This document shows positions 1-40,425 of a stretch of 40,425 nucleotides of DNA, one piece after another. The stretch is taken from NCBI GenBank assembly GCA_964644035.1, contig CAZXUH010000001.1, forward strand, positions 527,720 through 568,144, in the 5' to 3' direction. The number at the start of each line of letters is the position of its first letter. Position 1 is the stretch's first letter. The notes under the pieces were generated by a model, which ran no database searches, was not told the origin of the DNA, and was given only the letters and a program-made list of their open reading frames with translations. The position numbers and the translations under genes were made by a program. The DNA is from an uncultured Candidatus Saccharibacteria bacterium (GTDB lineage: Bacteria > Patescibacteriota > Minisyncoccia > Phycocordibacterales > DAORIS01).

Positions 1-391
1 TGGTCTTGATCTCATTGAAATCTCCCCTACCGCCAATCCACCAGTCGCCAAGATCATGGATTTTGGAAAGTACCAATATCTTGAAAATAAAAAGCTCAAA
101 CAAGCCAAGGCCAAGGCTCACTCTACTGAGACCAAATCCCTCCAAGTCAAAATAGGTACCAGCGAACACGACCTCGATATGAAAGCCAGAAAGGCTTCAG
201 AATGGCTCAAGGAAGGCAATAGAATCAAGATTGATCTCTTTCTTACAGGCCGCTCAAAGTATATGGAAATGAAATTCCTAACAGAGCGTCTCGAACGCGT
301 CCTCAAGCTTATTACTGAAACCTATAAGATAGCCGATCCTATCAAAAAAGGACCTAAGGGCCTGACGGTTGTCATAGAAAAGAGCAAATAG
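1..391 (+). CDS. infC: Translation initiation factor IF-3, C-terminal part (5' end lies outside the window)
   Basis: Frame 2 is open from the window edge (GLDLIEISPTANPPVAKIMDFGKYQY...) to the stop at 391. Sequence looks like the IF-3 linker plus C-domain. It is followed by rpmI-rplT, the canonical operon order. Confidence 0.9.
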   Translation, partial: GLDLIEISPTANPPVAKIMDFGKYQYLENKKLKQAKAKAHSTETKSLQVKIGTSEHDLDMKARKASEWLKEGNRIKIDLFLTGRSKYMEMKFLTERLERVLKLITETYKIADPIKKGPKGLTVVIEKSK

Positions 392-451
392 CCTCAATCT
401 AGCCCATATATTGGACAAATTGGCTTTTATAAGTTAGTATTCTGTACTACG

Positions 452-643
452 ATGAAAACGAATAAATCATTCACCAAACGCCTCAAAGTCACCCGAAACG
501 GCAAGATTATAGGCAGAAAACCAGGACAAAACCACTTCAATGCCAAAGAAAGTGGCCGAAGTCAGATCGGAAAGAGCCGTTCTATTCCTTTTGTTATGAA
601 GAACAAAGCAAAAAGTCGTTTTCTCAATAACAGCAGCATCTAA
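452..643 (+). CDS. rpmI: 50S ribosomal protein L35
   Basis: 63-aa basic ORF MKTNKSFTKRLKVTRNGKI... typical of bL35. It sits between infC and rplT. Confidence 0.9.
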   Translation: MKTNKSFTKRLKVTRNGKIIGRKPGQNHFNAKESGRSQIGKSRSIPFVMKNKAKSRFLNNSSI

Positions 644-667
644 ACTAGAGGATTTTAAACTACACAT

Positions 668-1018
668 ATGACACGTATAAAAAAAGGAGTAAATGCGCTT
701 AAGACCCGAAGAAATATTCTCAAACAGGTCAAAGGCTATCGTTTCGGACGAGGCAGCAAAGAAAAACAGGCTTATGAAGCTATTTCTCATGCTGGAGCAT
801 ATGCATTTGCACACCGCCGCGACAAGAAGAGCGACATGCGCCGACTCTTCAATGTCCGCATCAATGCTGGACTTGATATTGCAGGTGAAAAACTCTCATA
901 CAGCAAATTCATCGGTGCTCTCAAGAAGGCAAAGATAGAGCTCGATCGAAAAATACTCTCTCAGCTCGCTGCTGAATCTCCAGAGGTCTTCAAGAAAATC
1001 GTCGAAAAGATCTCATAA
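668..1018 (+). CDS. rplT: 50S ribosomal protein L20
   Basis: 116-aa ORF MTRIKKGVNALKTRRNILKQVKGYRFGR...AYAFAHRRDKK, a bL20 signature. Confidence 0.95.
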   Translation: MTRIKKGVNALKTRRNILKQVKGYRFGRGSKEKQAYEAISHAGAYAFAHRRDKKSDMRRLFNVRINAGLDIAGEKLSYSKFIGALKKAKIELDRKILSQLAAESPEVFKKIVEKIS

Positions 1019-1021
1019 GAT

Positions 1022-1046
1022 AAAACCCCTCGAGCGAGGGGTTTTT
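1022..1046. terminator. Bidirectional rho-independent terminator between convergent rplT and the MBL nuclease gene
   Basis: aaaa-CCCCTCG-ag-CGAGGGG-ttttt: a GC-rich hairpin with an A-run on one side and a T-run on the other. Confidence 0.7.
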
Positions 1047-1052
1047 CTTTAT

Positions 1053-2426
1053 CTAAAAATCTAGATCATAGCTACTACCAAGTTCTGGATATACTGCCTT
1101 AACATTTAAATAATCCCTTAGACGCTGTGATAGAAACATTGCCGACTTTGGCTCCCCCATTGCCACAAACACCATATCAAGGGTCTTCGAAGATTTATCT
1201 ACAAAATCTATAAGATTGTCTGAATCTTTGTGGGAAGAATATCCATCGATCGATTCTATACTTGCTCGTATCTGTATTTTTTCATCACGAATTGTTACTT
1301 CTCGAGCTCCATCTTGTATCTGCCTGCCCAATGTACCAAGAGACTGGTAGCCGACAAACATCACGATCGCCTCGGGATCAGGAAGATACTGTATTTCATG
1401 ATAAATGATCCTGCCACCAGCCGACATACCCGATCCAGCCATAATAATCTTGGGATTTGGTACGCCAAATATCTTTCCGGATTCTTCGCGACGAGCAGTC
1501 AGTTTGAGTTTGTGAAAATCAAAGATATCATCACCTCCTCTAATACGGTCCTGGATCTCAGGTTTAAATTCATTGGTATGGTTTCTATAAATATCTGTTA
1601 CTTTTATACCTAGTGGCGAATCGATAAACACTGGCAAGGGTTGTATTTCTTTACTCTCTACTAGATCGTTGATTTCAAATAAAATATCCTGCGTGCGCTC
1701 GAGAGAAAAGACAGGAATGACCAGTGTTTTCTTCTCAGCAATCGTTCTTTTTATAATTTGTTCCAGGTGGGCGCGACGAGCTTCTTTTGACTCATGATTG
1801 CGATCTCCATACACCGATTCCATAATCATATAGTTCGCATCAGAAACTTCTTCTGTATCTCTCAAAAAGAGCGAGGGTGAATTGCCAAGATCACCTGTAA
1901 ATACAAGCTTGCGACCATTGCGGGTCAATTCGATCATAGCTGACCCAAGAATATGCCCTGCATCCTTGAAATAGACTGACACATCGGCGCCTATGGTTTG
2001 TGACTCATGATATGGAATAGTCTTCCAAAGAGAAATGGCTTTTTGTATATCCTTTCTTTCATACATAGGCAGTGTACCCTTTTGCATGGCATCGTGTTCG
2101 ACAAGTTGCACCTGATCATCAAGCATTACTCGCGCAAGATCGAGTGTAGCTGGTGTGGAATAAATAACACCTTCAAAACCCTCTTTCACGAGCTTCCCTA
2201 TTCGACCTATATGATCGGCGTGAGCGTGAGTAATAAACAAAATATCGATCGATGCAGGATCATATGCAAATGGTGCTGTATTGAAACGATCTGCACCCTG
2301 CACGCCCTGCAAAAGCCCACAATCGACAAGAATACGCAGATTTGTCGGCGCGGACTCTATCTCGCATAGAAAATTGGCCCCCGTGACCGCGCCGACACCT
2401 CCGCTAAAGGTCAGTTTTGATTTCAT
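1053..2426 (-). CDS. MBL-fold metallo-hydrolase, beta-CASP type (RNase J/CPSF-like RNA nuclease)
   Basis: HAHADH (HxHxDH) motif, a later DAGH motif and a C-terminal beta-CASP-like region. Start placed at MKSKLTFSGG (2426) because it forms an ATGA start/stop overlap with the upstream ORF. The longest ORF starts at 2450. Confidence 0.75.
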   Translation of the reverse strand: MKSKLTFSGGVGAVTGANFLCEIESAPTNLRILVDCGLLQGVQGADRFNTAPFAYDPASIDILFITHAHADHIGRIGKLVKEGFEGVIYSTPATLDLARVMLDDQVQLVEHDAMQKGTLPMYERKDIQKAISLWKTIPYHESQTIGADVSVYFKDAGHILGSAMIELTRNGRKLVFTGDLGNSPSLFLRDTEEVSDANYMIMESVYGDRNHESKEARRAHLEQIIKRTIAEKKTLVIPVFSLERTQDILFEINDLVESKEIQPLPVFIDSPLGIKVTDIYRNHTNEFKPEIQDRIRGGDDIFDFHKLKLTARREESGKIFGVPNPKIIMAGSGMSAGGRIIYHEIQYLPDPEAIVMFVGYQSLGTLGRQIQDGAREVTIRDEKIQIRASIESIDGYSSHKDSDNLIDFVDKSSKTLDMVFVAMGEPKSAMFLSQRLRDYLNVKAVYPELGSSYDLDF

Positions 2427-2869
2427 ACCTGTTTTCTCATAATAACCCAATACCCCGCCATGGCCCCTGTCATATCTTCAGCCACGTCGGCAATAGTATC
2501 GAGCCAATAGCCTTCTGAAGTGAGACCGGCAGTACCTGTAATCACTTCAAAATATTCCCAGCCAATACCAATTACGAGGGCTAAAGCTATAATACATAAA
2601 AATGGATTCTGAATCTTATCGAGAAAAGGAACATAGTGCCTAAATACAAAATAAAAATAGGCTATGACCATGCCTGCAAGAAAATGTAGAACATTGTCGA
2701 ACCACCACGTATATGAATACAGATACAGTTTCAGAGCGAGTGCAAATAGTACGCCGAGTAAGCACATAGTCAGAATCAGAAGTTTTGCGGATCGTTCGGC
2801 GAGCGGCATGGGTCTATTATAACAATAAAACATCCACTTCGTGAGAAGCGGATGTTTAGGATTACTCAA
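2423..2869 (-). CDS. Hypothetical polytopic membrane protein (about 4 TM helices)
   Basis: 148-aa ORF with several hydrophobic helices. It is translationally coupled (ATGA) to the downstream nuclease gene. Start uncertain (M1, M13 or M21). Confidence 0.5.
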   Translation of the reverse strand: MSNPKHPLLTKWMFYCYNRPMPLAERSAKLLILTMCLLGVLFALALKLYLYSYTWWFDNVLHFLAGMVIAYFYFVFRHYVPFLDKIQNPFLCIIALALVIGIGWEYFEVITGTAGLTSEGYWLDTIADVAEDMTGAMAGYWVIMRKQV

Positions 2870-3088
2870 TGTGTTACCCTAGAATGTGCCTAGGTGGGTC
2901 GCCGCAACGATAGTGCTTAGAAATGCTGCTTGCGCTGCTTCTCACTACTCTATCGGAATTTGAAGCCTCCCAAAATATTGGTTAGCCAGGATAACACAAT
3001 AAGTAACCCTTTTTCATTATAGTTCCTCATGCTCAAACCGATACTTTTTATGACTAGAAAAATGTGTTGTAGTAATAATCCTCAGAGA

Positions 3089-3694
3089 CTACTCAAGTAG
3101 GCCATCTAAATTGACATCATAGAGTATTTCTTCCTGCACCAGACGGTAATCCACGATTTCATGTTCCTTGAACCAGTGATGTATTTCATCTTGCGCCTCA
3201 TCTACCGAACCAGAAGCATGGACAAGATTCCTGACAGACCGGCCATCGCTATCGGTCATTTGATATGAATCGAGCACGAAGTCACCTCTTATAGTACCGA
3301 CATCTGAAGTGAGCGGTTCGGTTCCACCGGTAAGTTTTCTGACCACCGCAACAGCATGAGCACCTTCCCACACCATAGCTATGATCGGTCCTGCAGTCAT
3401 ATATTTTTTCAATCTACCAAGAAGAATTTCTGTAATCTTGAGCGGATCAGATTCTGGAGGTTCTATTCCCTTGTCTTTATATCCTTTAATTGTTTTTTCA
3501 CCAGTCTTTTGTCTCCACTCTGGATCAAGGGTGTAATGTTGCTCTATCATTTCACCACTCGATACAAACATCTTCATGGCGACAAGTTTGAGACCGACAC
3601 GCTCATAGCGCTTTATTACTTCGCCAATGAGACTACGTTGTATTGCATCTGGTTTGATAATGACTAGTGTTCGTTCGTCTTTGGGATGGTTCAT
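3089..3694 (-). CDS. ndk: Nucleoside diphosphate kinase, long form
   Basis: ERTLVIIKPDAIQR...VGLKLVAMKM and the NLVHASGS active-site His region. Its 201 aa exceed the usual length of about 140-150 aa because of an internal insert and a C-terminal tail. Confidence 0.85.
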   Translation of the reverse strand: MNHPKDERTLVIIKPDAIQRSLIGEVIKRYERVGLKLVAMKMFVSSGEMIEQHYTLDPEWRQKTGEKTIKGYKDKGIEPPESDPLKITEILLGRLKKYMTAGPIIAMVWEGAHAVAVVRKLTGGTEPLTSDVGTIRGDFVLDSYQMTDSDGRSVRNLVHASGSVDEAQDEIHHWFKEHEIVDYRLVQEEILYDVNLDGLLE

Positions 3695-3698
3695 GTAG

Positions 3699-6485
3699 TT
3701 AAGTATTTAATGTTTGTTCTGGCTTTCTATATTTTTTATGAATTTCGGCCTCTATTCCCTCTCGTGGTGAACCGTACGTCAGATATGAAAGTTCTTTGAG
3801 CTTTTCCAAGAACGCTGGATCAGATTTGGTAGGAGGAAGTGTTTGAATATTAAAAGGTTTTGCTGGCTGACCATTGATCAGAAGTTTTAGATACGCATTG
3901 CGATTGTCTATATTCATAAGATCACTAGCTGTAAACACTGGTTCAAATTGTTTTTCTAGAAATTCAGCATCGGTTGCTCCGACTCTGAAAGCAGCAAATG
4001 AACCAACGTTACCAAAGACTGCATCTCGGGTCTTTTCATCAAGTTGGGCAATAAACTGATGCGCAAGGTTGAGAGATAATCGATATTTTCGAGCTTCAGA
4101 CAGGATTGTGGCAATAGACGGGGTCGTTACATTTTGGAATTCATCTATATAGAGATAGAAATCAGCGATAGGCTTACCTACAACATCTACTCTCGACAAT
4201 GCGGCCATCAGTATTTTGCCCACCAAAATAAGACCAATCAGATAAGAATTGATATCACCTAGACGACCCTTGGCCAAATTGACCAAAAGTATTTTCTTAT
4301 TATCCATGACGTCACGGAAATTGAACGAAGACTTCTCCTGCCCAATGATAGGACGCATGATATCGTTGGAAAGAAAGACGTCGAATTTTGAAGTAATGTA
4401 CGGCACCATATTTGCAAGCGACGCTTCTCCCCCAGCTTTCTCAGCTACTTCTTTCCAAAACTGCACCACAATAGGGTTGCGACATCTCGAAAGTTTGAGT
4501 TCCCTAAACTTTTTATCAGCAAGCACCCTCGATACCTCAAGCAGTGTGTTTCCTGTATCAGGATCTTCAATGACGAGCATCGTGGCGTTTCGGAAATACT
4601 GTTCGAACATTGGACCACCTGCTACTTTCATATCAAACAGTTTTTCAAAAATAGAAAGCATTTCATTGACCACAAATGTTTTCTGTTCTGGATGATCTCT
4701 ATCGTATTCGAGCATATTGAGCGCCATAGGCCGAGGAGTGTAGCTCGGATCAAAATAAATAACGTCATTGATACGTTCCTTGGGCACGGCAGCCAGAATA
4801 TCTTGAATATCAATGCCGTGTGGATCGATAAAGCAGATTCCATCGCCATTTTGCACGTCTTGAATAGCCATATTCTTGATCAAGGTCGACTTACCAGTAC
4901 CTGTCTGACCAATCGTATAGAAATGCCTCATCCTGTCCTCGCGAGTCATTTTTATAGTCGTTTCTACGCCTCTATAACTATTTATTCCTAGCGTGACACC
5001 GTCGTTTGCTAGTGCAAGAGGTGCAGGAGCACTACCAGTCTTCGTGGTGCGCAATTGTGGTGCCTGAGCACGAGCGGCAAAATGAGCTGTGGTTGCAAGT
5101 TCTCTAAGTGAAAGCGGAATACGATCACCAAAAGAAAAATTCCTGAATATAAAATCTTTCTCTAAAGCTTTGAGCTTATTTTTCTCTACCCTGTTGAATT
5201 TGAAGGTATTGCCAGAAGTATTTTCAAATTGATTGAAGGCAGATTCTATATCACTCAAAATATGCTCTGCTCTTGGGCGACTTTCTGCTGAAGCTACGAT
5301 CCTAATATTGGTCAGAACGATCTGCGATGCAATTTTGAGCTTGATCTGGTCAACTTTCTCTTGATCACCTCTTCCCAAATCCTTCTTATCATCATCTTTT
5401 TTCTTTTCATCGCTATGAAAGATCATTTCCTTGAGATCTTTGGTAAAGCTTCCAAAAAGCGTGTCTTTGATATCTATAGCATGCTTAAAAGGCACTCCTT
5501 TTTCTATTTGTTTGAGTGCATCGGTATAATGCTTATTGTATTTGTCGCCTGCCGGCTGAATGACAAACTGAAGCGCTGCCCCTTCTCCATCCTTTTGAAT
5601 CTTTGAAAAGGTATTGAGAATAATACTAGCTGGATCGTGATCGAATTGCTCGTACGTTTTTATTGGAAAGATAGGATTCCTTGCTGAAGAAGCATATGAG
5701 GCTACTGAAACACCATCGGGATTGAAGATATTGTAATCATTTGGAGTTTCATTTATTTTTGCTTCTGGATAAATAGCTAGAAGCTGCTTTTCAAGCAAGT
5801 GGGCCTTGTACGATGGCACGGAAATATAAAATACCGTCTCCAAGCTGCTATGCGTATTGGCCAATTCGAACGAGAAGTAGTTATCTTTGTCCCTCTTATC
5901 TGCTACCGAAAGCATACCCGCAAAAAACTGTTCCATACCTGCCAAGAGCTCCTTGAGAGGCTTTTCTCTGACCTCACCAGCTGTGGTGGTCTTTGCCGAC
6001 GGCGTAGACGACGGTAAAAGCACTTCAAAAAGCGTCCTGTCGAGGGCACGTTCGTATGACTTTTCTATTTTTGCTCCAGTATTGGTAACTCCATGAAAAT
6101 ATTTGACGAGAAATCTATGGAAATCATCTTCAACATGAGGATTGTTGAGCTTTTCTACTACTTCAAGAGCATTGCGTAGACCTCTCTCTTCAAAAACAGC
6201 TACCACTTCATTTAGCATTCGCTCAGGTGCATGAGAATCAATGCCAAATGCAGTGTTTTCTACTTCGTTGTGAAGCATTCTATGACCCTTTTCTAGTGTC
6301 TGATCTATGGGTTGATTGGAATACCTCTGAACTTCTTGCTTAATGAGTTGAGCTGGTATTACCTCTTCCTTCTTCTTGATCAATTCCTGCTCCTTTTTGG
6401 TTATCTGTTCCTTAAGAAAGGCAATTTCTTGCTCTGGAGTTTGAAAATAGTTTCCTTGAAGCTTACCTTCGTTCATGGAAATCAT
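3699..6485 (-). CDS. VirD4/TraD/TrwB-like (type IV coupling protein family) P-loop ATPase with a large N-terminal region of unknown function
   Basis: 928 aa. The C-terminal part has Walker A GQTGTGKST, Walker B-like FYLYIDEFQN and SLNLAHQF, as in T4CP/TraD-type ATPases. The N-terminal half has no family I can name and no obvious TM helix. Confidence 0.65.
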   Translation of the reverse strand: MISMNEGKLQGNYFQTPEQEIAFLKEQITKKEQELIKKKEEVIPAQLIKQEVQRYSNQPIDQTLEKGHRMLHNEVENTAFGIDSHAPERMLNEVVAVFEERGLRNALEVVEKLNNPHVEDDFHRFLVKYFHGVTNTGAKIEKSYERALDRTLFEVLLPSSTPSAKTTTAGEVREKPLKELLAGMEQFFAGMLSVADKRDKDNYFSFELANTHSSLETVFYISVPSYKAHLLEKQLLAIYPEAKINETPNDYNIFNPDGVSVASYASSARNPIFPIKTYEQFDHDPASIILNTFSKIQKDGEGAALQFVIQPAGDKYNKHYTDALKQIEKGVPFKHAIDIKDTLFGSFTKDLKEMIFHSDEKKKDDDKKDLGRGDQEKVDQIKLKIASQIVLTNIRIVASAESRPRAEHILSDIESAFNQFENTSGNTFKFNRVEKNKLKALEKDFIFRNFSFGDRIPLSLRELATTAHFAARAQAPQLRTTKTGSAPAPLALANDGVTLGINSYRGVETTIKMTREDRMRHFYTIGQTGTGKSTLIKNMAIQDVQNGDGICFIDPHGIDIQDILAAVPKERINDVIYFDPSYTPRPMALNMLEYDRDHPEQKTFVVNEMLSIFEKLFDMKVAGGPMFEQYFRNATMLVIEDPDTGNTLLEVSRVLADKKFRELKLSRCRNPIVVQFWKEVAEKAGGEASLANMVPYITSKFDVFLSNDIMRPIIGQEKSSFNFRDVMDNKKILLVNLAKGRLGDINSYLIGLILVGKILMAALSRVDVVGKPIADFYLYIDEFQNVTTPSIATILSEARKYRLSLNLAHQFIAQLDEKTRDAVFGNVGSFAAFRVGATDAEFLEKQFEPVFTASDLMNIDNRNAYLKLLINGQPAKPFNIQTLPPTKSDPAFLEKLKELSYLTYGSPREGIEAEIHKKYRKPEQTLNT

Positions 6486-6491
6486 TATACC

Positions 6492-6764
6492 CTATCTTTG
6501 TACAGGATATTTGAGCTCTTTTTCCCTGCCAAGCATAAGTTCGAGCAATAAATCAGTGGTTTTTGATATATGTTTCAAGGATGATTCGAGTAAAATCATA
6601 TTTGTTTCTATACCGTCGAGTCTCGGCTCTATTTTTTCACGCACCAAACTATCTAAATCATCCAATTTCTGAAGTTTTCGACCCATAAAGACACAAGCTC
6701 CAACAAAAACCGGAAAACTTACATACAATAGAGTAATTTTTAATATCTCTACAATTTCAGACAT
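6492..6764 (-). CDS. Small hypothetical protein with one TM helix and a coiled-coil tail
   Basis: 90-aa ORF with hydrophobic segment LLYVSFPVFVGACVFM. It ends 6 nt before the ATPase start, so the two are probably co-transcribed. Confidence 0.4.
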   Translation of the reverse strand: MSEIVEILKITLLYVSFPVFVGACVFMGRKLQKLDDLDSLVREKIEPRLDGIETNMILLESSLKHISKTTDLLLELMLGREKELKYPVQR

Positions 6765-6836
6765 GCTAAAAGTATATAAAATCGGGTATGAAATTTCGCT
6801 TAAGTTTTATTAAAGATAAAATAAAATCCTGTCCTA

Positions 6837-7607
6837 CTAAATCTTGGTGAGAATCTCCGCTCCTTTATCTGTAATCACAATAGTATGTTCAAAATGTGCT
6901 GCGAGAGAGCGATCTTTTGTTCTATATGTATAGCCATCTTTGCCAAGCACAATATCAGTACCACCTAGAGTGAGCATGGGCTCGAGGGCTAATACCATAC
7001 CAGGCTTTAGTTTTGGCCCTTGGCCGCGTTTTGCAGTGTTTGGTACAAAAGGATCTTCATGCACTGAATAGCCCACACCATGCCCCGAAAGCATTTCGAT
7101 AATGCCAAAACCAAAAGGTTCAACGTATTTTTTAATAGCTGCTCCTATGTCTCCCACATATCCTCCTGGCTTCACTGCTTGTATACCCACAGTAAGTGCT
7201 TGTTTGGTAACATCGAGCAATTGTCGTGCTTCTTTTGAAATATTACCTACAGGCACGCTCACCGCATGATCTGTAATGAGATTTTTATGGGTCAGGCCAA
7301 GATCGATACTGACAATATCTCCTTCTTCAAGAACTCTATCGTTCTCATTTGGTATGCCATGGACAATTTCTTCATTAATAGAGACACAAAGGCTAGCAGG
7401 ATACGGTCTTTTGGCTCCATGCGGAGTGTAGTTGAGAAAAGCGCCAATATCTCCGCCTTCTGCTATGAGTTGTTCGGCATATTCATTGAGCTCTTTAGTA
7501 CTGACACCAGGAACTACTTTTTCAGAGACAGCTTTAAGAATACGTGCAAGTCTTTGCCCGCCTTCTTTAAGAATTTCTATTTCTTCTGGTTTTTTAATAG
7601 TAATCAT
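6837..7607 (-). CDS. map: Type I methionine aminopeptidase
   Basis: 256 aa with MetAP-I motifs (DIVSIDLG, GHGVG, EPM, HFEHT). Canonical position after adk. Confidence 0.95.
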   Translation of the reverse strand: MITIKKPEEIEILKEGGQRLARILKAVSEKVVPGVSTKELNEYAEQLIAEGGDIGAFLNYTPHGAKRPYPASLCVSINEEIVHGIPNENDRVLEEGDIVSIDLGLTHKNLITDHAVSVPVGNISKEARQLLDVTKQALTVGIQAVKPGGYVGDIGAAIKKYVEPFGFGIIEMLSGHGVGYSVHEDPFVPNTAKRGQGPKLKPGMVLALEPMLTLGGTDIVLGKDGYTYRTKDRSLAAHFEHTIVITDKGAEILTKI

Positions 7608-7621
7608 TACGTGTCCTACAA

Positions 7622-8218
7622 CTAATTTGAATCGATAATAGTACGAATATCAGAGTGAATTTCTGCCACAGAACGCTCAGCATCAATATCGTGAAAAGTA
7701 TATGCTGGATTTTTCTTATAGTATTCGATGGTTGGCATGACGTGAGTATTGAACCAAGCTAGCCTATTGTCGATCTCTTGCCTCGTATCGTCGGCTCGGT
7801 GACGTTCCGTAAGCCTACCCCGAGCCCATTCCTCGCCGACATTGAGATAAATAACATGCGGTCGTGCCAGCTTATAGAAATCAAACACAGAATCAAGCAC
7901 TACTGCTTCGTGATATTTACGTGGCATACCGTCTAAAATAAGATGTTCTTCCTTAGTAAAATCAGTAACGATCCTATTAGCCCAAAAGTATATAGCCAGG
8001 AATTCTGGTACCAAATTGCCTGTTTCATAGAGAGTTTTCGACAGCTGTTGGCTATACGAATCTCCCTTTATAAACTCTCTAAATTCCCCGCCGGTCTGAA
8101 TATAGAGACTTTTACGCTCAGGATCAATGTGACGCAAATGATCTGCAGTCAGTTTTGCCTGAGTGCCTTTTCCGCACCCTGAGCGGCCGATGAAGATAAA
8201 ACTTTGTGGAGATTTCAT
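7622..8218 (-). CDS. adk: Adenylate kinase
   Basis: P-loop FIGRSGCGKGTQ plus LILDGMPR. Positioned between secY and map. Confidence 0.85.
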   Translation of the reverse strand: MKSPQSFIFIGRSGCGKGTQAKLTADHLRHIDPERKSLYIQTGGEFREFIKGDSYSQQLSKTLYETGNLVPEFLAIYFWANRIVTDFTKEEHLILDGMPRKYHEAVVLDSVFDFYKLARPHVIYLNVGEEWARGRLTERHRADDTRQEIDNRLAWFNTHVMPTIEYYKKNPAYTFHDIDAERSVAEIHSDIRTIIDSN

Positions 8219-8245
8219 GATACAGAGTATATCATTCTCCCGTTT

Positions 8246-9532
8246 CTAGTACTCTCTAGCTGTGAGCTGAGCGCCAACTTTCTTGAGAAGATCGAGAACA
8301 ACCGATACAACGATCAATATTGCTGTACCGCCGACTGCAAAGGTCGTGAGACTTGTCATGTGCTGCACAATATTTGGCAAAACTGCAATAATACCGAGAA
8401 AGAGTGCGCCAACGAGTGTCAAACGAATGATGATGTTGCTCAAGTGCTGCATTGTGGACTGACCGGGACGTACACCTGGGATAAATGCTCCGTTTTTCTG
8501 AAGGTTTTCTGAGATCTGATTTGGATCGAAAGTAACTGCTGTATAGAAGTACGTGAAAAGTACAACGAGTACGAAATATGCAATCGTATATACCCAGCTT
8601 GTAGGCGCGAGATGTGTCGTAACAAATGCTACCGCAGCCTGAATCTTGTCGCTCTTAGTAAGGATAAGGATGAGGTTGAGAATAACCTGAGGGAAAAGGA
8701 GCAGAGAGATTGCAAAGATAATAGGAATAACGCCAGCTTGGTTGAGACGAATAGGAAGGTATGTTGAAACACCACCGTAGACCTTGTTGCCTCGAACTCT
8801 CTTGGCATAGGTGACCGGAATGGGTCTCTCTGCTTCTGTTATATACACAACACCCGCAATAACGATAACCGCTACTGCCAAAAGACCAATATATGTTGGG
8901 ATTTGTGTAGGGTCATATGTCGTGAAGACCTGAATGAATTTCAAAGGCAAACCAGAGACGATACCGGCAAAGATAATCATCGATGAACCATTACCAACAC
9001 CAAATTCGCTGATAAGTTCTCCAAGCCAGACCAAGAAGAGCGCACCAGCAGTAATAATCGCTATGTTCAATATATAATCAAATGTCGTAAATGCACCGAG
9101 CACGCTTTGTGACTGCAAAAGCTTAATAAAGCTGAGACCTTGAATAACAGCAAGAGGAATAGTGATCCATCGTGTGTACTGCATAAACTTCCTGCGACCC
9201 ACTTCCCCATCTTCCTGATACATTTCCTTGAGCTTTGGGAAAATGATCGTCAAAAGCTGCATAATGATCGATGCAGTAATATATGGACCAACACCAAGCA
9301 TCACAATCGAAAGATTTGAAAGTCCGCCTCCTGAGAAGATATTGATAAGACCAAAGAATTGACCGAATTGATTGTTACTAAAAAGTGCCTGAAGTTTAAG
9401 TTCATCAACACCAGGAATAGGTATAGAAGCAAGAGCCCTAAATATAACGAGGGCAAAAATAGTGAAACCGATTCTCTTCAATAGATCGTTATCTTTGAAG
9501 AGCAGTGATACCTTCTCAAAAACTGTTTTCAT
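8246..9532 (-). CDS. secY: Preprotein translocase subunit SecY
   Basis: 428-aa polytopic protein with a typical SecY sequence (GLSNLSIVMLGVGPYITASII...). Positioned after rplO. Confidence 0.95.
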   Translation of the reverse strand: MKTVFEKVSLLFKDNDLLKRIGFTIFALVIFRALASIPIPGVDELKLQALFSNNQFGQFFGLINIFSGGGLSNLSIVMLGVGPYITASIIMQLLTIIFPKLKEMYQEDGEVGRRKFMQYTRWITIPLAVIQGLSFIKLLQSQSVLGAFTTFDYILNIAIITAGALFLVWLGELISEFGVGNGSSMIIFAGIVSGLPLKFIQVFTTYDPTQIPTYIGLLAVAVIVIAGVVYITEAERPIPVTYAKRVRGNKVYGGVSTYLPIRLNQAGVIPIIFAISLLLFPQVILNLILILTKSDKIQAAVAFVTTHLAPTSWVYTIAYFVLVVLFTYFYTAVTFDPNQISENLQKNGAFIPGVRPGQSTMQHLSNIIIRLTLVGALFLGIIAVLPNIVQHMTSLTTFAVGGTAILIVVSVVLDLLKKVGAQLTAREY

Positions 9533-9533
9533 A

Positions 9534-9986
9534 TTATTTATTTGCTGTCTCTATTGTACCACCCGCCTTTTCAATTTTTGCTTTTGCTTCCTTTGAGAAT
9601 GCGACGCCAGAAAATGTAAGTTTCTTTGACAATTCGCCATTACCGAGAATTTTTACTGAAATATCTCTTGATTTAAATGACTTAACAAGACCTTTTGCTG
9701 AAAGAGTTGCTGGAGAAATAGCATCGCCGGCATTGAAAACTTCATTGAGTGTGCCAACATTGACGACAAAAGCATTTTCCTGAATCGAAGTAAGAGCACT
9801 CTTACCACGACCTCGTAGCTTTGGAAGTTTCTTGATGATATCTCGCATTTCAGGACGGATCTTGCGACCAGAACGTGCTTTCTGACCTTTCATACCGCGA
9901 CCCGATGTCTTACCGCGCTTACCGCCACGGCCGACTTGCTGGCTTTTTTTATTTTTTGTTCTTGGAATAAGATTGTGTATCTGCAT
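9534..9986 (-). CDS. rplO: 50S ribosomal protein L15
   Basis: GRGGKRGKTSGRGMKGQKARSG motif. It follows rpsE directly with no rpmD in between. Confidence 0.95.
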   Translation of the reverse strand: MQIHNLIPRTKNKKSQQVGRGGKRGKTSGRGMKGQKARSGRKIRPEMRDIIKKLPKLRGRGKSALTSIQENAFVVNVGTLNEVFNAGDAISPATLSAKGLVKSFKSRDISVKILGNGELSKKLTFSGVAFSKEAKAKIEKAGGTIETANK

Positions 9987-9997
9987 GGTAGTTGAGC

Positions 9998-10612
9998 TTA
10001 TTTCTTTGAGGGATTAAGCGACTTGAGAGCCTTGAGAGCTGCCTGAGCAACGTTGAGCTGGTTCTTACTTGGAGAAACGATCTTTGCCATGACGTCCTTG
10101 ATACCTGCAAGTTCAAGTATACTTCGAGCTGCGCTGCCTGCTACGACTCCTCGTCCTGGAGCTGGCTTGATAATGATGCGTCCGCTTGAGTATTTTGCAT
10201 ACACTTCATGAGGAATAGAATTTGTCTTGGTGATAGGAATGCGAATCATGTGCTTCTTAGCATCACGAAGAGCTTTGTCGATAGCAAGAGAAGTGTCCCC
10301 TGCCTTTCCTAGACCTACACCGACTCGTCCCTTTTTGTCTCCAGCTACAAGAGCAACTGAGAAACTAAATCGTCGTCCACCGGCTACGACACGGGTTACG
10401 CGGCGAAGAGCAATGATCTTCTGTTCAAATTCTGCGCGAGGACGTTCTGCGCGAGCAGGACGATCACCACGATCACGTCGCTTTGCACCCTGACCCTGTG
10501 CACCACCTCGGCCATATGAAGGTCGGCGTGCATCGGTAGGTGCGGCAAGAGGAGCTGCTGTAGGAGCAGGCGCTGCGGCTGGTGTTGGCTGTGTGTTTGT
10601 TTCGTTATCCAT
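9998..10612 (-). CDS. rpsE: 30S ribosomal protein S5 with an Ala/Pro/Arg-rich N-terminal extension
   Basis: S5 core KIIALRRVTRVVAGGRRFSFSVALVAGD... Start set at MDNETN (ATG 10612), which avoids overlap with the rplR stop at 10617-10619. The longest ORF starts at 10654. Confidence 0.9.
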   Translation of the reverse strand: MDNETNTQPTPAAAPAPTAAPLAAPTDARRPSYGRGGAQGQGAKRRDRGDRPARAERPRAEFEQKIIALRRVTRVVAGGRRFSFSVALVAGDKKGRVGVGLGKAGDTSLAIDKALRDAKKHMIRIPITKTNSIPHEVYAKYSSGRIIIKPAPGRGVVAGSAARSILELAGIKDVMAKIVSPSKNQLNVAQAALKALKSLNPSKK

Positions 10613-10616
10613 ATAT

Positions 10617-10961
10617 TTAGAATTTGAGTCCGCCTTCTCGTGCAGCGTCAGCAAGTGCTTTTATCTTTCCTGTATAAATAAATCCCCCTCGATCAAATAC
10701 GACTTTGCTGATCTTGAGAGCTTTTGCCTTCTCTGCAATTCGTGTGCCGACTTTTTTTGCACCTTCAAGCTTTGTACCATCTTTTTCATTTGAAGATTCG
10801 TATGCAAGAGTAACACCCTTGTCATCATTGAGAAGTTGCGCGTAAATGTACTGGTTAGACTTGTAGACAGAAAGACGAGGCATTTCTTCTGTACCCTTGA
10901 CCTTGGCGCGAATGCGCTTGTGACGTCTGTCTCTCTTGAGTGTTTTAATATTAGTATTCAT
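10617..10961 (-). CDS. rplR: 50S ribosomal protein L18
   Basis: 114 aa: RRHKRIRAKVKGT...RLSVYKSNQYIYAQL...FDRGGFIYTGKIKALADAAREGGLKF. Confidence 0.95.
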   Translation of the reverse strand: MNTNIKTLKRDRRHKRIRAKVKGTEEMPRLSVYKSNQYIYAQLLNDDKGVTLAYESSNEKDGTKLEGAKKVGTRIAEKAKALKISKVVFDRGGFIYTGKIKALADAAREGGLKF

Positions 10962-10972
10962 ATTGAGTACGT

Positions 10973-11506
10973 TTATGCAGATTTCTTACCCTGCTTTCTT
11001 CGGATGACTTCATCGTCATAATGAAAACCCTTTCCTTTGTATGGTTCAGGCTTCTTCAAGTCTCGAATATAAGCAGCAAACTGACCAATCTGGTCTTTAT
11101 TTGTACCTGTGAAAGTAACAATACCCTTCTCAGAAGTAACTGTAATACCTTCTGGAATAGCAACTTTGACTGGGTGTGAAAAGCCGAGAGCCATCACAAG
11201 CTCTTTACCCTTTACATCGGCCTTGTAACCAACACCTTCGAGAACAAGCTTTTTGACGTATCCTTCTGAAACCCCCTTGACCATGTTGCTGATATGAGAA
11301 GTGAGAGTGCCACGTGAAGAAACATTGCTTGGATTTTCAGTTTTATTTGAAACAAAAAGTGTTCCTTCTTCGATTTTGACTTCGAGTTCTTCTGGAAGCG
11401 GACGGCTGAGTGAACCTTTAGGTCCTTTTGCAGTCACGACACCAGCACCGACAGTGATTTCTGTCTTAGCGGGAATAAGTACTCCTTTTTTTGCGATTCG
11501 TGACAT
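10973..11506 (-). CDS. rplF: 50S ribosomal protein L6
   Basis: MSRIAKKGVLIP... 177 aa with the two-domain uL6 pattern, in operon order. Confidence 0.95.
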   Translation of the reverse strand: MSRIAKKGVLIPAKTEITVGAGVVTAKGPKGSLSRPLPEELEVKIEEGTLFVSNKTENPSNVSSRGTLTSHISNMVKGVSEGYVKKLVLEGVGYKADVKGKELVMALGFSHPVKVAIPEGITVTSEKGIVTFTGTNKDQIGQFAAYIRDLKKPEPYKGKGFHYDDEVIRRKQGKKSA

Positions 11507-11512
11507 AAATAA

Positions 11513-11905
11513 TTACCAAATTCTAAAGAGAGGTTCACCTCCAACCTTTTCCTTGCGAGCTTCGATGCCCGTAAGAATACCCTTTGGAGTTGAGAGAATA
11601 AGTCGACCATATCCCTGTCGTACAGGGCGAATTTCAGAGAAACCGTAGTACATTCGCTTCGATACCTTTGAAATTCGCTCTACGTCGTTGATGCGTGGCT
11701 TACCATCTGTATAGATGAGTTCCATCTCAAGACTCTTCTGAACCTTCTTTCCCTTCTTTGTTGCTGATTTAATGTAGCCTTCCTTGACCAAGACATCAGC
11801 AATCGATGCCTTGTACGCAGAATAAGGAACGGTAACAATGTCCTTCTTTGCGAGGCTTGCATTTTTAAGCTGTATGATCAAATCTGAAACGGAATCGGTT
11901 GTCAT
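11513..11905 (-). CDS. rpsH: 30S ribosomal protein S8
   Basis: DSVSDLIIQLKNA...ILSTPKGILT...GGEPLFRIW, in operon order. Confidence 0.95.
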   Translation of the reverse strand: MTTDSVSDLIIQLKNASLAKKDIVTVPYSAYKASIADVLVKEGYIKSATKKGKKVQKSLEMELIYTDGKPRINDVERISKVSKRMYYGFSEIRPVRQGYGRLILSTPKGILTGIEARKEKVGGEPLFRIW

Positions 11906-11908
11906 AAA

Positions 11909-12094
11909 TTACCAAGAAGATTTTTTAATACCTGGGATCATGCCTTCGTTTGCAAGTTCGCGGAAACAGATTCTGCACATGTCGAAGTCACGCATATATC
12001 CATGTTTACGGCCACATTTGAAGCATCGTCGAACAACTCTCGAAGAAAATTTCGGCTTCTTAAGCGATCGAACAAATGTTGAAGTTTTTGCCAT
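11909..12094 (-). CDS. rpsN: 30S ribosomal protein S14, zinc-binding type Z
   Basis: 61 aa with CFKCGR...CRICFRE (two CxxC pairs), ending in W. Confidence 0.95.
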
Positions 12095-12167
12095 AAATGA
12101 AAAATGCTCAAGTGAGAGCTTCGCAGTATCTTAGCAAGAGACCCCCCCAAAGTCAAACAAAATACCC

Positions 12168-12701
12168 TTATTTCTTAAAAGGAAATCCGATAATTTCGAG
12201 AAACCTTGAAGTCTGTTTTGGATCCTTGATCGAGGTCGTAACAGAGATACCAAGTCCGAATACGTCCTTGATTTCCTCATCGCTCGTTTCAGGGAAAATC
12301 ACATGCTCCTTGATACCAAGGCTGTAGTTGCCCATATTGTCGACTGACTTAGGGTTTATACCGCGAAAGTCTCGAGTACGAGGCAAAGCAATGTTGATCA
12401 GACGATCAAGAAAGTCATACATTCTCTGACCGCGAAGAGTGATCTGGTAGCCAACAATGTCTCCCTGACGTGTCTTGAAAGCAGCAATAGACTGCTTTGC
12501 ACCACGAGAGATCCCCTTTTGACCAGTGATCTTAGCGATTCGGTCAGCAACGAGTTCTGTTTTCTTTTTGTCTTTAATAGATCCAACACCGGCTGATACA
12601 ACAACCTTGGTGATCTTAGGAGCCTGCATGACATTTACATAGCCAAATTCTGGCTTCATGATATTGTATGCGTCTTTTATTTTTTCTTTAATAGGTTTCA
12701 T
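12168..12701 (-). CDS. rplE: 50S ribosomal protein L5
   Basis: 177 aa: NVMQAPKITKVVVSAGVG...FRGINPKSVDNMGNYSLGIKEHVIFPE. Confidence 0.95.
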   Translation of the reverse strand: MKPIKEKIKDAYNIMKPEFGYVNVMQAPKITKVVVSAGVGSIKDKKKTELVADRIAKITGQKGISRGAKQSIAAFKTRQGDIVGYQITLRGQRMYDFLDRLINIALPRTRDFRGINPKSVDNMGNYSLGIKEHVIFPETSDEEIKDVFGLGISVTTSIKDPKQTSRFLEIIGFPFKK

Positions 12702-12712
12702 GTCCGTGTAGA

Positions 12713-12970
12713 TTATTTGGCAGGAACTTTTCTTGTACCCTTACCTGTTTTTGCATCAATATGCATTGCGTTTGAAGCGTGAATCGGAGATTCAATTGAA
12801 ATAATTGATCCTTTCTGACCCTGCTTCATTGGGCGCTGATGCTTTTTCTTCATATTGATTCCTTCGACAAGAATCTGAGTAGTTGCAGGAAAAGCCTTAA
12901 GCACTTTGGCCTTTTTTCCTTTGTCTTTGCCTGCCACTATGATAACTGTGTCTCCTTTTTTGATTTTCAT
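12713..12970 (-). CDS. rplX: 50S ribosomal protein L24
   Basis: MKIKKGDTVIIVAGKDKGK... KOW motif, in operon order. Confidence 0.95.
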   Translation of the reverse strand: MKIKKGDTVIIVAGKDKGKKAKVLKAFPATTQILVEGINMKKKHQRPMKQGQKGSIISIESPIHASNAMHIDAKTGKGTRKVPAK

Positions 12971-12973
12971 GGT

Positions 12974-13345
12974 TTATACGATTTCAGGTGCAAGTGAAGC
13001 AATCTTCTGGAAGCCCTTTTCTGCAATTTCACGAGGGATAGGACCGAAGACACGTCCAGCAATAGGATCCTGCTTTCCTTTTTCAAGAATGATGACTGCG
13101 TTTTCATCGAAACGAATGTATGATCCATCCTTTCTTCGGAATGGCTGCTTTGAACGTACAACTACAGCCTGAAGAACATCTTTCTTCTTTATTGCTTTGC
13201 GAGGTTCTGCTTTTTGAACAGAAAGGACGACAACATCGCCGATACCAGCATAGCGCTTCTTAGAACTGCCGAGCACTTTGAAAATTCGGCCGATTTTGCC
13301 GCCGCAGTTGTCGCTTATTCGTACTATCGAGCGAGGTTGTATCAT
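12974..13345 (-). CDS. rplN: 50S ribosomal protein L14
   Basis: MIQPRSIVRISDNCGGK...RFDENAVIIL...RVFGPIPRE. Confidence 0.95.
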   Translation of the reverse strand: MIQPRSIVRISDNCGGKIGRIFKVLGSSKKRYAGIGDVVVLSVQKAEPRKAIKKKDVLQAVVVRSKQPFRRKDGSYIRFDENAVIILEKGKQDPIAGRVFGPIPREIAEKGFQKIASLAPEIV

Positions 13346-13346
13346 A

Positions 13347-13598
13347 TTAGACTATTTTAAAATGCTTATGACGAGAAATCGGAGCAGTCTCTTCTATTTC
13401 TACCTTCTCCCCGACTTTCTTTGTATTGCCAGCATCATGCACCTTGTACTTCTTTCGGTATGTTACGAATTTCTGGTATTTTGGGTGCTTCATGTATCTC
13501 TCAACAACCACCACAATCGTGTCTTTCATCTTGCTCGAAAAGACAACACCAGTGAGGCGTTTCTTTTTTGAGACTGATTGTGTTTCTGTTTTAGTCAT
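13347..13598 (-). CDS. rpsQ: 30S ribosomal protein S17
   Basis: 83 aa: GVVFSSKMKDTIVVVVERYMKHPKYQKF. Confidence 0.95.
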   Translation of the reverse strand: MTKTETQSVSKKKRLTGVVFSSKMKDTIVVVVERYMKHPKYQKFVTYRKKYKVHDAGNTKKVGEKVEIEETAPISRHKHFKIV

Positions 13599-13639
13599 GA
13601 TGTTGTGCTATTTCTACATTATTTGCCCACTATTGGCAA

Positions 13640-13834
13640 CTAAGCCACCTTTTGCTTCTTTCTGAGAGTAAGCTCGGTCATTGCTCGGGCAATTTCCTTT
13701 CTAACATTTCGAGAAAGTTTTACATTCTTCGTGCCTGCGCCTGAGAGTGTGAAACGGAATTTTCGAACTTCTTCACGCTTTTCGTGGACGAATTTCTGAA
13801 TATCCTTGATATCTGCTTTTTTAACGTCTTTCAT
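13640..13834 (-). CDS. rpmC: 50S ribosomal protein L29
   Basis: 64-aa helical basic protein located between rplP and rpsQ. Confidence 0.9.
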   Translation of the reverse strand: MKDVKKADIKDIQKFVHEKREEVRKFRFTLSGAGTKNVKLSRNVRKEIARAMTELTLRKKQKVA

Positions 13835-13844
13835 AATATGTAAA

Positions 13845-14264
13845 TTAGTGAGCGCGAGCTACGATCTTAGTCTTCACAGGAAGCTTTGTGCCAGCCTTTC
13901 TAAGCGCTTCACGAGCTTCTGCTTCAGGAATACCATCGATTTCAAAAAGAATACGACCTGCTCGAACCTGGACCTGATAGCCCTGAGGATCTCCTTTTCC
14001 CTTTCCCATTTTTACTTCTGCTGGCTTCTGGGTGTAAGGCATATCAGGGAAAACTCGGATCCAAACTTTACCAGCTTTTGAAACAGCACGAGAAAGAACC
14101 TTTCGAGAAGCTTCGATCTGATTTCCACGAATGCGGTGAGGAGTGATGGCTTTGAGACCAAAAGATCCGAAAGCAAGGCTAATACCACGAGTTTCAACAC
14201 CCACCTTCTCTGGGTGAACCCTCATCGTATGCCATTTTCTAAATTTTACTTTCTTGGGAAACAT
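13845..14264 (-). CDS. rplP: 50S ribosomal protein L16
   Basis: MFPKKVKFRKWH...KMGKGKGDPQGY. Confidence 0.95.
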   Translation of the reverse strand: MFPKKVKFRKWHTMRVHPEKVGVETRGISLAFGSFGLKAITPHRIRGNQIEASRKVLSRAVSKAGKVWIRVFPDMPYTQKPAEVKMGKGKGDPQGYQVQVRAGRILFEIDGIPEAEAREALRKAGTKLPVKTKIVARAH

Positions 14265-14270
14265 GGAAGT

Positions 14271-14936
14271 TTATTTACCTTTCTTCTTAAAAATATCACC
14301 TCGGTAGATCCAGACCTTGATGCCAATATCACCATAGGTCATATGAGCCTTTTCTCGAGCAAAATCTACGTCTGCACGAAGAGTCTGAAGAGGAATTCGT
14401 CCCTTCTTAAGCTCTTCTTCTCGGGCAATATCAGCTCCAGCAAGACGACCGTAGAGACCGACTTTGACACCTTGTACGTCTCGATTTGCCATAACCTTTT
14501 CAATCGTCTGCTTCATGACACGTCGGTATGCAAGACGCTTTTCAAGACCTTCTGCAATCATCTGTCCGACAATTGCAGCATTTGATTCTGGAGATCGAAC
14601 TTCTTCAATATCGAGTTTGAGTTCCTGACGGCTGTTTGGACTTACTTTTTGAATCACCTTCTGGAGTTCAGCACGGATTTTCTGTGCACCTTCCCCACTT
14701 CGGCCAATGATCATACCTGGGCGTGAAGTTTTGATGATAACGCGAAGCATTTTTTCACCGCGTTCGATTTCAACAACAGCTACATACATACCTCGGAGTT
14801 TCTTATCAAGAAACTGTCGAATCAAAATATCTGTTTTCAAATATTCCTTGAACTTATCATTTACTCCGAACCAGCGGCTTTTCCAGTCACGAATGATACC
14901 AAGTCTATGAGCGTATGGATGGACTTTGTGAGACAT
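14271..14936 (-). CDS. rpsC: 30S ribosomal protein S3
   Basis: MSHKVHPYAHRLGIIRDWKSRWF..., with KH and S3-C domains. Confidence 0.95.
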   Translation of the reverse strand: MSHKVHPYAHRLGIIRDWKSRWFGVNDKFKEYLKTDILIRQFLDKKLRGMYVAVVEIERGEKMLRVIIKTSRPGMIIGRSGEGAQKIRAELQKVIQKVSPNSRQELKLDIEEVRSPESNAAIVGQMIAEGLEKRLAYRRVMKQTIEKVMANRDVQGVKVGLYGRLAGADIAREEELKKGRIPLQTLRADVDFAREKAHMTYGDIGIKVWIYRGDIFKKKGK

Positions 14937-14937
14937 A

Positions 14938-15282
14938 TTATTTCTTAGAATTTTTTGCTGCTGAAGAAAGCACTACTTTGACATGACTCGTGCGCTTCTT
15001 GATAGGAAAACCGCGACCGCGTGCGCGAGGCATCATGCGCTTGAGAACAGCGCCCTGATCAATTCTGATCGAGCTAATCGTCAAATCAGCCTTAACAAGG
15101 CCCTGATTTTCAGCATTTGCTACTGCAGAGAGAATAAGCTTCTTGATAGGATTCGCTGCGCGCTTGCCAGCAAAATCAAGAAGTTGAATAGCTTTGTCGA
15201 TGGACTTACCGCGAACAAGATCAGCTACTATGCGAACTTTTCGGGGAGACTGGCGATAATCTGATAGAGATGCGGTAACCAT
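14938..15282 (-). CDS. rplV: 50S ribosomal protein L22
   Basis: YRQSPRKVRIVADLVRGKSIDKAIQLL. Confidence 0.95.
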   Translation of the reverse strand: MVTASLSDYRQSPRKVRIVADLVRGKSIDKAIQLLDFAGKRAANPIKKLILSAVANAENQGLVKADLTISSIRIDQGAVLKRMMPRARGRGFPIKKRTSHVKVVLSSAAKNSKK

Positions 15283-15285
15283 AAA

Positions 15286-15630
15286 TTATTTCTTTGCGTC
15301 TGTCGTAGCAACCTTGGCTGATTGTGCTGCTGCAATTTCTGCTTCTTTCTTTTTCTGTTCGAGCTCTTTCTGCATCTTACCGCCGTGCTTATTGAACTTG
15401 CGCGTGAGCGAAAATTCACCCAATCTGTGACCCACCATTTCCTCGCTTACGAGCACTTCGATATGATCCTTACCATTGTGCACGCCAAACTTAAAACCCA
15501 CCATTTCAGGAGAGATCTGGCTGCGTCGTGCCCACGTCTTAATCACCTCGGAAGTACCGGGTTTCTTTCCTTCAATCTTCTGAAGGAGACGTTCATCGAC
15601 ATATGGACCTTTTTTAAGTGATCGTGACAT
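15286..15630 (-). CDS. rpsS: 30S ribosomal protein S19 with a Lys/Ala-rich C-terminal tail
   Basis: Canonical N-terminus [13 protein letters not shown] at ATG 15630. The ORF-track start at 15651 is a GTG seven codons upstream. Confidence 0.93.
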
Positions 15631-15670
15631 ACAGTAAATAAAAGAGCTCACAGAGAGCTTGGTTTCAAAT

Positions 15671-15697
15671 ATTATATGAAGTGCCCTCTAAAGTCAA
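15671..15697 (-). promoter_or_regulatory. Candidate sigma70-type promoter for rpsS and the downstream spc genes
   Basis: On the minus strand: TTGACT (15697-15692), 15 nt, TATAAT (15676-15671), about 40 nt upstream of the rpsS ATG. The 15-nt spacer is suboptimal. Confidence 0.35.
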
Positions 15698-15746
15698 ATA
15701 ATATCTGCCTATAGGCTTCTTAGGGCTTTTTTGATGTTTGGTACCA

Positions 15747-15774
15747 TTGACATAGTGTAAAAATATGATAAAAT
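15747..15774 (+). promoter_or_regulatory. Near-consensus extended -10 promoter for the inserted 321-aa gene
   Basis: TTGACA (15747-15752), 16 nt, TAAAAT (15769-15774), with TG at 15766-15767 (TGnTAAAAT). Downstream lie a 7-bp stem-loop GAAAGGG-gtgtt-CCCTTTC (15784-15802) and AAGGAGG (15836-15842) 6 nt before ATG 15849. Confidence 0.55.
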
Positions 15775-15848
15775 GTATAGGTAGAAAGGGGTGTTCCCTT
15801 TCACACTAGTTCATTGTCGTTTCTCACGAATCTATAAGGAGGCTCTAT

Positions 15849-16814
15849 ATGAGCAACCGATTCCGAAGGATCATTACCCATGTTCGACCCCATTTGGACG
15901 AGCTTTTGGCCATCAAACTGCTCTGGCAGTACGGTGGAAAAAAGTATCCTGGTATCCAGGATGCCAGCATCGAGTACTGCGGTACCGGTGAGGATCCTGA
16001 AAAGAAGTCCTGGCAACAACACTTCAATGAAGGAACCATTTTGGTCGGCGTTGGTGGCGGTCCGTTCGACGAACACCCTGCCATAACCGGCGAAGCGCGC
16101 AAGGACAAGGAGTCAGCGTGTTCTCTCGTCGCCAAAGACCTTGGTCTCGAGAAGCACCCGCTCTGGAAACAATTGGTTGACTGGGTAACCGAGTCCGATC
16201 AGACCGGAGTTCATCCTCTGCACGTTGCCAACCTCATGAAGGACGCATACCGGGTCGAGGATGACTACGCGGTTGCTATGGACCTCGGCTTCGCTATGAT
16301 CGACAGGAAGGCACGGGTTCAACAGCTTTTTTTGGAGGCACAAAAATACCTCCGAAATCTGGACGGCACCGACAGACACCACAAAATCGTCGGTCGATCA
16401 GATCGAGATCTCGATCTCGTCGTCGACGACTCTGACAACTTCCAGATTGGCGCTGCAGCTCGATCACTCAAGATTGCAATCGTCCTTCAGCGCCAACCCT
16501 CCGGCAACGTCCAGGTGTTCTGCAATTCAGATCGCTACGATTTCAAGATGACCTACGTCATCACCAAAATCAGAGAGGCAGAAATTGTCGCTCAGGGCGG
16601 CAGCAAGAATTCCGCCAGGGCAATTCCTTTTGAAGAATTGTCTCGGGCTGGGAAAATTCCCCAGGTTCCAAACTGGTTTTACCAGATTCCTGGCGAAAAT
16701 CTGCTGAACGGTAGTGAATCCACTCCGGACACAAAACCCACCAAAATCCCCTTCGACAAACTCATCAAGATCGTTCACACCAACCTCTTTGCTGAGTCGG
16801 CTGTTGCGGCTTAG
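15849..16814 (+). CDS. Orphan protein with MYG1/UPF0160-like (DHH-superfamily metal-dependent hydrolase) motifs, inserted antisense in the rplB|rpsS junction
   Basis: 321-aa ORF with a strong SD, its own promoter and its own terminator. Motifs in MYG1 order: ITHVRPHLDELLAIKLL (compare THNGTFHCDEALACALL), VGVGGGPFDEH (compare DVGG.YD...DHH), IAIVLQRQPSGNVQVFCN (compare FVIYTDQAGQWRIQCV) and IPQVPNWFYQIPGENLLNG (compare IPGCIFVHASGFIGG). Family assignment is by eye only. Confidence 0.8.
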   Translation: MSNRFRRIITHVRPHLDELLAIKLLWQYGGKKYPGIQDASIEYCGTGEDPEKKSWQQHFNEGTILVGVGGGPFDEHPAITGEARKDKESACSLVAKDLGLEKHPLWKQLVDWVTESDQTGVHPLHVANLMKDAYRVEDDYAVAMDLGFAMIDRKARVQQLFLEAQKYLRNLDGTDRHHKIVGRSDRDLDLVVDDSDNFQIGAAARSLKIAIVLQRQPSGNVQVFCNSDRYDFKMTYVITKIREAEIVAQGGSKNSARAIPFEELSRAGKIPQVPNWFYQIPGENLLNGSESTPDTKPTKIPFDKLIKIVHTNLFAESAVAA

Positions 16815-16831
16815 TCAGATTGCGAGAAACG

Positions 16832-16861
16832 AAAAACCCCACACATTATGTGGGGTTTTTC
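16832..16861. terminator. Bidirectional rho-independent terminator shared by the inserted gene (+) and rplB (-)
   Basis: aaaaa-CCCCACA-catta-TGTGGGG-ttttt lies between the stop at 16814 (+) and the stop at 16873 (-). It reads as hairpin plus U-run on both strands. Confidence 0.75.
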
Positions 16862-16872
16862 TATACCTTGAT

Positions 16873-17727
16873 TTAAACTGTCTCTTTCTTTTTCTTTCCA
16901 ACCTTTCGTCGAGAAACGATAAGTGAGTTTGAGTATTTCTTTGCTCGGCGTGACTTCTGTCCCTTTCCAGTAGGTTTGCCGTAGATAGATTTTGCTCGGC
17001 GTGTACCTCGTCCCTGTCGGCCTTCACCACCACCATATGGATGATCCACAGGGTTCATAGCTGTACCACGAACTGTAGGACGAATACCCAACCATCGGCT
17101 GCGTCCAGCTTTACCCATAATTACGAGTCGGTTTTCATCGTTTGAAACTTCACCGATCGATGCCCATGCAGCATCAGGAATCTTGCGAACTTCAGATGAA
17201 GGAAGTTTGACGTGTGTCATACCAGCATCCTGAGCAATAACTTCGGCATAGTTGCCTGCTGAACGGCCTATTTTACCGCCACCTTGAGGCTTGATCTCTA
17301 CGTTGTATACAAAGGTGCCAACTGGAATATTTTTGAGAGGAAGACGATTACCAGGTTTTACTTCTGCCTTTTCAGAAACCATAAATGTGTCCCCTACCTT
17401 GAGAGACTTTGGAAGAAGAACGTATCGCTTCTCACCATCAGAATACTGAGCAAGGGAAATAAATCCTGTTCGGTTTGGATCGTATTCAACGCTAACAATT
17501 TTTGCTGAGACATTCTTTTTATTGTAGACGAAATCGATTTCACGATAGAGACGCTTGTGACCTGAACCCTTGTGTCGTGTGGTGATGCGGCCTGTATTGT
17601 TTCTTCCAACATCGCGCTTGCGACCAAATGTAAGAGCCTTGTAAGGTTCGTTGGATGTAATGATATCTCGGTATGAAATACCTGAATAGTTTCTTCGAGA
17701 TGGACTTGTTGGTTTGTAGTGCTTCAT
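16873..17727 (-). CDS. rplB: 50S ribosomal protein L2
   Basis: 284 aa: GRNNTGRITTRHKGSGHKRLYR...HPYGGGEGR. Confidence 0.95.
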   Translation of the reverse strand: MKHYKPTSPSRRNYSGISYRDIITSNEPYKALTFGRKRDVGRNNTGRITTRHKGSGHKRLYREIDFVYNKKNVSAKIVSVEYDPNRTGFISLAQYSDGEKRYVLLPKSLKVGDTFMVSEKAEVKPGNRLPLKNIPVGTFVYNVEIKPQGGGKIGRSAGNYAEVIAQDAGMTHVKLPSSEVRKIPDAAWASIGEVSNDENRLVIMGKAGRSRWLGIRPTVRGTAMNPVDHPYGGGEGRQGRGTRRAKSIYGKPTGKGQKSRRAKKYSNSLIVSRRKVGKKKKETV

Positions 17728-17732
17728 GGTGA

Positions 17733-18125
17733 TTATGCAAATTCTATCTTGTCGCCCTTCTGAAGTACGACGTAGGCCTTTTTAATACCAGACTTGTGGC
17801 CAATTTTGCCGCGAACAATAACCTGCTTTGCCGGATTGCGAGCAATCGTAATCTTGGCCGGTGCGACGTTGTAAATCGCTTTGACTGCTTTGGCAATAAC
17901 AGGCTTCGAAGCATCGGTATTTACTTCAAAGACATATGTATTGGCTTCTGCAAGCAATGTTGCCTTCTCAGTAATATGCGGACGAATAATAACACTCTGA
18001 AGTGAATCCTTTCGTACTGCAAGGCCATCGCTCTTAATAGCAGGAGCAGCAACTTTCTTTGAAGTTTCTTTCTTCACTTTCTTCTCAACCTTCTCTTCTT
18101 TTGTTTTTCTTGAAAAAATAGACAT
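17733..18125 (-). CDS. rplW: 50S ribosomal protein L23 with a Lys-rich N-terminal extension
   Basis: Core SVIIRPHITEKATLLAEANTYVFEV...KAIYNV is preceded by about 40 Lys/Glu-rich residues. Confidence 0.9.
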   Translation of the reverse strand: MSIFSRKTKEEKVEKKVKKETSKKVAAPAIKSDGLAVRKDSLQSVIIRPHITEKATLLAEANTYVFEVNTDASKPVIAKAVKAIYNVAPAKITIARNPAKQVIVRGKIGHKSGIKKAYVVLQKGDKIEFA

Positions 18126-18136
18126 GGTAGTAAATA

Positions 18137-18814
18137 TTATGAAAGTTTAGCTTCGAGAAGTTTCGAAGATTCTTCAGGATTGACGACGACCACGTATTTG
18201 TAATTGAGCAAATGAAGAGGGTTGATGTTTCGGAGTTCAGTTACTTCTGTCTTACCAAGATTTCTGAAGCTCTTCTCCACAACAACATCCTTTGTTGGAA
18301 TTGCAATAAGAGCAGCATTGGTTTTCTTTGTCTTGAGTTTTTCAAATCCTTTTACAGATGAGAGTGATTCGAGAGTTTTGACCGCTTCTTTTGTCTTTGG
18401 CATTTTCATTGAAATAGAATCGACAAAAAGAATTTCACCATCGCGCATTTTCTGAGAAATAATAGTAAAGAGAGCCTTTACTTTTGCTTTCTTATTGACC
18501 TTGCGATCAAAATTCTTGTCATTGCGAGGACCATGCGCTACTCCACCACCAACCCAAATAGGAGAACGTGTAGAACCGTGACGAGCGCGGCCGAGACCCT
18601 TTTGCTGCCAAGGCTTTTTACCTCCACCACGTACTTCGCTTCGGTCTTTTGTGTGAGCAACAGGAGTGCGACCTGCTGTCTTCATAGAATTTACTACCTG
18701 GTAGACGAGGTCAGCATTCCAAGGAAGACCAAAAACCTTTTCTGAAATTTTTGCAGAACCTGTCTCCTTTCCTGATGTATTGTAGATTTTTGTTTCCATG
18801 TTTTTTCTGTTCAA
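18137..18814 (-). CDS. rplD: 50S ribosomal protein L4
   Basis: RGGGKKPWQQKGLGRARHGSTRSPIWVGGGVAHGP. An alternative start METKIYN lies at 18799. Confidence 0.93.
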   Translation of the reverse strand: MNRKNMETKIYNTSGKETGSAKISEKVFGLPWNADLVYQVVNSMKTAGRTPVAHTKDRSEVRGGGKKPWQQKGLGRARHGSTRSPIWVGGGVAHGPRNDKNFDRKVNKKAKVKALFTIISQKMRDGEILFVDSISMKMPKTKEAVKTLESLSSVKGFEKLKTKKTNAALIAIPTKDVVVEKSFRNLGKTEVTELRNINPLHLLNYKYVVVVNPEESSKLLEAKLS

Positions 18815-18818
18815 TCTC

Positions 18819-19427
18819 CTACTTCGCCTTTATTTCTACGAGAGTTCCTCGGCGTCCTGGAATAGCACCACTTACTGCAATCGTATTGGTTTCAGGATTG
18901 ATCTGAACTATCTTGAGATTTTTGACCGTTACTCGATCAGTACCCATTCGGCCTGCCATGCGCATACCTTTTCGGGGACCTGTTCGAAGACCACCTCCAA
19001 TAGAACCCGGTTCACGTTCTGAGTGCTTCTGACCGTGAGATCGTGGACCTCCTCGGAAACCATGTCTCTTCACGACACCCTGAAAACCCTTACCTTTTGA
19101 GATTGCTGATACTTCTACTGTATCGCCTTCCTTGAATACATCAGTTGAGATTTTGTCTCCAACTTTATTTTCTATTTTAGCTGGCTGAAATTCTTTTACG
19201 TATCGGAAATTGCCAAGAGTTTTGAAGTGACCCTTTTCTGCTTTTGAAAGATTCTTTTCTTGTTTGGTACCAAAACCTACCTGAACAGCTTCATAGCCAT
19301 CTTTTTCTTTAGTCTTAACCTGTGTGACTACGACTGGTCCAGCCGTGACAATAGTGACAGGCATAACAACCCCGTCTTCGGTAAATATCTGTGACATTTC
19401 TTCTTTTGTTCCGAGTATGAATTTCAT
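18819..19427 (-). CDS. rplC: 50S ribosomal protein L3
   Basis: MKFILGTKEEMSQIF...GKGFQGVVKRHGFRGGPRSHG. Confidence 0.95.
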   Translation of the reverse strand: MKFILGTKEEMSQIFTEDGVVMPVTIVTAGPVVVTQVKTKEKDGYEAVQVGFGTKQEKNLSKAEKGHFKTLGNFRYVKEFQPAKIENKVGDKISTDVFKEGDTVEVSAISKGKGFQGVVKRHGFRGGPRSHGQKHSEREPGSIGGGLRTGPRKGMRMAGRMGTDRVTVKNLKIVQINPETNTIAVSGAIPGRRGTLVEIKAK

Positions 19428-19458
19428 GCTGTTTGTTGAGGATTATCATCCTTACCGC

Positions 19459-19503
19459 ACAGCCATCCCGAGCGACCTATACAGGTTGCCATAGGATGGC
19501 TGT
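19459..19503 (-). ncRNA. Structured element in the unusually long rpsJ-rplC spacer (candidate leader or attenuator, class unknown)
   Basis: A 10-bp perfect stem ACAGCCATCC/GGATGGCTGT encloses a 25-nt loop that can form a nested 7-bp helix with one mismatch. A second small hairpin AGGAT-gata-ATCCT follows on the transcribed strand. Confidence 0.3.
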
Positions 19504-19520
19504 ACTAGAGAACGACAATA

Positions 19521-19874
19521 CTACATCATTTTCACGTCGATGTTAACACCTGACGGAAGATTGAGGTTAGTAAGGGCTTCAATCACCTTCGCCGTTGGAT
19601 TGACGATATCAATCACACGCTTATGAATCCTCATCTCAAATTGTTCTCGCGCATTTTTGAAAATGAAGGACGAGCGGTTGACGGTGTACTTTTTTATTTC
19701 TGTTGGAAGTGGAATCGGACCAATGACCTGAGCATCGTATCGAAGCGCTGTGTCAATAATCTGCTTCACAGACACATCGAGTATTTTGTACTCATATGCT
19801 CTGACGCGGATTCGCAAACGCTGTGCGACATCTTTGCTTACCTTTTCTGATTTTTTTGTTGTTGCGGCGGTCAT
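19521..19874 (-). CDS. rpsJ: 30S ribosomal protein S10
   Basis: RLRIRVRAYEYKILD...IGPIPLPTEIKKYTVNRS...FEMRIHKRVIDI. Confidence 0.95.
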   Translation of the reverse strand: MTAATTKKSEKVSKDVAQRLRIRVRAYEYKILDVSVKQIIDTALRYDAQVIGPIPLPTEIKKYTVNRSSFIFKNAREQFEMRIHKRVIDIVNPTAKVIEALTNLNLPSGVNIDVKMM

Positions 19875-19904
19875 GGTGTTTTGAATGAACGGACGATTCC
19901 TTAT

Positions 19905-21104
19905 TTAGGCAATGATCTTGGTTACAACTCCTGCGCCGACTGTCTTACCACCTTCTCGGATAGCAAAACGTGTCTTATCTTCAAGAGCAACTGGGGCTAC
20001 GAGCTTCACTTTGAATGTTGTCGTATCACCAGGCATAACCATTTCTACGCCTTCCTTGAGGCTTACTTCGCCTGTTACGTCCGTTGTTCGAACATAGAAC
20101 TGAGGCTTGTAGCCAGTAAAGAATGGAGTGTGTCGGCCTCCTTCTTCCTTTTTAAGAACATATACTTCTGCTTCGAAATCTGTATGAGGAGTCACTGAGC
20201 CTGGTTTAGCAATAACCTGACCACGGTGAATTTCTTCTTTCTTGGCACCTCGGAGAAGGATACCAGCGTTGTCGCCAGCCATACCTTCATTGAGCTGCTT
20301 ATTGAACATTTCAATACCAGTGACTGTCGTCTTTGTCGTAGGCTTGATACCAACGAGCTCAACGTCTTCACCGACTTTGACAATACCGCGCTCGATACGA
20401 CCAGTAACCACCGTACCTCGGCCTTCGATTGAGAAAATGTCTTCGATAGGCATAAGGAATGGCTTGTCCGTTTCACGAACTGGAACTGGAATATATTCAT
20501 CAAGCATTTGAGTGAGCTTCAAAACCTTCTGAGCCCATTCATCGCTAACATCCTTGGCTTCAAGGGCCTTGAGGCCTGAACCACGGATAACTGGTGCATT
20601 TGCACCATCAAATCCCTGTTTTGTGAGGAGTTCACGAACTTCTTCTTCGACGAGGTCGATAAGTTCAGGATCTGGGACCATGTCTACCTTGTTGAGGAAG
20701 ACGATGATCTTAGGCACACCAACCTGCTTTGCAAGAAGGATGTGTTCACGTGTCTGAGGCATAACACCGTCAGTCGCTGCTACCACGAGGATAGCACCGT
20801 CCATTTGAGCGGCACCCGTGATCATGTTCTTAATATAGTCTGCGTGACCAGGCGCGTCGATGTGCGCATAGTGACGATTCTTTGTCGAGTATTCGTTGTG
20901 TGAGAGAGAAATCGTAATACCTCGAGCCTTTTCTTCGGGAGCGGAGTCAATATCTCCTACGCCCTTAAGCTTGACCTGTTGGCCGTCCAAGTTAAGCACG
21001 TTCAAAATAGCCGCTGTAAGCGTGGTCTTACCATGGTCAACGTGACCGATAGTACCAACGTTTACGTGTGGCTTTGAACGATCAAATACTGCTGCTTCTG
21101 CCAT
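19905..21104 (-). CDS. tuf: Elongation factor Tu
   Basis: 399 aa: [18 protein letters not shown]...DAPGHADY...NKVD. Confidence 0.97.
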
Positions 21105-21314
21105 ATTTGTCTATAATTACATTGGATAACTGAGAGTCTCAAACGCGCGAGAACTTGGGTTTGAGACTTTCAACTATTACCAAAAATTCTATTAATCTGT
21201 TTTCTTGTCAAAGAACGACAAAGAGAAAACAGCGCAAAAATGCGTACTGGTCATATTAGCAGAAGCCGGCTAATAGTCAACTTTTTCTGGCATTTTGTAT
21301 AAAAAACCTCCTTT

Positions 21315-21872
21315 TTAGGATCCGTAGGCAATCAATGTCTTTAGTATATCCGACTGATTGAGGCATTTTTGAGACGTCGTCTTGAAATATCCCTTATCGA
21401 GCAAAGCCACATATATACCCGTTCTGAGTATTGGATTGACCCCTGCATCTGACAACATAGTATTAAGTTCATTAGATGTACAAATTTTTCCGTCTTTTCC
21501 ATAGGTAGTGACTACATGATTGGCAACTGCAGCAAAATCAATCTCCCCTTTTGAGTTTATGAGTTTGTTTATTCTGAGTATTTTTTGCAGATTTCTGACA
21601 GTATCTTGTATTTCTTGATCACCAATTATCTTAAATGAAGTGCACGGGATTATTTTTGTCGACGTGCTTTGTATATAAATAGCGCAATTGGTTTCTGTCT
21701 TTACTACATATATACCATTGTGCTGATTGCTGTTGAGCGCAGCAATAGCAGAAGCTTCTGATGCAGCATTGTGCGTAAGTGCATCTGCATCGATCTTAGA
21801 GAGAGTAAAAGTCGTAGCGACAATTCCAACAATTGCAATAATCGTATAAGCCAGTAACGGATTGATTTTCAT
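21315..21872 (-). CDS. Hypothetical membrane-anchored or secreted protein between fusA and tuf
   Basis: 185-aa ORF with an N-terminal hydrophobic helix (LLAYTIIAIVGIVATTF) and 5 Cys in the ectodomain. It is AT-rich like the host. I recognise no family. Confidence 0.5.
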   Translation of the reverse strand: MKINPLLAYTIIAIVGIVATTFTLSKIDADALTHNAASEASAIAALNSNQHNGIYVVKTETNCAIYIQSTSTKIIPCTSFKIIGDQEIQDTVRNLQKILRINKLINSKGEIDFAAVANHVVTTYGKDGKICTSNELNTMLSDAGVNPILRTGIYVALLDKGYFKTTSQKCLNQSDILKTLIAYGS

Positions 21873-21900
21873 TCATCTATTGTAAGTCACTTTATATTAA

Positions 21901-21937
21901 AACAAAACCGCTCTGAGTATTATTCAAAGCGGTTTTG
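21901..21937 (-). terminator. Rho-independent terminator downstream of fusA
   Basis: On the minus strand: AAAACCGCT-loop-AGCGGTTTT followed by GTTTT, starting 20 nt after the fusA stop. Confidence 0.6.
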
Positions 21938-21956
21938 CATACTTATTGTATTGAGA

Positions 21957-24101
21957 TTATTTTCTTGCTTCGACAATAGTCTTCTCTACGTTTGGAGGGA
22001 CGATCGAGTAATGACTGAATTCCATACCGGCATTGCCTCGGCCTTCTGTCATAGAACGCAACTGCGTAGTGAAACCAAACATTTCAGCTAGAGGCACGTC
22101 GGCGTGAATGATTTTGAGTCCGCCTGATCGTTCATCGAAGCCTGCAATCGTGGCGCGCTTTGCCGAAAGATTACCCGTAACATCTCCGAAGAATTTCTCT
22201 GGAACTGTTACTTCGAGCTTCATGATCGGTTCAAGAATAACCGGACGAGCACGCTTCACACCTTCTTGGAAAGCTTGAGAAGCAGCAATCTTGTAAGCAA
22301 TTTCCGATGAGTCGACATCGTGATATGAACCGAAGGTAAGTTCGCAAGAAATGTTTACCAGTTTGAAACCAGCAACCACTCCCCGATCCATCGCTTCGCG
22401 TACACCCTTTTCAACAGCTGGAATAAATTCCTGAGGAATAACACCTCCTTTGATCGAGTCGATAAATTCGAAGTCATCGTAACGCTTAACATTCTTTGGA
22501 ATCTTGGCACCTTCTTCAAGTTTTTCGAGAGGTTTGATAGTGATCTTAACGTGACCGTATTGACCCTTACCACCAGACTGTTTGACGTATTTGTGTTCGG
22601 CTTCAGCTGAACCAGTAATCGTTTCTCGATATGCTACCTGAGGTTCGCCAACATTGGCTTCAACACCGAATTCTCGCTTCATGCGATCGATCATGATTTC
22701 AAGATGGAGTTCTCCCATACCAGCAATAAGTGTTTCACCTGTTTCTGAGTTTGAACTTATTTTGAATGTTGGATCTTCATCAGAGAGTTTCTTGAGAGCC
22801 ATACCCATTTTTTCTTGGTCGGCTTTTGTTTTTGGTTCAATGCGAAGAGAGACAACCGGTTCGACGAATTTGATCGGATCAAGAATAATCGGATTGTTTT
22901 CATCACAAAATGTGTGAGATGTTTTTGCAGTTTTAATACCGACGGCTGCTGCGATTTCTCCAGCAAATACTTTTTTCACTTCTTCTCGTTTATCAGCCTG
23001 CAATCGCACGATACGGCCAAGACGTTCCTTCTCACCTGTTGTTGCATTGTAAAGGTAGGTTCCAGCTTCAATCGTTCCTGAATAGACTCTGAAGAAGGTC
23101 AGCTGACCAACGAATGGATCGTTTTGGAGTTTGAACGCAAGAGCAGAAAATGGTTCTGTATCGGAAGGCTTGCGGAAAATTTCATCACCAGTCTTAGGAT
23201 CAATGCCGCGTACAGGTGGAATATCAAGAGGGCTTGGAAGATATTCGACGACAGCATCGAGTACAAGCTGCACACCTTTATTCTTGAGAGCAGTACCTGT
23301 CATGACAGGTATAAGCTTCACTTCAATCGTTGCCTTACGAAGTGTTTTCTTAAGCTCTTCCATTGTAGGCTCTTTTCCTTCGAGATACTGAGCCATGAGA
23401 TTGTCATCTTGTTCGACAATTTTTTCTACAAGCTCGGCACGGTACTTTTTTGCTTCGTCGACAAATTCTGCAGGAATTTCTTCTTCACGAATCTTCATGC
23501 CCATTTCCCCTTCGAAATAGTAGGCCTTCATTTTGAAAAGATCGATCACGCCTGAGAAATTTTCTTCAGAGCCCATAGGAATCTGAATGCGTACAGCATT
23601 TTTGCTGAGACGATCGATAATAGATTTGTATGAACGTTCAAATGATGCGCCTGTGCGATCGAGTTTGTTGATGAAACAAATACGAGGCACATTACCATCA
23701 TCGGCATAGCGCCAGTTGGTTTCAGACTGAGGTTCGACACCTGCGACGCCATCAAACACGACAACAGCACCGTCGAGTACTCGGAGTGAGCGTTTTACTT
23801 CGGCAGTGAAGTCGATGTGTCCGGGAGTGTCAATAATATTGAATCGGTGCATGTTCGATTTGTCCGCACCCATGTATGTTGGATTCCAGAAACAAGTAAT
23901 AGCCGCCGCAGTAATAGTGATACCGCGTTCGCGTTCCTGTTCCATCCAGTCGGTAACCGTTTCACCCTCATGCACTTCACCGATCTTGTGGGTCATACCC
24001 GTGTAGAACAAGATTCGTTCTGAAGTTGTTGTCTTACCGGCGTCGATGTGGGCTATAATTCCGAAGTTACGGACTCTTTCCAATGGATAATCGCGATTCA
24101 T
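21957..24101 (-). CDS. fusA: Elongation factor G
   Basis: 714 aa: [21 protein letters not shown]...DTPGHIDF...NKLDR. Confidence 0.97.
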
Positions 24102-24177
24102 AAATAATTAGTGACTAAATAAAAACAAGAGAGAGGCTCTCTGGTATCGACTAGCTTATACGAAAAAGCCTCAATAA

Positions 24178-24519
24178 TCAAGAAACTATCCTTATTTTCG
24201 CATTCGCATTGTTTTGTCGAGCAGCATCTAGATATTCTCTTGTAGTTCTATCAGAAGCTATTTTTTCGGATTCGCAGATATCAATCAGTTTTTCGATTGC
24301 ATCAATATCATCTATATCCTGTGCATGAGATGATGCATATTCAAGATAATCCATTATTTGCCTCAAAACCTGTCGCTTGCGTTCTGTATCGTCTTCCGGA
24401 GTAAGTACAGTGAGTTTCTCAATATAATATTCTATCTGTGATGCAATTGAATTGCCTTCATTATTGCTTTCTATGTTTTCATTCTCCCCTCCCGCTGTAA
24501 GTGTATCTTGATTTTCCAT
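24178..24519 (-). CDS. Hypothetical small acidic protein between rpsG and fusA
   Basis: Start set at MENQDTL (ATG 24519), because the longer ORF (24570) would run through the rpsG terminator hairpin. The 113-aa product is Glu/Asp-rich and probably helical. No family recognised. Confidence 0.45.
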   Translation of the reverse strand: MENQDTLTAGGENENIESNNEGNSIASQIEYYIEKLTVLTPEDDTERKRQVLRQIMDYLEYASSHAQDIDDIDAIEKLIDICESEKIASDRTTREYLDAARQNNANAKIRIVS

Positions 24520-24535
24520 AATAAGTTTATTATAG

Positions 24536-24562
24536 CAAAACTGCCGAGAGTGTCTCGGCAGT
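24536..24562 (-). terminator. Rho-independent terminator downstream of rpsG
   Basis: On the minus strand: CTGCCGAGA-cac-TCTCGGCAG followed by TTTTGC. A TATAAT follows 2 nt after that. Confidence 0.65.
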
Positions 24563-24594
24563 TTGTGCATCTAGATACAATGAATTGTATCGAA

Positions 24595-25065
24595 TTACCA
24601 AGCAAAGTGAGCGAAGGCCTTGTTGGCTTCTGCCATCTTGTGAGTATTTTCACGCTTCTTGACTGCTTCACCTTCATTCTTTGAAGCTGCAATGAGTTCA
24701 TCGGCAAGCTTGATATGCATAGGAGAACCCTTCTTTGAAAATGCCGCATCGATAATCCATCGCATAGCAAGAGACTGCTTGCGGCCCTGAGCAACTTCGC
24801 GAGGAACCTGGTAGTTTGCGCCACCGACTCGTCGTGATCGGACTTCCATTGTAGGACCAACGTTGCGCATTGCTTCGTCGAACACTACTAGTGGATCTTC
24901 AATCTTTGCCTTCTCCTTTATAAGATCAAAAGCATTGTACACAATTTTCTGAGCAATGCTCTTCTTACCATTGACCATGACTGTATTGATAAACTTAGCA
25001 ATCTTTTCCGACTTGTAGATCGGATCTGGTTTTGGAATATTACGATTGTTTACTTTTCTTCGCAT
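24595..25065 (-). CDS. rpsG: 30S ribosomal protein S7
   Basis: 156 aa: PDPIYKSEKIAKFIN...MVNGKKSIAQKIVY...ANKAFAHFAW. Confidence 0.95.
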   Translation of the reverse strand: MRRKVNNRNIPKPDPIYKSEKIAKFINTVMVNGKKSIAQKIVYNAFDLIKEKAKIEDPLVVFDEAMRNVGPTMEVRSRRVGGANYQVPREVAQGRKQSLAMRWIIDAAFSKKGSPMHIKLADELIAASKNEGEAVKKRENTHKMAEANKAFAHFAW

Positions 25066-25070
25066 GAGAA

Positions 25071-25490
25071 TTATTTTTTGTCTGCTTTAGGCTTCTTAGT
25101 ACCGTACATACTTCGAACTTTGCGTCGCTTCTCTACTCCCTGAGTATCGAGTACACCACGAACAATCGTGTAACGAACACCAACATCTTTTACTTTACCA
25201 CCACGAAGCATTACGACTGAGTGTTCCTGAAGATTGTGACCTTCACCTGGAATATACGCTGTTACTTCAATACCATTGGTAAGTCGTACGCGGGCAATTT
25301 TTCGAATAGCTGAGTTAGGCTTCTTAGGAGTCTTGGTTGTAACCTTGGTGCATACACCGCGCTTGAAAGGAGCTGGGTAGAAAACAGGGCGATTTTTAAG
25401 CGCATTAAAACCGCGGGTAAGAGCGACTGCTTTTACCTTGCGGATGACCTTTTTTCTCGACTTTCTTACAAGCTGATTAACTGTTGCCAT
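25071..25490 (-). CDS. rpsL: 30S ribosomal protein S12
   Basis: Canonical N-terminus [10 protein letters not shown] at ATG 25490, plus [19 protein letters not shown]. The ORF-track start at 25529 lies 13 codons upstream. Confidence 0.95.
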
Positions 25491-25532
25491 GTAGGGAGAT
25501 ACTCTAATACGACTTTGGGAAAAATGCAAGAG

Positions 25533-26147
25533 TTAGACCCCTTTCAGCATCAATTTGAGAACAAATTCGACGATAACACTCCAATAACTACTAAAAAAGA
25601 TGACCATGATAAGGAAAAGTGGTAGGGAGTATCTCGTAATGAAGTCGGTAATATGTTGATACTTATGAGGAATAAAGGCAAAAAGGACTTTTGAACCATC
25701 GAGTGGATAGAGCGGAGTAAGGTTAAAAACCATCAAACTCGTATTCACAACAACTGTAATAACCAGCAAATTGATAGCTGCTTCATTGAGATGAAGTAGT
25801 ACTGCGAAGTGATTGAGGACCAATGCACATAAAAGGGCTATGATTAGGTTCGAAATCGGTCCAGCAAGAGCTATAAGGGCTGCTCCCCACTTGGGATTGC
25901 GTAGATTGTACGGATTATAAGGCACTGGTTTAGCCCAACCGAAGGTTACTCCAGCAAAAGACGTTACTATAGGCACTATAATAGAGCCAAAAAGGTCTAT
26001 ATGCTTGATAGGATTGAGAGTAAGCCTCTTTTCGTATTTGGCAGTCGGATCGCCTAGGAAAAGCGCCATGTAGCCGTGAGAAACCTCATGGATGACCACA
26101 GAAAACAAAAGGATAATGATTGAATAGACTATATCTATAGTACTCAT
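25533..26147 (-). CDS. Site-2 protease family (M50) membrane metalloprotease
   Basis: 204-aa polytopic protein with HEVSHG (HExxH) in TM1 and a downstream LYPLDGSKV motif. Confidence 0.8.
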   Translation of the reverse strand: MSTIDIVYSIIILLFSVVIHEVSHGYMALFLGDPTAKYEKRLTLNPIKHIDLFGSIIVPIVTSFAGVTFGWAKPVPYNPYNLRNPKWGAALIALAGPISNLIIALLCALVLNHFAVLLHLNEAAINLLVITVVVNTSLMVFNLTPLYPLDGSKVLFAFIPHKYQHITDFITRYSLPLFLIMVIFFSSYWSVIVEFVLKLMLKGV

Positions 26148-26196
26148 AATAAACTCAAGTCCTTATCCTCTCCCAAACTAAAAAGAAAAGCAATTC

Positions 26197-26225
26197 TTGC
26201 ATATACCTATTGTGCGTGGTAATAT
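26197..26225 (+). promoter_or_regulatory. Candidate promoter for rpmB giving a very short or absent leader
   Basis: TTGCAT (26197-26202), 17 nt, TAATAT (26220-26225). The rpmB ATG is at 26236, only 10 nt after the -10 element. Confidence 0.4.
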
Positions 26226-26235
26226 CATCGCCACT

Positions 26236-26478
26236 ATGGCAAAAGTTTGCGCAGTCACAAAAAGAGGTTCACAAATGGGAGGCGGCTATTCAAACCGCAC
26301 CCGCGCAACCCAGTACAACCCTACTGGTAAAGTTCGACGTTATGTAAATCTTCAGAAGAAGAGAATCTATGTTCCTGAAATCAAAAAGACTGTTGTCGTT
26401 ACTCTTTCGACAAAGGCAATCAAGACAATCAATAAAAACGGTGCCTTCGCTGTCCTCAAGAAAGCCGGCGTCATTTAG
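26236..26478 (+). CDS. rpmB: 50S ribosomal protein L28
   Basis: MAKVCAVTKRGSQMGGGYSNRTRAT... is the bL28 pattern (compare MSRVCQVTGKR). The ORF-track start at 26197 is a TTG that overlaps the predicted -35. Confidence 0.85.
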   Translation: MAKVCAVTKRGSQMGGGYSNRTRATQYNPTGKVRRYVNLQKKRIYVPEIKKTVVVTLSTKAIKTINKNGAFAVLKKAGVI

Positions 26479-26480
26479 TC

Positions 26481-27341
26481 TTACTTTTTTCTGACCAAAC
26501 TCTTTCCGTCAGAAACAAATACAATAGTCCCCTCATTATAAGTACCCAATATGGGTATTTTTAATTTACTAAGCATATCCGTAGTTTCTTTGTGAGGATG
26601 TCCGTAACTATTATTTTTCTTTGCAGAAATAATACTGTATATTGGCGCGACAGCTGCAAAAAACTTTTCCGATATAGATGTGCGCGATCCATGATGCCCT
26701 TCTTTGAGTAAATCACTTTTCATATTTTCTTTTTCAAGATCGACAACATATTCTTCTGTTTGGTAGGTAGCGTCACCTGTGAGCATGACCGAAGTACTTC
26801 CGTACACAAGCTTGGCAATGATCGATCCTGTATTACTCGTCACACCCAAAACATTTCTATCGGGAAATAAAATATCTATATATGCACCGCTACCAATATG
26901 GATTCGCTGACCACGCAGTGCAATTGTCTTTTGTATATCTTTAATTTCAACTGAAGATTCGAGTGCTTTATAAATTTCACTAGTATTGATTGTCGATGAT
27001 TCTACAAATTGATCTACTTTATATCTTTCGAGGACAGGAATAAACCCTGCAATATGATCACGATCGGGATTGGTACTTATGATCATATCGATGCGGCGAT
27101 CGTGCCAGCGCATGACTCGCTGAAGTTCTTGCAAGACTTTTGCATCGGGTCCGGAATCTATAAGCACATCGTGATGATCGGGTGATTCTATATATATGGC
27201 ATCTCCCTGACCAACATCGAGAAAAGCGATTTTCAATTGCCCAATATTTCTCTGACTCCACATAATCTGCGCACAGATTACTATCAACATCAAAAGTGTC
27301 AGTGCTAAGACAAGTTGAAAATATTTCTTAATGAATTCCAC
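26481..27341 (-). CDS. ComEC-type MBL (beta-lactamase fold) domain protein with its own N-terminal TM anchor
   Basis: One TM helix, then LKIAFLDVGQGDAIYIESPDHHDVLIDSGP...DRDHIAG...EGHHGS, the signature of the C-terminal nuclease domain of ComEC/Rec2. Confidence 0.75.
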   Translation of the reverse strand: MEFIKKYFQLVLALTLLMLIVICAQIMWSQRNIGQLKIAFLDVGQGDAIYIESPDHHDVLIDSGPDAKVLQELQRVMRWHDRRIDMIISTNPDRDHIAGFIPVLERYKVDQFVESSTINTSEIYKALESSVEIKDIQKTIALRGQRIHIGSGAYIDILFPDRNVLGVTSNTGSIIAKLVYGSTSVMLTGDATYQTEEYVVDLEKENMKSDLLKEGHHGSRTSISEKFFAAVAPIYSIISAKKNNSYGHPHKETTDMLSKLKIPILGTYNEGTIVFVSDGKSLVRKK

Positions 27342-27402
27342 CTATCAAGCTTAGCAAGATTTATATAAAATAACTTTCAAGAAATAATAGTTAAAAATGA
27401 AA

Positions 27403-27431
27403 TAAAAAACACCCACGCATTGCGTGGGTGC
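27403..27431 (-). terminator. Rho-independent terminator of the 74-aa GC-rich ORF
   Basis: On the minus strand: CACCCACGC-aat-GCGTGGGTG followed by TTTTTTATTT. Confidence 0.7.
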
Positions 27432-27454
27432 CGTGATCAATATCACGATATTGT

Positions 27455-27679
27455 TTAGGCCGCCATTGTGAGATCGCCTTGAACAGCCCAGAAACGACGA
27501 GTGGCTTCCACCCTGTCGCCCCAGTTGTATTTCAAAATGATCTTCCGCAACACAGGAATGTTGTGAGGGTGAACCTTACCCCATTCCAAAGCGCGACTGA
27601 CTGCCGCAGCGGCCGGTTCTTCACGACGAAGATCCCTGGTCACTCGACAGAGTCGACGAAACTTCTTAAAAGACATCAT
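27455..27679 (-). CDS. Orphan 74-aa basic protein, GC-rich and preceded by a Shine-Dalgarno motif
   Basis: GGAGG (27688-27684) lies 4 nt before ATG 27679, and a dedicated terminator follows. Two 60-nt samples counted by hand gave 52% G+C, against 32% in a flanking sample. An antisense ORF (27479-27697 +) exists but has no comparable signals. Confidence 0.5.
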   Translation of the reverse strand: MMSFKKFRRLCRVTRDLRREEPAAAAVSRALEWGKVHPHNIPVLRKIILKYNWGDRVEATRRFWAVQGDLTMAA

Positions 27680-27825
27680 AAATCCTCCATGCGTTAAGGT
27701 GTGGCGAGAAAGAACTACAGATATATTATCTCATATATTTACGAAAAAAGCAAGTTTTTCCACAGGCCGCCAAATCCCCCACTCTATGTATAATGAAAGA
27801 ATAAAATATAAATAAAGAAACACAC

Positions 27826-28416
27826 ATGTTTACCGAACAAAAATTCAATATCCCTGAACTGAAAGGAATTTCTAAAAAAGCAATTGAAGAACATCTCAAG
27901 CTCTATGCTGGATATGTAAAGTTTGCCAATCTTATTTTGGAAAAAATAAATGAATACTCACAAGACAGCGAGAAGCATGCATATGCACTTGGAGAACTAC
28001 AACGACGATTTGGTTTTGAATTCGACGGTATGCGCAATCATGAATATTATTTCAAATCACTCGAAGGCGGTGCGCAAGGACTTTCGGAAAATTCAGAACT
28101 CAAAAAAGCAATCGAAAAAGAATGGGGTTCTTGGGATGCATGGATGGCACGCTTCAAAGCAATTGCAATGACACGTGGAATCGGCTGGGCTGTCCTCTAC
28201 TACGATCCTGAAATCAAACGTCTCGTCAACGCATGGGTGGATGAACAACATCTCGGACACCTGACTGGCATCAAATGGATTTTTGGCATCGATATGTGGG
28301 AGCACTCATTTCTATTTGACTACATCCCTGCTGACAAAAAGAAATACGTCGAAGCATTTCTCGAAAACGTAAACTGGAAAAATATTGAGGAGAATTTTAA
28401 GAAAGCAACAATATAA
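27826..28416 (+). CDS. Fe/Mn-family superoxide dismutase
   Basis: All four metal-ligand contexts are conserved: EEH..., GMRNHEYYF and DMWEHSFLFDY (compare D.WEHAYYLDY). Confidence 0.8.
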   Translation: MFTEQKFNIPELKGISKKAIEEHLKLYAGYVKFANLILEKINEYSQDSEKHAYALGELQRRFGFEFDGMRNHEYYFKSLEGGAQGLSENSELKKAIEKEWGSWDAWMARFKAIAMTRGIGWAVLYYDPEIKRLVNAWVDEQHLGHLTGIKWIFGIDMWEHSFLFDYIPADKKKYVEAFLENVNWKNIEENFKKATI

Positions 28417-28433
28417 GTTCCAGATCAAATCCA

Positions 28434-28478
28434 AAAAAATATCAACCGGCTGTACACATCAGCTGGTTTTTATTTTGC
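28434..28478. terminator. Bidirectional terminator between the SOD gene (+) and the ComEC channel gene (-)
   Basis: aaaaaaa-tatc-AACCGGCTG-tacacat-CAGCTGGTT-tttatttt, with one G-U pair in the stem. Confidence 0.6.
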
Positions 28479-28490
28479 GTGAAACATTTT

Positions 28491-29915
28491 CTACACTTCG
28501 AGTTTCATGCCGAGCTTTTTGTATGCGTACCACAATAACAAACAAATAATGGTGTATATCCCCACCAAGGTGAGTAGTGATATATGTACTTCGACTGCTG
28601 CAAAAGAAAGATCTGAAAAGAAATTTACGATGAAAAATATATACGACACAGCCAAGTAGCCTGGTAGTGAGATTGCTATAGAGAGAATATGAGAGAAAGC
28701 AAATAGTGCAGGCAGTGCTCCGAATAACATAGCAAAAGGAATCAGCGGCACTACAAGGACGTTACACAGCGGTGCAATGATAGAGAAATGCCCTGAGTAA
28801 TACAAAATGACCGGTGTAACCAACACTTCGGCTGACAGAGTGGTAGACAACGTTTCACGCAATGTTTCATAGCGAATGAATTTGAGAAACCTCTCTATAA
28901 TAGGCACGACGACTATCATGCTGAGAGTAGCTATAAAAGACAGCTGAAAGGATACATCAAAGAGTGGTGTATAAGGATTCCACAAGGACATAATACCCAA
29001 GGATAAAATAAGACCTCTCAAGGTATTGTTCTTTCTTCGAACAATATCGGCACAGACGGCAATAAGAGCCATAAGAGAAGCCCGTACCACTGTAGAACTA
29101 AGCCCTGTCATGATGGCAAAAGCAAGAATGAAGGCACAGACAACACTAAAGCGCACACCCCGCTTTGCTCTCTTAAGAAGCATGGTTACCGACTGAATAA
29201 CAATAGCGACATTGGTCCCCGACAAAGCCACAATATGTGACAGACCTGTTCTTCTAAACTTTTCCTTGAGTTCTTTAGAAATAGAGTCCGCACCTTCGAC
29301 TGTAATACCCATGACCAGTTCACCATGTGGCGAAGGAAAAATAATATAGATTGTTTTAAGAAAAAGCACTCTCAGCCGAAAAAGGTTGGTGACAAATATA
29401 TTTCCATGTGTTCTGCTCAAAATTTTAATATTTCTTGAGGAAATCTTATAAAATATTTTATCTTTCAGAAAATAGCCTTGTGGCACCTGCTTCAAAACGC
29501 CGACCACTTCGAGCTCATCACCATAAAAAAGCTCGCTAAAGGTCGTGGCGGTTAGTGCAATCTTGCTACCCTCCGGAGAAAGTACTTCCATTTTTGATTT
29601 TGAACCTGATCTACTTGGCAAAGTAATGACCTTGAACCTAAAGATTTTTTCTTCACCTACCAAGTGGTCGAGAGATCGATCAAATTCGAACATTTCAAAC
29701 AAAGCGATGCGGCCAAATGCCAAACATGCTGAAATGCATACAATACAGCCAATCTTCATAAAGTTTTTATTTTTTCTTGAAAATAAATTTAGAAGAGCAC
29801 ACAAAAACAAACTGCAGTAGAAAAATAAAATATTTATGAAATTTGAGAAAAAGTTTCCCACAACCAAGATCGCAACGTATGATAAGACGCCGACATGTAG
29901 TCGATATATTCCCAT
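28491..29915 (-). CDS. comEC: ComEC/Rec2 DNA-uptake channel part (DUF4131-like N-domain plus Competence domain), lacking the MBL domain
   Basis: 474-aa polytopic protein with GLSHIVALSGTNVAIV, the ComEC competence-domain signature. It ends without a beta-lactamase domain. Confidence 0.75.
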   Translation of the reverse strand: MGIYRLHVGVLSYVAILVVGNFFSNFINILFFYCSLFLCALLNLFSRKNKNFMKIGCIVCISACLAFGRIALFEMFEFDRSLDHLVGEEKIFRFKVITLPSRSGSKSKMEVLSPEGSKIALTATTFSELFYGDELEVVGVLKQVPQGYFLKDKIFYKISSRNIKILSRTHGNIFVTNLFRLRVLFLKTIYIIFPSPHGELVMGITVEGADSISKELKEKFRRTGLSHIVALSGTNVAIVIQSVTMLLKRAKRGVRFSVVCAFILAFAIMTGLSSTVVRASLMALIAVCADIVRRKNNTLRGLILSLGIMSLWNPYTPLFDVSFQLSFIATLSMIVVVPIIERFLKFIRYETLRETLSTTLSAEVLVTPVILYYSGHFSIIAPLCNVLVVPLIPFAMLFGALPALFAFSHILSIAISLPGYLAVSYIFFIVNFFSDLSFAAVEVHISLLTLVGIYTIICLLLWYAYKKLGMKLEV

Positions 29916-29978
29916 TCACTGATCATAGAAAATCAGCAGTGAATATTATTGAAAGAAAGAATAATGTTTCGCTAAAAT

Positions 29979-30701
29979 TTAGTTTTCGTATTCTTTGATA
30001 ATTTCTTCTTCCTCGTATTTTGAAATTGCTTTCTTAAATTTTGCTTTCGAGACCCCTTTGATTCGAGCTTCGCATTCACTCCACGTTTTGTGAGTCATGA
30101 TCTTGCCATCGACAAGACTGACATATGAATATGCTTTTTGTTTTGAATTGGTCTTCTTGTATTTCTTTTCTTTTGAAACTTCTACATCGGTCAAATCAAT
30201 ATCATAATCACTCGCTAATCCTGAAAAAAGTTTCTCTGGCGTCTTGTCGGCATAGGAAGTTGCGATCACATCTACCCTTTCATTGGCTGGTATGCCCGAG
30301 TGACCAGAGACTTGCATCCATTCAATATCAAATGAATTTATAAGACGAGAAATCTTTTTCCAAAGATCAGCATTCTTAACCGGTTCTTTTGTTTTTGTCT
30401 GCCAATTATTGTTTTCCCATCCAGAGAGCCATTTTGAAGCACCGTTTATAACATATGCTGAGTCGGTATATATTTTTAGATTTTTATACCCCTTCGATTC
30501 ACTATAAGAGAGAGCTTCGATCACGCCTTGCATTTCCATTCTATTGTTGGTTGTATTATTTTCTCTACCACCTAGTTCGATAAGTTTTTCTCCATCAGAA
30601 AGTATGACTCCCCATCCGCCAGGACCCGGATTACCCCTCGATGCACCATCAGTAAATATTACGATTTCTTTCATATCTATTACTATAAGTCGGATTGGCA
30701 T
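29979..30701 (-). CDS. rnhA: Ribonuclease HI with a C-terminal hybrid-binding-like (Cauli_VI-type) domain
   Basis: IFTDGASRGNPGPGGWG...NNRMEMQ...IYTDSAYV...GHSGIPANERVD. The C-terminal 50 aa, YSYVSLVDGKIMTHKTWSECEARIKGVSKAKFKKAISKYEEEE, resemble the RNase H1 HBD. An alternative start MKEIVIF lies at 30674. Confidence 0.8.
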   Translation of the reverse strand: MPIRLIVIDMKEIVIFTDGASRGNPGPGGWGVILSDGEKLIELGGRENNTTNNRMEMQGVIEALSYSESKGYKNLKIYTDSAYVINGASKWLSGWENNNWQTKTKEPVKNADLWKKISRLINSFDIEWMQVSGHSGIPANERVDVIATSYADKTPEKLFSGLASDYDIDLTDVEVSKEKKYKKTNSKQKAYSYVSLVDGKIMTHKTWSECEARIKGVSKAKFKKAISKYEEEEIIKEYEN

Positions 30702-30784
30702 ATTTGACCAACCGCCAATATTTTGTTATCCTTTTTGCATACAGTCTCGCCTCCCCGGCGGGCTTATTTTTTTAAATAACCATT

Positions 30785-31936
30785 ATGTTTGATCTAAAAA
30801 CCATCAATTCTGTCCTCAGTGAACTTGAAGAAGTCCGAGGTGTATCCAAAGATAAAGTCATCGAAGCTATCGAAGCTGCGCTCGCAACCGCATACCGCAA
30901 GGAATACGGTAAGAAAGGCCAGATCGTACGCGCCCACTTCAATCTCAACACTGGTGATGCAGAATTCTCACAGGTAAAAATCGTCGTCGATGCAGACAAA
31001 GTCGTCTACGATCCCTTTGACCTACCTGAAGCTCCAGAAGGTGTAGAACTCAAACCCGAAGAGCAGAAAATCCTTTGGAATCCAGAACAACACATTCTCC
31101 TCACCGATGCCAAAAAAATAAAGAAAGATGCAAAAATAGATGATGAAATGGTCTTCCCTCTCGAACAGAAAGCAGACTACGGACGCATTTCAGCCCAGAC
31201 AGCTAAGCAGGTCATCATCCAGAAGATCCGCGAAGCAGAAAAAGTGTCAGTATATGGCGAATATGGCAAAAAAGAAGGTGAAATCGTTATTGGCAGCGTC
31301 CAGAGAATGGAACGCGGCAATATCTATCTCGATATGGGCCGAGCATCGGGCATACTCGCATATGAAGAACAGATTCCAGGAGAACGCTACCGACAAGGAG
31401 AAAAGGTTCGCGCCTACCTCTATAGAGTAGAAGACAGTCCACGAGGAGTATTCCTTAGACTTTCACGATCACATCCGAAGTTTATTCAGAAACTATTTGA
31501 AAATGAATCTCCTGAAATCGCCAACGGTACTGTAGAAGTCAAAGCGGTTGCACGAGAAGCTGGTTCACGCAGCAAGATTGCTGTGCACTCAAAAGATTCA
31601 CACGTTGATCCTGTCGGAGCAATGGTTGGTCAGCGCGGAGTACGTGTCTCAACAGTTATGAGCGAACTCGGCGGTGAAAAAATCGATATTATAGAATGGT
31701 CAGAAGATCCTAAGAAATTTATCGAGGATGCCCTCTCTCCTGCAAAAGTAAGTTCTGTCGAACTTGTAGAAGCAGACAATAGGGCTATCGTCGACGTCAG
31801 TGATGATCAGCAATCCCTCGCTATCGGAAAAGGCGGACAAAACGTCAGACTCGCAGCCAAACTCACAGGATGGAAAATCGACATCAAAGGCGGCGAAGTA
31901 AAAGCTGAGACAAAAGAAGAGGGAGAAGCTAAATAA
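30785..31936 (+). CDS. nusA: Transcription termination/antitermination factor NusA
   Basis: 383 aa with N-domain, S1 (GEIVIGSVQRMERGNIYLDMG) and two KH domains (GQRGVRV; IGKGGQNVRLA). Confidence 0.93.
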   Translation: MFDLKTINSVLSELEEVRGVSKDKVIEAIEAALATAYRKEYGKKGQIVRAHFNLNTGDAEFSQVKIVVDADKVVYDPFDLPEAPEGVELKPEEQKILWNPEQHILLTDAKKIKKDAKIDDEMVFPLEQKADYGRISAQTAKQVIIQKIREAEKVSVYGEYGKKEGEIVIGSVQRMERGNIYLDMGRASGILAYEEQIPGERYRQGEKVRAYLYRVEDSPRGVFLRLSRSHPKFIQKLFENESPEIANGTVEVKAVAREAGSRSKIAVHSKDSHVDPVGAMVGQRGVRVSTVMSELGGEKIDIIEWSEDPKKFIEDALSPAKVSSVELVEADNRAIVDVSDDQQSLAIGKGGQNVRLAAKLTGWKIDIKGGEVKAETKEEGEAK

Positions 31937-31957
31937 TTAGTAATAAACCGTATAATT

Positions 31958-32500
31958 ATGAAAATGAATTTGTGGCACGATGTTTCTCTTGGCAAAGATG
32001 CTCCAGAGAGCTTCAATGCAATCATTGAAATCCCAAAAGGTTCAAACAATAAATACGAAATGGACAAAGAGACAGGCCTCATTGCCCTTGATCGAGCCAA
32101 TTACTCTTCAGCAGCCTATCCTTTTGACTACGGTTTTGCCCCTCAGACACTTTGGGAAGACGGCGATCCCCTTGATATCGTGGTAATCACGACCTTCCCT
32201 CTCCTTCCAGGCATATTGGTCAAGGTTCGTCCTGTTGCAGTCATGGAAATGATCGATAGCGGTGAATCTGATTTCAAAATCATTACTGTCCCTGAAGATG
32301 ATAAGCGTTTCGATGATATCAACGACCTTAAAGATCTCAATGAACACATGGTCAGAGAGTACAAGCATTTCTTCGAAACCTACAAAGCTCTCAAAGGCGA
32401 CGGTTCGACCGTACAGGTACCTGTCATTAAAGATAAAAAGGAAGCAATAGAGGCAATTAAGAAATCAATTCAGCTCTACAAAGAGAAATTTGGAAAGTAA
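31958..32500 (+). CDS. ppa: Inorganic pyrophosphatase (family I)
   Basis: IIEIPKGSNNKYEMDK...YPFDYGFAPQTLWEDGDPLDIVV...DDKRF. Confidence 0.93.
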   Translation: MKMNLWHDVSLGKDAPESFNAIIEIPKGSNNKYEMDKETGLIALDRANYSSAAYPFDYGFAPQTLWEDGDPLDIVVITTFPLLPGILVKVRPVAVMEMIDSGESDFKIITVPEDDKRFDDINDLKDLNEHMVREYKHFFETYKALKGDGSTVQVPVIKDKKEAIEAIKKSIQLYKEKFGK

Positions 32501-32528
32501 AAGCTAAAATCTAGTGTGGTGTAGGTGG

Positions 32529-32558
32529 AAAACCCGTTCAGAAATGATCGGGTTTTTT
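32529..32558 (+). terminator. Rho-independent terminator after ppa
   Basis: GAAAACCCG-ttcagaaatgat-CGGGTTTTT followed by TGC. Confidence 0.6.
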
Positions 32559-32604
32559 GCTATACTTACTTGGTTAGCAGAATTATTTAGTTATACATTT
32601 ACAC

Positions 32605-33240
32605 ATGAAAAAAAGAATATTAGCAGTAAATACAATCGCTCTTTTCTCGCTCGCACTAGCGGGAGTAGCGTTTGCCGAAAGTTCAGCGTCAGTCAAAGCC
32701 ACCACATCGGTCAAAGTCAGAACTAATGACGGAAAAGCTATAGAAGATAAGGTTATTAAACTTGAAGAACAGCACGAGAAGAGATTGAACCAAGAAGAAG
32801 CTAGGAAGGACAAGATGCAGCAAGAGATCAAGAAAAGGATTGATCGTCTCGAAACAAAAATTGGCGCTCGATTTGAAGTGTATCTTAAGCATTTGCAAAA
32901 TGCCCAGACTCGCCTCTCGACATTTATCGACAAATTGACATCTGAAGGCAAAAACACCACTGAAGCCAAGGCCAAACTCGCTATTGCAAACACAAAAATA
33001 TCCCTAGCAGTCACAGCCGTAGCAGATCTCAATACCTATGCTGACACACTCAAAACCGCTACTTCGACTCCAACAAAAGATTTCATAACAGCATTTAGAA
33101 AAAAGAGAGATGCGGCTCGCAAAGCACTCGTCGAAGCTGAAAAAGCCCTTCGAGACACTATTGCTGAAGTAAAAAAGATTGAAAAAGTAAGAATTCAGGC
33201 TACTTCAACAACAGCAGTCACAGCTAGCTCTACCAATTAA
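32605..33240 (+). CDS. Hypothetical secreted coiled-coil protein
   Basis: Signal peptide MKKRILAVNTIALFSLALAGVAFA, then a Lys/Glu/Ala-rich helical sequence. No family recognised. Confidence 0.55.
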   Translation: MKKRILAVNTIALFSLALAGVAFAESSASVKATTSVKVRTNDGKAIEDKVIKLEEQHEKRLNQEEARKDKMQQEIKKRIDRLETKIGARFEVYLKHLQNAQTRLSTFIDKLTSEGKNTTEAKAKLAIANTKISLAVTAVADLNTYADTLKTATSTPTKDFITAFRKKRDAARKALVEAEKALRDTIAEVKKIEKVRIQATSTTAVTASSTN

Positions 33241-33258
33241 TAACTAACCACATACATT

Positions 33259-33648
33259 ATGGACGGACAAAACAATCAAAATAACCCCAATATCCCAAAT
33301 AACTTCCAAGGTAATGTTCAGAGCAATATGGCAGCGCAGCCTGCTCAACAAGCACCGAGTTTCTCTTCAATGCCTCAGCAACCCGCACCTAAAAAGAGCA
33401 GCAAGGGTCTTGCTATCACTCTTATCATCATAATCATACTGGGATTGCTCGTAGCAGCTGCCCTTTATATGCGTGGTCAGTCGATTTCAGACGAACAATT
33501 GACTGCAACAACCACAAATACCAACAATTCTGAAGTAACAGCCAATGATTCAAATACTTCTGAAGATACGGAAGTAGATTCAAGCACCTCTATTGAGAGC
33601 GACCTCAATGCTCAGACCGTGAATAGTCTTGACGAAGACACGTACTAG
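33259..33648 (+). CDS. Hypothetical low-complexity single-pass membrane protein
   Basis: Asn/Gln/Pro-rich N-terminus, TM helix LAITLIIIIILGLLVAAALYM, and a Thr/Asn/Ser/Asp-rich tail. Confidence 0.5.
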   Translation: MDGQNNQNNPNIPNNFQGNVQSNMAAQPAQQAPSFSSMPQQPAPKKSSKGLAITLIIIIILGLLVAAALYMRGQSISDEQLTATTTNTNNSEVTANDSNTSEDTEVDSSTSIESDLNAQTVNSLDEDTY

Positions 33649-33671
33649 CATTATCTAGAGATTTTAGGTAA

Positions 33672-33699
33672 AAAGCGCCCAAACCACGGGCGTTTTTTA
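33672..33699 (+). terminator. Rho-independent terminator
   Basis: aaaa-AGCGCCC-aaaccac-GGGCGT-tttttat. Confidence 0.7.
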
Positions 33700-33746
33700 T
33701 TTATTTGCATAATCGCATTGTTCTGTATAGACTGTAGCTTCACTCT

Positions 33747-34811
33747 ATGAAAAAAGACTATTATAAAGATCTCAAGACGACGTCAGCACCAGATTCGGAA
33801 TTAATATTGGAAGGAGAAATACCTTTTGAAGTATTAAAAGTCGAATACGACAAAATATATAAAATCGCTAAAAACACAGTTGAAATTCCTGGTTTTCGTG
33901 CTGGAAAAGCTCCAGAACATCTCGTCAAAGCCAATCTCAATGACCTCGCACTTCTCGACAAAGCAGCAGAGGAAGTATTCAAAAGCGAATATCCAGAAAT
34001 GATCGATCACTTGAAGCTCTTCCCTATCGACAGACCTAAGATTGAAATATTGAAGCTTGCATTTGATAATCCGCTTGGATTTAAGATCACTGTGGCCATC
34101 ATGCCCAAAATAGAATTGCCCGATTATAAAAAAATAGTTGCTGCACAAAACAAAACAGCAGGTGAAGCTGAATCGACAGATGTTACAGAAAAAGATATAG
34201 ACAATGCTGTCGAAGAAGTCAGGAAAATGTGGGCTCATCAGGAATTTCATAAACACAATAAAGAACACAAGGCCAATGAATCTTTTGATCATCTTTTACC
34301 AGAGATCAATGATGAATTCGTAAAAACTCTTGGTGATTTCAAAGATGTCGCTGATCTACGATCAAAACTCAAGCACAATATCGCTCAAGAAAAGAAAACA
34401 CGTCAGACTGATAAGAAGAGGCTGGGTATTATCGAAGCATTGGTAAAAGAATTTTCTGTTGAACTACCTAAAATGCTCGTAGAAAGCGAACTCGATAAAA
34501 TGATTGCCGACCTCAACAATCGTCTCTCTTCAGCAGGCATGACTCCAACAGAGTACTACAAGCAAATTGGTAAGACCGAAGCAGACCTTCGCACTGAATG
34601 GTGGGAAGACGCTAAGAAGAGAGCTAAAACAGAAATTATACTTATAGAAATTTCTAAGAAAGAATCAATAAAACCTGAGAAAGAAACTGTTGATACTGAG
34701 ACCAAACATCTCACTGACTATTACAAAGATGCCGATGCAGATCGTGCTCGCACCTACGTCGAGCATATGCTCACCAACGAAAAAGTATTCGAATTCTTGG
34801 AGAAGCTATAG
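33747..34811 (+). CDS. tig: Trigger factor lacking the central PPIase (FKBP) domain
   Basis: N-domain with the ribosome-binding signature IPGFRAGKAP, and a C-domain (INDEFVKTLGDFKDVADLRSKL...). At 354 aa there is no FKBP-like segment between them. Confidence 0.75.
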   Translation: MKKDYYKDLKTTSAPDSELILEGEIPFEVLKVEYDKIYKIAKNTVEIPGFRAGKAPEHLVKANLNDLALLDKAAEEVFKSEYPEMIDHLKLFPIDRPKIEILKLAFDNPLGFKITVAIMPKIELPDYKKIVAAQNKTAGEAESTDVTEKDIDNAVEEVRKMWAHQEFHKHNKEHKANESFDHLLPEINDEFVKTLGDFKDVADLRSKLKHNIAQEKKTRQTDKKRLGIIEALVKEFSVELPKMLVESELDKMIADLNNRLSSAGMTPTEYYKQIGKTEADLRTEWWEDAKKRAKTEIILIEISKKESIKPEKETVDTETKHLTDYYKDADADRARTYVEHMLTNEKVFEFLEKL

Positions 34812-34874
34812 AATAAAATAACTGAAACTTTTCTGTATCTATTTTGAAAACAGATAGGAGTCTGCTTGATACTA

Positions 34875-35618
34875 TTAAGTAAATTTTGCCACAGCCGCGA
34901 TTGCGGCTGTTTCTGCACGCAATGTTTGTGCTCCGAGAGATTGAATTGATACGTTATGATGTTTGAATATTTCTATTTCACTCTCAGTCCATCCGCCTTC
35001 TGGTCCAATAAACAAAACCACATCTTGGTTACCCATTTCTTTTCCCTCCCCTTTCAAAGGGAGGATTAGGGTGGGGGTTTCACTCACATGAAACACAATT
35101 TGTTTCATATTTTTTGTTTTCTCTATTACTGATTCTAAATCACTTACTTCATATAGAGTTGGTTTCTTGCTCCAACCAGATTGCTCTGTTGCTTCTATCA
35201 AAATTTTCTCTGCCCTTTCTTCGTTGAATCCTTTTTTCTCACTTCTTTCTGAAAGAATTGGATAAAATTCTGTAACTCCCAATTCCGTACACTTCTGAAG
35301 AATTATTTCTACATTATCTTTTTTAATAAGAGAAAAACAAACTGCTATTTTCTTATTCAAAAGATTTTCTTGAGCCAAACCCTCTTTTTTATCTTTTATT
35401 GAAAAAATGATCTGCTTTTTATCGATATCGGCTATTTCGGCTATATAATCAAAACCCGAACCGTCAAAAAGAATGACTTGTTGTCCTACTTTATACCTAA
35501 ATACATGCACTAGTTGATGCATGAGGTTTTCATGAGAAGATTCACTAATAGTCACACTATCGTTACCTTCTACAAACGAAAATGAGTCTGAGGCTGTGTA
35601 AAATCGATGAATACGCAT
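34875..35618 (-). CDS. rsmE: 16S rRNA (uracil1498-N3)-methyltransferase RsmE
   Basis: MRIHRFY... N-terminus and the FIGPEGGWTESEI SPOUT motif. Confidence 0.85.
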   Translation of the reverse strand: MRIHRFYTASDSFSFVEGNDSVTISESSHENLMHQLVHVFRYKVGQQVILFDGSGFDYIAEIADIDKKQIIFSIKDKKEGLAQENLLNKKIAVCFSLIKKDNVEIILQKCTELGVTEFYPILSERSEKKGFNEERAEKILIEATEQSGWSKKPTLYEVSDLESVIEKTKNMKQIVFHVSETPTLILPLKGEGKEMGNQDVVLFIGPEGGWTESEIEIFKHHNVSIQSLGAQTLRAETAAIAAVAKFT

Positions 35619-35673
35619 AGATATAGGGTTAAAAAGGCAAGATTTGCGAGCAATTGACTTTTAATATACTATA

Positions 35674-36285
35674 ATGCCTAATTACCTTTTAAACAAATTC
35701 AAAAACATGTTAATACCAACCGTAATAGAGAAATCGCAGTTTGGCGAGAGAGCATACGACATATACTCCCGACTGCTCCGCGATCGAATCATCTTCCTCG
35801 GAGGCCCGATCGACGACAATACTGCCAATATAGTCATAGCCCAATTGCTCTTTTTAGAATCTGAAGATTCAAAAAAGGACATTGCCCTGTATATCAATTC
35901 CCCAGGCGGATCAGTGACCGCAGCTTTGGCCATGCTTGATACCATGAGCCATATCAAGCCAGACGTATCGACAATTTGCGTTGGTTTGGCAGCTTCTGCA
36001 GGGGCACTTTTGCTCTCTGCAGGTAAGAAAGGCAAGCGTTTTGCCCTTCCCAATGCCGAAATCATGATTCACCAGCCTTCAGGCGGTGCAGAAGGCCGTG
36101 CTTCAGATATCGAGATCAGCGCTAAGCAAATCATCAAAATCAGAGAAAAACTCAATAAGATTATGGCTGAAAACACAGGCAAGCCATTGTCTCAGATAGA
36201 AAAAGACGTTGAACGAGACTACTACATGAGTTCGGACGAAGCCAAAAAATACGGCATTATCGACAAAGTTCTTACAAAAATCTAA
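35674..36285 (+). CDS. clpP: ATP-dependent Clp protease proteolytic subunit
   Basis: [23 protein letters not shown]...[10 protein letters not shown]...MIHQPSGG. An alternative start MLIPTV lies at 35707. Confidence 0.95.
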
Positions 36286-36294
36286 TTTCCCTCC

Positions 36295-37824
36295 ATGAAC
36301 ATAAAAACAGTACTTATCTACCTCGCTCTCTCGGGGCTAGTCGGTGTAGCCGTAGGTTATTTCCTACGTGTTCTTGTCGCACTTGGTAAAAAGGGCTCAG
36401 CTGAGATAAAAATCAAGGAAATGCTTCTTGGTGCCAAGGAAGAAGCCAAGCATATTGTCGAAACAGCCAATGAACAGAGTGCTGAATTGGCAAAAGAAGC
36501 TCGTCTAGAGATAAAGGAAAAAGAAGAAAAGATTCAAAAGACCGAAGAACGTCTTATTAAGAAAGAAGAGATTCTCGATAAGCGTCAAGTCGATATAGAC
36601 ACAGAAGTAGGTCAGATAAAGGATAGAATCAATGAAATTAAGGCTATAAAAGAGCGTGCCGATGAATTGCTCAATGAACGTTCAAGGGAAATTGAGAAGA
36701 TTTCCCAAATGTCTCGTGATGAAGCCAAGGAAAAGCTCATAGAAGACATACAAAAGAAGGATCAAGAGGATATTCTTGCCCGAATGCAGAAAATAGAGAC
36801 AGCCGGAGCAGAAAAATTTGAATTGAGAGCGAGAGAAATAGTGCTCAATGCCATACAGCGCCTCGGCACATCGGTATCTGCGGACGTAATGTCTACAAGC
36901 GTCGCTATCCCCTCTGAAGAGATGAAAGGTAAGATCATTGGTAAAGAAGGAAGAAATATCAAAGCCTTTGAACGTGTTACCGGCGTAGAAGTTATTATCG
37001 ACGACACCCCAAACTCAATTACCCTCTCATCTTTCAACCCAGTACGACGTCATATTGCCAAGACAACGCTCGAATATCTCTTGGCCGACGGTAGAATACA
37101 GCCTGCAAAGATAGAAGAGATGCATGAAAAGGCTAAAAACGAGATAAATAAGGTTATCAAGGAAAAAGGAGAGCAGGCAGTATACGAATGTGGTGTATTC
37201 AACCTTGATCCTAGAGTAGTTCTTATCCTTGGACGATTACATTTCAGAACAAGCTACGGTCAAAACGTTCTTCAACACTCAATAGAGGTTGCACATATCG
37301 CCGGAATGATAGCGAGCGAGATCGGAGCCGACGTAAACATAGCAAAAGCGGGTGGATTGCTACACGATATCGGAAAAGCGCTCGATCATGAAGTTCAGGG
37401 TACACATGTAGAGATCGGAAGAAGGATTCTACAGAAATTTAATGTCTCAGAACTCGTAGTAAAAGCCATGCAGGCCCATCATGGTGAGTATCCGTACGAA
37501 ACACCTGAATCAATTATCGTTCAAGTAGCAGATGCCATCTCAGGAAGCCGTCCTGGGGCTCGAAAAGACTCTATAGAACAATATCTCAAGCGTCTTGAAG
37601 ACCTAGAAGCAATAGCCAATTCATTTAAGGGTGTCGAAAAGACCTATGCCCTCTCTGCAGGACGTGAAGTGCGAGTATTTGTAATGCCATCAGAGATTAC
37701 TGACGTAGAAGCAAAAAATATGGCTAGAGATATAGCTGTTCGGATCGAACATGAACTCAAATATCCAGGAGAAATCAAGGTGACTATCATCAGAGAGACC
37801 AGAATCATCGATTTTGCTCGGTAA
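36295..37824 (+). CDS. rny: Ribonuclease Y
   Basis: N-terminal TM helix, coiled coil, KH domain (GKIIGKEGRNIKAFE) and HD domain (LLHDIGKA). Confidence 0.93.
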   Translation: MNIKTVLIYLALSGLVGVAVGYFLRVLVALGKKGSAEIKIKEMLLGAKEEAKHIVETANEQSAELAKEARLEIKEKEEKIQKTEERLIKKEEILDKRQVDIDTEVGQIKDRINEIKAIKERADELLNERSREIEKISQMSRDEAKEKLIEDIQKKDQEDILARMQKIETAGAEKFELRAREIVLNAIQRLGTSVSADVMSTSVAIPSEEMKGKIIGKEGRNIKAFERVTGVEVIIDDTPNSITLSSFNPVRRHIAKTTLEYLLADGRIQPAKIEEMHEKAKNEINKVIKEKGEQAVYECGVFNLDPRVVLILGRLHFRTSYGQNVLQHSIEVAHIAGMIASEIGADVNIAKAGGLLHDIGKALDHEVQGTHVEIGRRILQKFNVSELVVKAMQAHHGEYPYETPESIIVQVADAISGSRPGARKDSIEQYLKRLEDLEAIANSFKGVEKTYALSAGREVRVFVMPSEITDVEAKNMARDIAVRIEHELKYPGEIKVTIIRETRIIDFAR

Positions 37825-37927
37825 TAGTCTGGAGAATAAGTCAATTGCGCAAAAAACGGCTTAATATATAATTATTTATGAAGGCCTACTTCAAAAGGTC
37901 GTCAGGTTATTATGTAATTATAATCAC

Positions 37928-38200
37928 ATGAATAAAGCAGACATCGTAGAAGCAGTCCATGGCAAACTTCAAGGCACCAAAGTGCAAGCTGAAGCAGTAG
38001 TCGAGACAGTTATCGAATCTGTAATTGGCGCACTAAAGAAGGGTGAAGAAGTTTCAATAGCTGGTCTCGGCATCTTCTCTGTAAAGAGGCGTGCAGCTCG
38101 CACCGCTCGTAATCCACGAACTGGTGAAGCTCTCCAGGTAGCAGCAATGAATGTGCCTAAGTTCCGCGCAGCTAAGGCTCTTAAGGACGCTGTTAAGTAG
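37928..38200 (+). CDS. hup: HU-family DNA-binding protein
   Basis: MNKADIVEAV...RTARNPRTGEALQVAAMNVPKFRAAKALKDAV. Confidence 0.93.
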   Translation: MNKADIVEAVHGKLQGTKVQAEAVVETVIESVIGALKKGEEVSIAGLGIFSVKRRAARTARNPRTGEALQVAAMNVPKFRAAKALKDAVK

Positions 38201-38230
38201 TTTCGATAAAAAGTAAGCTTACTTTTAATA

Positions 38231-38256
38231 AAAACCCCTCATATGAGGGGTTTTTA
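38231..38256. terminator. Bidirectional terminator between hup (+) and tRNA-Gly (-)
   Basis: aaaaa-CCCCTCA-ta-TGAGGGG-ttttt. Confidence 0.7.
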
Positions 38257-38265
38257 TTATTCATG

Positions 38266-38336
38266 TGCGAGATGGGAGAATCGAACTCCCACTAGCAGTT
38301 TGGAAAACTGCAGTTCTACCATTAAACTAATCTCGC
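38266..38336 (-). tRNA. tRNA-Gly (anticodon UCC), no encoded CCA
   Basis: Hand-folded cloverleaf: GCGAGAT/ATCTCGC acceptor, GCAGT-TTTCCAA-ACTGC anticodon arm, GGGAG-TTCGATT-CTCCC T arm. Length 71 nt. Confidence 0.85.
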
Positions 38337-38404
38337 TTTAGCTAAAACTACGTCTTAGCGTTAGTAGAATATATCAATAATTCTGTCCTATCGCCAGTAT
38401 CGGT

Positions 38405-38728
38405 TTATTTACCAGCTTTTGAAACATCCATGGCATATTTCTTTGCCAAAGCTACTGCTGCATCAAAATTATCTTTATCCCCTACTCTATTTCTCTTTTC
38501 AAGAGCGCACACTTCACAACGATGCACTATCATGAAGTTATCTTTATCTTTTTCTACCTTTATAGGCTTCATGAGCCCTAAGCATGTAGCTAGTCTATCG
38601 CCTGGATCATTGTCTACATGCTTACTCCATAGACATGTAGGACAATGGTTGGTATATCCGTTGCCAGTTACGAACTGACTGCAGTTCTCACAGGTAAAAT
38701 CCTCTACTTTCTTTTGAAATTTCTTCAT
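38405..38728 (-). CDS. RNHCP domain-containing zinc-ribbon protein
   Basis: 107 aa with FTCENC...YTNHCPTCLWSKHVD...HRCEVC, the RNHCP-domain pattern. Confidence 0.7.
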   Translation of the reverse strand: MKKFQKKVEDFTCENCSQFVTGNGYTNHCPTCLWSKHVDNDPGDRLATCLGLMKPIKVEKDKDNFMIVHRCEVCALEKRNRVGDKDNFDAAVALAKKYAMDVSKAGK

Positions 38729-38743
38729 ATGTAACCAAAATTG

Positions 38744-38816
38744 TCGGAGTGCAGGGATTCGAACCCTGAGTCGCCTGTTCCCAAAACAGGAATGTTAGCC
38801 GTTACACCACACTCCG
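38744..38816 (-). tRNA. tRNA-Pro (anticodon UGG), no encoded CCA
   Basis: CGGAGTG/CACTCCG acceptor, CCTGT-TTTGGGA-ACAGG anticodon arm, CAGGG-TTCGAAT-CCCTG T arm. Length 73 nt. Confidence 0.85.
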
Positions 38817-38868
38817 AAAAGTAGACAAATACTAGCACGTTTCCCCTATTTAACAAATTTTAAGCAAT

Positions 38869-39255
38869 TTAAAGAATAACATCATCATATATTTGAAGTT
38901 TCGCCATCCTTGTCTCTTCGCTGATAATCACCGTATAAAGGTCAAATTGCCAAGAAGTCCCCTCCTGATTGAGCTTATGTATATGAAAATACAACTCAAT
39001 AGATCTTTTTAATCTCAGTATCTTCTTATAAGTAAGATTTTCCTCTGGTGAAACCCGCAAAAGGCTTGTTTCACGAATAACACGAGCTGATTTGACTTCT
39101 ATAAAGTGAAATACGCCCGACTTTAGGGCTACAAAGTCCAATTCCCCACATTTATATCTTACATTCCTAGCTACTATGTCAAAATGGTGATTTATAAGAT
39201 ACTTATAGACAATATTCTCCCCTAAGACTCCAATATGTAGATGATTGTTATTCAT
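38869..39255 (-). CDS. yraN: YraN/UPF0102-family (PD-(D/E)xK-like) endonuclease
   Basis: GENIVYKYLINHHFDIVARNVRYKCGELDFVALKSGVFHFIEVKS...WQFDLYTV matches the YraN pattern. Start at ATG 39255, because the ORF-track start at 39294 is a TTG. Confidence 0.75.
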   Translation of the reverse strand: MNNNHLHIGVLGENIVYKYLINHHFDIVARNVRYKCGELDFVALKSGVFHFIEVKSARVIRETSLLRVSPEENLTYKKILRLKRSIELYFHIHKLNQEGTSWQFDLYTVIISEETRMAKLQIYDDVIL

Positions 39256-39328
39256 GAAACAATCATTCCACAAGAGTGATGAAAAACCCCTCAAAAAGTA
39301 ATAAATGTTTCATAAATAACAAATTATC

Positions 39329-39350
39329 AATAGTTTCACGTGAAACTATT
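39329..39350. promoter_or_regulatory. 22-bp perfect palindrome (candidate dimeric-regulator operator) upstream of yraN
   Basis: AATAGTTTCACGTGAAACTATT centred on CACGTG, about 75 nt upstream of the yraN start. Confidence 0.4.
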
Positions 39351-39415
39351 TAAATTGGGTGATGCTAGCTCTATTTACCACCAAACCTATATTTAGAGCC
39401 ATATTATAAAATAGA

Positions 39416-39461
39416 CCTTTTAAAAGGACGACTTTGATAGGGTATAAAAGACTTAAAAGAC
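39416..39461. repeat. AT-rich short repeats: 12-bp palindrome CCTTTTAAAAGG and three TAAAAG(G)AC copies
   Basis: TAAAAGGAC at 39421-39429, TAAAAGAC at 39445-39452 and at 39454-39461 (the last two in tandem). Confidence 0.5.
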
Positions 39462-39488
39462 GTGTCCTTTATACACTTTTCCCCAGAC

Positions 39489-39531
39489 TTATCCACATTT
39501 GTTGACTACTGTAAAAGATATTTGTGGACAA
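39489..39531. promoter_or_regulatory. Pair of inverted DnaA-box motifs
   Basis: TTATCCACA (39489-39497) is a perfect consensus. TGTGGACAA (39523-39531) is TTGTCCACA on the other strand, with one mismatch. Confidence 0.45.
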
Positions 39532-39640
39532 CTTTTAAAATAGCCTTTTACACCAAGACGATAGGGAAACGTGTGATTAGAATTAGTTTTAATTAAAGAC
39601 AAATATAACTTTCAAACCCCTAAATAGCTGGACTATATGT

Positions 39641-39714
39641 TGGTGCGGGTAGGGAGAATCGAACTCCCGTCTCGTCCTTGGCAAGGACGCATTCTACCAC
39701 TAAACCATAGCCGC
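39641..39714 (-). tRNA. tRNA-Gly (anticodon GCC) with genomically encoded CCA
   Basis: CGTCC-TTGCCAA-GGACG anticodon arm, GGGAG-TTCGATT-CTCCC T arm, and a 3' ACCA. The acceptor stem GCGGCTA/TACCCGC has a C5-C68 mismatch. Confidence 0.8.
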
Positions 39715-39975
39715 GATTGCGTATTTATATCATGACTTCGTTAGAGGTAGAATAGCTGTATGGCAGATCAGTCAGGGAGCGAGCGGCTGCACGGAGCCCC
39801 CATTTGGCCTGAAGAGTCGAAAGAGGGCAGAAGAAGCGCAATTAGAATCGAGCTCTCAAGCGGGGCGGCACGGGTTGCTCTGGTTAGGGGAGCGGATGGT
39901 GTGATGCGAGTGCGCGTTATAACGCCCACAGCCGAGGTAGAGATACTTACCGTAGCAAGCCTCCCAAAAACCTAG

Positions 39976-40047
39976 TGCCCCCGCCAGGATTCGAACCCAG
40001 AACGACAGTTCCGAAGACTGTTGTGATATCCATTTCACCACGGGGGC
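39976..40047 (-). tRNA. tRNA-Arg (anticodon UCG), no encoded CCA
   Basis: GCCCCCG/CGGGGGC acceptor, ACAGT-CTTCGGA-ACTGT anticodon arm, CTGGG-TTCGAAT-CCTGG T arm with two G-U pairs. Length 72 nt. Confidence 0.8.
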
Positions 40048-40061
40048 GAGCGAGAAGGAAC

Positions 40062-40083
40062 ATGGAAATGCTAGCATTTCCAT
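40062..40083. promoter_or_regulatory. 22-bp perfect palindrome between the divergent tRNA-Arg and cca genes
   Basis: ATGGAAATGCTAGCATTTCCAT, flanked on both sides by direct GAGCGAG(CG) repeats (40048-40054 and 40091-40099). Confidence 0.4.
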
Positions 40084-40125
40084 ACTCTTCGAGCGAGCGC
40101 CTGAAAGGTTTCCTTACGGGGGCCG

Positions 40126-40425
40126 ATGTTGGCGTACAATGTACCAGTGAAATTCGCCATTCCTCATGAAGTAGCGCTGGTCGCCGATGGGCTTGAACAG
40201 GCGGGATATGAGGCGTATCTAGTGGGAGGCTGTGTGCGCGATCTTCTGCTAAAAAAGGCGCCAAAAGACTGGGACTTTACCACAAACGCGACTCCTGAAG
40301 AGATACAGAAAATTTTCCCGGATTCGTTCTACGAAAACGATTACGGTACGGTAGGCGTTAAGACCGACAGCGAAGACGCTTCTTTGGCGGTTATTGAAGT
40401 AACGCCGTACCGAAAGGAGAGCGGG
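40126..40425 (+). CDS. cca: CCA-adding enzyme / tRNA nucleotidyltransferase (PolyA_pol family), N-terminal 100 codons; 3' end lies outside the window
   Basis: Absent from the ORF track because there is no stop in the window. My translation from ATG 40126 is [64 protein letters not shown]..., which contains the GG.VRD....PKD.D signature. An in-frame TGA lies at 40102. Confidence 0.8.

Follow-up and report, generated by a model that had tools for sequence, protein, structure and literature searches.

A probable MYG1-like phosphoesterase gene at a putative gene-exchange site between rplB and rpsS in a Patescibacteria lineage

Architecture of the rplB|rpsS junction

The stretch of DNA analysed here (40,425 nucleotides, hereafter the window) carries rpsS, encoding ribosomal protein S19 (15286..15630, minus strand), and rplB, encoding ribosomal protein L2 (16873..17727, minus strand), which are separated by 1,242 nt according to their ORF coordinates. 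rpsS was assigned from its ORF and translation and from a Pfam Ribosomal_S19 match on the identical contig L004. The adjacency of the two genes is among the most conserved features of prokaryotic gene order. In the window, rplB is the last gene of the upstream transcription unit and rpsS the first gene of the downstream one, and the gap is occupied by an ORF of 321 aa (15849..16814, plus strand), here termed gene X, which is antisense to both neighbors. A complete opposite-strand unit had been described in this gap in an earlier note, and all of its elements were located again.

Two promoters are placed back to back at the rpsS side of the gap. The rpsS promoter (TTGACT-17-TAATAT, 15697 to 15669, minus strand, within 15631..15697) was identified by a promoter scan, and a terminator-like scan revealed a leader hairpin (AGCTC-TCTGTG-AGCT, 15659 to 15645, minus strand) followed by a U-run immediately upstream of the rpsS start. 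The gene X promoter (TTGACA-16-TGATAAAAT, 15747..15774, plus strand) matches 11 of 12 hexamer positions in the same kind of scan and contains the TG of an extended -10 element, in agreement with its earlier description as near-consensus. A 7-bp hairpin (GAAAGGG-GTGTT-CCCTTTC, 15784..15802, plus strand) can be read from the 5′UTR sequence; the stem-loop noted earlier does exist, but the 5′UTR as a whole folds no better than shuffled sequences (z = -0.6). The hairpin is followed on the same strand by a conserved motif, CTAGTTCATTGT (15806..15817), and a Shine-Dalgarno (SD) sequence, AAGGAGG (15836..15842), located 6 nt upstream of the ATG. The predicted anti-SD duplex of gene X (-11.1 kcal/mol) ranks first among the 53 window genes, the host mean being -2.4, and an SD core match of at least 5 nt is present in only 5 of the 53. 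Both the perfect SD of gene X and the scarce use of SD sequences by the host, as claimed before, are borne out by these numbers. Gene X and the convergent rplB share a bidirectional intrinsic terminator, GAAAAACCCCACA-cauua-TGTGGGGTTTTTC (16831..16861, both strands), which lies 11 nt past the rplB stop codon. Its 13-bp perfect stem (-22 kcal/mol, z = -5.2) is equally strong on the minus strand and fits the strong hairpin terminator reported previously.

The earlier note had also raised the concern of a chimeric assembly, in which an unrelated higher-GC fragment is joined between rplB and rpsS. The abrupt change in composition is all that speaks for such an artifact. Two independent Logan assemblies (SRR14271335 and SRR14271332), aligned over 21 kb and 15 kb, show 0 mismatches to the window, and the same architecture recurs in contigs from at least six other samples, which makes a chimera extremely improbable. 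Consistent with what had been noted, no integrase or transposase was seen in the junction, and flanking direct repeats around gene X occur at chance level and were rejected as insertion scars. A tRNA gene as integration target is also absent from the junction. A 12-nt inverted repeat around the X ORF (15814/16824) is likewise at chance level and is absent from the related contig L006. The cassette end carries no attC-type inverted repeat, the sole strong inverted repeat being the terminator, and there is no integron integrase. An Rfam search of the 5′UTR, the terminator region, and the spacer of a relative with an empty junction (L159) returned sub-threshold matches only.

The junction in related genomes

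Ten states of the rplB|rpsS junction were compared, with the relatives ordered by RplB identity to the window and host relationships derived from a few ribosomal proteins encoded on metagenomic contigs. L157 (RplB 92% identical) contains a 175-aa ORF together with X on the operon strand, L154 (90%) an antisense X that is only 26% identical to the window protein, L156 (88%) a NYN gene and a multi-gene module without X, and L158 (84%) a three-gene module. The site is empty in L159 (81%), which has a 442-nt spacer. L006 (76%) contains a broken antisense X, L074 (71%) a 109-aa ORF plus antisense X, and both L009 and the P0005 contig an antisense X with a 162-aa ORF. Related genomes therefore differ in what they carry between one and the same pair of conserved flanking genes, the property by which hot spots are recognized.

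A promoter, a hairpin, and a U-run are found upstream of rpsS in all seven relatives examined, the empty site of L159 included, and a terminator equivalent to that of the window lies downstream of rplB in six of eight. Since a separate terminator serves rplB, and a separate promoter and leader serve rpsS, in nearly all relatives, the sequences indicate that the junction is an operon boundary in this clade as well as an exchange hot spot. The earlier picture of a gene fixed inside the most conserved operon junction is not supported: the junction is such a boundary, and its content is replaced, inverted, broken, substituted by a different module, or missing altogether.

The X lineage of the window also occupies this junction in hosts with an RplB identity of only 71–76% (L006 and L074; X protein identity 45–49%), and also in L009 and the P0005 contig. 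Promoters similar to that of the window precede X in L006 and L074. The window and L006 further share a continuous stretch spanning the 5′UTR, the SD sequence, and the start, and the motif core TTGTTCATTGTC is present in the L006 5′UTR as well. These comparisons suggest long residence of the X lineage at rplB|rpsS, as opposed to recent insertion and fixation. The comparison across relatives, which the earlier note had proposed, thus places an old X lineage at the junction, but one that is not conserved in all relatives, having been swapped, inverted, or lost.

The L154 contig differs from the window in a manner that is informative about the inserted unit. Ribosomal proteins of the two are 84–91% identical and their X proteins 26% identical, and in a neighbor-joining tree the L154 protein falls outside the clade formed by the window, L074, L009, and P0005 (100/100 bootstraps). 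DNA similarity extends through rpsS, its leader, the X promoter, and the 5′UTR up to position 15817, disappears, and returns at the terminator and rplB. The promoter DNA and the 3′ half of the 5′UTR hairpin are conserved in L154 despite the different ORF. As the last block of similarity, CTAGTTCATTGT marks the upstream boundary of the swapped segment, which comprises the SD sequence and the ORF and approximately spans 15818..16830 (plus strand) in the DNA alignments. The X promoter and 5′UTR thus appear to be conserved features of the locus and not of the inserted unit; the whole cassette had earlier been taken as that unit, a view at odds with a promoter and a 5′UTR shared up to CTAGTTCATTGT. 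Strict vertical descent of the junction gene was rejected for L154 on the basis of the 26% identity, the DNA mosaic, and the tree; it was not rejected for the window lineage.

Composition, fold, and family of gene X

The foreign composition of gene X, which the earlier note had estimated from short samples, is clear. The ORF has a GC content of 0.523 and a GC3 of 0.606, compared with GC3 values of 0.27–0.48 for other window ORFs with a credible protein. A 105-aa mechanical ORF of the window that overlaps a tRNA gene has a GC3 of 0.453. The codon-usage distance of X is 1.54 (host genes 0.98 ± 0.20, maximum 1.38), and the 1-kb tetranucleotide windows across the ORF rank first, third, and fourth of about 158. 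The codon adaptation index (CAI) is 0.649 against a non-ribosomal host reference (host genes 0.759 ± 0.025) and 0.551 against a ribosomal-protein reference, a value lower than that of any ribosomal gene and within the low part of the range of other genes. Translational optimization, considered as a source of the high GC3, is ruled out by this low CAI.

The deviation is not confined to the window. GC3 stays at 0.60–0.65 in the window, L006, and L074, and across 57 distinct loci of the family X exceeds its neighboring genes by 0.089 (Wilcoxon p = 4e-7) and is the highest-GC3 gene in 46% of loci versus 16% expected, an excess that is also present in GC-rich hosts. The L009 and L001 copies have host-like GC3. 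An old resident would be expected to drift toward host composition, and the persistent GC3 is not explained by simple vertical descent. We infer that the foreign codon usage reflects a history of exchange, or a GC-biasing process that accompanies it, instead of one recent transfer.

The interpretation offered in the earlier note was that a complete promoter-to-terminator cassette had recently been acquired from a higher-GC, SD-using donor, fixed, and retained for a ribosome-linked function. The aberrant GC3, codon usage, and tetranucleotides and the uniquely strong SD would fit such an event, and the closest known homolog (P0002, 72% identical) would be compatible with a fairly recent transfer from a clade member of higher GC content. 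This origin is nevertheless unlikely in light of the same X lineage residing in the junction of distant relatives and the promoter and 5′UTR common to L154 and L006. A junction that is variable instead of fixed argues against it as well, as do the L006 and P0002 copies, which look broken, and a family-wide GC3 excess, GC-rich hosts included, deprives composition of its value as the sign of a single donor.

The X protein gives no usable match to Pfam, NCBIfam, or PDB sequences. An AlphaFold2 (AF2) model was obtained at a pLDDT of 88.6 and a pTM of 0.83. Foldseek searches of the PDB with this model returned RecJ (2zxr), NrnA (5j21), the PF0399 DHH domain (5yh1), and 6mtz (E = 2e-4 to 7e-3), and the C-terminal half matched the C-Ala (DHHA1-like) domain of AlaRS; viral DHH phosphohydrolases were matched in BFVD (E = 5e-6 to 1e-3, probability 0.99–1.0). 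Together, the model and the matches support a two-domain DHH plus DHHA1 fold at TM-scores of 0.2–0.3, low values that are attributed to differences in domain orientation. These DHH phosphoesterases of the NrnA/RecJ/GdpP type (PF01368 plus PF02272) are the best structural matches of X, and the L154 variant has a canonical motif I (N-P-D-x-D, reading N-P-D-I-D). In contrast to them, X deviates in motifs III and IV and does not match either Pfam model, and among 120 family members a single one matches DHH, at E = 0.084.

A probable remote relationship to MYG1 (UPF0160, PF03690), a protein of about 320 aa with a similar two-domain DHH/DHHA1-type fold, was suggested by profile comparison. Alignment of 120 X-family members with 20 MYG1 proteins by hhalign yielded a probability of 82% (E = 1e-5) over 144 columns, confined to the N-terminal domain; with a single MYG1 sequence the E-value was 0.0023. 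The N-terminal motifs align (H-x-D-E-A-x-A-x-x-LL; V-G-G-x-[FY]-D; D-[HE]-H; and the acidic D in V-x-x-x-D-x-x-G), the X-family/MYG1 pairs being TH..PHxDE/THNGTFHCDE, GVGGG.FDEH/VDVGGEYD..YDHH, and D117/VDAxDNG. The aligned motif residues are invariant or almost so across the 120 members. Conserved positions in X include H15, D17, D74-E75-H76, D117, R242, E245, W276, and N287-G288, of which H15-L-D17 and D74-E75-H76, nearly invariant in the 120 members, form a putative metal-ligand set (motifs I and III) that resembles DxD/DHH but is non-canonical. The family differs from MYG1 in several respects. It lies below PF03690 detection (0 of 120 members at E ≤ 1), has the triad DEH in place of DHH, and lacks the aspartate of VDVGG. 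The C-terminal halves cannot be aligned by sequence, and the C-terminal GGH of MYG1, whose His sets RNA specificity, corresponds to L-N-G-S in X. The DHHA1 GGGH motif is likewise not found in X, which has the C-terminal motif L-L-N-G-S with an invariant N287 and a nearly invariant G288. Given DEH in place of DHH and NGS in place of GGGH, the chemistry of X could differ or be lost. Membership in Pfam ChrB_C, which 19 of 120 members match (best member E = 5.6e-7), was rejected: the match examined in one member scored 18.8 versus 25 bits, sub-threshold, and covered the GGG.FDEH stretch only, and it is read as a shared motif.

On the strength of the DHH/DHHA1 fold and the MYG1-like motifs, X is probably an RNA or nucleotide phosphoesterase. 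By analogy with MYG1 and NrnA, its most likely role would be to hydrolyze RNA ends or small nucleotides, as a 3′-5′ exonuclease or a nanoRNase-type enzyme. MYG1 itself is a DHH-motif 3′-5′ RNA exonuclease with rRNA precursors and mRNA 3′ ends as its substrates (PMC6582341). The remote homology of the X family to MYG1 makes an RNA link plausible, which preserves one half of the ribosome- or rRNA-linked function suggested earlier; the other half, a link to ribosomal genes, is not sustained. X adjoins ribosomal-protein genes at 6 of the 153 loci retrieved first (4 once the window's own 2 and one duplicate assembly are removed), and no recurrent operon partner emerged when 148 ORFs flanking X at about 100 distinct loci were searched with Pfam. 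MetH domains lie beside X in six cases, confined to one subgroup.

The family comprises 1,756 cluster representatives (50% identity, E ≤ 1e-3), mostly from Patescibacteria MAGs, and has no Pfam or NCBIfam model. A phage or plasmid origin was rejected, with no relatives found in IMG/VR (pattern scan), INPHARED phages, or PLSDB plasmids. X could be regarded as an ordinary, vertically inherited Patescibacteria housekeeping gene at an operon boundary, with a gene-specific codon bias and normal loss of synteny. The size and spread of the family, its conserved catalytic-type residues, the lack of mobility genes nearby and of viral or plasmid homologs, and the host-like GC3 of the L009 and L001 copies all agree with this idea. 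It is hard to reconcile with the L154 pair, in which ribosomal proteins are about 90% identical and X only 26% at the same site within otherwise conserved DNA, with the opposite orientation or unrelated cargo in other close relatives, or with a CAI below that of host genes, by which the bias is not translational optimization. We therefore consider it improbable, if the most credible of the alternatives.

The nuclease-superfamily fold raises another possibility, that X is a selfish or conflict gene, either a homing-type nuclease targeting rplB/rpsS DNA or a defense or counter-defense enzyme in a defense-type hot spot. Deep branches of the family recur at one conserved site in both orientations, alleles between conserved flanks are very divergent, and the companion cargo is variable and uncharacterized and includes a NYN RNase. 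Against this, PADLOC gave 0 matches for X, the L154 X, and eight other inserted proteins (seven at the junction and one at rplE|rpsN in L006), and no LAGLIDADG, GIY-YIG, HNH, or similar nuclease domain was detected in X by Pfam, its fold being DHH. Nearly all other family loci fetched lie away from ribosomal-protein genes, and viral homologs are lacking at the sequence level. DHH enzymes are exonucleases or phosphodiesterases and are not known to act as site-specific endonucleases. A selfish role is thus quite unlikely.

Proposed gene exchange at a split S10 operon

The reading that we favor, with a probability of roughly 0.55, combines a split operon, a permissive slot, an old-resident MYG1-like gene, and recombination in the flanks or the frame of the slot. 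The S10 ribosomal-protein operon would have been cut at rplB|rpsS in a Paceibacterota-type (Patescibacteria) lineage, with rplB ended by an intrinsic terminator and rpsS driven by a separate sigma-70-type promoter and preceded by a conserved leader with a hairpin and U-run. The gap would act as a permissive slot equipped with an outward-facing promoter and a 5′UTR of its own, occupied in the window by the old X lineage, whose product is predicted to be a metal-dependent phosphoesterase of MYG1-like DHH/DHHA1 fold. X would be transcribed from the extended -10 promoter, translated via the strong SD, and ended at the hairpin that also terminates rplB. DNA from relatives may recombine through the conserved rplB/rpsS flanks or through the promoter, UTR, and terminator of the slot, and the outcome would be ORFs that are replaced or inverted, give way to other cargo, or disappear. 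The recombination step is modeled on one well-resolved pair, the window and L154.

Integration or recombination hot spots between conserved core genes offer a precedent, including the replacement of a locus by homologous recombination in its flanks that is known from O-antigen and capsule loci. The junction resembles these hot spots in its conserved flanks, variable content among close relatives, deviant cargo composition, and divergent alleles, and in having no need of a mobility gene. It differs in being tiny (0.4–3 kb), in lying inside the normally inviolate S10 operon, and in supplying its own conserved promoter, 5′UTR, and terminator, so that single ORFs can be exchanged. Phage morons, which sit as independent promoter-gene-terminator units between conserved genes, are comparable as self-contained units of deviant composition with their own sigma-70 promoter and terminator, and L158 has three such units in series. 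Unlike morons, X lies in a cellular chromosome and not in a prophage, it has no viral homologs, and its promoter is part of the locus, outside the mobile segment.

A bolder version of this proposal can be put forward as speculation. The gap might be a dedicated, integrase-free expression slot, framed by the conserved divergent promoters, CTAGTTCATTGT, and the bidirectional terminator, in which single ORFs are exchanged by recombination at these short conserved sequences. The resident DHH-type nuclease might itself promote the exchange, and the family-wide GC3 excess would be a footprint of chronic recombination (GC-biased repair). We regard it as a long shot; if true, it would represent a cassette-exchange system without an integrase, embedded in a ribosomal operon.

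On the favored reading, the conserved rplB–rpsS adjacency would have become, throughout this clade, the edge of an operon at which genes are taken up, swapped, and lost. Such a change has implications for the regulation of a split S10 operon and for gene exchange in genome-reduced, episymbiotic Patescibacteria without recognizable mobile-element machinery. It also bears on the concatenated, syntenic ribosomal-protein blocks used for binning and phylogeny of these organisms, since a higher-GC insert can mislead composition-based tools. Finally, the analysis defines a large MYG1-like DHH family of about 1,750 clusters without a Pfam model, whose members could supply the RNA-end or nanoRNA processing activities that candidate-phylum bacteria are missing.

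Anatomy of the rplB–rpsS junction

The 1,242-nt gap between rpsS (15286–15630, minus strand) and rplB (16873–17727, minus strand) contains a single ORF, gene X (15849–16814, plus strand), which encodes a 321-residue protein. X is preceded by a promoter (TTGACA-16-TGATAAAAT, 15747–15774) with 11 of 12 hexamer matches plus a TG, a 7-bp hairpin in the 5′UTR (15784–15802) and an AAGGAGG Shine-Dalgarno (SD) sequence (15836–15842) with the ATG 6 nt further on. It is followed by a perfect 13-bp terminator hairpin (16831–16861; −22 kcal/mol on both strands, z = −5.2), which is bidirectional and lies 11 nt beyond the rplB stop codon. About 50 bp separate the X promoter from that of rpsS, and the two face away from each other. 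Promoter, hairpin, SD and terminator were all found as an earlier note on this DNA had described them. The 5′ stem-loop of that note corresponds to the 7-bp hairpin only; the entire 5′UTR folds no better than shuffled sequence (z = −0.6). The rplB–X–rpsS arrangement is not an assembly artefact, since it recurs unchanged in two Logan assemblies built from separate runs, whose stretches of 20,966 and 14,858 bases show 0 mismatches to the window; a chimeric contig is very unlikely.

The anti-SD pairing of X is the strongest among 53 genes in the window (predicted −11.1 kcal/mol; mean −2.4). Matches of at least 5 nt to the SD core occur in just 5 of these 53 genes; SD sequences are thus largely lacking in the host, bearing out the scarcity noted earlier. 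At the gene starts of the window, SD sequences are almost entirely absent from host genes (mean anti-SD duplex −2.4 kcal/mol). GGAG-type SDs are present on several junction cargo genes of relatives (loci L006, L074, L010, L154 and L157).

X had been regarded as a gene fixed inside a conserved operon. In all seven relatives with rpsS available, the rpsS start is directly preceded by TTGAC[AT]-17-TAnnAT, a hairpin and a U-run, and an intrinsic terminator immediately follows rplB in 6/8 relatives; the split arrangement extends to L159, whose junction holds no gene. These features suggest that, in this clade, one operon ends and another begins at rplB|rpsS; on this reading X does not lie 'inside' an operon, and the paradox disappears. 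X would be transcribed from its own promoter and terminated at the hairpin, and probably yields no antisense RNA against its neighbours. The rpsS leader (window 15631–15700, minus strand; also upstream of rpsS in L006, L009, L074, L154, L158 and L159) has a hairpin of the form [AG]GCTC..G[AG]GCT, with T-A giving way to T-G at one position of the stem. Without an Rfam match, it is a candidate for a new type of ribosomal-protein leader or attenuator.

Junction variability and proposed exchange of the X reading frame

Sampling of RplB homologues and X-family loci revealed ten junction states. Antisense X occupies the junction in the window (RplB identity to the window 100%), in L006 (76%), where it is broken into 221-aa and 102-aa pieces, and in L074 (71%), where it follows a 109-aa ORF (5499–5828) that has a TTGACA promoter and an AAGGAGG to itself. 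Antisense X is accompanied by a 162-aa ORF in both L009 (2605–3093), a contig without rplB, and the contig encoding the relative P0005. L157 (92%) contains a 175-aa ORF with its own SD (3809–4336), followed by an X homologue on the operon strand, and L154 (90%) an antisense 321-aa family member. X is absent from L156 (88%), which carries a NYN-domain gene and three further genes (4485–8338). L158 (84%) has three same-strand genes (5967–8627), all of which have a separate promoter and terminator; their GC3 is 0.38–0.51 vs 0.21–0.25 in the host, and they show weak homology to the L156 module (28–31% identity). Several companion cargo genes come with a TTGACA promoter, an SD and a terminator of their own, and a function was assigned to the NYN-domain protein only. 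L159 (81%) has a 442-nt spacer without a gene (5853–6294), which includes a GC-rich stretch although the genome is very AT-rich. This spacer folds better than shuffles (z = −2.9), has no Rfam match and may represent a small RNA or the remains of a gene.

The history of X at rplB|rpsS is not simply vertical, as judged from sequence relationships, because X of the window is 45–49% identical to the copies in the most distant hosts (L074, L009, P0005 and L006) and only 26% identical to that of L154, though L154 is among the closest hosts (other ribosomal proteins 84–91% identical). In a neighbour-joining tree of 40 family members, the L154 copy falls outside the window/L074/L009/P0005 clade in 100/100 bootstraps. 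A recent insertion is at odds with the 45–49% identical X in those distant hosts.

The DNA alignment of the window and L154 is near-identical across the rpsS 5′ end, leader and promoter, and the X promoter is recognisably conserved (..TTGACA..AAAAAT[A/G]TGATAAAAT). Conservation of the 5′UTR ends at CTAGTTCATTGT (window 15806–15817); past it similarity is at random level and resumes only at the terminator and rplB. The L154 gene starts upstream of the ORF-finder call, has its own GGAG, and its product begins with MSNISVQVVTPKNTVTHVWIHMNPDIDE, which includes a canonical DHH motif I. L006 also has the 5′UTR core TTGTTCATTGTC, which continues into a similar SD-start stretch in the window and L006 (AAGGAGCCTCACATG against AAGGAGGCTCTATATG). 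From these comparisons we conclude that the X promoter and 5′UTR are part of the locus rather than of a mobile cassette, that the window's X lineage is the old resident of the slot, and that in L154 a family member of very distant kinship has taken the place of the SD and ORF. A complete promoter-to-terminator insert, as the note envisaged, thus finds no support, given a promoter and 5′UTR conserved in front of a 26%-identical ORF. The exchange may have proceeded by recombination in the conserved flanks or in frame sequences.

The foreign composition of X was confirmed. Its GC3 is 0.606 vs 0.27–0.48 in other credible window ORFs, with C at third positions at 0.388 vs 0.202; its codon-usage distance is 1.54 vs 0.98 ± 0.20 (maximum 1.38), and tetranucleotide windows covering the ORF rank 1st, 3rd and 4th of about 158. 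With a ribosomal-protein reference, the CAI of X is 0.551 (ribosomal genes mean 0.746, minimum 0.639; other genes 0.599), and with a non-ribosomal reference 0.649 vs 0.759 ± 0.025. Because of these measures the codon bias is foreign-like, and the low CAI on both references rules out optimisation to the host's preferred codons.

X has a GC3 of 0.60–0.65 in the window, L006 and L074, against 0.33–0.48 for the host genes there; the L009 copy is host-like. Across 57 distinct family loci, each with at least four other ORFs of at least 200 aa, X exceeds its neighbours by a mean of 0.089 and is higher in 79% (Wilcoxon p = 3.6e-7). It is the highest-GC3 ORF in 46% of these loci (expected 16%; control genes 9%), and the excess is equal in AT-rich and GC-rich hosts. 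The single higher-GC donor put forward earlier cannot account for such a family-wide excess. Possible causes are chronic exchange, GC-biased repair of a gene that readily recombines, and selection peculiar to the gene.

A DHH-superfamily family with MYG1-like motifs

X had no matches in Pfam, NCBIfam, a PDB sequence search or PADLOC. A word-indexed search returned only 11 relatives; an exhaustive HMM search with their alignment returned 1,756 cluster representatives at E ≤ 1e-3 (702 at E ≤ 1e-30), and scans of genomes and of metagenomes yielded 63 and 80 loci, respectively. Nearly all sources are Patescibacteria MAGs (Paceibacterota, Parcubacteria groups and 'Saccharibacteria'-labelled bins), with a few from WOR-3.

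The AlphaFold model from the 11-sequence alignment is confident (pLDDT 88.6, pTM 0.83). Its top Foldseek matches in the PDB are 6mtz, RecJ (2zxr), the PF0399 DHH domain (5yh1) and NrnA (5j21) (E = 2e-4 to 7e-3), and the C-terminal half matches the AlaRS C-Ala (DHHA1-like) domain. In BFVD, giant-virus and jumbo-phage DHH-family phosphohydrolases were matched (E = 5e-6 to 1e-3, probability 0.99–1.0).

MYG1 is a DHH-motif 3′–5′ RNA exonuclease that trims pre-rRNA and mitochondrial RNA 3′ ends (PMC6582341). The N-terminal motifs of X resemble those of MYG1, and the MYG1 sequence first compared corresponds to the PDB 'MYG1 exonuclease' chain. Profile–profile alignment of 120 family members with 20 MYG1 proteins gave a probability of 82% (E = 1e-5, 144 columns), pairing TH..PHxDE with THNGTFHCDE, GVGGG.FDEH with VDVGGEYD..YDHH, and the invariant D117 with VDAxDNG. 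Conservation across the 120 members is complete or almost complete at H15, D17, D74, E75, H76, D117, R242, E245, W276, N287 and G288. Different from MYG1, X has a DEH rather than a DHH triad, lacks the VDVGG aspartate and has L-N-G-S in place of the DHHA1-domain GGGH. Because of these differences, membership of PF03690, PF01368 or PF02272 was set aside and X was filed as a new DHH-superfamily family, putatively working like MYG1 or NrnA on RNA or nucleotides. No curated family for the protein was found. Pfam ChrB_C matches occur in 19/120 members (e.g. P0116 residues 86–126); the single match inspected was sub-threshold and lay over the GGG.FDEH region, hinting at a motif common to the family and the chromate-resistance regulator domain.

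Genomic setting and other interrupted ribosomal clusters

X lies beside ribosomal-protein genes in only 6 of the first 153 loci, namely the window's two assemblies, L006/L007 (one place in two assemblies), L009 and L074; the P0005 contig has the same arrangement. The only other ribosomal neighbour seen is rpmG (L33), beside which a distant member (35% identity) with host-like composition lies divergently in L001–L003 (7684–9005). Among 148 directly adjoining ORFs scanned against Pfam, no partner recurred, and no relatives were found in IMG/VR, phage or plasmid collections.

The str operon of the window genome is also interrupted, since two extra ORFs lie on the operon strand between tuf, fusA and rpsG: a 185-aa membrane-like ORF in the tuf–fusA gap (21315–21872, minus strand; GC3 0.34) and a 130-aa ORF in the fusA–rpsG gap (24178–24570, minus strand; GC3 0.28). 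Both are host-like in GC3 and have no Pfam match. In L006, a PemK-type toxin gene, a 427-aa ORF and a DUF2283/DUF4258 pair (1386–3611) make rplE|rpsN a second insertion point of the ribosomal gene cluster. Elsewhere in the window, a 928-aa DUF8128/TraG-like (type IV coupling-protein-like) gene (3699–6485, minus strand) lies directly downstream of the ribosomal cluster, at its map–adk–secY end. A local GC peak of 0.49 (9900–10800) covers rpsE, the S5 gene having a GC of 0.51; a mechanical ORF with a TTG start reaches upstream of the called gene there.

No paper was found on insertions at rplB|rpsS or in Patescibacteria ribosomal operons. Taken separately, each part is a variant of something known: an enzyme of the DHH superfamily, and a hot spot of recombination lying between core genes. 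Their combination is unusual, in that the hot spot is embedded in the S10 operon and provides its own expression signals.

Follow-up and report, generated by a model that had tools for sequence, protein, structure and literature searches.

P0001 is a 321-aa protein encoded between the ribosomal protein genes rpsS and rplB of an uncultured Candidatus Saccharibacteria bacterium, within a window (the whole stretch of DNA that was analysed) of 40,425 nt. We consider it probable that P0001 is an acquired phosphoesterase of the DHH type, with a remodelled metal centre and remote kinship to MYG1, which occupies an insertion-prone site rather than having a role at the ribosome. The family represented by P0001 is remotely related to the MYG1 exonuclease family without belonging to it, since a fold and a sequence profile are shared with MYG1, but the motifs are altered and no match to PF03690 is seen.

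The gene is compositionally foreign, horizontally acquired and self-contained (Table 1). Its GC content is 0.523 and its GC3 0.606, against a GC3 of 0.32–0.47 in neighbouring genes, and it is transcribed in the direction opposite to both flanking genes. We infer promoter and terminator roles for the signals around it. The arms of the putative terminator hairpin were 100% complementary in an inverted-repeat scan, and its RNA fold had an energy of −22 kcal/mol (z = −5.99), equalled by 0 of 200 shuffles; it lies 17 nt past the stop codon of P0001 and 12 nt past that of rplB.

Table 1. Features of the P0001 gene and its flanks (positions in the window)
Feature	Position	Strand	Basis
P0001 CDS, 321 aa, ATG start	15849..16814	+	ORF list
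P0001 N-terminal DHH-like domain, residues 1-155	15849..16313	+	
P0001 C-terminal DHHA1-like domain, residues 157-321	16317..16811	+	
P0001 motif I equivalent, T10-H11-x3-H15-x-D17-E18	15876..15902	+	MYG1 profile alignment and family conservation
P0001 motif II/III region, V66-G67-V-G-G-G-P-F-D74-E75-H76	16044..16076	+	MYG1 profile alignment and conservation
P0001 D117, equivalent of motif IV Asp	16197..16199	+	MYG1 and ChrB_C alignments, conservation
Shine-Dalgarno AAGGAGG, 6 nt ahead of P0001 ATG	15836..15842	+	Sequence reading
Putative sigma-70-like promoter, TTGACA-16 nt-TAAAAT, TG preceding -10	15747..15774	+	11/12 consensus matches
Weak promoter-like site toward rpsS (function inferred), TTGACT-17 nt-TAATAT	15669..15697	-	9/12 matches
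Putative bidirectional intrinsic terminator: hairpin, 13-nt arms, A-run and T-run flanks	16831..16861	.	
rpsS (S19), insert flank	15286..15651	-	ORF; 78.6% identity to L004 protein, Pfam Ribosomal_S19
rplB (L2), insert flank	16873..17727	-	ORF, sequence-based name; matches rplB region of G001, G002 and G003

The P0001 family is large, so far unnamed and centred on Patescibacteria, with 1756 representative clusters at E ≤ 1e-3, 1400 at 1e-10 and 702 at 1e-30; 11 close homologues were recovered by a word search with P0001. P0001 itself had no match in Pfam or NCBIfam. The HMMER check against Pfam UPF0160 and DHH families proposed in the initial annotation was negative throughout: PF03690 (cut-off 22.1 bits) matched neither P0001 nor any of the 11 close relatives at E ≤ 10, nor any of 86 representatives at E ≤ 0.01, and PF01368 (DHH) and PF02272 (DHHA1) gave 0 matches for the same three sets. 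PHROGs and PADLOC returned nothing for P0001 or for 9 of 11 other representatives tested, with one weak, unrelated PHROGs match for each of the remaining two. Sequence searches of the PDB with P0001 and two family alignments yielded chance-level hits only (antibody, CTPR, histone H1, REV1 and EGFR), which were rejected. Among the matches listed, the UPF0160 literature did not treat the bacterial relatives.

Comparison of the family alignment with MYG1/PF03690 profiles by hhalign produced a significant, colinear match over 179 columns in the N-terminal half (Prob 92.9%, E = 3.8e-7). Controls were clean: the score of 57.3 dropped to 15.7 for the reversed alignment and to 22.4 or less in 20 column shuffles, an alignment of 20 RecJ sequences from related genomes gave a Prob of 0.16%, and RecJ and shuffled controls overall stayed at or below 1.4%. 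Motif I of the family was paired with MYG1 THNxRFHADD and FDEH with FDHH. At the residue level, H11, H15 and D17 of P0001 corresponded to H6, H11 and D13 of MYG1, G67VGG to D47VGG, and FD74-E75-H76 to FD60-H61-H62; D117 was aligned with the invariant MYG1 D112 (IDAxDNG) and with a conserved Asp of ChrB_C. Clusters labelled MYG1_exonuc were also reached in the protein-cluster Atlas, both from whole P0001 and from its C-domain. The C-domains of the two families gave a Prob of 1.5% in hhalign, and a candidate pairing of SDNxQ...ARS with CHNxRF...A.S was rejected as it was not colinear. The genome of P0001 also encodes a canonical MYG1 (291 aa, 248 bits to PF03690), with which P0001 shared a stretch of just 26 residues in BLASTP (E = 0.026). 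Of the MYG1-family homology claimed in the initial annotation, the fold and the N-terminal profile match were thus retained, whereas P0001 is not a member of PF03690 and the C-terminal motif equivalences were undetectable by sequence.

In an AlphaFold2 (AF2) model of P0001 (pLDDT 88.6, pTM 0.83), a long helix links an alpha/beta DHH domain to a DHHA1-like domain, and this predicted two-domain DHH/DHHA1 fold agrees with the initial annotation, which had named a different fold, combined with a lack of significant profile hits, as evidence against homology. All Foldseek PDB matches listed were DHH/DHHA1-family proteins, nine of them at E ≤ 1e-3 and the best being PggH (E = 1.2e-4, prob 1.00), and the top BFVD matches were DHH phosphohydrolases (best E = 2e-6). 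The models of P0001 and of the genome's genuine MYG1 retrieved an identical top four of PDB chains (6mtz_B, 5ghr_A, 7bhi_A and 7d62_B), and the two proteins have the DHH plus DHHA1-like layout and the order of secondary structure elements in common. Crystal entries for MYG1 (24ah and others) are present among PDB sequences; since the genuine MYG1 model does not retrieve them, they lie outside the fold libraries, and their absence from the fold matches of P0001 is uninformative. Both domain folds resemble those of canonical DHH/DHHA1 phosphoesterases (NrnA, PggH, GdpP, RecJ, PAP phosphatase and family II pyrophosphatase), although neither Pfam nor the RecJ comparison above connects the family to PF01368/PF02272 by sequence. 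The canonical motifs DHD, D, DHH and GGGH are kept in part only: motif I and the motif IV Asp were found, the motif II Asp and the DHH of motif III were not. The uncharacterised Helicobacter pylori G27 protein 6mtz differs in its domain arrangement, as reflected by an rmsd of ~17 Å, has ~10% identity to P0001, and was missed when PDB sequences were searched with each of the two family profiles.

All four motif segments pointed out in the initial annotation are present in P0001, in the order given there: T10-H11-x3-H15-x-D17-E18-x-L-A21-x2-L24-L25; V68-G-G-G-x-F73-D74-E75-H76; I211VLQRQPSGNVQVFC225, modelled by AF2 as a beta hairpin with strands at 211–215 and 221–225; and I270P...F277..I280PGE..L.N287G288. 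Across 83 aligned family representatives, the N-terminal positions were strongly conserved in motif I (H11 73/83, H15 77/83, D17 82/83, E18 72/83), in the motif II/III region (G67 83/83, D74 81/83, E75 81/83, H76 83/83) and in motif IV, where D117 was invariant (83/83). Conserved residues of the C-domain were R242, E245, W276, N287-G288-S289 and T298, with N287 found in 83/83 and G288 in 81/83. Given this family-wide conservation, the motifs exceed what chance would produce. With MYG1 the family shares motif I (TH...H.DE..A), the GG following motif II, the motif III F-D-x-H and the motif IV Asp.

The departures from MYG1 are also consistent across the family. Where MYG1 has the motif II Asp, P0001 has G67, a Gly in all 83 sequences, and the middle position of DHH is Glu in 81/83 and His in 1/83, which bears out the proposed DHH-to-DEH replacement and makes it a hallmark of the family; the corresponding triplet of human MYG1 is the catalytic DHH at residues 106–108, according to the available text of PMC6582341. 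The conserved C-domain His of MYG1 (human H344, within FCHN in bacterial members; H267 in own-genome numbering, where it was invariant across 31 MYG1 sequences) has no conserved counterpart in the P0001 family. No His is conserved in the C-domain across the 83 representatives, which is consistent with the absence noted initially, and the exact counterpart of the MYG1 residue is not assignable, given that sequence alignment of the C-domains fails. The description of P0001 as compacted holds locally, motif I being one residue shorter than in MYG1 and the spacing of motifs II and III six residues shorter, but not overall, as P0001 has 321 aa and the MYG1 of its own genome 291.

An additional relative, left out of the earlier reading, was ChrB_C (PF09828). 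The N-domain of P0001 is at least as close to ChrB_C as to MYG1, and ChrB_C is its nearest detectable relative as judged by profiles: hhalign gave a Prob of 94.9% (E = 4.3e-8) over 127 columns covering positions 3–132 of 141, with a score of 57.2 compared with 15.5 for the reversed alignment and 20.4 or less in 20 shuffles. The ChrB_C target here was an alignment of eight sequences, and the match was weak with a single ChrB1 sequence (Prob 0.9%). With HMMER, PF09828 matched 4 of the 86 representatives, one above the 25-bit cut-off (P0044, 29.6 bits), and did not match P0001 itself; an 18-bit ChrB_C match was seen on one family member, and one Atlas cluster carried ChrB_C on 12% of its members. 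The motif I Asp, the F-D of motif III, a C/S-A stretch and the motif IV Asp were aligned between ChrB_C and the N-domain, whereas ChrB_C has no counterparts of H11, H15 and H76 in the hhalign alignment. ChrB_C, which occurs in ChrB, a regulator that responds to chromate, and in ChrF-like proteins, is also a single domain of ~130 aa, mostly placed behind ChrB_N, and is not accompanied by the DHHA1-like domain of P0001. Unlike ChrB1, P0001 had no ChrB_N domain in Pfam, and no chromate transporter was present among the genes of the window or the neighbours of 39 homologue loci. Compared directly, the MYG1 and ChrB_C profiles gave a Prob of 0.35%, and the P0001 family acts as a bridge between these two families because they do not match each other. 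A literature search found no link in print between MYG1 and ChrB_C or between ChrB and DHH. The available text of PMC3817168 describes ChrB as rhodanese-like, and as a regulator whose C-terminal R180, R187 and H229 are required for induction.

As to the position of the gene, the rplB–rpsS location probably reflects an insertion-prone junction and not a ribosomal role. P0001 homologues occurred in 12 of 41 related genomes, its own included, and were absent from genomes of the same genus and the same family, where unrelated cargo or none was present at the junction. In genome G001 the junction spans ~4 kb and contains four other ORFs, whereas it measures ~505 bp with no ORF in G002 and ~100 bp in G003, and tblastn detected no remnant of P0001 in any of the three (nothing or E = 1.7). 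In a sister species, the same junction holds a different 4-kb cargo that includes an NYN-domain protein. S10-operon genes stood beside a homologue in only 1 of 71 loci, and among 146 neighbouring ORFs of 39 homologue loci no family was adjacent in more than three. The association of an RNA nuclease with a ribosomal operon, raised in the initial annotation, is therefore weak, given a foreign, self-contained insert, the differing cargo of the sister species and the single locus among 71.

It is accordingly very improbable that P0001 is an RNA exonuclease of the MYG1 type, serving rRNA processing or ribosome assembly and having a functional link with the ribosomal protein operon. Such a role would fit the hhalign relationship to MYG1 and the 3'-5' RNA exonuclease activity of human MYG1 on rRNA and mitochondrial RNA (reported in the available text of PMC6582341), and it is kept alive by genome G040, which belongs to the same order but a different family and in which a 34%-identical homologue lies divergently just upstream of rpsS, beside rpsS-rplV-rpsC. 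Several homologue loci are also near RNase III, RNase HII, RNB, YbeY or S1, but RNA-related neighbours are unsurprising in genomes so small. The opposite orientation, putative signals of its own and foreign composition of P0001 and the canonical MYG1 already encoded in the genome all speak against it, as does the lack of a conserved counterpart of the His that, in the available text of PMC6582341, gives human MYG1 its RNA preference. Slightly less improbable, yet still doubtful, is an origin as small mobile-element cargo or a phage-derived moron in the rplB–rpsS spacer, for instance a counter-defence phosphodiesterase or one degrading nucleotide signals. This is consistent with the foreign GC3 and patchy distribution, with Atlas neighbours that include clusters having Uroviricota as the commonest phylum label, with the wealth of viral DHH phosphohydrolases of the same fold in BFVD and with the different cargo of the sister species. 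Inverted repeats of 12 nt are present on both sides of the ORF (15814–15825 and 16824–16835), but flanking repeats of 12–13 nt were rejected because they are short and close to chance, about two such pairs being expected per 1.5 kb by a rough estimate. Against mobile cargo also stand the PHROGs and PADLOC results described above, a window region free of integrase or transposase, and the housekeeping genes that surround the majority of homologues.

The preferred reading, an acquired phosphoesterase, would have P0001 act as a metal-dependent enzyme whose interdomain cleft binds a substrate that carries phosphate; nucleotides, short oligonucleotides and the ends of nucleic acids are candidates. 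Catalysis, metal stoichiometry and substrate class are all inferred; polar residues are conserved in both domains, as in an enzyme. The rebuilt metal centre would retain H11/H15/D17 (with E18), D74-E75-H76 and D117, and R242, E245, W276, N287-G288-S289 and T298 of the C-domain may take over the substrate contacts of the GGGH/FVHASGF His. In canonical DHH enzymes such as family II pyrophosphatase, NrnA and RecJ, the motif II Asp bridges two metals; with this bridging residue replaced by an invariant Gly, the metal site is probably mononuclear or differently bridged. Loss of the same Asp, the Glu in DHH, the apparent lack of the DHHA1/MYG1 His and the absence of curated-family matches for P0001 weaken the case for catalysis, and neighbourhoods hint at no substrate. 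Human MYG1, in the available text of PMC6582341, is sensitive to such changes, as mutation of DHH abolished function and mutation of H344 altered the substrate.

Further arguments against an enzyme are that ChrB_C belongs to a regulator or sensor and not to a known enzyme, as far as the available text of PMC3817168 goes, and that the non-catalytic Cdc45 and AlaRS C-Ala were among the fold matches. It is therefore conceivable, if rather unlikely, that P0001 is a non-catalytic ligand binder or sensor, whose N-domain would hold a tetrahedral oxyanion or nucleotide without hydrolysis, like ChrB_C, and whose DHHA1-like domain would be a binding or dimerisation module comparable to those of Cdc45 and C-Ala. 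ChrB_C being the strongest profile match, its recurrence in PF09828 and Atlas searches, the loss of the motif II Asp and apparently also of the His of DHHA1, and the need for R180, R187 and H229 of chromate-responsive ChrB in induction (PMC3817168, available text) favour a sensor. However, H15, D17, D74, E75, H76 and D117 occupy canonical metal positions, each in at least 77/83 representatives, and exceed the metal-position residues that ChrB_C keeps in the hhalign alignment; moreover, neither a DNA-binding nor a ChrB_N domain was found, and no conserved adjacent gene offers itself as a partner under regulation. A broader view that we hold only tentatively, and would not call likely, makes the family a bridge in which ChrB_C is a stripped-down DHH domain, the family itself carries a new DHH site, in which Gly stands for the bridging Asp, DEH for DHH and an Asn-Gly-Ser loop for the DHHA1 His, so as to bind or cleave a phosphate or oxyanion ligand outside the range of known DHH enzymes, and the rplB–rpsS junction is a recurrent landing site at which the S10 operon is split.

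One junction of the normally rigid S10 operon can, in this lineage, be interrupted by foreign genes. The link between MYG1 and ChrB_C suggests a phosphoesterase fold as the origin of the domain with which chromate regulators sense their ligand. A family of at least 1756 clusters with no Pfam or NCBIfam name can now be placed in the DHH superfamily, beside MYG1, and this placement supplies concrete residues for mutation and substrates for testing.

P0001, the 321-aa protein encoded between rplB and rpsS, gave no match to Pfam or NCBIfam at E ≤ 10, nor to PHROGs or PADLOC. A word-based search returned 11 relatives including P0001 itself (the remaining ten 33–72% identical), and the profile of these 11, searched against 1.84 billion representatives, retrieved 1756 proteins at E ≤ 1e-3, 1400 at E ≤ 1e-10 and 702 at E ≤ 1e-30. 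The Pfam search for UPF0160 and DHH suggested by the initial annotation was negative: the DHH, DHHA1 and MYG1_exonuc models were matched neither by P0001 nor by any of the 11 close relatives or 86 family representatives. Four of the 86 weakly matched the ChrB_C model, one of them (P0044, 29.6 bits) exceeding the cut-off of 25. A scan of genome contigs yielded 62 homologue loci, labelled mostly as Patescibacteria groups or Saccharibacteria, with a few WOR-3 and three 'Gammaproteobacteria' MAGs. Of 41 related genomes, own genome counted, 12 carry the family; it was not found in G001 (same genus) or G002 (same family). Many members (P0028, P0036, P0046, P0057 and others) reach 400–500 aa and align with the profile as two separate stretches, as do members in related genomes G004, G005, G008, G014, G027 and G031; judging by these alignments, the long forms carry an insertion between the N-domain (DHH-like) with its linker and the C-domain (DHHA1-like).

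The source genome also encodes a canonical MYG1 (PF03690, 248 bits, 291 aa; G000:C1:42063-42920, L001 1495-2370), a family rare in the phylum sample (4/121 genomes). BLASTP of P0001 against this protein showed no convincing similarity (best hit 26 residues, E 0.026). Profile-profile comparison of 83 family representatives with 31 MYG1 sequences produced 179 colinear columns (Prob 92.9%, E 3.8e-7), which begin at the N-terminus, span the linker helix and reach into the first strand of the C-domain; with just four MYG1 sequences the values were 77.4% and 1.9e-5. The real pair scored 57.3, against 15.7 for the reversed MYG1 alignment and at most 22.4 in 20 column shuffles, while 20 RecJ sequences from related genomes gave Prob 0.16% with the P0001 family and 1.4% with MYG1. 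TH-xRPHLDE was paired with THNxRFHADD, G67-V-G-G with D47-V-G-G, F-D74-E75-H76 with F-D60-H61-H62, and D117 with D112, so that MYG1 differs from P0001 in motif II (D47 versus Gly67) and in motif III (D60-H61-H62 versus D74-E75-H76). The C-domains compared alone gave no alignment (Prob 1.5%); their tie to MYG1 consists of the fold and a language-model lead to a MYG1_exonuc cluster (score 0.87, under the 0.9 line). At one locus (L069), a 258-aa neighbour of a family member (5036-5809, minus strand) matches just positions 1–66 of the MYG1_exonuc model (57 bits), and this member therefore adjoins a divergent or truncated MYG1-like gene.

The AlphaFold2 model of P0001, built from an 11-row alignment, had a pLDDT of 88.6 and a pTM of 0.83. 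In Foldseek searches of the PDB the best listed matches were all DHH/DHHA1-family structures, nine of them at E ≤ 1e-3, and included PggH (7d62; E 1.2e-4, prob 1.00), RecJ, NrN, NrnA, GdpP, PAP phosphatase, family II pyrophosphatase and the uncharacterised 6mtz; the BFVD list was headed by viral DHH phosphohydrolases (best E 2e-6). The predicted fold thus agrees with the proposed DHH/MYG1 homology, which holds at the level of remote profile and fold similarity, whereas P0001 lies outside the MYG1 family itself. The H. pylori protein 6mtz was the best structural match for both P0001 and genuine MYG1; it was found by neither sequence profile, and may represent a further branch of the P0001/MYG1 group.

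Because of the weak Pfam matches, a ChrB_C alignment was built from eight sequences (the C-terminal part of pMOL28 ChrB1, the pMOL28 ChrB-domain protein and six plasmid homologues). The P0001 family aligned to it over 127 columns (Prob 94.9%, E 4.3e-8), the whole ChrB_C domain (3–132 of 141) falling on the N-domain, with clean controls (57.2 real, 15.5 reversed, ≤ 20.4 in 20 shuffles). Comparisons of ChrB_C with MYG1 (Prob 0.35%) and RecJ (0.4%) were negative. Since it matches both MYG1 and ChrB_C, which do not match each other, the family is placed by profile comparison between the two; it is a distinct, large and unnamed family, linked to ChrB_C also. ChrB is described as a regulator that responds to chromate and depends on residues of its C-terminus for induction; in 2013 this C-terminus was termed rhodanese-like (PMC3817168). 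No published connection of ChrB with DHH was found in the literature searched.

In canonical DHH enzymes such as family II pyrophosphatase, NrnA and RecJ, the Asp of motif II acts as a bridge between two metal ions, and both metal binding and catalysis involve the His residues of DHH. Human MYG1 is inactivated by DHH mutation, and its H344Q variant loses RNase and gains ssDNase activity (PMC6582341). The four MYG1-like segments reported in P0001 were all located in the order described, and are conserved across the 83 aligned representatives. Conservation in the N-domain was 73/83 for H11, 77 for H15, 82 for D17, 72 for E18, 83 for G67, 81 for D74 and E75, and 83 for H76 and D117; in the C-domain it was 81 for R242, 83 for E245, 82 for W276, 83 for N287, 81 for G288, 71 for S289 and 76 for T298. 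The noted change of DHH to DEH likewise proved to be a family trait, and the noted absence of the C-terminal His is consistent with the family alignment. The bridging Asp position holds Gly in 83/83 sequences, Glu stands for the first DHH His in 81/83 and the C-domain has no conserved His; near-invariance extends to the remaining acidic/His positions and to a set of polar C-domain residues. This pattern fits a conserved but rebuilt metal site better than a decayed one, which favours an enzyme over a pure binding protein; we infer function here, and an enzyme is the reading we hold with moderate confidence, a pure binding protein being unlikely.

The window comprises a minus-strand ribosomal super-operon (str genes S12, S7, EF-G and EF-Tu, then S10 and spc genes, then SecY, Adk and Map) from a 741-kb genome in two contigs, whose proteins have their nearest named relatives in Patescibacteria.

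Features around the P0001 gene and at the corresponding junction in other genomes
Feature	Position or extent	Strand	Description
P0001 ORF	15849..16814	+	Sole ORF between rplB and rpsS; 321 aa
rplB	16873..17727	-	Flanks P0001 ORF
rpsS	15286..15651	-	Flanks P0001 ORF
AAGGAGG	6 nt 5' of P0001 ATG	+	From sequence
Sigma-70-like site TTGACA-16-TAAAAT	15747-15774	+	11/12 matches, strong; putative promoter
Promoter-like site facing rpsS		-	Weaker, 9/12 matches; putative promoter
Perfect hairpin	16831-16861	both	A-run one side, T-run other; putative terminator
130-aa ORF	24178-24570	-	Between rpsG and fusA, operon strand; no Pfam family
185-aa ORF	21315-21872	-	Between fusA and tuf, operon strand; no Pfam family
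928-aa ORF	3699-6485	-	Downstream of map/adk; no Pfam family at E ≤ 1e-5
rplB-rpsS gap, window	1.2 kb		Contains P0001 gene
rplB-rpsS gap, G001 (same genus)	~4 kb, L042 1677-5545 (G001:C14)		Four unrelated same-strand ORFs
rplB-rpsS gap, G002 (same family)	~505 bp		ORF-less, no remnant of P0001 gene
rplB-rpsS gap, G003 (near relative)	~100 bp
G040 locus L107 (G040:C17; other family, same order)	7907-8863 beside 9128-10598	- beside +	Homologue at 7907-8863, rpsS-rplV-rpsC at 9128-10598

The hairpin (RNA fold -22 kcal/mol, z -5.99, equalled by 0/200 shuffles) lies 17 nt past the P0001 stop and 12 nt past the rplB stop, a placement beyond both genes from which it could terminate both convergent transcripts. 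A 12-nt inverted repeat (TTGTCGTTTCTC / GAGAAACGAAAA, 15814-15825 and 16824-16835) brackets the ORF, its right arm having a 13-nt direct copy at 16910-16922 inside the 3' end of rplB; these repeats could be the trace of an insertion event, yet are near chance expectation.

The P0001 ORF (GC 0.523, GC3 0.606) stands out from its neighbours (GC3 0.32–0.47) and the window (GC 0.42). The gap in G001 holds one ORF with an NYN domain (380 aa) and three without family (213, 331 and 196 aa), and in this lineage the junction looks like a hotspot for insertions. When eight S10-operon proteins of the window were searched by tblastn against 71 homologue loci (nine from the related-genome search, 62 from the contig scan), a single locus matched (L004/G040), where a 34%-identical homologue in divergent orientation lies just upstream of rpsS-rplV-rpsC. 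No rplB was present within 7 kb upstream, so that this genome too has a split S10 operon; this repeat of the rpsS-adjacent layout is curious, yet concerns 1/71 loci. Among 146 neighbouring ORFs at 39 loci (40 taken, one dropped as its ORF could not be delimited) no conserved partner emerged: ParA-type ATPase, PAP2, SSB and class-V aminotransferase were commonest (three loci each), and RNase III, SMC and NusB-NUDIX occurred at two loci each, plus once more at the G018 locus. The foreign GC3, the patchy distribution of the family, the variable junction and the single locus near S10 genes speak against the earlier suggestion of a notable association between an RNA-processing nuclease and the ribosomal operon. 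The gene's site is best read as an insertion-prone junction and not as a functional tie to the ribosome, with which its association is probably incidental.
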